In this document: positions 1 through 50,972 of the stretch, piece by piece
Numbering within the stretch: position 1 is the stretch's first letter
Layout of the letters: every line of letters starts with the position of its first letter
IMG/VR virus record: IMGVR_UViG_3300030372_003123
Coordinates: 1 to 50,972 of that record
Length of the DNA: 50,972 nt
Reading direction: 5' to 3' (one strand)
DNA from: a virus
Taxonomy: Duplodnaviria; Caudoviricetes
Program-made: the position numbers and the translations under genes
Notes under the pieces: model-generated
The model's database searches: none
What the model saw: only the letters and a program-made list of their open reading frames with translations
Told to the model about the DNA's origin: nothing

Positions 1-254
1 GGTTTCCAGTCTAAATTTAAATAAGATAAATCACCATTTATTGATAATTCATTTTTATATTTTTGAATTGATTGTTCTCCTCTAGCATATAATCTTAATT
101 GGTGAAAATTATTTATATTTCCATCAAACTTAGAAGTAGCTCCGTTGAACCACTCTTGCCTTATAGCTTTAGCTACATCTAATCCATATTTTTCAGATAG
201 TTTTTCTAAATCACTTACTGCTTGTGATGGAAAGTTTACATGAGATTGAATCAT
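1..254 (-). CDS. portal protein, N-terminal part (runs off the window)
   Basis: Manual translation from ATG at 254 gives MIQSHVNFPSQAVSD...RLYARGEQSIQKYKNELSINGDLSYLNLDWKP. It overlaps the TerL stop and resembles portal N-termini of Flavobacteria podoviruses. Confidence 0.7.
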   Translation of the reverse strand, partial: MIQSHVNFPSQAVSDLEKLSEKYGLDVAKAIRQEWFNGATSKFDGNINNFHQLRLYARGEQSIQKYKNELSINGDLSYLNLDWK

Positions 255-2485
255 ACTTTGTCTGTTATTATTTTAGATTGAAATCCTTTATTATTATATT
301 TGTGTATACTAATGTTTACTGGTTGTCTTTCTAGTTTTGGATTTGGCCGATACAAGTGCCTATTACAAGCCATTATTGCTAAACCAGAACTAATTGAAGC
401 GTCATGTTTTGTTCTTTTGTTTATATCAAATTTAGACCAATCATTTAATGTTTCATTAAAATACATAGTACCATAAGTGCCGTCTTGTAGTAAACCAATA
501 TGATCATTAATATACATTTCAATAGCGGCAGCGTGAGCCTGTTTTATATCTTCGCTTGAGTTAGGTATTCCGCCAACTTCTTTTTCCGCCACTGATAATT
601 TATTCCAAACCTTATCTGGTCTATTTATACTAAACTTTCTATAGCCTCTTCTTCTTAAATAATACAATAATCTAGGTTTGTTATTTTCTGCTAATAATGG
701 CATTCCATAAAATACCAATGCCATTAAAACGTCTTCAAAAAATATATCAGCTGTTTGAGGTCTTGCTATATATTCTAAAAAGAAAGTGTTAGCTGGAGCG
801 TCTTCCATTGAAAACTTAGTCAATCCATGCAAAGCACCTTTCGATCCAGTACCATCTACTGTTCCAGATATATCATAAGAGTCGCAACCAAACACTCCCA
901 TGTGTTCATTGCCTGGATATTTTACGCCATTTTTTAATATAACGTTATTTTGTAAATTACTATTAGGTATCCAACTTACTTTAAATCTACCATTAGGGTC
1001 AGCATTAAAAACAACTTGAGTATCTTTGATCCCATTTATCCATTGAAAATTACCAGTTGTTAATACAGAAGAATTTTTATTTCCTTCATTGTAATCTATT
1101 TGCTCGTATATTTTTACTAGATTAAATAAACTATTACCTGTTTCATCTCTAAATGCGTGCTCTTCTGTTCTAGGAAATTGACGGTAAAATTCATTTAAAG
1201 CATCCTGGTCGTCTTTTAATCCTTCAGCTTCGTTATCCCAATGATCTATTACACCTTGATCTATTTCTAAGCCATGGGGATCAAATGCTGATTCATTAGG
1301 AGTATTAAATACAGGTTGTCCGTATTCGTCAATGAAACCTTCATAATTCCACTCCATGGGTATAAACAAAGAATAAAGTCCTGATTTCGTTTGTCCATTT
1401 CTATTTCTTTTTGTTACATCAGAATTATTATATAAATTCTTAAAGTTATCGCCTCCTTTGTCAAGAGCATTACTTGTTGATCCCATCATGCATTTACCAA
1501 CAATTCTACTACCTAATCTTAAACAAGTCTTTGTAACTCTCCAGTTATTTTTTATATTGTCAGGTCTTTCCCATTTACCACTTTCATCGTGTACTAGTAA
1601 ATTTAACTTTTCACCGTCATAGCTATTATCACCTGTATTTTTCCAATCTATAGTTGTGTCAAGGCCCTCCATATCATCTTGTTCTTCTCGTTCCCTCATT
1701 TTTTTACGAGTAAACTTTTTAGCAGGTACCCTATAAGCGAGCTCGGACTTTGGTCGGTCCATACCGTCCTGTATTGGTTTGAAGAAGAAAGGATAATTAA
1801 GACTTATAGGCACTACTTTATCTGTAAACATCTTTTTCGCATCAGCACCAGTCTTAGAAAGTATCCCAAATCTACTATCACTAGCTAATGTAGCTAAATT
1901 AACAGTTTCAGCTGAACTCATAAAGGAAAAACCAGAACGTCTATTTTTTAAATAACACATTCCGTAACTTCTTTTATCCGCTTTGCAAGCTTCCCAGAAT
2001 ATAAAGAATAACCTATTGGCCTCTCTAAAATCAGGAGCACCAACATCAATCTTACTCCACTGTAAATACATATAATGTGTGCCAGTTAAATAAGTTGGTT
2101 TACCATTATTCATAAACCAAAATCCTTCTTCTCTTCTTCTAAATTCTTCATCTATATATCCATAATGTTTTTCTTTAAAATCATCTGGATAATCTTGCCA
2201 ATCAAATACAGTTTTAATTCTTTTAAAATCTGGATTAAATGGAAACTGTTTCCACTTTTGTTCTTTTTTATTATTACTACAAGAGTATGTTTTAGCTGGT
2301 TGTTTTGGCAATGCTATTTTTAAACCTTGTATTTCAAGTATATCACCAATTTGACCGCTTTTACTAATAATAACAATATCATTTTCTTTATTGTAACCAT
2401 ATTCCCATTTTTTAGATTTATTTAATCTTTTAATGGTATTTTCTCTTATAGGTTTTATAACCTTACATAATGTTTGTTTATACAT
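251..2485 (-). CDS. terL: terminase large subunit
   Basis: 744 aa with Walker A-like KNRRSGFS, Walker B LLVHDESGK, coupling motif GST, nuclease GCDSYD and C-terminal HDASISSGLA. Confidence 0.9.
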   Translation of the reverse strand: MYKQTLCKVIKPIRENTIKRLNKSKKWEYGYNKENDIVIISKSGQIGDILEIQGLKIALPKQPAKTYSCSNNKKEQKWKQFPFNPDFKRIKTVFDWQDYPDDFKEKHYGYIDEEFRRREEGFWFMNNGKPTYLTGTHYMYLQWSKIDVGAPDFREANRLFFIFWEACKADKRSYGMCYLKNRRSGFSFMSSAETVNLATLASDSRFGILSKTGADAKKMFTDKVVPISLNYPFFFKPIQDGMDRPKSELAYRVPAKKFTRKKMREREEQDDMEGLDTTIDWKNTGDNSYDGEKLNLLVHDESGKWERPDNIKNNWRVTKTCLRLGSRIVGKCMMGSTSNALDKGGDNFKNLYNNSDVTKRNRNGQTKSGLYSLFIPMEWNYEGFIDEYGQPVFNTPNESAFDPHGLEIDQGVIDHWDNEAEGLKDDQDALNEFYRQFPRTEEHAFRDETGNSLFNLVKIYEQIDYNEGNKNSSVLTTGNFQWINGIKDTQVVFNADPNGRFKVSWIPNSNLQNNVILKNGVKYPGNEHMGVFGCDSYDISGTVDGTGSKGALHGLTKFSMEDAPANTFFLEYIARPQTADIFFEDVLMALVFYGMPLLAENNKPRLLYYLRRRGYRKFSINRPDKVWNKLSVAEKEVGGIPNSSEDIKQAHAAAIEMYINDHIGLLQDGTYGTMYFNETLNDWSKFDINKRTKHDASISSGLAIMACNRHLYRPNPKLERQPVNISIHKYNNKGFQSKIITDKV

Positions 2486-2763
2486 TATTTAGATCTCCCT
2501 TCTGCGAATCCCTTAAATTCCACCTTCTTTTTTTCTTCTTCGATGGGTTTGCCATCAAGCATATTTTCCTCCTCATGGATTCTATTTAATATTTCAAATG
2601 CATCAAATATAGCTAGTTTTTTTGTAGCAGCCGCGTTTTTTAATCTATCAGCAGATATGTCATCATCAGAATCTACAATAGCTTCTTTAGCCACTTTAAT
2701 TAATTCTTCAACTGCTTTTTGTCCAGCTTGGATTATATTCTTCTTCGTTTCCTTGATATTCAT
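2485..2763 (-). CDS. small helical protein, possible terminase small subunit
   Basis: 92 aa, translationally coupled directly upstream of TerL. Function inferred from position only. Confidence 0.4.
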   Translation of the reverse strand: MNIKETKKNIIQAGQKAVEELIKVAKEAIVDSDDDISADRLKNAAATKKLAIFDAFEILNRIHEEENMLDGKPIEEEKKKVEFKGFAEGRSK

Positions 2764-3298
2764 ATTTAATTGTAATAAATTTATTCATAACTCTATATAA
2801 TCTCTCTTCGTTAATAATAAATTCGTATTCACTACTAGGTTTAAATCCTACTAACTCCTCTTTATCATAAGAGCCATCAGAATATTTTACTATACCAATT
2901 AATGGTCTTTCAGATTCTTGATTAAACTTATCTATAGCTTTTAATGGTTTTACAAAACTATAGCCAGGCATAGCTCTCCAATCTTTAGATTTATAAAGAA
3001 AAATTTGATCTTCAGATATAAAATATTTATTTTCTTTCCAATAAGATCTACTGTTTTTTTCTCTACCCTTTACATCATACCATCTTCTAAATACATTATG
3101 GTGTACTATTACTTCATCACCTATATTTAAAGGTGATTGAAATAATAGTGGAGTAGCGATAATTTTTGCTAATCTATTTACGTATTGATGATTAAATACC
3201 TCTGTGTTAAGTATTAATTCTTTGTCATCGACTCGTATATTGTTATTGTACCTATCACCAATAGGCTCAATAATATAATCTTTGTAAACGCCATTCAT
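2708..3298 (-). CDS. GroES-like (tandem domain) protein
   Basis: Two repeats of a GroES-like pattern: YIIEP...ELIL...LNIGDEVIV and FVKP...GIVKY...YEFIINEERLYRV. Confidence 0.5.
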   Translation of the reverse strand: MNGVYKDYIIEPIGDRYNNNIRVDDKELILNTEVFNHQYVNRLAKIIATPLLFQSPLNIGDEVIVHHNVFRRWYDVKGREKNSRSYWKENKYFISEDQIFLYKSKDWRAMPGYSFVKPLKAIDKFNQESERPLIGIVKYSDGSYDKEELVGFKPSSEYEFIINEERLYRVMNKFITIKYEYQGNEEEYNPSWTKSS

Positions 3299-3522
3299 TA
3301 ATATTCTAAGTTATACTCGATTGATATGGCCATATTCTTATTAAAATCTTTCCAAGGTATTACCACATCGTCTTTTCTAATATAAATACAGTATTTATCT
3401 TCTTCTTCTATAATGTCACAAATCTCGTGACCTCCATAAACCTCCTGACCTACAGCATAGTGCATAGCATCATTTTTATAGTCTTTACCTATAGTTATTT
3501 TTCTGATGATATTATTTTTCAT
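3298..3522 (-). CDS. phage hypothetical protein
   Basis: Likely start at ATG 3522 (MKNNIIRKITIGKDYK...), coupled to neighbouring genes. Confidence 0.7.
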   Translation of the reverse strand: MKNNIIRKITIGKDYKNDAMHYAVGQEVYGGHEICDIIEEEDKYCIYIRKDDVVIPWKDFNKNMAISIEYNLEY

Positions 3523-3784
3523 CTTTCTTTTTATTAATAGTACCGTCTGTAACATTAATATCAAAAGTACCATATTCTTTAGAAAGCTTATCTTGCATAT
3601 CTACAATTTTTTTTTGAGTTAATCCTAACTCATGTAATAGATTATGCTTTTGCCCTTCTAGCTGTCCAATTTTAAATTGAATATTATTTGTTATATTTAA
3701 TATACCTTGTAACTCTTTTAAGTGTTCATTAGATATTTTGTCAACCTTAGGTTTAAGATCAACCATTTTTTCTTTTTTACTCAT
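3512..3784 (-). CDS. coiled-coil hypothetical protein
   Basis: 90-aa ORF in the operon with a heptad pattern. Confidence 0.7.
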   Translation of the reverse strand: MSKKEKMVDLKPKVDKISNEHLKELQGILNITNNIQFKIGQLEGQKHNLLHELGLTQKKIVDMQDKLSKEYGTFDINVTDGTINKKKDEK

Positions 3785-3809
3785 TTTATTTTATTTTATT
3801 TAATTATTA

Positions 3810-4166
3810 TTAAGGACATATAAGTACAGCCTGCACTTGTCCAGTTTTATATTCTACGCTGGTATATCTTCCTCTATTAGGCCCAGCTTTAATAAATTTA
3901 TGGTCATTAGTTAATATATACTTATCATTTTGCTGTCTTCTGGTGTAAATCTTATCGCCAACTTGAGGAAGGGCATTAGAGCCATCATGATAATAAGTAA
4001 TATTAACATCAGCATTATTAAGAGGGCAGGCAGCAGTATTTTGTAAAGATGAACCTTGAAAAACTCTAAAACTCCTTGCGTCAGTAATTTCTTTATGTCT
4101 TTTTGCTACTACAGGTTTATTTTTGCCCCTAGCTTGACCCATGCTACAATTATTACCAAGAGCCAT
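3810..4166 (-). CDS. hypothetical protein
   Basis: 118-aa ORF coupled to the upstream gene. Confidence 0.65.
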   Translation of the reverse strand: MALGNNCSMGQARGKNKPVVAKRHKEITDARSFRVFQGSSLQNTAACPLNNADVNITYYHDGSNALPQVGDKIYTRRQQNDKYILTNDHKFIKAGPNRGRYTSVEYKTGQVQAVLICP

Positions 4167-4510
4167 TATTTACCAAAATAACAGATTATTCCACCATCTG
4201 CGTCAGCGCCACTCAAGGTAACACTAGTCCACCTTCCGTAAATTGTAAGGCCTGCTGGAAATTTTGTGCTTGAGTCTGTAGGATCAGCTCCACCACCATT
4301 ACCAGTAACAGCTGAAGAGTGACTAAAAAAAGCAGCGTCATTACCTTGCTCTGTATCTGCTACCAAACCAGCTAGAGTTTGATCAGCTACTAAAAATGTT
4401 ATAGCGACTATTACCATTCCAGTTGGAGGAGTAAAAGCCCCAGTACTATTTACAAAGCCACTACCTAATTGTCCAAAGTTATAAGCAACTCCTTGTGAAT
4501 TTATTCCCAT
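4166..4510 (-). CDS. putative structural protein
   Basis: 114 aa, G/T/S/A-rich beta-type composition, ending GLTIYGRW...IICYFG. Confidence 0.55.
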   Translation of the reverse strand: MGINSQGVAYNFGQLGSGFVNSTGAFTPPTGMVIVAITFLVADQTLAGLVADTEQGNDAAFFSHSSAVTGNGGGADPTDSSTKFPAGLTIYGRWTSVTLSGADADGGIICYFGK

Positions 4511-4512
4511 AA

Positions 4513-4938
4513 TTATTTATTTTTATTTTGTTCTTGATTCTTTTTAGACGATCCGCCGAAAAAGAAATCGACTACCGTGTTAACTTTAGCACTCATAGCT
4601 CCGAATATAGTAGAAATAAAACTTATTTCAAATTCACCCATTTCGATATCCCCCATTACGAAGAATCTAAACATCATGAAACTTAATCCAAAGTACGCTG
4701 CTGTAAATAATGTTGCAAGGACTTTTTGAATAAACGCATCGTCTTTGTACATATCACGAGCGCTTTTCCTGTCCTCGACTTCTTGTTTAAAAGCTTCTGT
4801 CTCGGCGTCAAGTAATAACCGTCTAAGAGCGAGTTTTGCTTCATCTCTCTCCTTGTCTGTTGTAATAACTTTATCAAGTATTCCTTCTGCATTGTCTACT
4901 ACTTTGCCGAATAAGCCACCTATAAATTTTCCTATCAT
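4513..4938 (-). CDS. holin-like membrane protein (3TM type)
   Basis: Amphipathic N-terminus, DKVITTDKERDEAK, EDRKSAR and two TM helices ending FFFGGS. Confidence 0.65.
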   Translation of the reverse strand: MIGKFIGGLFGKVVDNAEGILDKVITTDKERDEAKLALRRLLLDAETEAFKQEVEDRKSARDMYKDDAFIQKVLATLFTAAYFGLSFMMFRFFVMGDIEMGEFEISFISTIFGAMSAKVNTVVDFFFGGSSKKNQEQNKNK

Positions 4939-5375
4939 CGTTTATTATCTTTTATCATATCATCGATAGACTTATTCATTACCTTATCGGTGTATGATTG
5001 ATTATTAAAAAACACACTCTTTTCTGATGTAGGTATATCTTCTTCTCCTAATAATATTCGATATATTCTACTAATTAAGTGTGAGCATTTAAAAGAGGTT
5101 TTGAATACAGAATATTTGATGGTTGTTCTGTTTCTGTGTCTCCACGTTTCTATCCAACCATTCCTCTTTAATTTCTCCCAACGGTTCTTATCCCAACTCA
5201 TGGTATATGTTCCGTCGATAAATTCATTTCTTGTAAAACGCCCCTTGCAGTCTAAGTAAATTAGTAATTCAAGATCAGCGTCTGTTAACCCGTAAGTCTT
5301 ACAGGCCCATTTTCTAACGAGCCTGTAATACTTAAGGATTTGTAAATCACGTAAATCGTGACTTGTTAATCGCAT
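4935..5375 (-). CDS. winged-helix-like protein
   Basis: YGLTDADLELLIYL...EKLKRNGWIE is MarR-like. Confidence 0.45.
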   Translation of the reverse strand: MRLTSHDLRDLQILKYYRLVRKWACKTYGLTDADLELLIYLDCKGRFTRNEFIDGTYTMSWDKNRWEKLKRNGWIETWRHRNRTTIKYSVFKTSFKCSHLISRIYRILLGEEDIPTSEKSVFFNNQSYTDKVMNKSIDDMIKDNKR

Positions 5376-5378
5376 TTA

Positions 5379-5768
5379 CTACGTATCAAGCGTGATAGCT
5401 ATACCAAAGCTTGCGTCACCTTTGATTTTATCAATAGGTGTAAAATGTGCGTTAGTATCCATGTCTATCACAGTTGTTACAACACCTGCTTTATGAGGAG
5501 TTGCGTTAGCAACCTCGCACATAGCTTCTGCTATTAGTTTTGCTCTGTGATAAGAGTCAGCAGTTGCGTGAGTATCAGCGTGAGTAACGGTAATTAAATC
5601 ACCAGTACCACCACCGCCATCAACATCACCTAATGCGCTTCTAAAATATATACCTGTTGTTGTTGCAGATAATGGCTCTACGCCAATAAATCTAGACACG
5701 GGAAACATAACTGCGTCACCTGCCGCGTCAGCGCCGTTGCCTTCTGCAAAATATAAATAGTGTTCCAT
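5379..5768 (-). CDS. hypothetical (probably structural) protein, paralog of 5795..6139
   Basis: MEHYLYFAE...FIGVEP...PH, shared with the neighbouring gene. Confidence 0.65.
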   Translation of the reverse strand: MEHYLYFAEGNGADAAGDAVMFPVSRFIGVEPLSATTTGIYFRSALGDVDGGGGTGDLITVTHADTHATADSYHRAKLIAEAMCEVANATPHKAGVVTTVIDMDTNAHFTPIDKIKGDASFGIAITLDT

Positions 5769-5794
5769 TTTTTTAAAGTTTTTTAAGTTAATAA

Positions 5795-6139
5795 TTAAGG
5801 AATAGTAACATCAGTTACAAGGCCACGAAATTCAGAGTGTGCTCCAATAGCTGCCTGACCATTAGCGACATTGTAATCAGCCACTACAATCATTGATCCA
5901 CCACTATGCGGGTGAGAAGTCATAATTCTAGCAAAGGCCTCTGCCACTGCTTTTTGGTTTCCATTTGTACAATGCAACTTTATTCTTTCTTTAGCAGCTT
6001 CATTTCCTTCAATATCTTTAAAATGTAGTCTAAGACCACCACTTACAGGATCTATACCTAAAAAGTTATCTGTTCTAACCATTAAGGCGTCTTGAGATTC
6101 CTCTACGTCCGCTTCAGCGAACCATAAATAATTTACCAT
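5795..6139 (-). CDS. hypothetical (probably structural) protein, paralog of 5379..5768
   Basis: MVNYLWFAE...FLGIDP...PH. Confidence 0.65.
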   Translation of the reverse strand: MVNYLWFAEADVEESQDALMVRTDNFLGIDPVSGGLRLHFKDIEGNEAAKERIKLHCTNGNQKAVAEAFARIMTSHPHSGGSMIVVADYNVANGQAAIGAHSEFRGLVTDVTIP

Positions 6140-6227
6140 TTGTTTAATTTTTAATTGATTAATAATTAATTTATGATTTTTTGTTTATTGTTTTTGGTTT
6201 ATAGTTTGTGTATAATCTACTTTAATA

Positions 6228-6255
6228 GTAATCACACGTTTTTAGCGAATAGTAA
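6228..6255 (-). promoter_or_regulatory. putative late promoter (weaker upstream box)
   Basis: TTACT-N14-TGTGATTAC in the intergenic gap upstream of 5795..6139. Confidence 0.45.
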
Positions 6256-6513
6256 TTATTCTACTATAACTATATCTCTAGCGCGAATAACTCGATACAT
6301 AGTATCATTATAAGCTATATCGTGACCAGCTACGCCATCATAGTATACGCAATCACCTTTTTTAACAATAGGAACATTATTACCCACAGATATAATGTTT
6401 GCTTTTTTATACCTATTTGTTTCATCTGTTTTTTCCGTTAATATAAGTCCACCAACTTTTTTTGGTCCATCTTTTATTATATCAACTATTACATAATCAT
6501 TAACTGCTTGCAT
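6256..6513 (-). CDS. groS: co-chaperonin GroES
   Basis: QAVNDYVIV...GGLIL...VGNNV...VKKGD...IRARDIV, adjacent to GroEL. Confidence 0.85.
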   Translation of the reverse strand: MQAVNDYVIVDIIKDGPKKVGGLILTEKTDETNRYKKANIISVGNNVPIVKKGDCVYYDGVAGHDIAYNDTMYRVIRARDIVIVE

Positions 6514-8068
6514 TTTCTATACGTATATTTGAAATTACACAATCTGCTGACATTATAGTTAAAGCTACACTTACAGCATTTTTAAGAGCAGATTTAGTTA
6601 CAAGTACTGGATCAATAATTCCAGATTTAACCATATTAACTTCTTTACTAGTTGTTACATCTACACCTATACCTTTAACTGGTCTTGGGGCCACTTGCAT
6701 CAATCCAGCGTTGTCAAGTATAGTTTTAAACGGTGACGCTAAAGCTCTTAACAAAACCTCTCCATATTTATCAGCCTTTATTTCTTGGCTAGCATTTAGC
6801 AGAGCTACTCCACCTCCAGGCACAATACCTTCTTGCAAAGCGGCTTTAGTGGCATATATAGCATCTTCAACTCTATCTTTCTTTTCTTTTAATTCTACTT
6901 TAGAATTAGCCCCTACTTTAATTATACCAACACTACCTGATAACATTGCTAATCTATCTTCTAGTTTCTTTTTAATAAAACCATTTTGCTCTTCAGCTAG
7001 ATGTTTATTTAATTCATCTATTCTACCCTCAATACCGTCTGTCATTCCTTCTAAAGTTAACACTGTATTTCTATCATCCGTAATAGCAAATTCAGCCTCA
7101 CCTAAATGCTCTGGTTTCATAAGATCTAAATCATCACCAAGTTCTTCATTCATTACTGTAGCTCCGGTTAATATAGCTAAATCTTCTGTAGCATCTTTTT
7201 TAGTAGGGCCAAAACCTGGTAAATCAATAATATTGATCTTAATATTACCTTTTACTTTATTCATTAAAAGCGCCGACTTTACTTGCTGTGCTACTGGGGC
7301 AACTATAAGTAAAGATCGGTTGTTCTTTATAACATATTCTAGTATATCTTGTATTTTTCTTACGTTAGGTATTTCAGAAGAACAAATAAACACTAAAGGT
7401 TTATCAAGCTCACATACTTGTTTTTCTGTATTAGTTACAAAATGTGGTGATGTTAACTTACAATCTACTTTTACACCATCTACAACATCAACATAAGTTT
7501 CTTCAGTTGGTGACTCTTCCATAAGTACAACCCCATTTTTACCAACTTGTTCATAAGCTTCTGCTATAATAGAACCAAGTTTAGTATCATTATTGCATGA
7601 TATTGCACTAACTGATTTTAACATGTCATCTTTAACATCTATAGCTTTTTCATTTAAATAGCTAATGACATCTTCCAATGTTTTATTAATACCATCTTTT
7701 ATTTGTCTGATTGTTAGATCTTCTGCGACTGCAGCATCTATTTGTTTGATTATTGCCTCAGCTAAAACAGTGGCGGTTGTAGTACCGTCTCCAGCTTCTT
7801 TAACTGTATTTCGGGCAGCTTCTTTAATTAAAGTTGCTCCCATGTTTTCAACCGGATCATATAAGACTACGCTTTCCGCTACGGTTACACCATCTTTTGT
7901 TATGACCGGTTTGCCCCTCGCATCTTCATATATAACGCACTTTCCAGAAGCGCCTAATGTAGATTTAACAGCTTGGGCTAATTTATTTACGCCGGTGATT
8001 ATCTTGTCTTTAGCATCTTTACCAAAATTAAGATCTTTCACCAACTCACTAGGTAAGTTGTATTCCAT
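6500..8068 (-). CDS. groL: chaperonin GroEL
   Basis: ITKDGVTVA, GDGTTTATVLA, EGIVPGGG and GIIDP are present. No GGM tail. Confidence 0.97.
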   Translation of the reverse strand: MEYNLPSELVKDLNFGKDAKDKIITGVNKLAQAVKSTLGASGKCVIYEDARGKPVITKDGVTVAESVVLYDPVENMGATLIKEAARNTVKEAGDGTTTATVLAEAIIKQIDAAVAEDLTIRQIKDGINKTLEDVISYLNEKAIDVKDDMLKSVSAISCNNDTKLGSIIAEAYEQVGKNGVVLMEESPTEETYVDVVDGVKVDCKLTSPHFVTNTEKQVCELDKPLVFICSSEIPNVRKIQDILEYVIKNNRSLLIVAPVAQQVKSALLMNKVKGNIKINIIDLPGFGPTKKDATEDLAILTGATVMNEELGDDLDLMKPEHLGEAEFAITDDRNTVLTLEGMTDGIEGRIDELNKHLAEEQNGFIKKKLEDRLAMLSGSVGIIKVGANSKVELKEKKDRVEDAIYATKAALQEGIVPGGGVALLNASQEIKADKYGEVLLRALASPFKTILDNAGLMQVAPRPVKGIGVDVTTSKEVNMVKSGIIDPVLVTKSALKNAVSVALTIMSADCVISNIRIENASS

Positions 8069-8102
8069 AATTTAATTTAATTTAATTGTATTGTTTACTT
8101 AT

Positions 8103-8444
8103 TTATGCGATCCCTTCGTCACCTCCGACTAACTCGTCATGTATTTCTTCAATCATTGTTGCGGTATCTGCTTTACTACCACCTACAGCATCACCACCTA
8201 CACTCAAAGCGTCTCCACCCATAACGTCTCCACCTAAACCACCAACACCAGTTTCAGTGCCTGGAACTAATCCTTGTGCTTCTGCTGCTGCTGCTTTTGC
8301 GGCTTTTCTTTCTTTTCTTTTCTTTTTCTTTAATGCTTTAAGCCCAAAGACCCCTCCAGCAATAGCTCCTAGTACAGGTAGCGGTGATTTTCCTGATCGT
8401 AATGTAAAAGGTGCAATACCTCTGCTTGATTTAGTTCTTGCCAT
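8103..8444 (-). CDS. leader-bearing small protein with Gly-rich hydrophobic helix
   Basis: MARTK...FTLRSGKSPLP followed by VLGAIAGGVFGL. Confidence 0.6.
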   Translation of the reverse strand: MARTKSSRGIAPFTLRSGKSPLPVLGAIAGGVFGLKALKKKKRKERKAAKAAAAEAQGLVPGTETGVGGLGGDVMGGDALSVGGDAVGGSKADTATMIEEIHDELVGGDEGIA

Positions 8445-8453
8445 AGTTGTAAT

Positions 8454-8849
8454 TTATTTGTCTTCCGCCGCGATAGCCTCTGCTTCCCACGGGTGGTTAG
8501 GATGTCCCTCAGGCCACTTACCATTAGGTCCATCGATTATAGGTTCTCCGTTTTCTTCTCTTCTCATGTATATATTGCCTTCCCACATAACCCATCCGTC
8601 TCCATAAGCAGCTCTTTCGTCCGCCATTTGATCAAGATGGGTTTGTTCATGCTTTAACACTCTTATAAAACTAGGATCGTTTTGATCTACGTTTGGAGCT
8701 ACATCAATAGTTCCGTCCATATTTGCTCTAGCTATTACCCCTTCTCCTATATCGTGGTCTATATTTATACCACCTCGTCTACCTGAACTCAACTTTACGT
8801 TTTCAGACGACTTAATGTCTCTCCTTTCGTTTCCCAACTTAAACGTCAT
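8454..8849 (-). CDS. small zincin-like metallopeptidase
   Basis: HExxH (LKHEQTHLDQM) plus downstream PWEAEA. Begins MTFKLG. Confidence 0.6.
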   Translation of the reverse strand: MTFKLGNERRDIKSSENVKLSSGRRGGINIDHDIGEGVIARANMDGTIDVAPNVDQNDPSFIRVLKHEQTHLDQMADERAAYGDGWVMWEGNIYMRREENGEPIIDGPNGKWPEGHPNHPWEAEAIAAEDK

Positions 8850-8856
8850 AGTCTAG

Positions 8857-9150
8857 TTATTTAAAAGTTTTTACGACCTTAGGGCCTTTTATATATTCTA
8901 ATTTTTTAGTGAAATGCTCTACGCTACCGTTAATTGCGGCCTCTGCCCCTTCCATTGTCTCTCTTCGCGTGATATCAACCCATTGATCATCGTGATCCGG
9001 CTTGTTTACCTCGGTTTGATAGTATCCGTTAGGTAGTTGAGTAATTCTCCAGTTCTTTTTTTCGGCTAAATGTTTCCATTCTTCCATTTGTTTTTCTGAA
9101 ATTTTAGGTTCTGTAGTATATGTACTACTTTTATAGTATATGTATGTCAT
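8857..9150 (-). CDS. phage hypothetical protein
   Basis: 97-aa ORF containing NWRITQLPNGYYQTE. Confidence 0.7.
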   Translation of the reverse strand: MTYIYYKSSTYTTEPKISEKQMEEWKHLAEKKNWRITQLPNGYYQTEVNKPDHDDQWVDITRRETMEGAEAAINGSVEHFTKKLEYIKGPKVVKTFK

Positions 9151-9192
9151 TGTTTTTGGTTTTATTTGTTAGGTATAAGGATTTTCCTTATT

Positions 9193-9927
9193 TTATTCAT
9201 GCATTAGCATGTGTTCTACTAATATACCCGTGTGAACACTAGGTACTATTATTATATCTGAAACTGAAGTAGCGCCTACCGTGCCACTTGTTATAGCCCC
9301 CGTTCCATCGCCCGCTGTAGTTACGACAAGGCCTGTTACAGCAGTAGAGCCAGTAACAGCACCATCAGCTTGTGAGGTTCTTGCTGTAAAAGTTACCGCA
9401 GCCGTACTAACTGAAGTTGTCCAGTTAGGAAAACTTGCAGCATGTATTTGTGCCGCAATATCGGCTGCTGTACTGTTAGCAGCTACAACTGTTACCCCAT
9501 CAAATTCGAAAGTATCACCCGCTGCCCAAGTATTTGCTATTGTAGTAATAAAACTTGATTTTGTACCACCAGCTGCGTTCCAAGGCATGAACATCCAATC
9601 CCCAGCATACAATCTACCAATTTCTGTTTTACCATCAGTATCTGTATGTGAAAGACTTACCGTTATGTATTCAGCGGCTGTAGCTGAACAATTTTTAATA
9701 TAAGCTTTGTTAGCCCCGTTAGTTGTGTAGTCGTCACCTCTAAATAAAACTGTACTGCCAATAACGGCTGCACTAGTGTGAGCTATATTTTTTCTTGATA
9801 CACCGGTAGTTTGTGTCATACCAGTTGATCCACCTGCGTCAGTTAATGTTGCTGCAGATACAAGCGATAAAGAATCTGTTAGAAGATCCGTGCTCGCTAA
9901 TGTTATTGTTGCTGTTGTTGTAGCCAT
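9193..9927 (-). CDS. putative virion structural protein
   Basis: T/A/G-rich. Likely start MATTTAT at 9927, downstream of a late-type promoter. Confidence 0.65.
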   Translation of the reverse strand: MATTTATITLASTDLLTDSLSLVSAATLTDAGGSTGMTQTTGVSRKNIAHTSAAVIGSTVLFRGDDYTTNGANKAYIKNCSATAAEYITVSLSHTDTDGKTEIGRLYAGDWMFMPWNAAGGTKSSFITTIANTWAAGDTFEFDGVTVVAANSTAADIAAQIHAASFPNWTTSVSTAAVTFTARTSQADGAVTGSTAVTGLVVTTAGDGTGAITSGTVGATSVSDIIIVPSVHTGILVEHMLMHE

Positions 9928-9964
9928 AGTTATTTGTTTATTTTGTTCTTGTTGTACAAATAAG

Positions 9965-9992
9965 ATAATTACATGGTGATTCATATATTTAC
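9965..9992 (-). promoter_or_regulatory. putative late (phage sigma) promoter
   Basis: GTAAA-N14-TGTAATTAT, with the same boxes and spacing as 19436-19463. Confidence 0.65.
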
Positions 9993-10020
9993 TCCCCGTA
10001 TTATAAATGTTGGAGTATAG

Positions 10021-10175
10021 CCCTGCCCCTACTCTATAGACTACCTCCCCCCTCCCCAAAGTGCATTCCCTTTACCGGGTCCCCCTTTTCCCCCGTATTT
10101 GCCCCTAACCATTCAGATTTCCATTTAATTCCCTTTCCCATTCCCTTTCCTCATTCCCCTCTCTCCCTCTCCCCG
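10021..10175. other. C-rich/G-rich tract at the divergence of the transcription arms (candidate genome end, pac site or origin)
   Basis: Many C3-C6 runs and TTCCC repeats in an otherwise AT-rich genome. Non-coding. Confidence 0.45.
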
Positions 10176-10200
10176 TATATATTTATATTTATATCTACTC

Positions 10201-10238
10201 ACAGTATAGATACGAATGTACTTAGATAATATATATAT
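10201..10238 (+). promoter_or_regulatory. early promoter-like motif, copy 1
   Basis: ACA-N7-TACGA-N8-AGATAATA-N4-TAT. Confidence 0.7.
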
Positions 10239-10323
10239 AATAACTAATACTAATAATGATATGTTAATAATAATGTTTACACTAATGACAATAAGAAGTA
10301 TCGTACATGTAGTCGATGTATAT

Positions 10324-10361
10324 ACAAACTAAGTACGAAGTATAATAGATAATAATAGTAT
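10324..10361 (+). promoter_or_regulatory. early promoter-like motif, copy 2
   Basis: Same consensus and spacing, upstream of 10382. Confidence 0.75.
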
Positions 10362-10381
10362 AATAAATAAAATATAATAAT

Positions 10382-10603
10382 ATGAAGTCAAATAGGTTTG
10401 TAATAAGAAAATCCTTAATCGGTAAAGATGTAGTAATAACGTTTAATAATAAGAAAGGTGAAGTAGTATCGTATTCACACGATGAAGTGTATAACACTCA
10501 CAAAGAAAGATTCGATGCGATGAACTGTTTCGCTAAGTATAAAAGCTATACTAATACTAATTGTATGCCCGCTTTCTGTAGAGATATGAAGATTACTAAG
10601 TAA
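10382..10603 (+). CDS. early hypothetical protein, paralog of 11058..11288
   Basis: KSNRFVIRKSLIG...YSHDEV...MNCFAKYKSYT. Confidence 0.8.
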   Translation: MKSNRFVIRKSLIGKDVVITFNNKKGEVVSYSHDEVYNTHKERFDAMNCFAKYKSYTNTNCMPAFCRDMKITK

Positions 10604-10619
10604 TATCTCTACTAAATAC

Positions 10620-10666
10620 TGTGACAATTGCCTGTTACTCTAAGTAGTTATAACGCTAATGTCATA
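10620..10666. promoter_or_regulatory. gapped inverted repeat (operator- or origin-like), copy 1
   Basis: TGACAATTGC-N23-GCTAATGTCA. A second copy lies at 17570-17613. Confidence 0.55.
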
Positions 10667-10754
10667 CTAATAATAATAACTTTTACTGTGTAGTAAGAGA
10701 GTGGGCGGAGTATGTGTTAACTAAAAATAACTAATAAACAAATAATATACTTTT

Positions 10755-10792
10755 ACAAATTGAATACGGAGCAGAACAGATAATAATAATAT
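10755..10792 (+). promoter_or_regulatory. early promoter-like motif, copy 3
   Basis: ACA-N7-TACGG-N8-AGATAATA-N4-TAT. Confidence 0.75.
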
Positions 10793-10804
10793 AAAATAAT
10801 AATA

Positions 10805-10990
10805 ATGAATTATAAAGAAATAAAAATAATGGGAATACTCGGTTTGAAGTGTTACAATAGTATACAAGAAAAATACTTTGATATGAAATACTTAAGTACT
10901 TTAAGTAGCAGTGAAGTATCAGATATACTAGAAAAATTAAGAATGAGAGACGACGTAGTTCCTAATTGTGATGAGTGTACTGTAATATAA
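10805..10990 (+). CDS. early hypothetical protein
   Basis: 61 aa, directly after a promoter motif. Confidence 0.65.
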   Translation: MNYKEIKIMGILGLKCYNSIQEKYFDMKYLSTLSSSEVSDILEKLRMRDDVVPNCDECTVI

Positions 10991-10992
10991 TT

Positions 10993-11030
10993 ACAAACTT
11001 ATTACGATAAAGTAAAGATAATAATAATAT
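10993..11030 (+). promoter_or_regulatory. early promoter-like motif, copy 4
   Basis: Same consensus and spacing. Confidence 0.75.
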
Positions 11031-11057
11031 AAAGTTTAACAAATAAAACAAATAGTT

Positions 11058-11288
11058 ATGGAAAACGTAATTAAGTCAAAAAGATTTGTAGTGAGGCAGT
11101 CACTAGTAGGTCAGAACAAGACTATAAATGTAGAGTTCAAAAATGGTAAAACTGCCACTTATAATCACGACAAAGTATTCGCTATCATGAAAGATAGTTT
11201 AGAAAACATGGCGTGTTGGGCGAAGTATAAATCATACACTGCAAGTAATAACTTACCAATGTCAGTGAGAGATAAAGACATTGCCTAG
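11058..11288 (+). CDS. early hypothetical protein, paralog of 10382..10603
   Basis: KSKRFVVRQSLVG...YNHDKV...MACWAKYKSYT. Confidence 0.8.
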   Translation: MENVIKSKRFVVRQSLVGQNKTINVEFKNGKTATYNHDKVFAIMKDSLENMACWAKYKSYTASNNLPMSVRDKDIA

Positions 11289-11419
11289 TGAAGCGTAAGT
11301 TCACTCACGAGGAAATCGTAGTAACGTCAGTACTCGTGGTAGGCTTCACTTACATATCGTATTGTTTTTGTGCGCTAGTTTACTACGCGATCACTCAAGG
11401 TATACATATGAACATATAG
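11288..11419 (+). CDS. small membrane protein (43 aa)
   Basis: GTG start overlapping the previous stop. Manual translation MKRKFTHEEIVVTSVLVVGFTYISYCFCALVYYAITQGIHMNI. Confidence 0.45.
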   Translation: MKRKFTHEEIVVTSVLVVGFTYISYCFCALVYYAITQGIHMNI

Positions 11420-11467
11420 TTGTAGTTCCACTTGTTTAGCAACTAAAAATAATACGAACAAGTAAAA

Positions 11468-11558
11468 GGTAATGAACAAATCTTGGACACCTTCGCTAAT
11501 ATGCGAATGAATGTATGTCGAGTGGGAGTATCAGTGAGTTCGAGTCTCACCATTACCA
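11468..11558 (+). ncRNA. tRNA-like RNA 1 (acceptor stem plus T-arm, atypical interior)
   Basis: GGTAATG/CATTACC stem followed by A. T-arm GTGAG-TTCGAGT-CTCAC. Internal TTCGC/GCGAA hairpin with a 6-nt loop. Confidence 0.65.
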
Positions 11559-11574
11559 CTTAAAATTTAATAAT

Positions 11575-11853
11575 ATGATAGATAACTGTATGAGAAATAC
11601 TTTCGGTGTAATTACTCACAGAATTAGTATTGACGAAGTTTTAGAAATGTATAAAGAAAAAGATGCTATGTTTTATGGTGATCCATTAAATATTAGTATC
11701 GAAGAGCTTGAAGATATTCTAAATTACTTTGAAAATACTGAAGAATATGAGTATTGCTCTGAACTAAAAGAGTTAATAACCGCTAAGAATTTTGCTGATT
11801 TAGATATATTTTTAGATAAATTAGCAGAAGAAAATGGCATAACAATGCAATAA
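11575..11853 (+). CDS. hypothetical protein with UVR-like EEYEYC motif
   Basis: Likely ATG at 11575, just after the tRNA-like RNA. Confidence 0.65.
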   Translation: MIDNCMRNTFGVITHRISIDEVLEMYKEKDAMFYGDPLNISIEELEDILNYFENTEEYEYCSELKELITAKNFADLDIFLDKLAEENGITMQ

Positions 11854-11854
11854 T

Positions 11855-11974
11855 ATGAGAAATTTAATATTTTTATTGCTATTTTGCGTAATCACTTCGT
11901 GTTCTACGCAAGATTTAGCAATTAATTATGAAAATCCATCACTTGAATGTGAAAATTGTGATGAGATTGACTAA
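11855..11974 (+). CDS. small lipoprotein (39 aa)
   Basis: Manual translation MRNLIFLLLFCVITSCSTQDLAINYENPSLECENCDEID, with lipobox ITSC. Confidence 0.6.
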   Translation: MRNLIFLLLFCVITSCSTQDLAINYENPSLECENCDEID

Positions 11975-11976
11975 AT

Positions 11977-12014
11977 ACAAACTAAATACGAACACTAAAA
12001 GATAATAATAATAT
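11977..12014 (+). promoter_or_regulatory. early promoter-like motif, copy 5
   Basis: Same consensus. ATG 12013 overlaps its 3' end. Confidence 0.75.
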
Positions 12015-12153
12015 GAGATATGAATGTAAATATTGCAAAACTAACTACACTAGTCTAATTCTTAAGCAAATGAATGGCGAAATAACTAGACAAGATGTAC
12101 TAAATTATAAGTGTTGCGATAAAAAAAGTAAAAATGAAGAGAATAACAATTAA
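12013..12153 (+). CDS. small Cys-containing protein (46 aa)
   Basis: Manual translation MRYECKYCK...YKCCDKK. Confidence 0.5.
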   Translation: MRYECKYCKTNYTSLILKQMNGEITRQDVLNYKCCDKKSKNEENNN

Positions 12154-12274
12154 AATAGAGTCAAAAGAGTATCGAAAAGGTAATCCTTTTTGGCAATTTT
12201 CTCGTTTTAAGCGTGTTCATAAGAGTAAAAAGACGTATAATCGTAAGAAAAAACATAAGAAATATGGAGAATAA
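12134..12274 (+). CDS. small basic ArfA-like protein (46 aa)
   Basis: Manual translation MKRITIKIESKEYRKGNPFWQFSRFKRVHKSKKTYNRKKKHKKYGE. Confidence 0.5.
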   Translation: MKRITIKIESKEYRKGNPFWQFSRFKRVHKSKKTYNRKKKHKKYGE

Positions 12275-12530
12275 TAATAAAATGAAGTATATAACTGTAC
12301 TAGATTTTGATAAAGGTGTTGTTTTTAGATATGAAACTATAAATGTTGTTGATTACCACAAAGGTGGATATAACTCTAAAAACTATGATAATGCATTTGT
12401 TTGGAATCCAGATAGAGAATCTATTGTAGATTATCTAACTAGAATGCAACATAATGTAAATAATTGCCAATATATGGCACATGAGCATAGTGAAATAGCA
12501 TCGTTTGTTAGAAAAGTATGGTGGGATTAA
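12264..12530 (+). CDS. hypothetical protein
   Basis: ATG at 12264 (or 12282), YITVLDF motif. Confidence 0.65.
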   Translation: MENNNKMKYITVLDFDKGVVFRYETINVVDYHKGGYNSKNYDNAFVWNPDRESIVDYLTRMQHNVNNCQYMAHEHSEIASFVRKVWWD

Positions 12531-12540
12531 ATTAAATAAT

Positions 12541-13116
12541 ATGAATAAAGTAAAAAATGCAAATCAAGCAATTGAAGTTTTTCAGTTACTTGGTATAAAA
12601 GATGTCACTAAAGATTGGCAAAGAAGTAAAGGTACTAAAGTATTTGAGCTACCATTTAAAACTATGTACGCTAATGGTCACAAAGAAATAAATAGATTTT
12701 CTATTTACAAAAGTGGCTATGTACGTAAAATGCTAGTTAATAGTAAAGGTGTTAGTTGGTGTTGTTATCAACTAAACAAAGTACGCAAAAAAGAGTATTT
12801 TGTTAAAGATTATGAGTTTATAGGCGACACTTACGAAACTAAGTGGACAGGTAAATATCGTAAACAGCATAGTAATGAGCGAATAATGATACCTAACTAT
12901 GAAGATAGATTAGTATATTTATGTAATTATATACTTAAAAACTATTACAGAAAACAATCAGGTGCTAGTTTTTATAGAATATATGATTATCAAGTAGATA
13001 TAATTAAGCAACTTGCTAAAGAAGATAAAGCAAGATATGATGAGCAATTACCTTTTTATGAGAAAAAAGATAATGTTCAAGTAATAATTAACGGTCAACG
13101 TTATAATTTAAGTTAA
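12541..13116 (+). CDS. hypothetical protein
   Basis: Long ORF with ATG at 12541. Confidence 0.7.
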   Translation: MNKVKNANQAIEVFQLLGIKDVTKDWQRSKGTKVFELPFKTMYANGHKEINRFSIYKSGYVRKMLVNSKGVSWCCYQLNKVRKKEYFVKDYEFIGDTYETKWTGKYRKQHSNERIMIPNYEDRLVYLCNYILKNYYRKQSGASFYRIYDYQVDIIKQLAKEDKARYDEQLPFYEKKDNVQVIINGQRYNLS

Positions 13117-13201
13117 AAATATGGAAGAATTAACAAAACCAAGTGGATTATTTTTAGTAACTAATCCTAATGGCACACCTAATGGACAAAAATAAATAAA
13201 T

Positions 13202-13399
13202 ATGAGTAAAAAACAAATTTTAAGCCAAAAAGATTGGGTAAAACAATTAGAATGGCGACTACTAAATGTAGTATGGAAAGATAAGTATGGTATTTGCCAT
13301 GCTTTATGGAACAAAAGTGTAGGACAAGATTATGCTAAAACAGCTAATGAATACTACGATTATATTAAAAGAAATAAAAGAGAATTATTAGAGATATGA
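13202..13399 (+). CDS. hypothetical protein
   Basis: 65 aa, coupled to the next ORF. Confidence 0.6.
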   Translation: MSKKQILSQKDWVKQLEWRLLNVVWKDKYGICHALWNKSVGQDYAKTANEYYDYIKRNKRELLEI

Positions 13400-13620
13400 T
13401 ACAAAAATTAAAAGATTTAGAACAACAACTAATGGACGAGTTAGAGCCAGAGGTTTATGAAAAAGTAAAATATATAGTAGAAAAGTATGATCTAACTGGC
13501 CACGAGCGTAATATTTACAAATGTGGCTATTTAGATGGCTTACAAGCTGCTATAGTGGTGGCTAGTGACAACACTGCTGACAGCTATACTTTAAATTTAG
13601 ATGATATATTTAATGAGTAA
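13396..13620 (+). CDS. hypothetical protein
   Basis: 74 aa, ATGA overlap with the previous gene. Confidence 0.6.
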   Translation: MIQKLKDLEQQLMDELEPEVYEKVKYIVEKYDLTGHERNIYKCGYLDGLQAAIVVASDNTADSYTLNLDDIFNE

Positions 13621-13622
13621 TC

Positions 13623-13660
13623 ACAAAATAAATACGATTACTTGTAGATAATATATGTAT
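13623..13660 (+). promoter_or_regulatory. early promoter-like motif, copy 6
   Basis: Same consensus, with ATG at 13661. Confidence 0.75.
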
Positions 13661-13876
13661 ATGAATAAATGTTTAAAATGTAATAGTATCATACCACAAG
13701 GTCGAGTTGATCTTGGCTACAAAGTATGTGTAAATTGTTCCACTACTGTGCGCTACGGTTGTATACCAATCAGTAACCACAAAACAGGTAACGAAATACA
13801 AATTATGTCTAGCGAAGATGCTGCGTATATACTCAAAAAAACTCGCAGACGTGGCTATGGTACTATGTTAAAATAA
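13661..13876 (+). CDS. DksA/TraR-type C4 zinc finger protein
   Basis: CLKC...IPQGR...VCVNC pattern. Confidence 0.6.
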   Translation: MNKCLKCNSIIPQGRVDLGYKVCVNCSTTVRYGCIPISNHKTGNEIQIMSSEDAAYILKKTRRRGYGTMLK

Positions 13877-13883
13877 TAAGATT

Positions 13884-14054
13884 ATGGGAAATATAACACA
13901 AGAAGATTTTCAAGCTTACGAAGACGTAAGAGAATCAGGAGTAACTAATATGTTTAACACTGCTGTAGTATCAGACTACTCAGGTTTAAGTAGAGATAAA
14001 ATAATAAGTATAATGTCTCATTACTCTGATTTAAAACTAAAATACGGAAACTAA
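13884..14054 (+). CDS. small phage protein (RESGVTNMF motif, DUF5049-like)
   Basis: Manual translation MGNITQEDFQAYEDVRESGVTNMFN...KYGN. Confidence 0.6.
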   Translation: MGNITQEDFQAYEDVRESGVTNMFNTAVVSDYSGLSRDKIISIMSHYSDLKLKYGN

Positions 14055-14060
14055 ATATAA

Positions 14061-14350
14061 GGAAGTAGTGATAAAAGTCTGTGCACGGGCACTGCTTCCG
14101 CGAGTCTCCAACGATAATAGCCTTCACGTGGCTGGAGATGTAAGTATATTATTTTGCGCAAAAGATAAACGGTCGGACGGAATCCATTGCGGTAATAGAA
14201 ACTAATAATTATCAAATGCGGGCGAAGGATGAGTAACAAAGGTTTTAACCTCGGTATCTAACCTTCTTGCCGCTGTGTGCAAGCGTGCCTTGAAAAATAG
14301 GAGAATCACACAAACCGAGTAGTGCAACAGTACTTTAGTACTAGCTACTC
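14061..14350 (+). ncRNA. structured non-coding region with multiple helices
   Basis: GC-elevated and without a credible CDS. Helices GGAAGTAGTG/CACTGCTTCC, TCTCCA/TGGAGA, GAAGG/CCTTC, TGTGTG/CACACA and CTCGGT/ACCGAG. Confidence 0.5.
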
Positions 14351-14353
14351 AAT

Positions 14354-14494
14354 AGTATGAACGGGAATAATGCGCTGATACAATTTAAAATATCATCATT
14401 GACAGTAATTGCTTGCACTAGTAAACGTTTTCACGAGCTAGTGGGTGATGAAGGTTGCTTGACGAAGTAGTGGGTTCGAGTCCCACTCATACTA
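14354..14494 (+). ncRNA. tRNA-like RNA 2 (141 nt, acceptor stem plus T-arm, expanded interior)
   Basis: AGTATGA/TCATACT stem followed by A. T-arm GTGGG-TTCGAGT-CCCAC. Confidence 0.65.
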
Positions 14495-14513
14495 CTAACT
14501 AATAATAAATAAT

Positions 14514-14711
14514 ATGTTTGGACACAATTCACAAGCTGCTATAGATGAAATTAGTAGCGAATCAGAGTTATGGAAAGATGGATGTAGCGACGCTTACGAT
14601 CTAATTCAACAGTTACAATACCTAGCAAAAGAAAATGGTATTGAAATACCTAATGATTTAGATTTAAAGTGTGATAAATTCTTTGATCTATACAATGATA
14701 ATTGTATGTAA
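14514..14711 (+). CDS. acidic hypothetical protein
   Basis: 65-aa ORF with an A-rich leader. Confidence 0.6.
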   Translation: MFGHNSQAAIDEISSESELWKDGCSDAYDLIQQLQYLAKENGIEIPNDLDLKCDKFFDLYNDNCM

Positions 14712-14714
14712 AAT

Positions 14715-14813
14715 ACGAGGTGAGGGTGGTTTAACGGCAGGATAAAGCAGAAGTATATTCCCTTCGCAATAGCCATAGGTGAATATACAAGAACCACGCC
14801 TGCCCAACCTCGT
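14715..14813 (+). ncRNA. compact, possibly pseudoknotted RNA
   Basis: ACGAGGT/ACCTCGT, GTGGTT/AACCAC, GGCAGG/CCTGCC and GTATATTC/GAATATAC. Confidence 0.55.
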
Positions 14814-14918
14814 TCTTTATATAAGATAAGCAATAATCAGGTCGCTGGACATCTAGTAATCAATCTAGATTTTAATAAGACAGAGTATCCCAGTTGTAAA
14901 TGTACCTGTGAGCTTATC

Positions 14919-14956
14919 ACAAACTAAATACGAATAAAGTAAGATAATAATAATAT
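14919..14956 (+). promoter_or_regulatory. early promoter-like motif, copy 7
   Basis: Same consensus. ATG 14955 overlaps its 3' end. Confidence 0.75.
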
Positions 14957-15218
14957 GAAAAATATATATGATAGGCTAAAGCCAAAAATACGTAAAAGTA
15001 TACAAGATGATTTAAAAAAATATCCTACTTCAACTACATTATTAATAAAAAAGCTGAAAAAAAATTCATTTTGGCAAGACTTAAATGTTAGTGATGTACA
15101 AAAAGTTGTGCTATGGTCACATTATTCTTTAATAGAAATTAGTCACACTGATTTATTATATGGTGACAGATTTTTAGTAAATGAAGATGATGATTATATA
15201 GTATCAATAACAGGATAA
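14955..15218 (+). CDS. hypothetical protein
   Basis: 87 aa, after a promoter motif. Confidence 0.7.
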   Translation: MKNIYDRLKPKIRKSIQDDLKKYPTSTTLLIKKLKKNSFWQDLNVSDVQKVVLWSHYSLIEISHTDLLYGDRFLVNEDDDYIVSITG

Positions 15219-15334
15219 TATGGAAGAGTGGTTATTCACAGGTGATCAGCTTAGTATAGAAGCTGTCATTTTTATATTTAAACTATGTATAATAAAAGCA
15301 GTTATTGAAGTAGCTGACGATTAAAAAATAAAAT

Positions 15335-15751
15335 ATGGGAACAAGAGCGACAATAAAAATAGCTAAACGTGAAGAAGGAGTATCGTTTAGCGAAAAACCA
15401 GAGAAATACATGGTAAGTATTTATCATCATTTTGATGGTTATCCTGAGTATTTGGGTGTGACATTAGCTAATTATCTTGAAGATAAAAAAATAGTTAATG
15501 GATTAGGTGGCGATAGAGATGCGCCGGTTTTTAATGGATTAGGCTGCATGGCAGCGTCTATTATAGCAGAGCTGAAAGAAGAAGCTGGAAATGTATATAT
15601 AGAAGATCCAGAATGCCCAAGTGGTTGGATAGATTACGAGTATTATATATGGGGTGACTACAATAAAGATATATGGATTAGCATTTTTGATGGTAATGAA
15701 TGTATTTTTGTAGGAAAACCAAAACAATTACAAAATAAATACGGAGACTAA
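15335..15751 (+). CDS. conserved phage protein (MGTR...YHHFDGYP family)
   Basis: Recurrent phage motif MxTR, Y.H.DGYP, DYEY. Confidence 0.7.
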   Translation: MGTRATIKIAKREEGVSFSEKPEKYMVSIYHHFDGYPEYLGVTLANYLEDKKIVNGLGGDRDAPVFNGLGCMAASIIAELKEEAGNVYIEDPECPSGWIDYEYYIWGDYNKDIWISIFDGNECIFVGKPKQLQNKYGD

Positions 15752-15760
15752 TGGATAATA
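15730..15760 (+). promoter_or_regulatory. early promoter-like motif, copy 8 (embedded in a coding junction)
   Basis: ACA-N7-TACGG-N8-GGATAATA. Confidence 0.45.
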
Positions 15761-16038
15761 TACGTGAGGAAAATTTAAAAAAATTAGCTAGGTTTATTGC
15801 TGAAGAGTTAGTAAACCTAGCAAAAGAAACAAGTGGTGATGATTGGTCTACCACTAACATAAAAGACCATCAAATAGGTGAGTTAGCACGCTGTGTCACC
15901 CTTCAAAATCTATACTTAGATCGCGAAGAATACGAAAAATGTGCATTAATGAAAATAAGAATTATGGATTTAAGTGATAAGCTTGGCTTACCAATTGACT
16001 CCAGTTTAACAAATTTTGAAGATGAAGATGAAATATAA
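15751..16038 (+). CDS. hypothetical protein with UVR-like EEYEKCA motif
   Basis: 95-aa ORF. Confidence 0.65.
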   Translation: MDNIREENLKKLARFIAEELVNLAKETSGDDWSTTNIKDHQIGELARCVTLQNLYLDREEYEKCALMKIRIMDLSDKLGLPIDSSLTNFEDEDEI

Positions 16039-16906
16039 ACCAATGTTAGCTTACCCAGTAAGTGACAAACCAATAGACTACAAAAGCGTAGTGTATATGC
16101 AACCAAAGCTTGACGGCGTGCGTTGCTTAATACAAGCACGTGTAAAAAAGCACATATTACATCCTGCTCTTAACGAGCTTGAGGTAAAAGCATATTCACG
16201 TAATGCTAAAGAGTGGAAAAATATCGACCATATACTGGAAGAGCTAGTTCCTTTCTTTAGAGATTTTCCAAATGTTGTACTCGACGGTGAGTTATATAAT
16301 CATAATTTTAATGACGATTTTGAGTCTATAATATCTATGGTTAGAAAAACAAAACCGACTGACGAGGCACGTTTAGAATCAGCCAAACATGTACAATTTC
16401 ATTGTTATGATGTTATTGGCCTAAGTAATATGAACTACGATTATCGTAGAAGCTTTCTTGTAAAAAACCTACTAAACAGTGATTGCATTAAGCATGTATT
16501 TACACAGTTAGTTAGTAGTGAGAAAGAAGCTAAAAAAGTTCATAAAGAAAATTTAGCTAAAGGTTACGAAGGTTCTATTGTTAGAATTAATGAAATGTAC
16601 AAATGTGGTCGATCGTGGTCACTGCGTAAGTTCAAAGATTTTCACGATGCTGAAGCTAATATAGTTGGTTATGAGGAAGGTAAAGGCAAGAGAGCCGGCA
16701 CGTTAGGTAAGTTTTTAATGCAAGATGATGAAGGCATCCAGTTCGGTTGCCCACCCGGTAAAGGTCATAACTATAAAGATCTTGCGTTAATGCTAGAAAA
16801 TATACATCAGTATATGGGCCAACGTGCCACCTTCACTTTTTTCGAAAGAACTAAAGCTAATAGTTATAGACATCCATTATTTAAATGTATAAGAAATTAT
16901 GAATAA
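16028..16906 (+). CDS. ATP-dependent DNA ligase
   Basis: PMLA, KLDGVR, LDGELY, FHCYD, EGSIVR and KFK motifs. Confidence 0.92.
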   Translation: MKYKPMLAYPVSDKPIDYKSVVYMQPKLDGVRCLIQARVKKHILHPALNELEVKAYSRNAKEWKNIDHILEELVPFFRDFPNVVLDGELYNHNFNDDFESIISMVRKTKPTDEARLESAKHVQFHCYDVIGLSNMNYDYRRSFLVKNLLNSDCIKHVFTQLVSSEKEAKKVHKENLAKGYEGSIVRINEMYKCGRSWSLRKFKDFHDAEANIVGYEEGKGKRAGTLGKFLMQDDEGIQFGCPPGKGHNYKDLALMLENIHQYMGQRATFTFFERTKANSYRHPLFKCIRNYE

Positions 16907-17011
16907 AGATAAACCAGATTGTGACCACTGTGGAGTAGAATTAACCATAGGTGATCACCCTAGCTGTTGTAGTGACTGCTGGGAAGAAAATGCAAAATAT
17001 TACGAATAAAT

Positions 17012-17485
17012 ATGAACATATTTTACCTTGACAAATGCCCGGTAAAGGCAGCAAAATACCAATATAATAAACATGTAGTAAAGATGATACTTGAGTCAGC
17101 TCAAATGTTATGTACTGCTCACCATCATTACGATGAGAATACAACAGTACCTTACAAAAAGGCTCACTATAATCATCCATCTACAATATGGACAAGAACG
17201 GACAGGTACAACTATATGTGGTTATATGACCATATGATTGCTTTAGGTGATGAATATACTAAACGCTACGGTAAAAAACACCTTAGTATTATAAAGTGTT
17301 GGTGGCCGTTGTCTCGTATACCTAAAGGAATACCAGAAAAAGGTTTTACACAACCACCACAGGCTATGCCTGATGAGTATAAAAATGATTGTAGCATAAA
17401 AGCATATTGGAATTACTACATAGGAGATAAAAACCATATAGCTCATTCAAGTGAAACTATATATAAATACAGACCAAATGAATAA
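17012..17485 (+). CDS. pyrimidine-dimer glycosylase-like (DenV-related) protein
   Basis: MNIFYLD...KHVVKMILESAQML...NHPSTIW...EYTKRYGKKH. Confidence 0.65.
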   Translation: MNIFYLDKCPVKAAKYQYNKHVVKMILESAQMLCTAHHHYDENTTVPYKKAHYNHPSTIWTRTDRYNYMWLYDHMIALGDEYTKRYGKKHLSIIKCWWPLSRIPKGIPEKGFTQPPQAMPDEYKNDCSIKAYWNYYIGDKNHIAHSSETIYKYRPNE

Positions 17486-17569
17486 GAGACTTAAAATAAA
17501 AATAGAAAAATATAACCAGGTGAAATATAATTCTAAAAGAATTATTATAAAAACATTAAAACCTTTGTA

Positions 17570-17613
17570 TGACAATAGCCTTAAAAGACCTAATAAGTAA
17601 TAGGCTAATGTCA
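17570..17613. promoter_or_regulatory. gapped inverted repeat, copy 2
   Basis: TGACAATAGCCT-N20-AGGCTAATGTCA, 10 nt upstream of ATG 17623. Confidence 0.6.
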
Positions 17614-17622
17614 CAAATTAAT

Positions 17623-18237
17623 ATGGAAAGACAGTTTAAATACCTTACAAACAAAAGAGTTGTATGGCGACGAGATCCTACAACAGATATACCTGACATA
17701 GAAACAAAAGAATATATGTTTTATGAAAATGGTACTTACCAGGCTTATGACTTATTTAGAAGTAAAGCTAAAATAACAACTTACAGGAGCTTAAAGTGGC
17801 ACATGCTTACACTTTGGTACTTAAATCCTGATTGGACAGAGCATGATGCTATGGATGTAGCTATGTATATTACTAATAAAGATAACGGTTTTATTACCTT
17901 TAGAATTAATAGATGGAATGTAGCTAGACTTATAGACGACTTAAGTATATTAGATTTAGAAATACCACCAACAAATAAACTTAGAAAAATTATATTCAAG
18001 TTTAATTGTGGTCTTACTAAACAACAAAAACTAAGTATAGTAGGTAAACTAATAGGTAGATTAAGAGGTATAGACAGCACTGATATCTACGAGGCAATGT
18101 TACAAACTAATTACGAGGGTGATAAGATAATAATATCAAGGCTTGCAAAAATGTTAAATGTAACACCAAGAACAATTTATCGTCATATGAGTGACGAATT
18201 AAAACTAGAAAAAATTAAATTAAATGAAGAAACTTAG
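17623..18237 (+). CDS. protein with C-terminal HTH (replication-initiator- or regulator-like)
   Basis: ISRLAKMLNVTPRTIYRH HTH. Likely start MERQF. Confidence 0.6.
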   Translation: MERQFKYLTNKRVVWRRDPTTDIPDIETKEYMFYENGTYQAYDLFRSKAKITTYRSLKWHMLTLWYLNPDWTEHDAMDVAMYITNKDNGFITFRINRWNVARLIDDLSILDLEIPPTNKLRKIIFKFNCGLTKQQKLSIVGKLIGRLRGIDSTDIYEAMLQTNYEGDKIIISRLAKMLNVTPRTIYRHMSDELKLEKIKLNEET

Positions 18238-18673
18238 AATATATATAGATATGGACGGAGTTATTTCAGACTTTGAAAAAGCTAAGAAAGAATTAACCAT
18301 ATCTTTTCAAAAAAGACCTGATCTTCACGTCGACTATTTACATTTAGATATAGTACCTGGCGCTGAAGAAGCAGTTGAATACTTAAATAAATACCATGAA
18401 GTGTTTATTGCATCAACTCCCCCGTGGTCTAGAATACAAGTATGGGCCGACAAGCGTGCGTGGCTTGAACGATGGTTCCCAGACTTAAAACGCAAACTAA
18501 TACTCACGCACAGAAAAGATTTATTAATCGGTGATGTTCTAATCGACGATAGTAGGTTCAGAGGTCAACCAGATTTTAAAGGCCATTGGTTTTGGTTCAA
18601 TAAAGACTGGGAAAACAAGAACTGGAAAGCATGTTTAGAATTCATAAAAAAATTAGAAAATGAAGAAATATAA
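18224..18673 (+). CDS. 5'(3')-deoxyribonucleotidase (HAD, NT5C-like)
   Basis: YIDMDGVISDF, KRAWL and LIDD. Confidence 0.85.
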   Translation: MKKLRIYIDMDGVISDFEKAKKELTISFQKRPDLHVDYLHLDIVPGAEEAVEYLNKYHEVFIASTPPWSRIQVWADKRAWLERWFPDLKRKLILTHRKDLLIGDVLIDDSRFRGQPDFKGHWFWFNKDWENKNWKACLEFIKKLENEEI

Positions 18674-19415
18674 TATACAAAACTACATTAGATATAAGAA
18701 CGATATGAGTTCAGTATTAGCAAGATTACCTGATGTTGAATATGAAGAATATAGTCGAGATCAGTTAATTTTAAGATTCTTACCATTAGTAGAAAACTTA
18801 GCTAGAAAATTTTCAACATCACAGCAAGCAATAGGTGTAATGACTATAAATGATTTAATTCAAGAAGGTTTTTACGGGCTATGTGCAGGGGCTGATAGAA
18901 TAAATTGGGAAACTATAAATGAAGCTAATAATAAAGAAAAAACTTTAAAATCTTTTTTATCAAAAAGAATTAAAGGCGCAATACGTAGAGGTATTGATAG
19001 CAATAGGGGTAGCATGAGGATTCCAGAACATAAACTTAATGAAATTCGTAAAGATTTTGGTGAAGATAAAAAAGCTGTAGAGTTATTTTTTAATTCAGTG
19101 TTTACTAGTTTAGATGATGGAACCCCTGAGCAACAAAATGCGGCTTATAATATACCAGATGTTAAAAGCTACAACAAAGTATTATTAGCGGCTTACTTAA
19201 AAGGTTTAATGTTACAATACTTAAATCCAAAAGAATTTCAAGTATTAAGACTATCATATGGACTTGATTGTGAAAAGCATTCGGCTAAAGAAATTGCAGA
19301 AATTTTAGGCATAAAAGGCACTAGCTCTTACGTGCGCATTTCGCAGTTAAAAAAGCTAGCAATAGATAAGTTAATTGAAAAGGTCCCGCACTCGCAAGTG
19401 ATTGACTACCTGTAG
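18660..19415 (+). CDS. sigma-70 family RNA polymerase sigma factor
   Basis: PLVENLARKF, DLIQEG, RIKGAIRR, RIPEH and a region-4 HTH (EIAEILG...ISQLK). Confidence 0.85.
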   Translation: MKKYNIQNYIRYKNDMSSVLARLPDVEYEEYSRDQLILRFLPLVENLARKFSTSQQAIGVMTINDLIQEGFYGLCAGADRINWETINEANNKEKTLKSFLSKRIKGAIRRGIDSNRGSMRIPEHKLNEIRKDFGEDKKAVELFFNSVFTSLDDGTPEQQNAAYNIPDVKSYNKVLLAAYLKGLMLQYLNPKEFQVLRLSYGLDCEKHSAKEIAEILGIKGTSSYVRISQLKKLAIDKLIEKVPHSQVIDYL

Positions 19416-19435
19416 GTTGTACTCAGTTCACCGAT

Positions 19436-19463
19436 GTAAATATGAATAAATATGTGTAATTAT
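19436..19463 (+). promoter_or_regulatory. putative phage-sigma (middle/late) promoter
   Basis: GTAAA-N14-TGTAATTAT, between the sigma gene and the replication operon. Confidence 0.65.
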
Positions 19464-19488
19464 ATATATAGACCAAAACTAATAAACC

Positions 19489-20064
19489 ATGAAACAATTA
19501 AACCAAAAACTAGCAGTCATACAGACTGAATTAAAAGCAAAAAAGTCTTCGTACAATGCTTTCGGAAAATACTATTTCCGTAAAGCCGAAGACATACTCG
19601 AGGCAGTAAAGCCTTTCTTACTTAGGGAGGGTGTAACAGTTAGAGTCAAAGAACATTTGATCTCTGAAACGCCCCCTACTATACAATCAACAGCCATCTT
19701 GTCTGATGGTGAAAATCAAATTACAGCAACAGCAATAGTCGGTGTAGACCTTACACAAAAAGGTATGCAAACGGCTCAACAATTTGGAGCTGCTTCATCT
19801 TATGGAAAGAAGTATGCGTTAGGCAACTTATTTCTAATTGATGATACAGCGGATGCTGACTCTACTAGTGGTGGAGGAGTAGCAAGTAAAATTGTGAACA
19901 AAGCTAAAGAAGGAATGACTAAACCGCAATGGGAGAAAGCTATTGAGTTTGTAAAAGAAGGAGGAAGCATTACTGCTATCGAGTCTAAATATACCATTAC
20001 GTCAGCAGAGATGAAAACGTTAAAAGAAATAAAAACAAAAAACAATCCTATACATAATGGATAA
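19489..20064 (+). CDS. ERF family ssDNA annealing protein
   Basis: NAFGKYYFRKAEDIL...QQFGAASSYGKKYAL...DDTADAD. Confidence 0.85.
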   Translation: MKQLNQKLAVIQTELKAKKSSYNAFGKYYFRKAEDILEAVKPFLLREGVTVRVKEHLISETPPTIQSTAILSDGENQITATAIVGVDLTQKGMQTAQQFGAASSYGKKYALGNLFLIDDTADADSTSGGGVASKIVNKAKEGMTKPQWEKAIEFVKEGGSITAIESKYTITSAEMKTLKEIKTKNNPIHNG

Positions 20065-20776
20065 AAAAATAATTGAGAAATTAAAACAGGACGAACACTA
20101 CTATGGAGACTATGGTAAGCAGTTCTTAAGTAATTCAGATATATCTATATTACTTAAAAATCCTAAATTGCTACGTGAAGCAAAACCTAAATCAACAGCA
20201 ATGGTGATAGGAGGCTATTTTCACACTGCAATACTAGAACCTAATAAACTTAAAAGTTTTAGGATTATAGAGTCTAGCACTAGGAATACTAAGAAATATA
20301 AAGAAATGTCTGAAGGAGAGATCTGCTTATTACAACATGAAGTTGACAAAATAGAACTAATGCAAGAAGCTGTTATGGATAATAGTATTTGCAGGGGCCT
20401 TATACAAGGAGACTTTGAAGTTCCAGCTGTTACAGAATTATTCGGTAACAAATGGAAAGGAAAGGCAGATATTATAAACCATGACGAAAAACTTGTTATT
20501 GACCTTAAAACAACTAGCGATATTGACAAGTTTAGATGGTCTGCTTCTAAGTTTAACTATGATAGTCAAGCTTATATCTATAGCAACCTATTTGGTTATG
20601 AGATGTTATTTATGGTAATAGATAAAGAAACTCTACGAATAGGTTTGTTCGACTGTTCACCAGAATTTTATAAAACTGGTGAAGACAAAGTACGTAAAGC
20701 TACTGACGCGTACGATCTGTTCTATAAGACAGAAGATTTTGACAGTAAGCAATATTTAATAACTAAAACCTTATAA
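20057..20776 (+). CDS. PD-(D/E)XK exonuclease (RecE/DUF3799-like)
   Basis: LSNSD, G.YFHTAILEP, KGKAD, DLKTT and YDSQAYIY. Confidence 0.8.
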   Translation: MDKKIIEKLKQDEHYYGDYGKQFLSNSDISILLKNPKLLREAKPKSTAMVIGGYFHTAILEPNKLKSFRIIESSTRNTKKYKEMSEGEICLLQHEVDKIELMQEAVMDNSICRGLIQGDFEVPAVTELFGNKWKGKADIINHDEKLVIDLKTTSDIDKFRWSASKFNYDSQAYIYSNLFGYEMLFMVIDKETLRIGLFDCSPEFYKTGEDKVRKATDAYDLFYKTEDFDSKQYLITKTL

Positions 20777-20779
20777 ACC

Positions 20780-20968
20780 ATGGGATATAAAATGAAGACT
20801 TGCGCAATATCAGGCAAGCGACACAGAGCAAATAATAAAAACTTTTATGTAAACAATAACTCAAGTGACGGTTTGCATCCATACTCTAAACAGATGGATA
20901 ATTATAGAAGAAAATTAAATGTTTCTGTGGATAAAGTAAAAGAATTAGTTAACTTAATAAATCAATAA
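20780..20968 (+). CDS. hypothetical protein
   Basis: 62 aa, within the operon. Confidence 0.55.
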   Translation: MGYKMKTCAISGKRHRANNKNFYVNNNSSDGLHPYSKQMDNYRRKLNVSVDKVKELVNLINQ

Positions 20969-20970
20969 AT

Positions 20971-21282
20971 ATGGCGAGTATTATAAAAACGTCCATAAAT
21001 CTCTCTGAGATTCCTAAGGACAAAATATATGTTGGTAAAAAAGGTAAGTATTTACCTATTACCATAACCCTTAATGACGATGTCGACCAATTTGGTAACC
21101 AAGGGCCAGTTGTTGTCGAACAAACTAAGGAAGAACGTGAAGCTAAACAAGCTAAAACTTATTTAGGTAACGTTAAAGTAGTGTGGACAAATGGCGACAA
21201 CGTTGCTGTAGCTCCACGAGATAATGAACAGCCAAAGGCAGCACCAGCGCCTGCGGCAGCTAAAGAGGATTTACCATTTTAA
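20971..21282 (+). CDS. putative ssDNA-binding protein
   Basis: GKKGKYL core and acidic C-terminal EDLPF tail. Confidence 0.7.
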   Translation: MASIIKTSINLSEIPKDKIYVGKKGKYLPITITLNDDVDQFGNQGPVVVEQTKEEREAKQAKTYLGNVKVVWTNGDNVAVAPRDNEQPKAAPAPAAAKEDLPF

Positions 21283-21283
21283 T

Positions 21284-23002
21284 ATGAATGTAGAGAATAC
21301 AGAGATCAATGGATTCGTGATTGACAAATTCAATCAACATGGTTTAGAAGTGGGCAAGACACAGGGGATTTGCCCCTTGTGTTCCCACACTAGACAACCT
21401 AAAAATAGAGATGCTAAATGCTGCTCTTATGATTGGGAACGTGGTCTCGGTACTTGTCATAACTGTGATACTAGTTTTCAATTACATACGTATCAGCGTA
21501 AAGGTAATGCAACTAGAGAATATGTAAAACCAATACCGGTTGAAGTATTTGAACCAGTTAAAGACAAGGCAGTTCAATGGTTTGAGTCTAGAGGTATATC
21601 TCAACAAACGTTAAACGATTTAAAAGTTACAACGGGTGAAGAGTTTATGCCTCAGACAGGGAAAAAAGAAAATACTATACAATTTAATTACATTATGGGT
21701 GAAGAACTTGTTAATGTAAAGTATAGAGATGGTAGAAAAAACTTTAAACTGTACAAAGGTGCTGAAAAAATATTCTACAATATTAATAGTATTGTAGGAT
21801 ATGACTGGTGTGTTATCACTGAAGGTGAAATGGATGCTTTAGCATTACACGAAGCTGGAATTAAAAATGTGATATCAGTCCCTAACGGTGCCACGTTAAA
21901 TAGTAATAATCTAGATTATCTAGATAACTGTATAGATTATTTTGAAGATAAAGAAAAAATAATACTAGCAGTTGATGCAGACGAAGCTGGACAAGCTTTA
22001 AGATATGAGTTCATTAGACGTCTTGGTGCTGAAGTTTGCTACTTAGTAGACTTTAATGGCAATAAAGATCCTAATGACTTCTTAATAGAACATGGGGCAG
22101 AAGAACTTAGAAAAGTTATAACTACCGCGTCTCAAGTTCCGTTAGAAGGGGTTTCAACTCTTAAAGATATAGAGGCTGACTTATTAGACTTTGTACACAA
22201 TGGTTTTAAACCTGGGTTTCAAGTAGGTTTATCAAATTTTGATAGAATATTTTCGACATATACTTCACAGTTTATTACTGTAACAGGTATACCGTCATCA
22301 GGTAAATCAGATTTTGTAGACCAAATGTGTATAGGTTATAATAAGAATTATGGCTGGAAGACAGCTTATGCATCTCCTGAAAACAAACCTAATTTTTTAC
22401 ATGCCCATAAGCTTATACGTAAAACGTGGGAGGGAATGCCAACTAAAGATGATGTTGGTTCTGATAAGTGGAAACAAATTACTGAGCATATTAATGATAA
22501 TTATTTCTTCATTGATATGGATAGATATACACTTGAGGACGTATTACGTAAAGGTGCTGAGCTCGTAAAGCGTAAAGGTATTAAATGTTTAGTCATTGAT
22601 CCCTTTAATAAAATTAGAGACGTTGATTGTAAAACAGAAGATGTCAATCGTTACACTATGGAATACTTAACTAAAATAGAAACATTTGCAAAAAAGTATG
22701 ATGTATTAGTAATGGTTGTGGCTCACCCTACTAAAATGTATAGAGACAAAGAAGGTAAAATTGAAGAACCTACGATGTACAGTATTAAAGGTGGTGGTGA
22801 ATGGTACGATGCTAGTTATCATGGGTTACTAGTTCATAGAGACTATGAAGCTCAAACTGTTAAGGTTAAAGTGTTGAAAGTTAAATTTCAAAACTTAGGT
22901 GAAAATCAAGCTGAAGCTCATTTTAACTGGGAACTTAAATCAGGTAGTTACGTGCCAATAATTAGTGAAGATAATGTAGGACCCTTGCCATGGGAGAGTT
23001 AG
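21284..23002 (+). CDS. primase-helicase (T7 gp4/Twinkle-like)
   Basis: Zn finger CPLC...CHNC, TOPRIM EGEMD/DADEAG, SF4 helicase GIPSSGKS, IDP and VAHP. Confidence 0.93.
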   Translation: MNVENTEINGFVIDKFNQHGLEVGKTQGICPLCSHTRQPKNRDAKCCSYDWERGLGTCHNCDTSFQLHTYQRKGNATREYVKPIPVEVFEPVKDKAVQWFESRGISQQTLNDLKVTTGEEFMPQTGKKENTIQFNYIMGEELVNVKYRDGRKNFKLYKGAEKIFYNINSIVGYDWCVITEGEMDALALHEAGIKNVISVPNGATLNSNNLDYLDNCIDYFEDKEKIILAVDADEAGQALRYEFIRRLGAEVCYLVDFNGNKDPNDFLIEHGAEELRKVITTASQVPLEGVSTLKDIEADLLDFVHNGFKPGFQVGLSNFDRIFSTYTSQFITVTGIPSSGKSDFVDQMCIGYNKNYGWKTAYASPENKPNFLHAHKLIRKTWEGMPTKDDVGSDKWKQITEHINDNYFFIDMDRYTLEDVLRKGAELVKRKGIKCLVIDPFNKIRDVDCKTEDVNRYTMEYLTKIETFAKKYDVLVMVVAHPTKMYRDKEGKIEEPTMYSIKGGGEWYDASYHGLLVHRDYEAQTVKVKVLKVKFQNLGENQAEAHFNWELKSGSYVPIISEDNVGPLPWES

Positions 23003-23334
23003 ATAACGGTAATACAAATTACCCTCACCATACTAGACAAGGTGGTGATTTGGTAAAATGCTTTTGGTGTGAAGATAATGGTATAAATATAAAACCAGAA
23101 TATCATTACAATAATGGTAAACACGAATGGAGGATAGGTATAACAATAAATAATAAATATAATAGAGATCCTAAAGTTTACGATAAAAAAGATGTTATGG
23201 AGCAAGTATATCAGTATTCAAAGTATTACTTTAATAAATATTGCACTAATAAAGATGTGATGAAAACAAAAGCAGAAAGGATTGAAAGATCTAGTAATCG
23301 ATGGAGAAGTTCAATTAATAAATATAAAGTATGA
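22990..23334 (+). CDS. hypothetical protein
   Basis: 114 aa, within the operon. Confidence 0.65.
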   Translation: MGELDNGNTNYPHHTRQGGDLVKCFWCEDNGINIKPEYHYNNGKHEWRIGITINNKYNRDPKVYDKKDVMEQVYQYSKYYFNKYCTNKDVMKTKAERIERSSNRWRSSINKYKV

Positions 23335-23987
23335 TGTATAAATTTAATAATGCAAATTCAGCTTTTGATTTTTACAAAAGTCAAATACTACATTATGGTG
23401 TTGACTTTGATGATACTAAAGCTTTATTTAATGTTGGTTTTACAATAGAGTATCCTATGGATAATCATATAGATTGTAAGCAACGTGATTGGAAGCAAGG
23501 TTATGCTGAGGCTGAATGGCAATGGTATTTATCTGGTGATAGAAATATTAAAAAGCTAGGTGAATTGTATGGTAAAGTTCCTGAAATATGGAAACGTATG
23601 GCAGACAACGCTGGTAATGTTAATTCTAATTATGGCTGGCAATGGCAGAGAAACGAACAGTTAGATTATGTTGTGGATATATTAAAACACTATCCTAATA
23701 CTAGGCAAGCAGCTATATCTATTTATGATGGCAAAGAAATAAAAAATGCTCATTATAACAATGATACTCCTTGTACTTATGCTGTTCAGTTTACAATATT
23801 AAATGACAAGCTTAATATGTGTGTTACGATGCGATCTAACGACCTCTGGTACGGTTTTTGTAACGATCAGTATTGTTTCTCAAGATTGCAATTAATGATT
23901 GCTGATAAGTTAGAAATAAGACTAGGTACGTATTTCCATTTTGCACACAACTTACATTTGTATAATAATATAATAGAAAAACTATGA
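23331..23987 (+). CDS. thymidylate synthase-fold enzyme, T4 gp42 (dCMP hydroxymethylase)-like
   Basis: EWQWY, GNVNSNYG, PCT and MRSNDLWYGFCND, with Asp at the ThyA Asn177 position. Confidence 0.75.
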   Translation: MMYKFNNANSAFDFYKSQILHYGVDFDDTKALFNVGFTIEYPMDNHIDCKQRDWKQGYAEAEWQWYLSGDRNIKKLGELYGKVPEIWKRMADNAGNVNSNYGWQWQRNEQLDYVVDILKHYPNTRQAAISIYDGKEIKNAHYNNDTPCTYAVQFTILNDKLNMCVTMRSNDLWYGFCNDQYCFSRLQLMIADKLEIRLGTYFHFAHNLHLYNNIIEKL

Positions 23988-24190
23988 AAAAAGTAATTTT
24001 AATATGTATATTTTTTATGTTTTCTTTTTCTACAGATAAAGTTCCAGAAACGTGCTATTGTACTTTTGAAAAACAAAGTTGGACAGCATTTTGTGGAGAG
24101 CGTTTAACTTGTGAAAAATGTTGTGAGAAAACTAAACCAAAACCAAAAGAAAAAAAGAAAAAGAAAAAGAAAAAGAAAAAAGATGAGTAA
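23984..24190 (+). CDS. small exported Cys-rich protein with poly-Lys tail
   Basis: Signal-like N-terminus, CYC...C...CEKCC and a K-run. Confidence 0.5.
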   Translation: MKKVILICIFFMFSFSTDKVPETCYCTFEKQSWTAFCGERLTCEKCCEKTKPKPKEKKKKKKKKKKDE

Positions 24191-24995
24191 AGAATATATA
24201 TTATATCACATACCTGGTAAAAAAATAGGTTGTACAACTGACTTATATAATAGAGTCACTGATCAACAAGGTTATGAACCAGGTGAGTACGAAGTTCTAG
24301 AAAAATCTAATGATATAGATTATATATCAAAAAGAGAACTACAACTTCAAGAAGAATACGGTTATAGAGTTGATCGTGTTCCTTATAATAAACTTAATAA
24401 TAATAATTTTAATAATTTAAAAACTATGAAGATAAACGTAACAGACCAAACTACTACGTTCCCCTGTCCTCTTAATAAATTAAAAGGTAACCTTATGGAT
24501 AACCTTGAAATGAGTTGGGAGACAACCGAAGGTACAGTTTGGTTAGATGAAAGATTAGCTAAATGGATTGTTGATAATGCAAAAACATCTATGTACAATG
24601 ATAGTAGGTGTTATGTATATAACAGAGCTATGGTGAAGTTTTATATGAAACACCCTGAAGCTGTGTTAGAAAATTGTAGTGATCCAGAAGACTGTTGTCA
24701 AGATACTATGTTTGACTTAATTAGAGATTGGGCTGAAGATAAAGGTATATATGACAAAGGTGATCAAAAAACTCAATACGTTAAACTAATGGAAGAGGCT
24801 GGTGAAGTTGGTAGAGCTATATTAAAATCTGATTTACCAGAAATAAAAGATGGCATAGGTGACATGGTTGTTGTACTAACTAACTTAGCTGAACTAAGTG
24901 GGTTATCAATTGAAGAGTGTATTGAATCAGCTTATGATACTATAGCTAAACGTAAAGGTAAAATGATTAATGGAACATTTGTAAAAAATAATTAA
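24183..24995 (+). CDS. MazG-like NTP pyrophosphohydrolase with GIY-YIG-like N-terminus
   Basis: C-terminal KLMEEAGEV...DGIGD...IAKRKG. N-terminal YILYHIPGKKIGCT..L.NR. Confidence 0.75.
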   Translation: MSKEYILYHIPGKKIGCTTDLYNRVTDQQGYEPGEYEVLEKSNDIDYISKRELQLQEEYGYRVDRVPYNKLNNNNFNNLKTMKINVTDQTTTFPCPLNKLKGNLMDNLEMSWETTEGTVWLDERLAKWIVDNAKTSMYNDSRCYVYNRAMVKFYMKHPEAVLENCSDPEDCCQDTMFDLIRDWAEDKGIYDKGDQKTQYVKLMEEAGEVGRAILKSDLPEIKDGIGDMVVVLTNLAELSGLSIEECIESAYDTIAKRKGKMINGTFVKNN

Positions 24996-24996
24996 T

Positions 24997-25284
24997 ATGA
25001 GTAGTAGAGAAATAATGGATGCTAAGGGTTTTAGTTCAAAAATAGCAGCAATGTATGAGCTTAGAGATCCTGTTGTAAAACGTGTTATGGATAAGTTTGT
25101 AGAGCGTTCTAACGAAGGTTTTAGAAAATACGGCACGACTCTTCATGAAGAGAGAACAACGAAATTAAAAGGTCTGAATAAATATCTTGTTGATATACAA
25201 GAAGAACTTATGGATGCGGTTTTATATGTACAAACTGCTAGAGAGGAAATTAAAGATATATTAGATGAGATATCGGAAGAATAA
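24997..25284 (+). CDS. small all-alpha NTP-PPase-like protein
   Basis: ERSNEGFRKYGTTL...QEELMDAVLY. Confidence 0.55.
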   Translation: MSSREIMDAKGFSSKIAAMYELRDPVVKRVMDKFVERSNEGFRKYGTTLHEERTTKLKGLNKYLVDIQEELMDAVLYVQTAREEIKDILDEISEE

Positions 25285-25711
25285 AAAACGAGGACCTGTT
25301 AAATCAAAAAAGGTTATATATGATGGTATAACCTTCGCCTCTGGTTTAGAAAAGTATATGTATAAAGCTTTAAAAGAAGCTAACATAAAAAATAAATATG
25401 AAGGACAAACATATACTTTAGTAGAAGGGTTTAAATTTGAAACCTCAAGCTACGAAAGGCAGTCTAATGGTAAAGGACAGTTTGTGGACAGAGGAAATAA
25501 AAAAATATTACCAATTAAATACACTCCAGATTTTGTTGGAGATGGCTTTATAATTGAAACAAAAGGAAGAGCAAATGAAAGTTTCCCAATAAGATGGAAA
25601 TTGTTTAAAAGTTTTATTAACAGATGCTACCCACATGTAACTTTATATAAGCCTCAGAACCAAAAAGAGTGTGATATGGTAATACAATTATTAACTAATA
25701 AAATTAAATAA
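25265..25711 (+). CDS. T7 endonuclease I-like resolvase
   Basis: FASGLE, YE, YTPDF and IIETKG. Confidence 0.8.
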   Translation: MRYRKNKKRGPVKSKKVIYDGITFASGLEKYMYKALKEANIKNKYEGQTYTLVEGFKFETSSYERQSNGKGQFVDRGNKKILPIKYTPDFVGDGFIIETKGRANESFPIRWKLFKSFINRCYPHVTLYKPQNQKECDMVIQLLTNKIK

Positions 25712-25712
25712 T

Positions 25713-25850
25713 ATGGATTGGGAATTTAGCATAGGGTTTTACCCTGGTATACTTTTAGGTATGAGAACATACAGAGAAAAGAAAAAAAATAATCACGTAC
25801 TATATCTACCTTTTGTAGATTTTTGTTTAACAATGAATAATAGAAAATAA
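25713..25850 (+). CDS. small hypothetical protein (45 aa)
   Basis: Manual translation MDWEFSIGFYPGILLGMRTY...HVLYLPFVD. Fills the gap exactly. Confidence 0.55.
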   Translation: MDWEFSIGFYPGILLGMRTYREKKKNNHVLYLPFVDFCLTMNNRK

Positions 25851-25853
25851 TAA

Positions 25854-27719
25854 ATGAAAGACACTAATAGAAACATACTTTCTGATATTACTGTTCATAT
25901 GAAATATGCTAGATACATGCCTGAGTTAAATCGTAGAGAAACTTGGGAAGAGCTAGTTACAAGAAATATGGAGATGCATATCAAGAATTACCCAAAATTA
26001 AAAAGCGAAATATTAAATGCTTATACTTATGTATTTGATAAAAAGATTTTACCATCAATGAGAAGTTTACAATTTGCTGGTAAACCTATTCAAGTAAGTC
26101 CAAATAGATTATATAACTGTTCGTATTTACCCGTAGATGATATTGAAGCTTTTAACGAAATAATGTTTCTATTACTTTCAGGATGTGGAGTCGGTTATTC
26201 GGTTCAACAGCACCACATTAAAGACTTACCTGTAATAACAAAACCTTATATGAAAAGATCTAAAAGGTTTGTTATAGGTGATTCTATAGAAGGTTGGTCT
26301 GATGCGGTTAAAGTATTAATTAAATCTTATCTTGGTGGTAAAAAAGCTTCTAAGATAAACTTTGATTACACTTGTATCAGACCAAAAGGTGCTAGGTTAG
26401 TGACATCAGGTGGTAAAGCGCCTGGTCCACAGCCATTAAAAGAATGTTTAATCAAGGTTGAAGGAATACTTCAATCAAAAGAAGACGGTGATGCTTTAAC
26501 TTCGCTTGAGGTACACGATATTATTTGTCATATAGCCGATGCTGTATTAGCTGGTGGTATTAGACGAGCTGCATTAATCAGTTTGTTTACTGCTACTGAT
26601 AACGAAATGATATCTTGTAAATCAGGAGCTTGGTGGGAAACTAACCCACAAAGAGGTAGATCTAATAATTCAGCTGTTCTAATGAGACATAAAGTAACTA
26701 AAGAGTTTTTTATGGATTTATGGAAAAGAGTTGAGTTATCTGGAGCTGGAGAGCCTGGCATATATCTAAACAATGACAAAGATTGGGGAACTAATCCGTG
26801 TTGTGAGATAGCGCTTAGGCCATTTCAGTTTTGTAATCTATGTGAAGTAAACGTTTCTGATATTGAAAGCCAAGAGGATTTTAATAACAGAGTCAAAGCT
26901 GCTGCTTTTATTGGAACAATTCAAGCTGCATATACCGACTTCCATTATCTTAGAGAAATATGGAAAGAGACAACAGAGAAAGACGCTCTTATAGGTGTGT
27001 CAATGACAGGAATAGGGAGTGCCGCTGTGCTCCAAATGGATATGAAGGAAGCTGCAAATATCGTAACAAAAGAAAATTCAAGAATATCCAAATTGATAGG
27101 AATAAAGACATCAGCTAGATGTACAACCGTAAAACCTGCAGGGACAACATCTCTGGTCCTCGGAACATCTTCGGGTATTCATGCTTGGCATAACGATTAT
27201 TATGTCCGTAGAATGCGCGTAGGAAAGAATGAGGCTATCTATAAATATTTGTTTAAGTCACATCCTGAATTAATTGAAGATGAATACTTCAGACCACACG
27301 ATACGGCTGTTATTTCTGTACCGCAGAAAGCTCCAGCTAAATCAATACTTAGAACTGAATCACCGTTTGATACTCTTGAAAGAGTAAAACGTGTAGCACA
27401 AGAGTGGATCAAACCTGGTCATAGACGAGGCAGTAATACACACAATGTATCAGCTACAATATCTTTAAAAGAAGATGAATGGGAGAAAGCAGGTGAGTGG
27501 ATGTGGAGTAATAGAGAGTATTACAATGGGTTATCAGTATTACCATACGATGGTGGTACGTATACACAGGCTCCGTTTGAGGACATTGACGAGTCTAAAT
27601 ATAAAGAAATGTCCAAAGTATTATCTGATGTCGATTTAACGAAAGTAACAGAGACAGATGATAACACAGATCTATCAGGCGAGTTAGCTTGTGCTGGTGG
27701 TAACTGTGAAGTTGTTTAA
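25854..27719 (+). CDS. nrdJ: class II (adenosylcobalamin-dependent) ribonucleotide reductase
   Basis: PSMRSL, YNC, TNPCCEI, FCNLCE, TTVKPAGT and C-terminal CAGGNCE. No beta subunit gene. Confidence 0.9.
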   Translation: MKDTNRNILSDITVHMKYARYMPELNRRETWEELVTRNMEMHIKNYPKLKSEILNAYTYVFDKKILPSMRSLQFAGKPIQVSPNRLYNCSYLPVDDIEAFNEIMFLLLSGCGVGYSVQQHHIKDLPVITKPYMKRSKRFVIGDSIEGWSDAVKVLIKSYLGGKKASKINFDYTCIRPKGARLVTSGGKAPGPQPLKECLIKVEGILQSKEDGDALTSLEVHDIICHIADAVLAGGIRRAALISLFTATDNEMISCKSGAWWETNPQRGRSNNSAVLMRHKVTKEFFMDLWKRVELSGAGEPGIYLNNDKDWGTNPCCEIALRPFQFCNLCEVNVSDIESQEDFNNRVKAAAFIGTIQAAYTDFHYLREIWKETTEKDALIGVSMTGIGSAAVLQMDMKEAANIVTKENSRISKLIGIKTSARCTTVKPAGTTSLVLGTSSGIHAWHNDYYVRRMRVGKNEAIYKYLFKSHPELIEDEYFRPHDTAVISVPQKAPAKSILRTESPFDTLERVKRVAQEWIKPGHRRGSNTHNVSATISLKEDEWEKAGEWMWSNREYYNGLSVLPYDGGTYTQAPFEDIDESKYKEMSKVLSDVDLTKVTETDDNTDLSGELACAGGNCEVV

Positions 27720-27737
27720 TTAAATAAAATATAAAAT

Positions 27738-27920
27738 ATGAATTTAGAAGAATTATTAGATGAAATGCAAGATGAAATGCACAGCGCTCATGAAGAGATC
27801 GAAAAGTTTATGGGTGGTAATAAATCCGCTGGAACTAGGGTCAGGAAGAGTATGCAATTAATAAAATCAATAGCGCAAGATGTCAGGGTCCAGGTTCAAG
27901 AAACCAAAAATAATATGTAA
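27738..27920 (+). CDS. histone H1-like (Hc1) nucleoid protein
   Basis: EKF..GNKSAGTRVRK.MQ.IK..AQ.VR. Confidence 0.75.
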   Translation: MNLEELLDEMQDEMHSAHEEIEKFMGGNKSAGTRVRKSMQLIKSIAQDVRVQVQETKNNM

Positions 27921-27954
27921 AAATAAAGGGAGCTTAATTGCTCCCTTTTTTTTT
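27921..27954. terminator. bidirectional intrinsic terminator
   Basis: AAAGGGAGC-TTAATT-GCTCCCTTT with a T-run and an A-rich 5' flank, between convergent arms. Confidence 0.9.
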
Positions 27955-27966
27955 ATCTTGTCATAA

Positions 27967-28566
27967 TTATGCTGTATCATCATCAGGGTCACCCGTTACT
28001 GATAATTGTGGATTTTCTTTAATATCTTCATCTTTTATATATTCATTTCCTTTATATACTTTATATGTGCCACCTATAATTTTTACTGGTTTAGTTATTT
28101 TGCCGATTATAGCCTCTTTTGTTTTCTTTTTAGCCTCTTCGTTTTCACCCCTAGCTTTAGATATTGCCGCGTCACCTAAACCAATAACAGGATTTATTAT
28201 TCCAGGTAACTCCATATGCTTTTGTGTATGATCTAATACAGTGTCTTTGCCTTCTTGAAAAGTTTTTTCACCTTTTATTACTTTTTTTGTTTCACTTCCT
28301 AAAAGCTTAAGGTCATCAATTTGATTTTGAATCATGCCGATAGGTGTTCCTGATTTTAGCAATCTTGCAAACTGTTCTTGTTTTTCAGGTGGTAAATTTT
28401 CCCAACCTGAAATGTCTTTTATTTTTTGTTTACCTTCTTGAAATTTTCTTTTTCCCCACTCTAACCAACTTTCGTTATTGTTATGCAAAGGCGATATAGT
28501 TTGATGTTTTGGAAAACCTTTCATTTTATAAGACAATCCACTTCTATTGTTTTTAGTTCTCGCCAT
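27967..28566 (-). CDS. leader-bearing hypothetical protein
   Basis: MARTK...SYKMKGFPKHQTISPLH. Confidence 0.7.
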   Translation of the reverse strand: MARTKNNRSGLSYKMKGFPKHQTISPLHNNNESWLEWGKRKFQEGKQKIKDISGWENLPPEKQEQFARLLKSGTPIGMIQNQIDDLKLLGSETKKVIKGEKTFQEGKDTVLDHTQKHMELPGIINPVIGLGDAAISKARGENEEAKKKTKEAIIGKITKPVKIIGGTYKVYKGNEYIKDEDIKENPQLSVTGDPDDDTA

Positions 28567-28568
28567 GA

Positions 28569-28856
28569 TTAATCTACTTCATCAGCGTTTTCAGTGTTTT
28601 CTGCGTATTGTTTTACTAAACTTTTAACATCTGACATATTAAAATCGTCTTCTTGAGATCGATCTGATTCATCTTTAATAATTTTATTTATAATATTTAC
28701 TGAAAGACCAGAAGAGTTAGAAAGTTTTTTAATATTAGTTGCGTTAACAGCTTCGTCTTCCTTTGCCATTGCATTCTCCACGTCAGTAGAAACGCCAGCC
28801 TTTCCTTGCATAGTTTGTTTTGTAAACGCGGACCATCCGCCCATTTTAAATCCCAT
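28569..28856 (-). CDS. leader-bearing hypothetical protein
   Basis: MGFKMGGWSAFTKQT. Confidence 0.75.
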   Translation of the reverse strand: MGFKMGGWSAFTKQTMQGKAGVSTDVENAMAKEDEAVNATNIKKLSNSSGLSVNIINKIIKDESDRSQEDDFNMSDVKSLVKQYAENTENADEVD

Positions 28857-28874
28857 AATATTATTGTTTAATTG

Positions 28875-30488
28875 TTATAAAAATTTTTTGTATTGTTGTT
28901 TTATTGCTAAACCTTTAGCTCTACTTTTATTGTTATTCCATTCTTCGTGGTTTTTAGAACCAAACTTAAATGGATTCCTATCAGCGTTCATTAAAGTTTC
29001 ATTGGCCATATTTTCCATCTTTTTATTATTCCACTTTGGATAAGCTGAATCATATTCTTCTTTTTTAGCAAACATAGCAGCTCTTTTAGCTGCTTTTTCC
29101 TCCCACTTATCAACAGTCCCGTCTTTATTAGTATCTCTTGGATCAAACTCTTCTTCCTTAGTTTCAGTTTCTTCAAGTTCATTTTCATCTCCACCACTAC
29201 CAATAGCAACGCTATTCCCCTTATTTGTTACTACTTCTTCATTTCCTTCTTCCTCTCCTTCTTCTTCTCCTTCGTTTTGATTCATGCTTGCTATATCTTT
29301 GTCCATCATAGCGGTGAAATCATCAGTGTGTTCTGTATCATCTTCATCTGCGCTTAAATCTAAACCAGGTGAATCGTCCCATAAAAACCTATCAGAACCA
29401 ACTTCGTTATTATTTTCAAACTTATCAAGTAATTGACCACCCATTTTTGACTGTCTGGTATCATTAGAAAATGAAATTGTTTTACCTTCAGTGCTAGGTG
29501 CCGTTATGTTTAACTCTGCGTAAGCTTGATCAATAGACATTCCAGAGTCTAACAAATCTTGTAATTTATCTGCTTGTTTATTACTTTTTCTTGTACCACC
29601 CGCGGTATGCTGTTGGTATGGCATTACGTAATCGTGAATAAATTGATTAAATTCTGATATATCATATTGGGGCCCTCTAGACGCAAGCCAAGATAAATCA
29701 CTTGTTGGAATATCTTTACCTTCTTTTATGGCTTTTTTAATTTTATTCATTCGCTTATTACCTATTTTTTTGACATTTTCTAATTGTAAATTTTCTTTAT
29801 TTATTTCTACGTTTGCTTGAAAAGTTGGATTAGGAGCATATTCACTTACGTCAAGGTTAACTACTTCTCTTCCTTCTGCTGGAATAGGATTACCATCCGC
29901 GTCTACGTCCGCAACATTAAATTCGCCGCCACGTATACCATAATCAAATAATTGATCTTCATTAAACCCGTAGCCTTGCTCAGCAGATAATCTTAAATCA
30001 TTATCTATATTTCTGGATTCATCTATTTTTTGATTAAATAATCTTCTAGCATCAAACTTTTTTGGTTTTTGACCAGGCTTCCAGTTAATATCAAGTAAGC
30101 CATCTTTTTTTAATTGCGGAGCATTCTTTTTTAACCAATCTTTATAATCTGAATTTTTAAGCTTAGCACCTTGAGGCAAAATTTGAACTTTGTAAGGATC
30201 GTTTTTGTATTCTTCTAATCTATTAGTTAAATCCTCAAACATCATTTCGTTTGCTTCAGAAGCCTTTTCTTTATTTTTTAAATCTTCATATGTTTCGCCT
30301 TCAACAGTAGCGCCAGCTTGTCCTGTACCATCACCAGGAGGAGGATAGCCGTATTTTTTTGTATGCCAATCTATATATTCTTGTGCGTTTGGATCATCTC
30401 TAGTATTAGGATTTAGTGTTACCTGCGAGAATCCTTTAGCGGACCCAGTTCCTTTGCCAAAATTCATACCGTTTAATTTAAAACCCAT
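28875..30488 (-). CDS. leader-bearing hydrophilic protein with acidic tract and EF-hand-like loop
   Basis: MGFKLNG start and DTNKDGTVDKWE. Confidence 0.7.
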   Translation of the reverse strand: MGFKLNGMNFGKGTGSAKGFSQVTLNPNTRDDPNAQEYIDWHTKKYGYPPPGDGTGQAGATVEGETYEDLKNKEKASEANEMMFEDLTNRLEEYKNDPYKVQILPQGAKLKNSDYKDWLKKNAPQLKKDGLLDINWKPGQKPKKFDARRLFNQKIDESRNIDNDLRLSAEQGYGFNEDQLFDYGIRGGEFNVADVDADGNPIPAEGREVVNLDVSEYAPNPTFQANVEINKENLQLENVKKIGNKRMNKIKKAIKEGKDIPTSDLSWLASRGPQYDISEFNQFIHDYVMPYQQHTAGGTRKSNKQADKLQDLLDSGMSIDQAYAELNITAPSTEGKTISFSNDTRQSKMGGQLLDKFENNNEVGSDRFLWDDSPGLDLSADEDDTEHTDDFTAMMDKDIASMNQNEGEEEGEEEGNEEVVTNKGNSVAIGSGGDENELEETETKEEEFDPRDTNKDGTVDKWEEKAAKRAAMFAKKEEYDSAYPKWNNKKMENMANETLMNADRNPFKFGSKNHEEWNNNKSRAKGLAIKQQYKKFL

Positions 30489-30489
30489 A

Positions 30490-30897
30490 TTATTGAAATT
30501 TATTAAGTGTTATTGTATCAACTGAATGTTGCACTTCTTTTTTGCTTGCTTCTAATTTAAACATTACATTAGGATTAAAGCGGGTCCTTTCAACACCGTT
30601 ATCAAATATAATAACAGTTGGTATAGCTGTAACATTATAATCATTTTGAACGTCCATAGATGACATAATATCGATTCGATATGTATTACAATCATTTAAT
30701 TTATTTAATTCATTAAATTGATTCATTTTGTTCCACTCAGCCCAAAATTCAACAACAACAACATCTTTAGCTATTTTATTTTTAAAATTATTTGTATTAA
30801 TAAAATCTTGAGACATCCCAAGTGATGTTCCTAAAAAATATATTATTATTAAAATAGCAATATACATAAAAGTAGAAATATCTATTTGTTTTTTCAT
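30490..30897 (-). CDS. exported thioredoxin-fold protein lacking CxxC
   Basis: N-terminal TM/signal, VVVEFWAEWNKMN and YNVTAIPTVIIFDNG. Confidence 0.75.
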   Translation of the reverse strand: MKKQIDISTFMYIAILIIIYFLGTSLGMSQDFINTNNFKNKIAKDVVVVEFWAEWNKMNQFNELNKLNDCNTYRIDIMSSMDVQNDYNVTAIPTVIIFDNGVERTRFNPNVMFKLEASKKEVQHSVDTITLNKFQ

Positions 30898-31238
30898 TGT
30901 CTTAATAATTTTATTTCCTCTTTCATTTCGTCCATCTCCTTTACTAACCCATCAATTTGATTACGAGCCATTTGATCTTTCATATTAAACTCCATACGAG
31001 TTGGTGGCCATGTATTACTAGCAGCAGGATCACCCATATCTATAGTATACGTACCAGTTCCAGGTTTAGGTAACTCTAAAGCTTTTTCTACTTTACTTTC
31101 TAATTCTGCAAACTTAGAATTAATACTAGCCATTAAACCAAAATAAGCAGATATAACTGTAGCAACCGCCACAACTATACTGATTAATGTTTTAACGCTA
31201 ATTTGAAACTTACTTTCTTCTGAAAGTTCTTTAGCCAT
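30894..31238 (-). CDS. single-TM coiled-coil protein
   Basis: TM segment LISIVVAVATVISAYFGL and C-terminal heptads. Confidence 0.65.
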   Translation of the reverse strand: MAKELSEESKFQISVKTLISIVVAVATVISAYFGLMASINSKFAELESKVEKALELPKPGTGTYTIDMGDPAASNTWPPTRMEFNMKDQMARNQIDGLVKEMDEMKEEIKLLRQ

Positions 31239-31240
31239 AA

Positions 31241-31399
31241 TTATTTAGTTTTTACGTTTCCACCGTCACTAAAATTATATGCTGGTGGTTTGTTTTCTAT
31301 TTTAGGTTCTGTATTGTTTACTTTAGACTTATTGCCTCTCATGTAGTCAATGCATCTTAGTATTCCAGGTAACGCCTGGTCTCTGTATCCTTTTGCCAT
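31241..31399 (-). CDS. small hypothetical protein (52 aa)
   Basis: Manual translation MAKGYRDQALPGILRC...FSDGGNVKTK. Fills the gap. Confidence 0.5.
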   Translation of the reverse strand: MAKGYRDQALPGILRCIDYMRGNKSKVNNTEPKIENKPPAYNFSDGGNVKTK

Positions 31400-31417
31400 A
31401 ATTTATTTATTTAATAT

Positions 31418-32059
31418 TTATATATATCCACCAAGGAATCTTTTAGCTTTTCTATCAGGTCCTTTACGTCTTTCTTTGTAAACTTCTCCGGATCCAAAAT
31501 CTGTATAAAACTTGCTTCCTCGCCCTCGGTCTGCTTTTCTAGCAGCTCTTCTAGCGCGTCTAGCTTCTTGCCTTTCTGTTCTATTTTCTATTCTATCCAT
31601 TTTTCTTTTTTGTCTAGCGTCTCTTCTACTTTGTCTACGACCTTGTCTTTCTGCTTGTCTATCACGTCTAGCTGCTTGACGATATTCTCTTCTAGCGTTT
31701 TTACGCGCCCATCTAGCGTCAATATCACTAGTATCAATTTCTGTAGGAGTGCTAGTAGTAGTAGTTTTAGGTCTATTAGAACTTGCGCTAGGAAAATCTT
31801 CTGTTTCTACAAAAGGCTGTACATTAGGCTGGTTAACAACACTATCAGGATTATTTAACAACTCACCTGGGCTTGTAGTTTCTGTAGTATTTTCTTCGTA
31901 ATCTTTACTACTTACTCTAAACTCTGGTCTATTAGGATCATTCCAATCCATTTCTGTTTGAGGAGTATATTGGTCCATTTTTCTCTGCGATTGAGGAATA
32001 TACTCCTTTAAATGAGAAACTGTTGCGTGCTTAGGAAAGCCTTTTCTTTTAAATGCCAT
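31418..32059 (-). CDS. leader-bearing protein with Arg-rich helix
   Basis: MAFKRKGFPKHATVSHL and an R-rich C-terminal half. Confidence 0.7.
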   Translation of the reverse strand: MAFKRKGFPKHATVSHLKEYIPQSQRKMDQYTPQTEMDWNDPNRPEFRVSSKDYEENTTETTSPGELLNNPDSVVNQPNVQPFVETEDFPSASSNRPKTTTTSTPTEIDTSDIDARWARKNARREYRQAARRDRQAERQGRRQSRRDARQKRKMDRIENRTERQEARRARRAARKADRGRGSKFYTDFGSGEVYKERRKGPDRKAKRFLGGYI

Positions 32060-32080
32060 GATATTATTATTTATTTATTT

Positions 32081-32344
32081 TTAATCGTCTTCTCTATATT
32101 TATCTTCAGGTAAATGAGTTGTAAATTTTTTTTCTGATGGTGGATTAAATGAAGATTTTTCAAGACTTGCCATTGCCGCATCATATTCAGCCTTACTCAT
32201 TTTTCCACTTTTTAGCGCAGCATTAAGTTGTTTGCTGGCGCTAGTAAAGTTATCTGTAAAAGAAGATTTAGAATATGGAGAAGCCATTTCGCTTTCAGTA
32301 AACTTCTTTTTATAGTATGCTGTGTTTTTCATTTTAAATGCCAT
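32081..32344 (-). CDS. leader-bearing hypothetical protein
   Basis: MAFKMKN...ASPYSK. Confidence 0.7.
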   Translation of the reverse strand: MAFKMKNTAYYKKKFTESEMASPYSKSSFTDNFTSASKQLNAALKSGKMSKAEYDAAMASLEKSSFNPPSEKKFTTHLPEDKYREDD

Positions 32345-32346
32345 AA

Positions 32347-33108
32347 TTATTTTATTTTAAATTTTACTTTTCCGTTTTGTATATATAAACCATTAGGTTC
32401 TCTAATCGCTTGCCCATTAATATTATATATTACACTATTTTCACTAGATTTATTTAGCAATTCAGGTATATTAGAAGTACAAGGTAGTCCAGTATCACAA
32501 TCAATGTACTCTGTAATAATAACATCAACATATTCTATTACTGTATCTATAGTAAAAAACTCTACATATTCTGTTTCTATTATAGTATCAAATACCACAA
32601 CCTCAACCTCTTCAATTACGTCGATGTATAATGTATCTAATACATCTTCGTATATAGTAACTGTATCAGTTACATATATAAACTCAGGCACAAACGTTTC
32701 TATAAATACAGAATCAATTACAATTTGAGTTATATATTCTGTTTCTACAATTGTATCTAATTGTATAATTGTTTCATAGATATAGAAAGGAACTCCTAAT
32801 GTATCTATTACAGGAATGTCTATATATACAGTATCACAAGGTGGTGGTGGTGGAGGGGCGCAATCACCAGGTGTAGTTGGTTCAGCTCCGTTTTCATCAG
32901 TAGCGTCAACGCAATCTTCCCACCCATCATTTAACCAATTGTTTGGAACGCATCCATTTGGAGAATATTGTGTCCAGTTTGCTGGATCATCTCCGCAATA
33001 ATAACCATTAGCTGCAGCGCAGTCTAAACATAATTGTTGAAAGTCGTATTCTTGCGCATTAACGAACGAGCTAATAAACGCAAATAAAATTATAATATAT
33101 TTCTTCAT
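32347..33108 (-). CDS. secreted protein with LDLa-like Cys domain, DT repeats and T9SS-like C-terminal domain
   Basis: Signal peptide ending VNA-Q, CVPNNWLNDGWEDCVDATDE and IYNINGQ...GLYIQNGK. Confidence 0.65.
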   Translation of the reverse strand: MKKYIIILFAFISSFVNAQEYDFQQLCLDCAAANGYYCGDDPANWTQYSPNGCVPNNWLNDGWEDCVDATDENGAEPTTPGDCAPPPPPPCDTVYIDIPVIDTLGVPFYIYETIIQLDTIVETEYITQIVIDSVFIETFVPEFIYVTDTVTIYEDVLDTLYIDVIEEVEVVVFDTIIETEYVEFFTIDTVIEYVDVIITEYIDCDTGLPCTSNIPELLNKSSENSVIYNINGQAIREPNGLYIQNGKVKFKIK

Positions 33109-33110
33109 AG

Positions 33111-33413
33111 CTATTTGTTTTTATGTAATTTATCGTATATTTCTTTACCTTTTTTATCTAAATCACTTCTTTTAACTGGCTCTTCTCTTTGTGATTTTAA
33201 AAAGTCTTTATCAGCTTCTATATTAGATTTAAATCTATTTATATCTATTTTTGTTTTTTCTATAGACTCTTTTAAAACTTTTTGAGCGTCTTTATTACCA
33301 ATTTTTTTTAATCGCTCTAGTCTAAGGTTAGATAAACTTTTTTTAGCTTCTTTTAATCTTCTTTTATCGTCAGGACTAGTAAACGCAGACCAGCCGCTCA
33401 TTTTAAATGCCAT
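33111..33413 (-). CDS. leader-bearing basic helical protein
   Basis: MAFKMSGWSAFTSP. Confidence 0.75.
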   Translation of the reverse strand: MAFKMSGWSAFTSPDDKRRLKEAKKSLSNLRLERLKKIGNKDAQKVLKESIEKTKIDINRFKSNIEADKDFLKSQREEPVKRSDLDKKGKEIYDKLHKNK

Positions 33414-33415
33414 TA

Positions 33416-33712
33416 TTATTTATTTTTTTTACTTTTTCGTAATTCTCTTAACTTTTGATCTAGCGTAGCTAACGTAGCTCTTTGCTGAGGTTTCATTTTA
33501 CCATCTTGTTGATCTTCAATTTCTTCTTCAATATAAGATATTCTATCTTCTATGTCAGCAATTTTTTCCTCATACACATCTCCTTCGTAGACATGAGTAT
33601 CAGGGTCCTCGCCTTCTTGTATTTTTACATTTTCTACGTCTGACTTTTCCCTAATTATTTTTTTATCACCTGGTTTAGTAAACGCGCTAAACCCCGCCAT
33701 TTTAAATGCCAT
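33416..33712 (-). CDS. leader-bearing helical protein
   Basis: MAFKMAGFSAFTKP. Confidence 0.75.
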   Translation of the reverse strand: MAFKMAGFSAFTKPGDKKIIREKSDVENVKIQEGEDPDTHVYEGDVYEEKIADIEDRISYIEEEIEDQQDGKMKPQQRATLATLDQKLRELRKSKKNK

Positions 33713-33714
33713 AA

Positions 33715-34758
33715 TTAAAATATTAAATAGTTAAACCCAAATTTTACTTCAAAGATTTCTTTGCCCCAGTATCTCATATGGGCACCTTCTACAAATAAAC
33801 CTAAATGCTTAGTTAGTTTTGTTCCTAAAACTAAACCAGCGTCCCACTCTATATTGTCACCATCATATTCATATGAATAATCATCTAAACCATAATGATA
33901 TGGTAGACAGTTGAACCAAGCATGAGCCCAGGCTGTTGGTGTATATTTATAATAAGCTAAACCTATTACAGCGCTTATTTCTTTTTGCATTCCTAGTTTC
34001 TCTAATTCTCTTTCATTGAATCTAGCTACTGCATCTCCAAAATACCAATTGTAAAATTCATCATTAGATGTTGCTATTAAAATAGAATCACCATCAGAAA
34101 CATCGTACCAATTTTGATCTACATAAAAACCTTGAACCCATTGCTCTGAAGCATATCCAAAGTCTTCTGCTAATTCTTGAAATGTACTTTCACCTGGTAC
34201 CCAAAAATCTTCAATAGGATTTATACCATATGCTGGATGTATTCTAAATACAGTTCCAACAGTAAAATCCCAATTACCTTTATTTAATCTAAATCTATAA
34301 TCAAGAGAAGAGTATTTTAAATCTACCCTTTGATTATCCGTGTATTGAACTTTTGCGACAAATTTGTTACCAAGGTATCTAAGCCAAAAATTTTGTTCAG
34401 TAAACTTATCACCACGATTACGTATAAAAGAATAATTAAAAAGATACTCCCAACCATTAGCGTTCCCAATAGTAACGTTATCTGCAATATTGTCTTCAGT
34501 CCCGTAATAAAATGTTTTAACCTTATACTCATAATCCATTCGTGCTATTTTCCGTAGGCCTATTGTTAAATTGTAATCATAAGGTGAGACCCACGTAACG
34601 TCCTCATAACCTTTGTCAACCGCTATATAATCCTCTGTTTCTATCATTGACGTATTCATTATCATCGATGTATAAATTGTAGAGTACTTAAAGAAGTCTT
34701 TAAACTGTGCTGTACATACTGTACTGACAAGCACAAATAATAATAATAAATTTTTCAT
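33715..34758 (-). CDS. putative outer-membrane beta-barrel protein
   Basis: Signal peptide ending CTA-Q, aromatic alternating strands and C-terminal VKFGFNYLIF. Confidence 0.65.
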   Translation of the reverse strand: MKNLLLLFVLVSTVCTAQFKDFFKYSTIYTSMIMNTSMIETEDYIAVDKGYEDVTWVSPYDYNLTIGLRKIARMDYEYKVKTFYYGTEDNIADNVTIGNANGWEYLFNYSFIRNRGDKFTEQNFWLRYLGNKFVAKVQYTDNQRVDLKYSSLDYRFRLNKGNWDFTVGTVFRIHPAYGINPIEDFWVPGESTFQELAEDFGYASEQWVQGFYVDQNWYDVSDGDSILIATSNDEFYNWYFGDAVARFNERELEKLGMQKEISAVIGLAYYKYTPTAWAHAWFNCLPYHYGLDDYSYEYDGDNIEWDAGLVLGTKLTKHLGLFVEGAHMRYWGKEIFEVKFGFNYLIF

Positions 34759-35063
34759 GTTTTTAATGTTGCTCTATTAGTTGTTGGATTGTAAGTATAA
34801 TCACTTGGGCTATTGCCAGAACTTTTAGATGCTCTATCTATAGCTCTTTCACTAGCTGTTAATTTATTTCTTGATTGACCTTTATTAGTAAAAGAACCAT
34901 CTAAATTCATATCACCTCTATTAATAAGAATATTTTTAGCTAAATTACTACTACCAACTTGGGCTGATAATCTAGGATACAATTGATTCCTACCCATAAA
35001 AGCTTGTGTTTCAACTTTCTTGAATGGATTTCTAGAACAATGTATCTTAGAAAACTTACCCAT
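34755..35063 (-). CDS. basic hypothetical protein
   Basis: MGKFSK...NPFKK, a variant leader. Confidence 0.65.
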   Translation of the reverse strand: MGKFSKIHCSRNPFKKVETQAFMGRNQLYPRLSAQVGSSNLAKNILINRGDMNLDGSFTNKGQSRNKLTASERAIDRASKSSGNSPSDYTYNPTTNRATLKT

Positions 35064-35336
35064 TTATTCCCCTTCTTTTAGCGGTTCAATTCCGGTTATA
35101 GTAATAGTATCTCCTTTTACTGAAAATGTATAATCATCAGCAGGATTATTTTTAACAATATTTTTTGGATCACTAACTACGGAATTTTTTGGAACACCTG
35201 CAATTTCATAACCCCTGTCAGTAAATGTAACTTTACCATCATCGCCCACATTTACTTCTTCTCTAAGTATTTGTTTTGCTTTATCATCGTCTGTTTGTTT
35301 TGTAAAGGCTGAAAAGCCTGCCATTTTAAATGCCAT
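35064..35336 (-). CDS. leader-bearing hypothetical protein
   Basis: MAFKMAGFSAFTKQT. Confidence 0.75.
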   Translation of the reverse strand: MAFKMAGFSAFTKQTDDDKAKQILREEVNVGDDGKVTFTDRGYEIAGVPKNSVVSDPKNIVKNNPADDYTFSVKGDTITITGIEPLKEGE

Positions 35337-35338
35337 AA

Positions 35339-35947
35339 TTATAATTTTAAATCTTTACTATCTAATAATGTATACGTAAAGCTATTACCCCATTTATCTC
35401 TAGCAACTCTACATATATCCATGAATTCATGCCAATCATCATTTGCTGCAATTACTTGACATCCAGCTGACCATTTATCTACCTTAGAAGATTTCTTACC
35501 TCCCCATTTCGTAGCTCGATGTATATTAATTCCAAATAAACCTGTTTGAGTATTATCATCACTTAAATCAAACTTACCGTCTTTATTAGCATCACGGTAT
35601 ACTGTAACGTCTTTACATTGACCTAATGCTTCATACCTACCTTGATGTAATCTAATTTTATGAGAACCAGGATACTGCCCCTCTTTCAAGACGGCCACAC
35701 CTTCCTTTCTCATTATATTCTCCACCCAATATTTTCCGGGGTCAGTAGTACAATCATAACAGTAAAACTCCCATTGTCCACCACACATAAATGATAATGT
35801 AATCTTGTCATCAAATTTATTTGTTACTTCTACTCCAGTGTCAGAGTTTCTAACTCCTACTACATTAATATTATAGTCACCTGTTTCGAACCATTTGTAC
35901 CCCTTAGCTTTTACGCCTTGCTCTATTATTTCTTTTGTTAATTTCAT
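35339..35947 (-). CDS. putative endolysin, L,D-transpeptidase (YkuD)-like catalytic motif
   Basis: GINIH...WSAGCQV His/Cys motif. Confidence 0.6.
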   Translation of the reverse strand: MKLTKEIIEQGVKAKGYKWFETGDYNINVVGVRNSDTGVEVTNKFDDKITLSFMCGGQWEFYCYDCTTDPGKYWVENIMRKEGVAVLKEGQYPGSHKIRLHQGRYEALGQCKDVTVYRDANKDGKFDLSDDNTQTGLFGINIHRATKWGGKKSSKVDKWSAGCQVIAANDDWHEFMDICRVARDKWGNSFTYTLLDSKDLKL

Positions 35948-36282
35948 TATTTAATTATTATTGTTAAACTTGGTGTGCCACCATCTGATGCGTTTTGCGT
36001 TACTATTCTTAAGTGATATAAGCTACTATCAAAAGCTAAACTATCATCAAAAACTAAGCTAGCACCATAAGGAATATCAACATCTTTAAAAAAATAGTAC
36101 TTAACGTTACCAGCGTCTGTGCTAGTAGATGCTGTTTCATCTTCTAAAAATAAACAAACATTATCAGCTTGGTGACCATCAACATTGGCTATACTAATTT
36201 TTCTTATATTGCCACTAACATTACTACCTTTAGTTATTAAAGTAGTTGTCGTTCCTGATGTTATATTTGTATATATTGCCAT
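35947..36282 (-). CDS. putative tail/structural protein
   Basis: Beta-rich 111 aa, next to the fibre gene. Confidence 0.5.
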   Translation of the reverse strand: MAIYTNITSGTTTTLITKGSNVSGNIRKISIANVDGHQADNVCLFLEDETASTSTDAGNVKYYFFKDVDIPYGASLVFDDSLAFDSSLYHLRIVTQNASDGGTPSLTIIIK

Positions 36283-37622
36283 TATAATTTTTCTATTGTT
36301 ATATGCCCACCGTGTAACACATCAAGAGTGTCACCGTTATTCCATTCTATAATTACTGTTTTTGTTCCATTACCTGTTACATCATTTGCTCCAAAATCTA
36401 TAGTAACAGTACCACTACTAAACGTGCCAGCTCCCGCTAAAGCTGATGTGACCCCTCCACTTAAACTACCTTCATAACAAGTAATTTTCCCATCATTATC
36501 AGCATCAGTAGACTTCATTGTGCAGTGAGTTGCCTTATACCCATTAGGTATAACCACCTCGGTATAAGCGTTTACACCCGTACTCTGCATTGTGATACCA
36601 TTAGATAATAAACTATATTGAACCGCATATCTAAAACTAGAACTAGCGAATTGCGTAGGTGATACCGGTATTGAATCATCTTGTATTGTGCCTATATTAC
36701 TACCTCTAAATATACCAGTTGTATCTATAGTATTACTAGTAGCCCCGACTTCTAATTCTATATCTCCAGCTGAATCTAGCGTTATAACGTCTGCAGCGAT
36801 TTCTGCATCACCATCAGCTGTAATCGTTATGTCAGCAGCGTGAGCAGCGGTATCAACTGTTGTTATACTTAAAGCACCATTAGTAGCAGCGGCTATAGTA
36901 GCCGTATCATCAGTTGATGGCGTGAATCGAAGCAACATGTTTGGCCCATCAATTAAAATAGTAGAATCTAATGTAAGCTCTTGCTCAATAGCCGCTGAGT
37001 ATGCCTGCAGTTGACCTGTCGCGGTTATAATTGATGATTGTGTATTGCCTAAGGTTACATCAACTTCGTCTTCAGCATCGCCACTAAATAATTTAACTCC
37101 AGGTTGCAATTCTCCATCATGACTAGCAACACTTAATGTAATTTTACCTTCTTCTGAACCATGATCCGCTTCTGCTATTTCACATAATATTTCGCCATAA
37201 GTTTGTGGGTTATCAGAAGCATCATCGCCTATAAAAATAATTTTTCCAAGATCATCATTATCAGCACCCGTTGCTGTTTTTGCAAAACTAAGATAAGGGG
37301 CTACAGCATCAGAATTGGTATTAATAAGTTGAATACTTGGAGATGTTGATGTCGCGGACGTTAATTTTAAATCATCGCCGTCCCACGTAAATAAAGACTC
37401 TACATCTATCTGTGCAGTTCCACCATAAGTTAATACACCATTAGCCGTACTGCCATTAAAAGATAACTCACCCGCTTCAGTATCAGCTTTTACTATTTTA
37501 TTATTTGAATCTAGGCCAAGGTTACCTCCACTAGCAATCGTGCCAGTAGAAATATCTTCTAGGTATACATCATTACGAAACCTAGATATGTAATCCCATA
37601 TATGTTGACCTATCCATTTCAT
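36282..37622 (-). CDS. putative tail fibre/spike protein
   Basis: G/T/D/A-rich. N-terminal MKWIGQHIWD...SRFR and LGLDSNNKIVK, plus NGVLT motif. Confidence 0.6.
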   Translation of the reverse strand: MKWIGQHIWDYISRFRNDVYLEDISTGTIASGGNLGLDSNNKIVKADTEAGELSFNGSTANGVLTYGGTAQIDVESLFTWDGDDLKLTSATSTSPSIQLINTNSDAVAPYLSFAKTATGADNDDLGKIIFIGDDASDNPQTYGEILCEIAEADHGSEEGKITLSVASHDGELQPGVKLFSGDAEDEVDVTLGNTQSSIITATGQLQAYSAAIEQELTLDSTILIDGPNMLLRFTPSTDDTATIAAATNGALSITTVDTAAHAADITITADGDAEIAADVITLDSAGDIELEVGATSNTIDTTGIFRGSNIGTIQDDSIPVSPTQFASSSFRYAVQYSLLSNGITMQSTGVNAYTEVVIPNGYKATHCTMKSTDADNDGKITCYEGSLSGGVTSALAGAGTFSSGTVTIDFGANDVTGNGTKTVIIEWNNGDTLDVLHGGHITIEKL

Positions 37623-37632
37623 TTAATTATTT

Positions 37633-38013
37633 TTAACATTTCCATCTACGTCTAGCAGCTTTACCTCTTTCTCCAGTCCAACCTTTTGATCTAGCGCAAA
37701 ATGATTTTCTACGTTTAGCAGCTTTACTACCACGTTTTACTTTTCCTGTAACAGCTGTTTTTAATTTACTGCCAGGATTATTTTTTCTATATTTTCTAAC
37801 TCCAGCTGATGTCATACCAGCGCCTTCTTTTACTGTACGAAAGTTTCTATTTTTTCCTTTAGTGGTTTTTCTTAATCTTTTTTCTAATGGAGATTCATCT
37901 TCCATATAAGTATTAGGTGACGTAATGGCCATGGGTGTATTATCATGCATAAACGTTCTACGCCTACCACAAGGTGTTACTTTAAAAGGATTATTTTTTT
38001 GTACGTAAGCCAT
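37633..38013 (-). CDS. basic phage protein (RRKSFCARS...RRWKC, DUF6321-like) with leader
   Basis: MAYVQKNNPFK...ESPLEK followed by a basic conserved domain. Confidence 0.65.
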   Translation of the reverse strand: MAYVQKNNPFKVTPCGRRRTFMHDNTPMAITSPNTYMEDESPLEKRLRKTTKGKNRNFRTVKEGAGMTSAGVRKYRKNNPGSKLKTAVTGKVKRGSKAAKRRKSFCARSKGWTGERGKAARRRWKC

Positions 38014-38432
38014 TATTTATTTTTTGGTAAACTTTTTATTTTACCATTATGTGTTCTAGCATAACGATGCGTAGAAGTTTCTTTACTAGGTATGAGAGTA
38101 CCATGATAAGTTTTACCTCCGTATTTCCAGCTAACATTTGTTCCTGATTTTTTAGCTAAAGGAGTTTCAGGTGCTGCCTCTATTTTAGCTTTTAATTCTT
38201 CAGGTAGTTTATTTTGATTGCCAACCAATGTTTTTGGCATACCTCTTTCAGTTTTACTAGCATGAACAGCTTTACGCTGCGCATCAGAAGCATATTTTTT
38301 CATAGGAGAACCTTTCTCCATTTTATCAATATGATCTTGAACTATTTCAGCTTGTTTACCGTGAGCTTTAACCGCTCCTTTTAATTGTTTTACAACCTCT
38401 TCAAGGTTTTTATATTTCATTTTAAATGCCAT
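38013..38432 (-). CDS. leader-bearing modular protein
   Basis: MAFKMK, GSPMKK, ETPLAKK and a C-terminal SH3-like VSWKYGG segment. Confidence 0.7.
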   Translation of the reverse strand: MAFKMKYKNLEEVVKQLKGAVKAHGKQAEIVQDHIDKMEKGSPMKKYASDAQRKAVHASKTERGMPKTLVGNQNKLPEELKAKIEAAPETPLAKKSGTNVSWKYGGKTYHGTLIPSKETSTHRYARTHNGKIKSLPKNK

Positions 38433-38504
38433 ATTACTTAATTATTTTTATAATCCCTGCTGCCGTAATAACCGCTACAGCTACGCAGACTGGGCAAGGA
38501 CACA

Positions 38505-38678
38505 TTATACTTCGAATCCAAAATTTAGAATCATAAATCTAAGTCTTGAACAGTTTTTTGTAGTACACGTAGCACAAGGACACAGTCTGAATTCAAACAG
38601 TGTCCATGTACCTAAGCGTAAACTCAGTTCATATACTTCTTTTTTATTTCCCGCGTTCCAAGAGTTTATCCAATTCAT
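38505..38678 (-). CDS. small hypothetical protein (57 aa)
   Basis: Manual translation MNWINSWNAGNKKEVYELSLRLG...CPCATC...LNFGFEV. Confidence 0.55.
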   Translation of the reverse strand: MNWINSWNAGNKKEVYELSLRLGTWTLFEFRLCPCATCTTKNCSRLRFMILNFGFEV

Positions 38679-38683
38679 TTTAA

Positions 38684-38959
38684 TTATATTTTAGTTTTAG
38701 AAAATCCCATCTTACTTAGTAACCACATCATAGGTTCTGTTTTAAAAAAACAACAGATAGCAAAATACATTGCACACCATATTTTTCCTCCAAAAAACCC
38801 GAATATCATACCCGTTACCATGTACATAGTAATCATAAAGTATAGCATTCTTAATGAAGTCCATTCTTTCCAATTTTTAAAATTAACCCATTCAAACGTT
38901 AATAATGACTTTAACGTCATTAATCCGTTAAAAATAAATTCTTTAATAGTATTAATCAT
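38684..38959 (-). CDS. small membrane protein
   Basis: Two hydrophobic segments. Confidence 0.6.
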   Translation of the reverse strand: MINTIKEFIFNGLMTLKSLLTFEWVNFKNWKEWTSLRMLYFMITMYMVTGMIFGFFGGKIWCAMYFAICCFFKTEPMMWLLSKMGFSKTKI

Positions 38960-38988
38960 ATATTTTTCTAATTTGGTTATACTATACT

Positions 38989-39016
38989 ATTATCACACAT
39001 TTATTGGTGAGCATAA
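38989..39016 (-). promoter_or_regulatory. putative late promoter (weaker upstream box)
   Basis: TTATG-N14-TGTGATAAT, upstream of the 38959-27967 operon. Confidence 0.45.
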
Positions 39017-42000
39017 CACTTTTTATTTGTATTCTCTGTTTTGTTCTTACATCTCTGTCCGTTAGATTTAGTTGCTGTACACCTATATTCTTTCTTGCCG
39101 TCACCATCAGTATCGCTTCCGTCTACAAACTTTTTATGATGAACACACTTCCAAGATTTAGCAGAAGTTTCAGTTGTTAATTTACATCTTTGACCATTAG
39201 TTCTTGTGCCAGAGCATCTAACTGTTTTAATACCTTTCTTTTTCTTTTCTTCTTCTTCTTTTTTCTTTTGTTCTTCTTTTTCTTTTTTCTTTTGCTCTTT
39301 CTTTTCTTCTCGCTTAATTTCTTTTTCAACTTTCTTTTCTTCTTTAACTTCTTCTCTAGCAGCTTCAACTTCTTCATCTTTTAATCCTAATTCCCATCTA
39401 CTCCAACCTAACATCATAGCTACACGTTTCCACGTTTCATGATTCCCTGTTATAGCTTCTTCTAAGTTATTAGCTTTGTTTAAAAGTCTTTGCGTAGGTA
39501 TATTTGTAGCACCCTCTATTAAAGCCGCCGCGGCTGCTAATTTAGGATTTTCTAATCTAAACTTTAGTTTATCTCTTGTGGCAGTTCTACCAAACTCTTT
39601 CATTTTATAAGCTTGAATTACTTTCCTAACTTTACTACCTATTGGTGGTGATAAATTTAAAGCTTGTTGAGCTATATCCATAACCTCATCTTTTTTAAAA
39701 CCTTCTTTAGCTTTTTGTGACTGTACGTGCCACTCTATAGCTACGTTTTTTAATGTAGACGCCATAGCTCCATATATACCAGTACCTCTTAAAAATGAAT
39801 CTAAAACGCTATTAGCTACTCTAGTTTCTTTTTCTTCTATTATTTCATCTTCTTCATCTCCACTAAACATCATAAACATTAATGCTGATTGTAAACTAGC
39901 AAACACTATATTTTGTACAGCACCATAATATAATATTTTAGATATATTAGTTTTAGTATCACCTCTACGATTAACTAAATCAGATAAAGCCTTCTTAGTT
40001 AATCTACCATATTGCATTGTTACGTTTTGAAACGCTAGTACGATACGACCTAACACGCTAGCTTGTTGCTTAGAAACTAAATCTTCTCTTGACGACTGCT
40101 GTGTTTCTTCTGCTATTTCTTGAAAGTCTAACATTGCTTGCTCATTAGCTTTAGCTTCTGTCATGCCTTGTTTTTTATATTTGTTATATCTGTTTCTATA
40201 AAAACTAGCGCCACCAAAAGCAATAGCTGTACTATCTGCTATTTGTGTAGGTAAAAATCCTTTTTCTAATAAAAAGTTAACTACAGCTTGATATGAATTA
40301 CCATTTTCTTTAAATGACTTAGTTAACTCAGAGGCAGATACATCTGTTTGCAAGCCTCTTCTTCTTTGCTTTAGTTGATCAGAGTTAAATAACATTGTAA
40401 AGTCTTTCCAAAACTGTGGTTGATTAGCAAAAGCTTTTGAAGCTTTAAATATATTATTATCACTAAAGTTTACAAAGTTAACTGAAGATATAGTTTGAAG
40501 CAAAGCAGATCTCATATTAAAAAACATAATAGAACCAACAGCTCCATTAATCCAATTAACCATAAAGTTAGTGTCCCTATCTTTGCTTACAACTCTATTA
40601 CCACCGTTTTCCATACGGTATAATATATTTTCTAAAGCTTCTCTATATCTAGTACCATAAGCTGCTTCTATTTTATTTAAATTTTCAGTTGTAAATATTT
40701 GATCTTTATTATCTATCCATTCATTTAAAAATTGTTTTCTACCAACTTTGTTTACTGTTTCTGATAAATCCCTAGCTATACTACCAACTACCCAATTTTG
40801 TCCAGGTTCTGTATAACCATCTTTTATTTTAGTTATAGTTGATATTGCTTCTGCAAAGTTTTTTAAATCAGGGTTTTTATTTATATGATTAACTAAATCT
40901 GTTTGTAAATTTTTTGATATATTAGGTATTTGTTTGCCAGCTTTGTTCCATAAATAAACTCTTATAGCAGAATCATTAGTAAGGCTAGTTCCTTCTACTT
41001 TATCATTTAATTTTTTAACAACTTTAGAATTTTGTTTTTTAATATTTCTAAAATCATCAGCCATGTTTTGTTTATATGTATTCCATGCTCTAATACCGTT
41101 AGCAAAAGGTTTTAACAAATTATTACTAAAAAATTTCATATCAGCATCACCTTGTTTACCTTTGCCTAAAAAGTAATATAATAAACCTTTAAAATCCTCC
41201 GCTGATGGTGGTATATAAAAATCAAATCTACCTATATTTCTACCACGAGCTCTAGCCTCAGCACCTGAAAATACTTTTTTACTACCTATTTTTTTCTTAC
41301 GCTCAATCATATCGTTTAGCTCTTTACTAGCATTTTTACTAAACTTTATTTTAGCCTGAACTACATCTGATTTAATATCTAATTGATCTAACGCTTGCTT
41401 TACAGCTTCAACATTTTGTATAGCATCATCTACAAAATACATGTCGTTATATCCTTCTGCGAACTTATTTAACATCCAATCTGCTTTAGCATCACCTGTA
41501 CTGTTAGCTAAACCAGTTATGTTGTCTATAGGTATATCTAAACCTTGTGATTTTAAAAACTGTTGTATAGGACCAGCTGAAGCTTGAGGTCTAGCTGTTA
41601 AAACAAATACATCTTTATTTCCAAACTTATCTATTCTTTGTTTTGCCTTATCTAGTAATGGGCCAGGTGTTCCGTCAACAACATCATTAAATTCTGTAAA
41701 ATCAAAATCACCACCTCGTTGTAATATAGACTCTCCTTGTGTGGCAAATTCTTCTGCGTCTAATCTAACTTTTTCATAGCTATTAACAAAGTCATTCATA
41801 TTGCTAACTAAGTTATCAGGCATGGCGTCTTTTTGAGTTAGGTTATCAGTGTTAACTTCCATAAACCTATTACCAAACATTGTTTTAAATTCAGGTTTAT
41901 TTTTCTGTACTGATTTGTGATTACGTTTAACTATAACATCTAATAATGATCTTTCTTTTCTTTTTTTATTACGATCTAATGCCACATCTAATGAAGTATC

Positions 42001-45000
42001 TACAAATAACATACTAACATCGTAACCTTTATTTTTAAACTCGTTAACTAGACTAGTCATTGATTTTACGCTACCGCCAGTGCCGTCTACTACAACACCA
42101 TTACCTTCACCTTGATACTTCATCATTTTACGTTTAGCTATTTTTCTAGACTCAGCACCTAATTTACCTAACGCACTTCTTTGCTCAGGTGTTAAGTCTC
42201 TCATATCAGCAGGTAAACCTGAGTTTTTCTTTAGCCACTCTAACGATATATCAGAATTAACTATTTTAAATCCTGAATCAGATAAACCTAGTTTTTTAAT
42301 TACATTACCTTTACCACTACCAGCGCCACCAGCTAAGAATACAACTTTACGATTTGGCTTTGGCGTACCATCAGGATTAGGTATTGTAGCTCTAATACCT
42401 GATTTAGTTTTAGCTAATGTATCATCAAAATCAAAAACAGATATACCCTTAGCTTCACCCGTTTTGCTATAGTTTATTCTATTATTAAAAGCATCATTTA
42501 TAGTTGCTGCTTTACTATATTTAGCTTTAGCTTTTAAATTAGCTACAGCTTTAGTGTTCATTAATTTATCAAAGAAGTCAGCATCAAACATACTTATTGT
42601 AGAAGGCTCTAAGTACTCTGGTGATATAAGAGCTTCTATTGTCATAGGGTATTTATAACCAGCTGTCTTCTTTTGACCTCTAGGACCTTCTTTGTAACTA
42701 GCTGATTTAATTCTAGCTTTTAAAGGAAAATTACCTTTTAATTTTGGCACGCCCATTTCGCTGTAAATACCATAAGGATCATTTAAATAATATGCTCCAG
42801 CTCCAACAACTTCTATTATATCAGAAGGCATTGATTTTTTACTATAAGCTTCTATAGCATATCCTTCGTCCACTGTTTGAGAAACATCTGCAACTTTACT
42901 TACATGTAAACCACTCACTTCTTTGTGTATAAAATCAGGAGTTTCAGAATTACTACCTTCTAATGGAAGGCCTAGCTTAGCTAATTCAGTAACTAAATTT
43001 TTACCGCCATTTTTTAAAGCGTTTTCAACTGCTTTTAAAGCTTTGTCTTTATATTTACCTTCATATTTAATTTTAAATTTACCGTTTTTAAAATCAATAA
43101 CATTAACTGGTATTTGAGGTAATCTAGCTGCGCCAAATTTAATCTCTGCGTTAAGAGGAAAAATAACATCAGCTCCACCTTTGTCTTTAAAAATAAGCCC
43201 GGCATGAAAATCTGGTATACCGCCTTCAGCAACTTCTCTAGTTAACATCACAAGATTAGCATGCTTTTTCTCAGCCTGCAGTCCAATATTTATAGCGGCT
43301 CTTTCAACCGCTGTTCCTGTGTTTTCTTGTATAATTTTTCTAGGAACTTTTTTTAATACTTTTGCTACAGCGTTTTTACTCTGACGATCACCTAAAATTA
43401 TATCTCCATTTAAAAATTGTTTAAAAACAATATCTTGAACTTGCTCAAGATAATTACCTACTTCAGGTTTTACTTTCCAACCATTATTATATTTTAAACT
43501 ATATATATCTTCTATTTTTTTAGCGTTAGATAATTTATCTACTAAATCCATAGCTTGATCAACTATAATATCTCCGCTTTTAGCTGAAACACCAGTTTTA
43601 CTAAATTTAACAGAAGGATCTCTATCTATTTGTTTAGCTATTATGGCTATATCGTTATCTAATATTTCTCGACCATCTAAATCTAATATGTTTTTTCTTT
43701 TTTCCATTACATCTGGTTGCTGTACTACATCCATTGTAGCATCAAAAGCTAGTTCAACACCTATTTCCATGGCTAGTTTGTCTTTTCTAGTACCAAGAGT
43801 TGAAGCTCCAACTTCGTAACCTAATTCTTGTTGCATATTAGAACCTCTAAAAAATGCCATTACTTTTTCAACGCCTGGGTAAGACTTTTTAGTATGAAGT
43901 TGTGGGCCAGAAGTTCTATTAGTATCTTTAGGTAATAAGCCTTGACTTATTAATTGATCTACTTCTGTAGGTTTAGTTATTCGTTTTGATTTAGTAAATA
44001 TTCTTTGATCTGGCTTTAAAGATCTTTCCATTTGAATTAAAGTCTCAACTGGTAAAGCATTATATACAGCTTCAAAGTTTTCATTTAAAAACGTATCATA
44101 CTTAGCTCTAGAGCCTATCATATCTTGTATAGGTTTTTTAAGCTCTGTTCTAAATCTTTTTTGAAGTTCGTTTCTAAAATTTTTAGAACTAACGTCTGGT
44201 AATCTAGTTCCAAATGTTTTAGTAACAGCTTGACGTACCCTATCTGACATGTCATTATTTAACCCTAGATCTTTTCTTAATTTAGAACTTTGCTCTTGTT
44301 TTACTAAACCTATATTATCTATTAAATCTTGCTCTACAGAAGTATCAGCTTCTAATTGAATTACAGGAGCGCCTTCGGTTGTTGTAGCATCTATATCTAC
44401 AGTTCTTTGTTTTGTTTTGTACTCTCTATTAAATACATTACCAGCTTTATTTGCTATTTGAGAATTAACCCAGCCAAATAAACTATCATTAACTTTAGGA
44501 TTAAAGTTTTTAACATGATTTGTAAGTTCTGAATATACTTTCGTAACAAAGTCTTGAGGTACTCTATCTGCTTTATACTTATTAGCAATTAGCCCATCAA
44601 GCATTTTATTATCTTTCATTTCTTTAATTGCAAAATCAGCCCCTTGTTCTTTCCACGTTTTAGGCGTCCAACCCATTTTACCTAATTCATCTACAGCTGG
44701 TTTAGCATCTTTAGATAATTTTAATTCATCAGACTTTCTTTTTTTAACCCTATCAGCTGCTTTTTTAGCTATATCAGCTCTTGATATTTCTTTTCTTTGT
44801 TTTAAAGTAAGAGTTCCATTTTTTATTTTTTTAGCTAATTGTGTTACAAAGTTTACTGCATCTGTCTCTGATTCAAAATTAAAATCAACATCTGACTTAG
44901 TAGCATCTTTAACACCTTGACCTAACATACCAGCCATCCAACCACCTAAACCTGAGTTTTCTTCTTTTTTAAAATCTATTTCACCACTAGAAACCATTTC

Positions 45001-48000
45001 CATAAAGTTAGTTAAAACCTCATCTGCTTGCATGCCTTCAGTTCGTAATTGTAATTTAGTATATAATGCTGGATTTGTTTTTGCAACGTATTGCATAATG
45101 TCACTAGCTACATCTTCAAAAGCTTTTGGGTCTTGACTTATAGCTTCATTTAAAATAGTATGACCAAGCTCGTGCGTTCTTGTTTCAAGACGATTATCTT
45201 TAGCCATGTTTTCAACAACTTGTACTGGTATAAATTGACCATCAGTAGTTGGTATATTAGCGCCATGCGCTCCGTTTTGTATTTCCTGTATTAACTCTTG
45301 TTTGTTAGCATCAGTTATATTATCTATTTTATTTATACCATCAATTGCTTGCTGTACGGTTTGAAAGTTTTTTAATGATTTACCTAATTTAGTTTTACCT
45401 CGTTTTTGTTTAAAATCATTATTTATTTCTTGAGTATTATATAATATTCTTGCTCTTTCATTTATTTGAAAGTCACTGGGGTTAGCGCTTCCTTCAGTAA
45501 ATAACTCTGATTTAGCTTGTTTAAATATTTCTTCTTTTCTATTTACATCTTCTTTTTTCTTACTGTATTTAAAGCCTGTAAATTTATCACCAAATACTTC
45601 TGAGTTATTTAAATCATTTATAACTCTAGTTACATTATCGTATTTATTTTGTAAGTTATTTATTATTTCTTTTTTACTGTTTTTATCTAAAGTTTTATCA
45701 GCATTTATTTTTTGAGCATTTATTTTTAACTTTTGTTTTTCTACAACTAAATCTCTATACGTGCCAGCAAACTCAGAACTTAAATTTTTTACTCTACTAA
45801 CTTGTTGATCAATAATAGTTTCATTTTCACCTAATAACTCAGCTTGCTCGCTAGCTAAAGCTTCAATAGCTTCGTTATTTAATTTAGGATCTTTTAATTT
45901 TTCATTTACTTGCTCTTGCGTAGGACTGTTATTGCCTTCTTTAGCAAATTCTTTTTTAATAATATCTGATTTTATTTTAAATATACTATTATCTATGTTA
46001 CCTATTTCTTCTAAGTTCTGTCTAAATTTTTTTACTGTAGGTGGTGGAGAAAATTGATTAGCGATAACACCATTTAGCGTTGAAAAATAACTTGTTTTAG
46101 CTCCAAACATATAACCAGCCATAGCTTGCTCAGGCACACCTTCCATTAAAGGTCTATTAGAAATAGCATTTTGTAATACACCAGTAGTACCTTCACCAAT
46201 AGCCTCTGTTGCTCTTAACGTAAGGCCATCAACAACTGTTTCTTTTAAAAATCTACTATAAGTACCAACTCCGTCATTTAATACATTACCCTTAAATGTT
46301 TTCATTCGTCTAGTAACTCTACTTATTTGACTTAAAAAAACAACGTCAGGAACAAATTCAGCCGCAGCGTAACCAAGTGATATAGCGTTTTTCTTTAAAT
46401 ATGATTTTTTTTTAGCAAAAGGTTGCCGTTTTTCCTCTTCAAGCATAACCCCATATTGATTTGCACCACTACTACTAGCTACAAGATATACACCGCCTGG
46501 TAGAAATATAGCACCAAATTGAGCTATATTATTAGCCGTAGTGCTTAGTGCCCATCTACCAATGCCTTCACGGCTTTTAAAAGCGGTTCTAAAATCTACT
46601 GGCATCTGCTCCTCTTCTTTTAATATACGCATAGACTCGTTTAAATTCAATAAGCGTTGATTAGTCAATTTTCCATAAACTGAATCATCAGGATTCCAAA
46701 GACCACCTGACGCGATATGACCAGTAAATTGAATAGCTTTGTGAATACCACCAGCGCCAGTATAAAAAAGATTTTCAGCGCCTAATCCAAATTCTTTAAT
46801 AGCTTGCCTGCTATCGTTATAATTCCTTTGAATTAAGTTATTTATAAAATCACTATTCTGGTCTATGCCCTCACCTGCTTTATCATTCTCGTCTAGAAAA
46901 TTTTCATATTCCTCGTAGCCATTATTAAATTCCGCTACATTGTTTAAATAATTATCTAGTTCTCTTTGAGATATTTTTTTACCATTTTTTAAAGTAACAA
47001 CATCATCACCTTTTAATACATTAAATTCATAATCAGGATTTTGAACATTAGTTTCAAAATTAGTAATATTATTTGATAAATTTTTTAATATAGGTAAATT
47101 ATTTTTTTCGTAGTAAGCTTTTTCATAATCCGCTTGAATAATTTTTTTTGCTTGATTTCTATTGGATAATCCGCTTATAGCTTGAAACTCACTTAAATTA
47201 AAGCCTTGTATATTACCAAACCATTGTTCGCCTTCTATTTCATCGGAATTTAAAATTTTAGATGTATTATTTGTTATAACCTTTTGTTGCTGTTTTCTTA
47301 TTATTAATTTTCTAGCAAAGTTTTGTATTTGCTCTTTTGTTGGATTACTAATACCAGCTTCTTTTAATGACTTTTCAGCCATCTCAAGCTCTTCTTCAAA
47401 AGGTTGAATAATCTTACTACTAGCACCACGAAACGTCATCTCTTCAGGGGTAAATTGAATTTCTTTTAAATCAAATAAGTTTGGGTTATTAGGTGGGTTA
47501 TACTTAGGATTAGGATCGCCATTTGATAAAAACTCATTATTGTCAATAGGTAATTGAGGGTTTTTAGCACCGAATTGTAAATTTAACTTATCAACATCTT
47601 CTTGTGGTAGTATTTTATCTTTCTTTAACTTAAATTCTTCAATTAAATTACTTTGATAGTTTTCAATGCTTGACAGTTCTTCTTTATTTAAATTTTGATA
47701 TAAAAATCTGTATAAATTTTCAGATTGCTTATTTATGGCATCGTTAAATTTTTGTGTTTGAAATTCTTCTCCAGCGAAACCTTTTTTAAAAGTACCTGTT
47801 AAAAATTTTTTGTACTCTTGAGACTTTTTTATATTAGATCTTATATCAACGTAATCATTACTTAACGTAAAAGTGCCATCTTGTAGTTTATTTTTTCTAT
47901 AGATACGAAGATTCCCATCATTTGTTTCTTGCATTTGAAAAAGATCATCACTAAAACCCATTGCTTGTAGTTTATCTTTTTGTTCAGTAGGGGTTCCTGA

Positions 48001-48612
48001 ACTCCAAAACGCTGGATCTTTTACGTTAAAGTTTGCTATATCAAAACCTTCTAATATTTCTTTTTCGTAAGTTTTTCTTTCTTTACTTTTTTCTTCAGGT
48101 ATTATTATTTTTTCATCATCTTTTTTTTCAGACTTAAAAACAGGTATAGGATCAGCTACAACTAAATCTTTAGATAAATCGTCTGTTTTTTTAACTTTTT
48201 CTTTTTGTTTTTTATTTAAATCTTTTTCTTGAATTATATTACCAGTTACTGGATCTTCATAATAAGGACCGTTAGCTCCAAATTTTAATATAGGTTCAGT
48301 TGGTTCTACTTTATCTGGTTTTTTTTCAGTCGTTTCTATTTCAGTTGACTGCGAGTCCGATGAAGTATTTTTTGAATTAGGTTCTGTGTTTTCTTTTTGA
48401 TTGTTTTGAGATAGATCTATCTCTTTGACTTGTTTTTTTGGCTTATACATTTCTGATTCATTATTGCCAAAAAGACTTGGTGATCCCTCCTGCTGCTGCG
48501 CATCGGGATATTGTGATTTAAATTGTTCTATTAGATTTGAAGGTACAAATTTAGTTTTTTCTAAACCATCATCTCCAATGAATGTAAATTTTATTGGTGC
48601 TTGTTCTGCCAT
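39001..48612 (-). CDS. giant multidomain (polyvalent) virion/ejection protein
   Basis: HELGH zincin, sigma region 2-like segment, PD..ExK, HAD DFDDT...TAR...K...DD with inserted P-loop GGAGSGKG, and two C-terminal CxxxxxxGxRC zinc motifs. Confidence 0.8.
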   Translation of the reverse strand: MAEQAPIKFTFIGDDGLEKTKFVPSNLIEQFKSQYPDAQQQEGSPSLFGNNESEMYKPKKQVKEIDLSQNNQKENTEPNSKNTSSDSQSTEIETTEKKPDKVEPTEPILKFGANGPYYEDPVTGNIIQEKDLNKKQKEKVKKTDDLSKDLVVADPIPVFKSEKKDDEKIIIPEEKSKERKTYEKEILEGFDIANFNVKDPAFWSSGTPTEQKDKLQAMGFSDDLFQMQETNDGNLRIYRKNKLQDGTFTLSNDYVDIRSNIKKSQEYKKFLTGTFKKGFAGEEFQTQKFNDAINKQSENLYRFLYQNLNKEELSSIENYQSNLIEEFKLKKDKILPQEDVDKLNLQFGAKNPQLPIDNNEFLSNGDPNPKYNPPNNPNLFDLKEIQFTPEEMTFRGASSKIIQPFEEELEMAEKSLKEAGISNPTKEQIQNFARKLIIRKQQQKVITNNTSKILNSDEIEGEQWFGNIQGFNLSEFQAISGLSNRNQAKKIIQADYEKAYYEKNNLPILKNLSNNITNFETNVQNPDYEFNVLKGDDVVTLKNGKKISQRELDNYLNNVAEFNNGYEEYENFLDENDKAGEGIDQNSDFINNLIQRNYNDSRQAIKEFGLGAENLFYTGAGGIHKAIQFTGHIASGGLWNPDDSVYGKLTNQRLLNLNESMRILKEEEQMPVDFRTAFKSREGIGRWALSTTANNIAQFGAIFLPGGVYLVASSSGANQYGVMLEEEKRQPFAKKKSYLKKNAISLGYAAAEFVPDVVFLSQISRVTRRMKTFKGNVLNDGVGTYSRFLKETVVDGLTLRATEAIGEGTTGVLQNAISNRPLMEGVPEQAMAGYMFGAKTSYFSTLNGVIANQFSPPPTVKKFRQNLEEIGNIDNSIFKIKSDIIKKEFAKEGNNSPTQEQVNEKLKDPKLNNEAIEALASEQAELLGENETIIDQQVSRVKNLSSEFAGTYRDLVVEKQKLKINAQKINADKTLDKNSKKEIINNLQNKYDNVTRVINDLNNSEVFGDKFTGFKYSKKKEDVNRKEEIFKQAKSELFTEGSANPSDFQINERARILYNTQEINNDFKQKRGKTKLGKSLKNFQTVQQAIDGINKIDNITDANKQELIQEIQNGAHGANIPTTDGQFIPVQVVENMAKDNRLETRTHELGHTILNEAISQDPKAFEDVASDIMQYVAKTNPALYTKLQLRTEGMQADEVLTNFMEMVSSGEIDFKKEENSGLGGWMAGMLGQGVKDATKSDVDFNFESETDAVNFVTQLAKKIKNGTLTLKQRKEISRADIAKKAADRVKKRKSDELKLSKDAKPAVDELGKMGWTPKTWKEQGADFAIKEMKDNKMLDGLIANKYKADRVPQDFVTKVYSELTNHVKNFNPKVNDSLFGWVNSQIANKAGNVFNREYKTKQRTVDIDATTTEGAPVIQLEADTSVEQDLIDNIGLVKQEQSSKLRKDLGLNNDMSDRVRQAVTKTFGTRLPDVSSKNFRNELQKRFRTELKKPIQDMIGSRAKYDTFLNENFEAVYNALPVETLIQMERSLKPDQRIFTKSKRITKPTEVDQLISQGLLPKDTNRTSGPQLHTKKSYPGVEKVMAFFRGSNMQQELGYEVGASTLGTRKDKLAMEIGVELAFDATMDVVQQPDVMEKRKNILDLDGREILDNDIAIIAKQIDRDPSVKFSKTGVSAKSGDIIVDQAMDLVDKLSNAKKIEDIYSLKYNNGWKVKPEVGNYLEQVQDIVFKQFLNGDIILGDRQSKNAVAKVLKKVPRKIIQENTGTAVERAAINIGLQAEKKHANLVMLTREVAEGGIPDFHAGLIFKDKGGADVIFPLNAEIKFGAARLPQIPVNVIDFKNGKFKIKYEGKYKDKALKAVENALKNGGKNLVTELAKLGLPLEGSNSETPDFIHKEVSGLHVSKVADVSQTVDEGYAIEAYSKKSMPSDIIEVVGAGAYYLNDPYGIYSEMGVPKLKGNFPLKARIKSASYKEGPRGQKKTAGYKYPMTIEALISPEYLEPSTISMFDADFFDKLMNTKAVANLKAKAKYSKAATINDAFNNRINYSKTGEAKGISVFDFDDTLAKTKSGIRATIPNPDGTPKPNRKVVFLAGGAGSGKGNVIKKLGLSDSGFKIVNSDISLEWLKKNSGLPADMRDLTPEQRSALGKLGAESRKIAKRKMMKYQGEGNGVVVDGTGGSVKSMTSLVNEFKNKGYDVSMLFVDTSLDVALDRNKKRKERSLLDVIVKRNHKSVQKNKPEFKTMFGNRFMEVNTDNLTQKDAMPDNLVSNMNDFVNSYEKVRLDAEEFATQGESILQRGGDFDFTEFNDVVDGTPGPLLDKAKQRIDKFGNKDVFVLTARPQASAGPIQQFLKSQGLDIPIDNITGLANSTGDAKADWMLNKFAEGYNDMYFVDDAIQNVEAVKQALDQLDIKSDVVQAKIKFSKNASKELNDMIERKKKIGSKKVFSGAEARARGRNIGRFDFYIPPSAEDFKGLLYYFLGKGKQGDADMKFFSNNLLKPFANGIRAWNTYKQNMADDFRNIKKQNSKVVKKLNDKVEGTSLTNDSAIRVYLWNKAGKQIPNISKNLQTDLVNHINKNPDLKNFAEAISTITKIKDGYTEPGQNWVVGSIARDLSETVNKVGRKQFLNEWIDNKDQIFTTENLNKIEAAYGTRYREALENILYRMENGGNRVVSKDRDTNFMVNWINGAVGSIMFFNMRSALLQTISSVNFVNFSDNNIFKASKAFANQPQFWKDFTMLFNSDQLKQRRRGLQTDVSASELTKSFKENGNSYQAVVNFLLEKGFLPTQIADSTAIAFGGASFYRNRYNKYKKQGMTEAKANEQAMLDFQEIAEETQQSSREDLVSKQQASVLGRIVLAFQNVTMQYGRLTKKALSDLVNRRGDTKTNISKILYYGAVQNIVFASLQSALMFMMFSGDEEDEIIEEKETRVANSVLDSFLRGTGIYGAMASTLKNVAIEWHVQSQKAKEGFKKDEVMDIAQQALNLSPPIGSKVRKVIQAYKMKEFGRTATRDKLKFRLENPKLAAAAALIEGATNIPTQRLLNKANNLEEAITGNHETWKRVAMMLGWSRWELGLKDEEVEAAREEVKEEKKVEKEIKREEKKEQKKKEKEEQKKKEEEEKKKKGIKTVRCSGTRTNGQRCKLTTETSAKSWKCVHHKKFVDGSDTDGDGKKEYRCTATKSNGQRCKNKTENTNKKCYAHQ

Positions 48613-48622
48613 TACTGTTTCG

Positions 48623-48650
48623 TTAGTTACCCGTTAATAAATAATTTTAT
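48623..48650 (-). promoter_or_regulatory. putative late promoter
   Basis: ATAAA-N14-GGTAACTAA, just upstream of the giant ORF. Confidence 0.5.
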
Positions 48651-49594
48651 TTTTTTGCTAGTGGTTGTGGTTTTGTTTGGTTTGTTTGCATATTTCTTCT
48701 TGCAGCAGGGCTTAAATTATTATTATAATTTTGCTCTAGCGCTTTAGTAAAATATTCCGCTAAGTAATCTTTTAGCATAGTCTCGTCTTGTATTATAGCA
48801 TCTGATATAACTTTAGCATCTTCCGATGTTATTCTACCATCTTCTGGTGTAGGATCTTTTACTTGATTATCAGCCACGCCCATTTCTTTATAAGTGCCTT
48901 GTTTTATAGCTGATATTAAATCATCTTTAAATGTTCTGTTAGGAAATATTTTATCTAAAGTTAATGACTTTAAATCACCAGTTTCTACAATTTTTTCTTT
49001 AATATTATTATACTCTTTTTGATAATTAAAAGCAGGGTCATCACCTGGTTGCACGTCTTCAGCTTTTCTAATAACATCATCTAATAAAACTTTCATACCC
49101 TCTCTACTACCTTGATCAACTTTCATTCCACTAAATAAATCAGTTATATTAGCCATTGACATCCACTCACCATTATGCATTTCATATCCTGGTACATTGT
49201 CTTTAAATATAGGTTGACTTCCACCTTTTATAATATCAACTACGTCATTAGCATAAGGTCCTAATTTTTCAATAGGGTTATGGCCAAAACTTTCAGCATC
49301 AGATAATGTTTCTGCTATTTGTTTTTTAAATTCTTCTGGGACGGTCATTTTTTGAGCCTTCTCTAATGTTTCTTTTTGTATAGCTGCTTGTTCGTTTTTA
49401 TCAGCTTTAGAAAAGCGATCCTTTGCATCTACACCATAGTTATACAATTCTTCGTTTTCTTCTTGTGATACATTTGGGTCTCTATTTAACTCCTCATTCA
49501 TTAATTTTAAAAACATTTCGTTTTGATTAGGTACAGATTGAGGTTGAGCTTGCTCTATTGGCTGTTGACTTTGTGGTACGTACTCTTCTTCCAT
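48647..49594 (-). CDS. helical hypothetical protein (probable internal virion protein)
   Basis: 315 aa, between the pilot-like and giant genes. Confidence 0.6.
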   Translation of the reverse strand: MEEEYVPQSQQPIEQAQPQSVPNQNEMFLKLMNEELNRDPNVSQEENEELYNYGVDAKDRFSKADKNEQAAIQKETLEKAQKMTVPEEFKKQIAETLSDAESFGHNPIEKLGPYANDVVDIIKGGSQPIFKDNVPGYEMHNGEWMSMANITDLFSGMKVDQGSREGMKVLLDDVIRKAEDVQPGDDPAFNYQKEYNNIKEKIVETGDLKSLTLDKIFPNRTFKDDLISAIKQGTYKEMGVADNQVKDPTPEDGRITSEDAKVISDAIIQDETMLKDYLAEYFTKALEQNYNNNLSPAARRNMQTNQTKPQPLAKK

Positions 49595-49596
49595 TA

Positions 49597-50502
49597 TTAT
49601 AATATTTTAAATTCAACATCAATTTTAGAGTAATCAACTTTATCGTAACTACCATTGTTAATTACAGCATCGCTAGGTATTTCATCAGACATAACTCCTT
49701 GGTAAACATGTTCACCAAAAAATTTATCAATATATTCAAACGCATATATTTTTAATCCACTAGGTGATTTACCTATTAATTTAATATTCTTTTTTAATTT
49801 TCTATCTGACATTGCTAAAGAGCCAACTAATTCTACCCCGCTTGATATAGCCCCAGACCAAGCGTCATCTTTAGCTTGCTGAGTGCTGGCTTGTTGTTGT
49901 TGTGCAAATTGATGATCCTCTTGAGCAGCATCATATAAAGTTTTTTGTTTTGTCAACTCTCTTTGTTGAGAAGCCGCTTCACCTTGAGCAATTGATTGAG
50001 CTACATCATAATCACCTCTTGCTTCTTGCGTTTGTAATCTACCAGCCTCTCTAGCAGCAGCGGCTTGATTAGCTGCTTCTTGCTTACCTATACTAGCAGA
50101 AGATTTTTGAGACGCTAATTGACTTTGTTGCGCTAATGTTTGTGCTAATGCTGCAATACCACTACTACCAGCAGATCCTTTTAATCCACTCATTATATTA
50201 GCTTGGCTTTGTTGAAATTGTTGAGCTTGAAAATCTGCTTCTTGTTTATTTACAGTTAAGTCTTCCATTGTGTTTTCTAAGCCAGCATATGGATTTGTCA
50301 TACCTTGAAATGGGTTACTAGTATCAACATTTGAAAGTATTTCTTGCATTCTCTTTTTTTCTTGCTGCGCTTTCTTTGCTTTTTTGTCTGCTTTTTTAGA
50401 AGCTTTACCAGCTTTTATACCTGAATATATACCACCCACTAAACCTCCAATTGCTTGGACTATAGGTAATGGACTTTGTGTATTTTTTTCAATATATGAC
50501 AT
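49597..50502 (-). CDS. ejection/pilot-like protein with C-terminal intramolecular chaperone (peptidase S74)-like domain
   Basis: Gly-rich hydrophobic N-terminal helix, Q/A coiled coil and SDRKLKKNI...GVMSDEI...VDY. Confidence 0.7.
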   Translation of the reverse strand: MSYIEKNTQSPLPIVQAIGGLVGGIYSGIKAGKASKKADKKAKKAQQEKKRMQEILSNVDTSNPFQGMTNPYAGLENTMEDLTVNKQEADFQAQQFQQSQANIMSGLKGSAGSSGIAALAQTLAQQSQLASQKSSASIGKQEAANQAAAAREAGRLQTQEARGDYDVAQSIAQGEAASQQRELTKQKTLYDAAQEDHQFAQQQQASTQQAKDDAWSGAISSGVELVGSLAMSDRKLKKNIKLIGKSPSGLKIYAFEYIDKFFGEHVYQGVMSDEIPSDAVINNGSYDKVDYSKIDVEFKIL

Positions 50503-50521
50503 AAGTGTTTATTTTACTATT

Positions 50522-50549
50522 ATAGTTACATTTTTTGACTATTATTTAC
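50522..50549 (-). promoter_or_regulatory. putative late promoter
   Basis: GTAAA-N14-TGTAACTAT. Confidence 0.65.
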
Positions 50550-50943
50550 TACTTTCGTTGATTTCACAAGCCGCTGAAAACATTTCAGCTTTTGTTCCAG
50601 ATAAATTTTTAAACTTAACTAAAGCATAATATCCTAATAAAGAAGTTAAGTTTACTTTATTATCTTTTGCAAAGAATATAAAATCAGATGTTGTTGGCTT
50701 TGGCGTAGAAGTATTTATTCTACAAATTAGTGTCGTTGTTTGTGTTCCATCATCTAATGATGTTGTATTATTTATACTTGTAACATAACCTATTTTAGTT
50801 ATATTATTTCCATCAGCATATTTAAATCCACTACTAGTAATGGTTCCATTGCTACCTAAAGTAGCATAAAATGCTGTATCTCCAATTTGTAACGATGGAT
50901 AATCTGCTCTTGATACTTGTATTGTTATTGATACTGTTGCCAT
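50542..50943 (-). CDS. putative tail structural protein
   Basis: SLQIGD...FIFFAKDNKVNLTSLLGYYA.V.F.N. Confidence 0.6.
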   Translation of the reverse strand: MATVSITIQVSRADYPSLQIGDTAFYATLGSNGTITSSGFKYADGNNITKIGYVTSINNTTSLDDGTQTTTLICRINTSTPKPTTSDFIFFAKDNKVNLTSLLGYYALVKFKNLSGTKAEMFSAACEINESSK

Positions 50944-50972
50944 AGTTTATAGTTTTAAGATGCTGCAAATAT

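Follow-up and report, generated by a model that had tools for sequence, protein, structure and literature searches.

Predicted Structured Phage RNAs that Join a tRNA Acceptor Stem and T-arm to a Non-decoding Interior

The window, i.e. the whole stretch of DNA that was analyzed (50,972 bases), is an entire virus record and is estimated to be 77% complete. It encodes GroEL, an ATP-dependent DNA ligase, a sigma factor, a primase-helicase, thymidylate synthase and ribonucleotide reductase, and it has a 3,203-aa open reading frame on the minus strand (positions 39001–48612). The best cultured matches show 33% identity for the ligase and 41% for GroEL. The sigma factor search found no cultured match, and none of these three proteins led to a close cultured relative of the phage. 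Judging by the AT-rich start contexts of the phage and by a Cellulophaga phage that carries a similar element, the host may belong to the Bacteroidota. A scan for sigma-70 promoters gave chance-level results only. An AT-rich motif is repeated upstream of short open reading frames, at positions 14920–14957 and in similar form at about 10762–10807, 11020–11037 and 11980–12015. It is common in relatives as well and probably represents a phage promoter with a start context.

Among short plus-strand open reading frames there is a non-coding gap of 460 nt (positions 14055–14513), which houses a 141-nt element at positions 14354–14494. An open reading frame starts 22 nt past the 3′ end of the element. 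On its 5′ side, at about 14055–14353 of the plus strand, local folds predict a non-coding run of five hairpins, much of which is covered by contigs from RNA sequencing runs. On its 3′ side, a separate RNA scaffold with a predicted pseudoknot and a variable insert is found at positions 14714–14816 of the plus strand (fold of the surrounding 14712–14955, z = −2.87). A GC-richer non-coding stretch lies at 14839–14915, the place where a relative (L001) has an ordinary tRNA-Asp gene.

All parts of the 14354–14494 element are on the plus strand. Its ends form a 7-bp acceptor stem, in which AGTATGA (14354–14360) pairs at 7 of 7 positions with TCATACT (14487–14493). The 3′ segment (14487–14496) continues with the discriminator A14494, C74 and a T; as CT follows the discriminator, CCA is not encoded. 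A canonical T-arm, GTGGG-TTCGAGT-CCCAC, occupies positions 14470–14486, so that the acceptor/T-stem arrangement is 7/5 bp. The initial annotation, made from the sequence alone, had described these parts correctly and had put the enclosed interior at about 110 nt; it was counted here as 109 nt.

The interior opens with a stemless, D-loop-like linker (14361–14365) that carries GG at positions 14364–14365. A 38-nt insert follows (14366–14403), and then a central arm in place of the anticodon arm (14404–14454), which is bounded by AGTA (14404–14407) and GAAGG (14450–14454). The AGUA and GAA on the two sides of this arm may resemble a bulged-G (loop E) motif. The central arm includes a portable hairpin module (14417–14442) with a 5-bp helix, a TAAA/AG internal loop, CG/CG pairing and a TTTTCA tip. 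Between the central arm and the T-arm is a variable-arm-like hairpin of 5 bp with a GACG loop (14456–14469). This hairpin, the GG, AGTA and GAAGG motifs, and a second element at 11468–11558 (see below) are additions to the initial annotation. The folding energy of the 14354–14494 element is ordinary (z = −1.26). With a strict detector of a T-arm plus acceptor, the plus strand of the window yields two elements and the minus strand none. Among 300 dinucleotide shuffles, 9 contain one element and none contains two; when the local kilobase is shuffled, 1 of 3000 shuffles contains one.

Pattern scans yielded 3 and 6 viral loci and 59 metagenome loci. The metagenome loci comprise 37 family members (one truncated) and 22 others, 16 of which are ARAGORN tRNAs that share the 3′ 24-mer pattern (13 of the 16 being tRNA-Leu). 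Over all loci, some of which overlap on one contig, 51 hits reduce to 23 distinct complete sequences. The aligned core has the order acceptor, short GG linker, AGTA, central arm of variable length, GAAGG, 5-bp variable-arm hairpin, T-arm and acceptor, and it ends in N-C-A or N-C-T. The window copy consists of this core and the 38-nt insert, which is missing from the other 22 distinct members. AGTA and GAAGG are invariant, and both the GG and C74 are present in 23/23 homologues. The collecting regular expression required the GG; non-tRNA homologues listed without that requirement (intact 5′ end) carry it too. Modeled on tRNA, this GG may be the equivalent of G18/G19 and dock on the T-loop. The discriminator is A in 20 members, G in 2 and T in 1. 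The alignment has neither U8 nor a D-stem, and even insert-free members show no standard D or anticodon arm, as had been noted for the window copy.

In the 23 distinct sequences, 97.6% of 540 cells are paired and both sides have changed at 8 of 26 pairs (41 cells). None of 500 shuffles gave as high a value and slid controls pair at 28%–50%; the structure was hand-written from the same sequences, and the shuffle ignores relatedness. The search pattern fixed most of the T-arm and the 3′ acceptor strand and left the 5′ acceptor strand, the variable arm and the central helix free. Compensatory changes are found in the acceptor, the T-stem, the variable-arm hairpin and the central arm. In the variable-arm hairpin 100% of cells are paired, with both-side changes at 4 of 5 pairs, and in the T-stem one pair changes from G-C to A-U in 2/23. 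At acceptor pairs 3:70 and 5:68 both sides have changed in 7/23 and 9/23 homologues; pair 3:70 is U-A in 14 members (the window element among them), C-G in 7, U-G in 1 and unpaired in 1. Three interior helices had been proposed for the window copy. One of these, CACTAG/CTAGTG (14416–14421/14438–14443), is common to the homologues and covaries. The other two were not sustained: TGATA/TATCA overlaps TCATCA and has a pair probability of 0.02, and TCATCA/TGATGA reaches 0.9 in RNAfold but is built on the insert that 22 of the 23 members do not have. It is very probable that these sequences constitute a conserved structured RNA family.

A covariance model built from the family detects the paralogues and, less strongly, tRNAs of class II. 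In GTDB genomes one scan for family members gave 0 hits and another gave 1 unrelated hit. The latter (L148, from a Bacteroidia bin) is a T-arm element of another subfamily without an ARAGORN call, and it directly precedes an apparent tRNA gene. Blastn searches against cultured phages gave short T-arm matches only, one of which led to the cultured Cellulophaga phage phi13:2. There, an unannotated top half with a 7-bp acceptor and a T-arm (L126, about 9950–10032) lies directly upstream of a MazG-like gene and receives no ARAGORN call. Rfam searches with the window and the homologues, both at gathering and at E-value level, gave no family, and the literature covered, mostly outside subscription papers, does not describe it. 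Structured RNAs were predicted from IMG/VR by Fremin et al. 2023 (PMC10690425); four family motifs are absent from six supplementary files of that paper, and its files 1, 2 and 4, which lay outside this search, may hold the family.

ARAGORN detects 0 genes in the window, as the initial annotation had expected, and makes 0 calls at 37 family loci. Rfam shows nothing in the window at gathering score. At E ≤ 5, positions 14000–15000 match neither tRNA nor tmRNA, and the family members in 8 loci have no Rfam match either. When the family is compared with canonical tRNA (RF00005), the 7-bp acceptor and the 5-bp T-stem with a TTCRANY loop are present; the D-arm and the 5-bp anticodon stem with a 7-nt loop were sought, and neither is found in the family. 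An intron-containing tRNA was rejected, as ARAGORN with introns is silent at 100, 95 and 90% of threshold and gives a mis-registered call at 85%. The 3′ acceptor strand, T-arm and variable arm are like those of phage class II tRNA-Leu (RF00005), whereas the D-stem, U8 and the anticodon stem-loop are missing. The ancestor was likely a class II, leucine-type tRNA gene. With tmRNA (RF00023) the element shares a stemless D-loop directly past the acceptor; it was held not to be a tmRNA for want of a G3:U70 pair, and this is upheld by the U-A at 3:70, by the lack of the combined G3.U70 and A73 alanine identity throughout the window subfamily, and by the lack of an Rfam tmRNA match. The description as a tRNA-capped small RNA thus stands, and two outcomes that had been named as contrary to it, recognition as a tRNA and lack of covariation, were not found, since tRNA identity is absent and the homologues covary. 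An allo-tRNA (8/4 or 9/3, as reported in PMC5389517) was rejected, as it needs a longer acceptor and a shorter T-stem than 7/5. For a bacterial Y RNA of the YrlA type there is no Rfam match, and no Ro60/TROVE protein was found among 29 proteins of this 77% complete record.

The element had been treated as a single one, but it is really one among several paralogous scaffolds whose interiors can be exchanged. Their extent was examined in 49 loci (L076–L124; 704,437 bases) that were collected by a neighboring ligase gene, blind to RNA content. These loci contain 85 T-arms, 80 of them on the gene strand. Non-canonical elements with an acceptor number 57 (50 distinct, 2 on the minus strand, a few probably chance or mis-registered) and occur in 33/49 loci; 11 T-arms have no found acceptor. 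ARAGORN detects 17 ordinary tRNAs in the same loci, 9 tRNA-Arg(TCT) and 8 tRNA-Met(CAT) and no others, a ratio of about 3 anticodon-less elements to 1 tRNA. GG occurs 2–5 nt past the acceptor in 42/50 distinct paralogues vs. 6/27 shuffled hits, and C74 in 43/50 vs. 6/27. Elements with both number 47, vs. a mean of 0.17 over 12 shuffles. Interiors range from 9 nt to over 100 nt, and acceptor sequences are unrelated between paralogues, yet paired. The GACG variable arm is common to window-type, AGCTTGA-type and AACTAG-type elements, and most AGCTTGA-type paralogues have G as discriminator. All nine tRNA-Arg genes (9/9) end in ACA or ACT, as the elements do. Elements that abut head to tail, like tRNA dimers, are found in L019, L093 and L120.

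The second top-half element of the window (positions 11468–11558, plus strand) has a GGTAATG/CATTACC acceptor, a T-arm at 11534–11550 and a 59-nt interior. Its counterparts in L005, L007, L076, L085, L095, L098 and L100 are about 41 nt long with a 9-nt GG linker, which is close to a minimal RNase P substrate. Ten distinct paralogues of 47–147 nt, which start with GGG, have G3.U70 together with A73; no element of this type occurs in the window. One of these matches the Rfam tmRNA minus its mRNA domain (36.6 bits, E = 3.3e-12, cut-off 47); the paralogues with sub-threshold Rfam tmRNA matches lie in L105 and L007. These tag-less tmRNA look-alikes are present in L087, L088, L093, L094, L095, L098, L100, L103, L105 and L114.

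The interior of the 14354–14494 element also has a mobile part. The hairpin core at positions 14417–14442 recurs with five different closing helices, all fully paired. It is found inside top halves of the window type and of the AACTAG type (L105, L130), inside the pseudoknot scaffold of L144, and outside any top half in L114, L134 and L147. Its conserved loop on a covarying stem looks like a protein-binding site. Further short modules are common to several scaffolds, or to an interior and a flank. The upstream hairpin modules are gained, lost and swapped among relatives, and one loop (14287–14298 region) recurs within a scaffold of L001; this modular cluster, whose folding energy is not significant (z = −1.24), is likely a precursor leader. 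The pseudoknot scaffold displays 31 distinct versions in 42 hits (L001, L015, L032, L082, L144 and others), with inserts of 6–84 nt, and it often ends a few bases 5′ of a tRNA-like element (A- or B-type). An Rfam match to positions 14714–14816 was sought and none was found. This scaffold may act as a ribozyme or serve to protect the RNA.

Known phage RNAs offer the closest anatomical parallels. T4 RNAC (species 1 RNA, rnaC; NC_000866, 70908–71046) is 139 nt long vs. 141 nt here. It has acceptor-like ends, GG right past the 5′ strand, a long non-tRNA interior, a hairpin just 5′ of a canonical T-arm, and no encoded CCA. Its function is given as unknown in PMC3014915, PMC9697503 and PMC12685909. 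Unlike the element, its acceptor pairs at only 5/7 positions and it is a demonstrated transcript; it has no match to the family model at E ≤ 1. In the annotated T4 cluster two RNAs of this kind accompany eight tRNAs, whereas elements here outnumber tRNAs. T5 RNA1 and RNA2 (NC_005859, annotated “tRNA-like stable RNA with unknown functions”) are 144 and 125 nt long and share an acceptor, a long arm replacing the anticodon arm, a variable-arm hairpin and a T-arm; they differ in retaining a D-arm hairpin, which the family does not have. The family covariance model finds neither T4 RNAC nor T5 RNA1/RNA2. The family is thus likened to these RNAs by anatomy, with no detectable homology: tRNA ends and a T-arm surround a non-decoding interior within a phage small-RNA cluster.

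The mycobacteriophage DS6A TLD-only tmRNA is likewise phage-encoded, with a stemless D-loop and a helix replacing the anticodon arm. It has been proposed to titrate a host protein (PMC4131195, PMC11915505), and RNA of the TLD-only type is reported to inhibit tmRNA (PMC4131195), which sets a precedent for action in trans. Ten paralogues in the related phages fit this type; the window element differs, as it has no G3.U70 and carries a variable-arm hairpin at the place of the short tmRNA linker. Plant mitochondrial t-elements are also tRNA-like structures; they lie beside mRNA ends, where RNase P and RNase Z presumably cut them (PMC1920247). They show no conserved sequence motif at their processed ends, whereas the family has invariant and covarying interior motifs.

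Data on expression come from contigs of RNA sequencing runs, which may include DNA and cannot show RNA ends or CCA. Small shares of the region are found in nine sequencing runs. Runs X3, X6, X8 and X9, which have small shares, were left out of the expression analysis. In four RNA runs on the window, contigs cover parts of the upstream hairpins and reach position 14373; none covers 14398–14511, and such holes in contigs prove nothing. In L076, contigs from two studies begin among the upstream hairpins, enter a family member at its 5′ part and continue in the short-interior variant; they stop or diverge 5′ of the T-arm.

The proposed explanation is that host RNase P and CCA addition produce a stable, non-decoding RNA whose central hairpin ties up a host RNA-binding protein; we assign this reading a probability of roughly 0.5. 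The element would be transcribed together with the upstream hairpins in a longer precursor. RNase P would cut at position 14354, guided by the 12-bp acceptor/T ruler, the T-loop and C74. RNase P is reported to cleave model substrates made of an acceptor and a T-arm, and to measure 12 bp (PMC11143913), and all subgroups retain these needs: acceptor plus T-arm, 12 bp, the T-loop and the 3′ C. Trimming of the 3′ end and CCA addition would follow, as for the CCA-less tRNA genes of the clade, and the tRNA ends would confer stability. A tRNA-type maturation of this kind is probable. Because it has no anticodon, the product cannot decode. Chances are about even that it acts in trans, as a decoy or a scaffold. 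Candidate targets would be defense effectors that bind the acceptor end or elbow, translation quality-control factors, or a reader of the portable hairpin. Defense toxins that target the acceptor end, such as FaRel2, are described (PMC11559606). They would match the half of the tRNA that these RNAs keep more closely than anticodon nucleases do.

A decoy specifically for anticodon nucleases received no support. Among 72 loops predicted in 43 interiors, none has the form of a 7-nt anticodon loop, compared with 0.23 on average in shuffled sequences; under a looser criterion the counts were 0 real vs. 3.6 shuffled. RNAfold closes the TTTTCA tip to four bases, and for that reason the tip was left out of this scoring.

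It is rather unlikely that the top half is instead a cis processing signal, in the manner of t-elements or tRNA punctuation, in which the transcript is divided by RNase P together with a 3′ nuclease and the RNA is a by-product. Such a role would suit the paralogues of about 41 nt, which retain only what RNase P needs and many of which lie between the repeated promoter-like motif and a start codon, as well as the open reading frame close downstream of the window element, and plant mitochondria offer a precedent (PMC1920247). But punctuation would require neither the invariant motifs of the interior nor the covariation of the variable arm, and it would not call for a portable hairpin or abutting pairs; ordinary tRNA genes take similar positions in these phages. 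We favor action in trans, to which the invariant interior motifs, the portable cargo, the tandem copies and the TLD-only paralogues point. Paralogues with interiors of 9–15 nt carry no cargo, so a cargo role cannot span the whole class. Another improbable reading is a charged mimic, in which the RNA carries an amino acid, most likely leucine, and ties up EF-Tu or donates that amino acid off the ribosome. Leucylation is made conceivable by the leucine-type 3′ half and by the finding that tRNA-Leu can dispense with its anticodon arm (PMC9976931). Yet the discriminator is G or T in 3/23 members and G in most AGCTTGA-type paralogues, G73 is reported to be an antideterminant for LeuRS, and U8 and the D-stem are missing. 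Since the discriminator varies, charging by one specific synthetase is probably unlikely.

Another possibility concerns the window allele alone: the family may be functional and this copy damaged by its 38-nt insert, which would pair with the T-stem and spoil the tRNA shape. In RNAfold the insert and linker of the window copy pair with its T-stem, whose probability is therefore 0.01 at 37 °C (0.02–0.03 at 20 and 10 °C); the T-stem exceeds 0.5 in 20/23 members. In this copy the family fold lies 3.7 kcal/mol above the predicted minimum, and thus the allele may misfold. The insert occurs in just 1/23 distinct sequences. Against damage, the copy keeps all invariant positions and reaches 86.8 bits with the family model (which was trained on it among others), an identical insert-bearing element recurs in an independent locus (L037), and two insert-free members also lose the T-stem in RNAfold, which disregards tertiary contacts and modifications. 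The allele may be damaged, or the folding model may overlook tertiary contacts; overall, damage appears doubtful. That the element is a tRNA pseudogene in decay, a tRNA with an intron or what is left of an integration site is very improbable and already largely refuted. Probable tRNA-Leu ancestry and the ARAGORN call at 85% of threshold speak for such an origin, but this call begins 17 nt upstream of the acceptor and is gone at 90%, GTDB genomes hold no family match (the 1 hit being unrelated), and no integrase is present among the 29 Pfam-scanned proteins of the 77% complete record. In addition, the compensatory changes argue for selection.

A broader proposal, which we put forward as tentative, is that these phages have a natural tRNA-scaffold system. 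Top halves, tag-less tmRNA bodies and the pseudoknot would serve as a chassis matured by the host, on which aptamer-like hairpins are swapped by recombination, to make a fast-evolving kit of RNA decoys against proteins of host defense and translation control.

T4 RNAC and T5 RNA1/RNA2 are tRNA-shaped phage RNAs without a known job, and the present clade provides a natural deletion and swap series of RNAs of that shape. Within it the interior ranges from 9 nt to more than 100 nt, the acceptors have unrelated sequences yet remain paired, one subgroup resembles a tmRNA without its tag, and one hairpin moves between scaffolds. It separates a role of the shell from a role of the cargo and makes an old question testable, also in the cultured phage phi13:2. 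Because standard tRNA finders miss these elements, counts of tRNA-type genes in phages understate the class.
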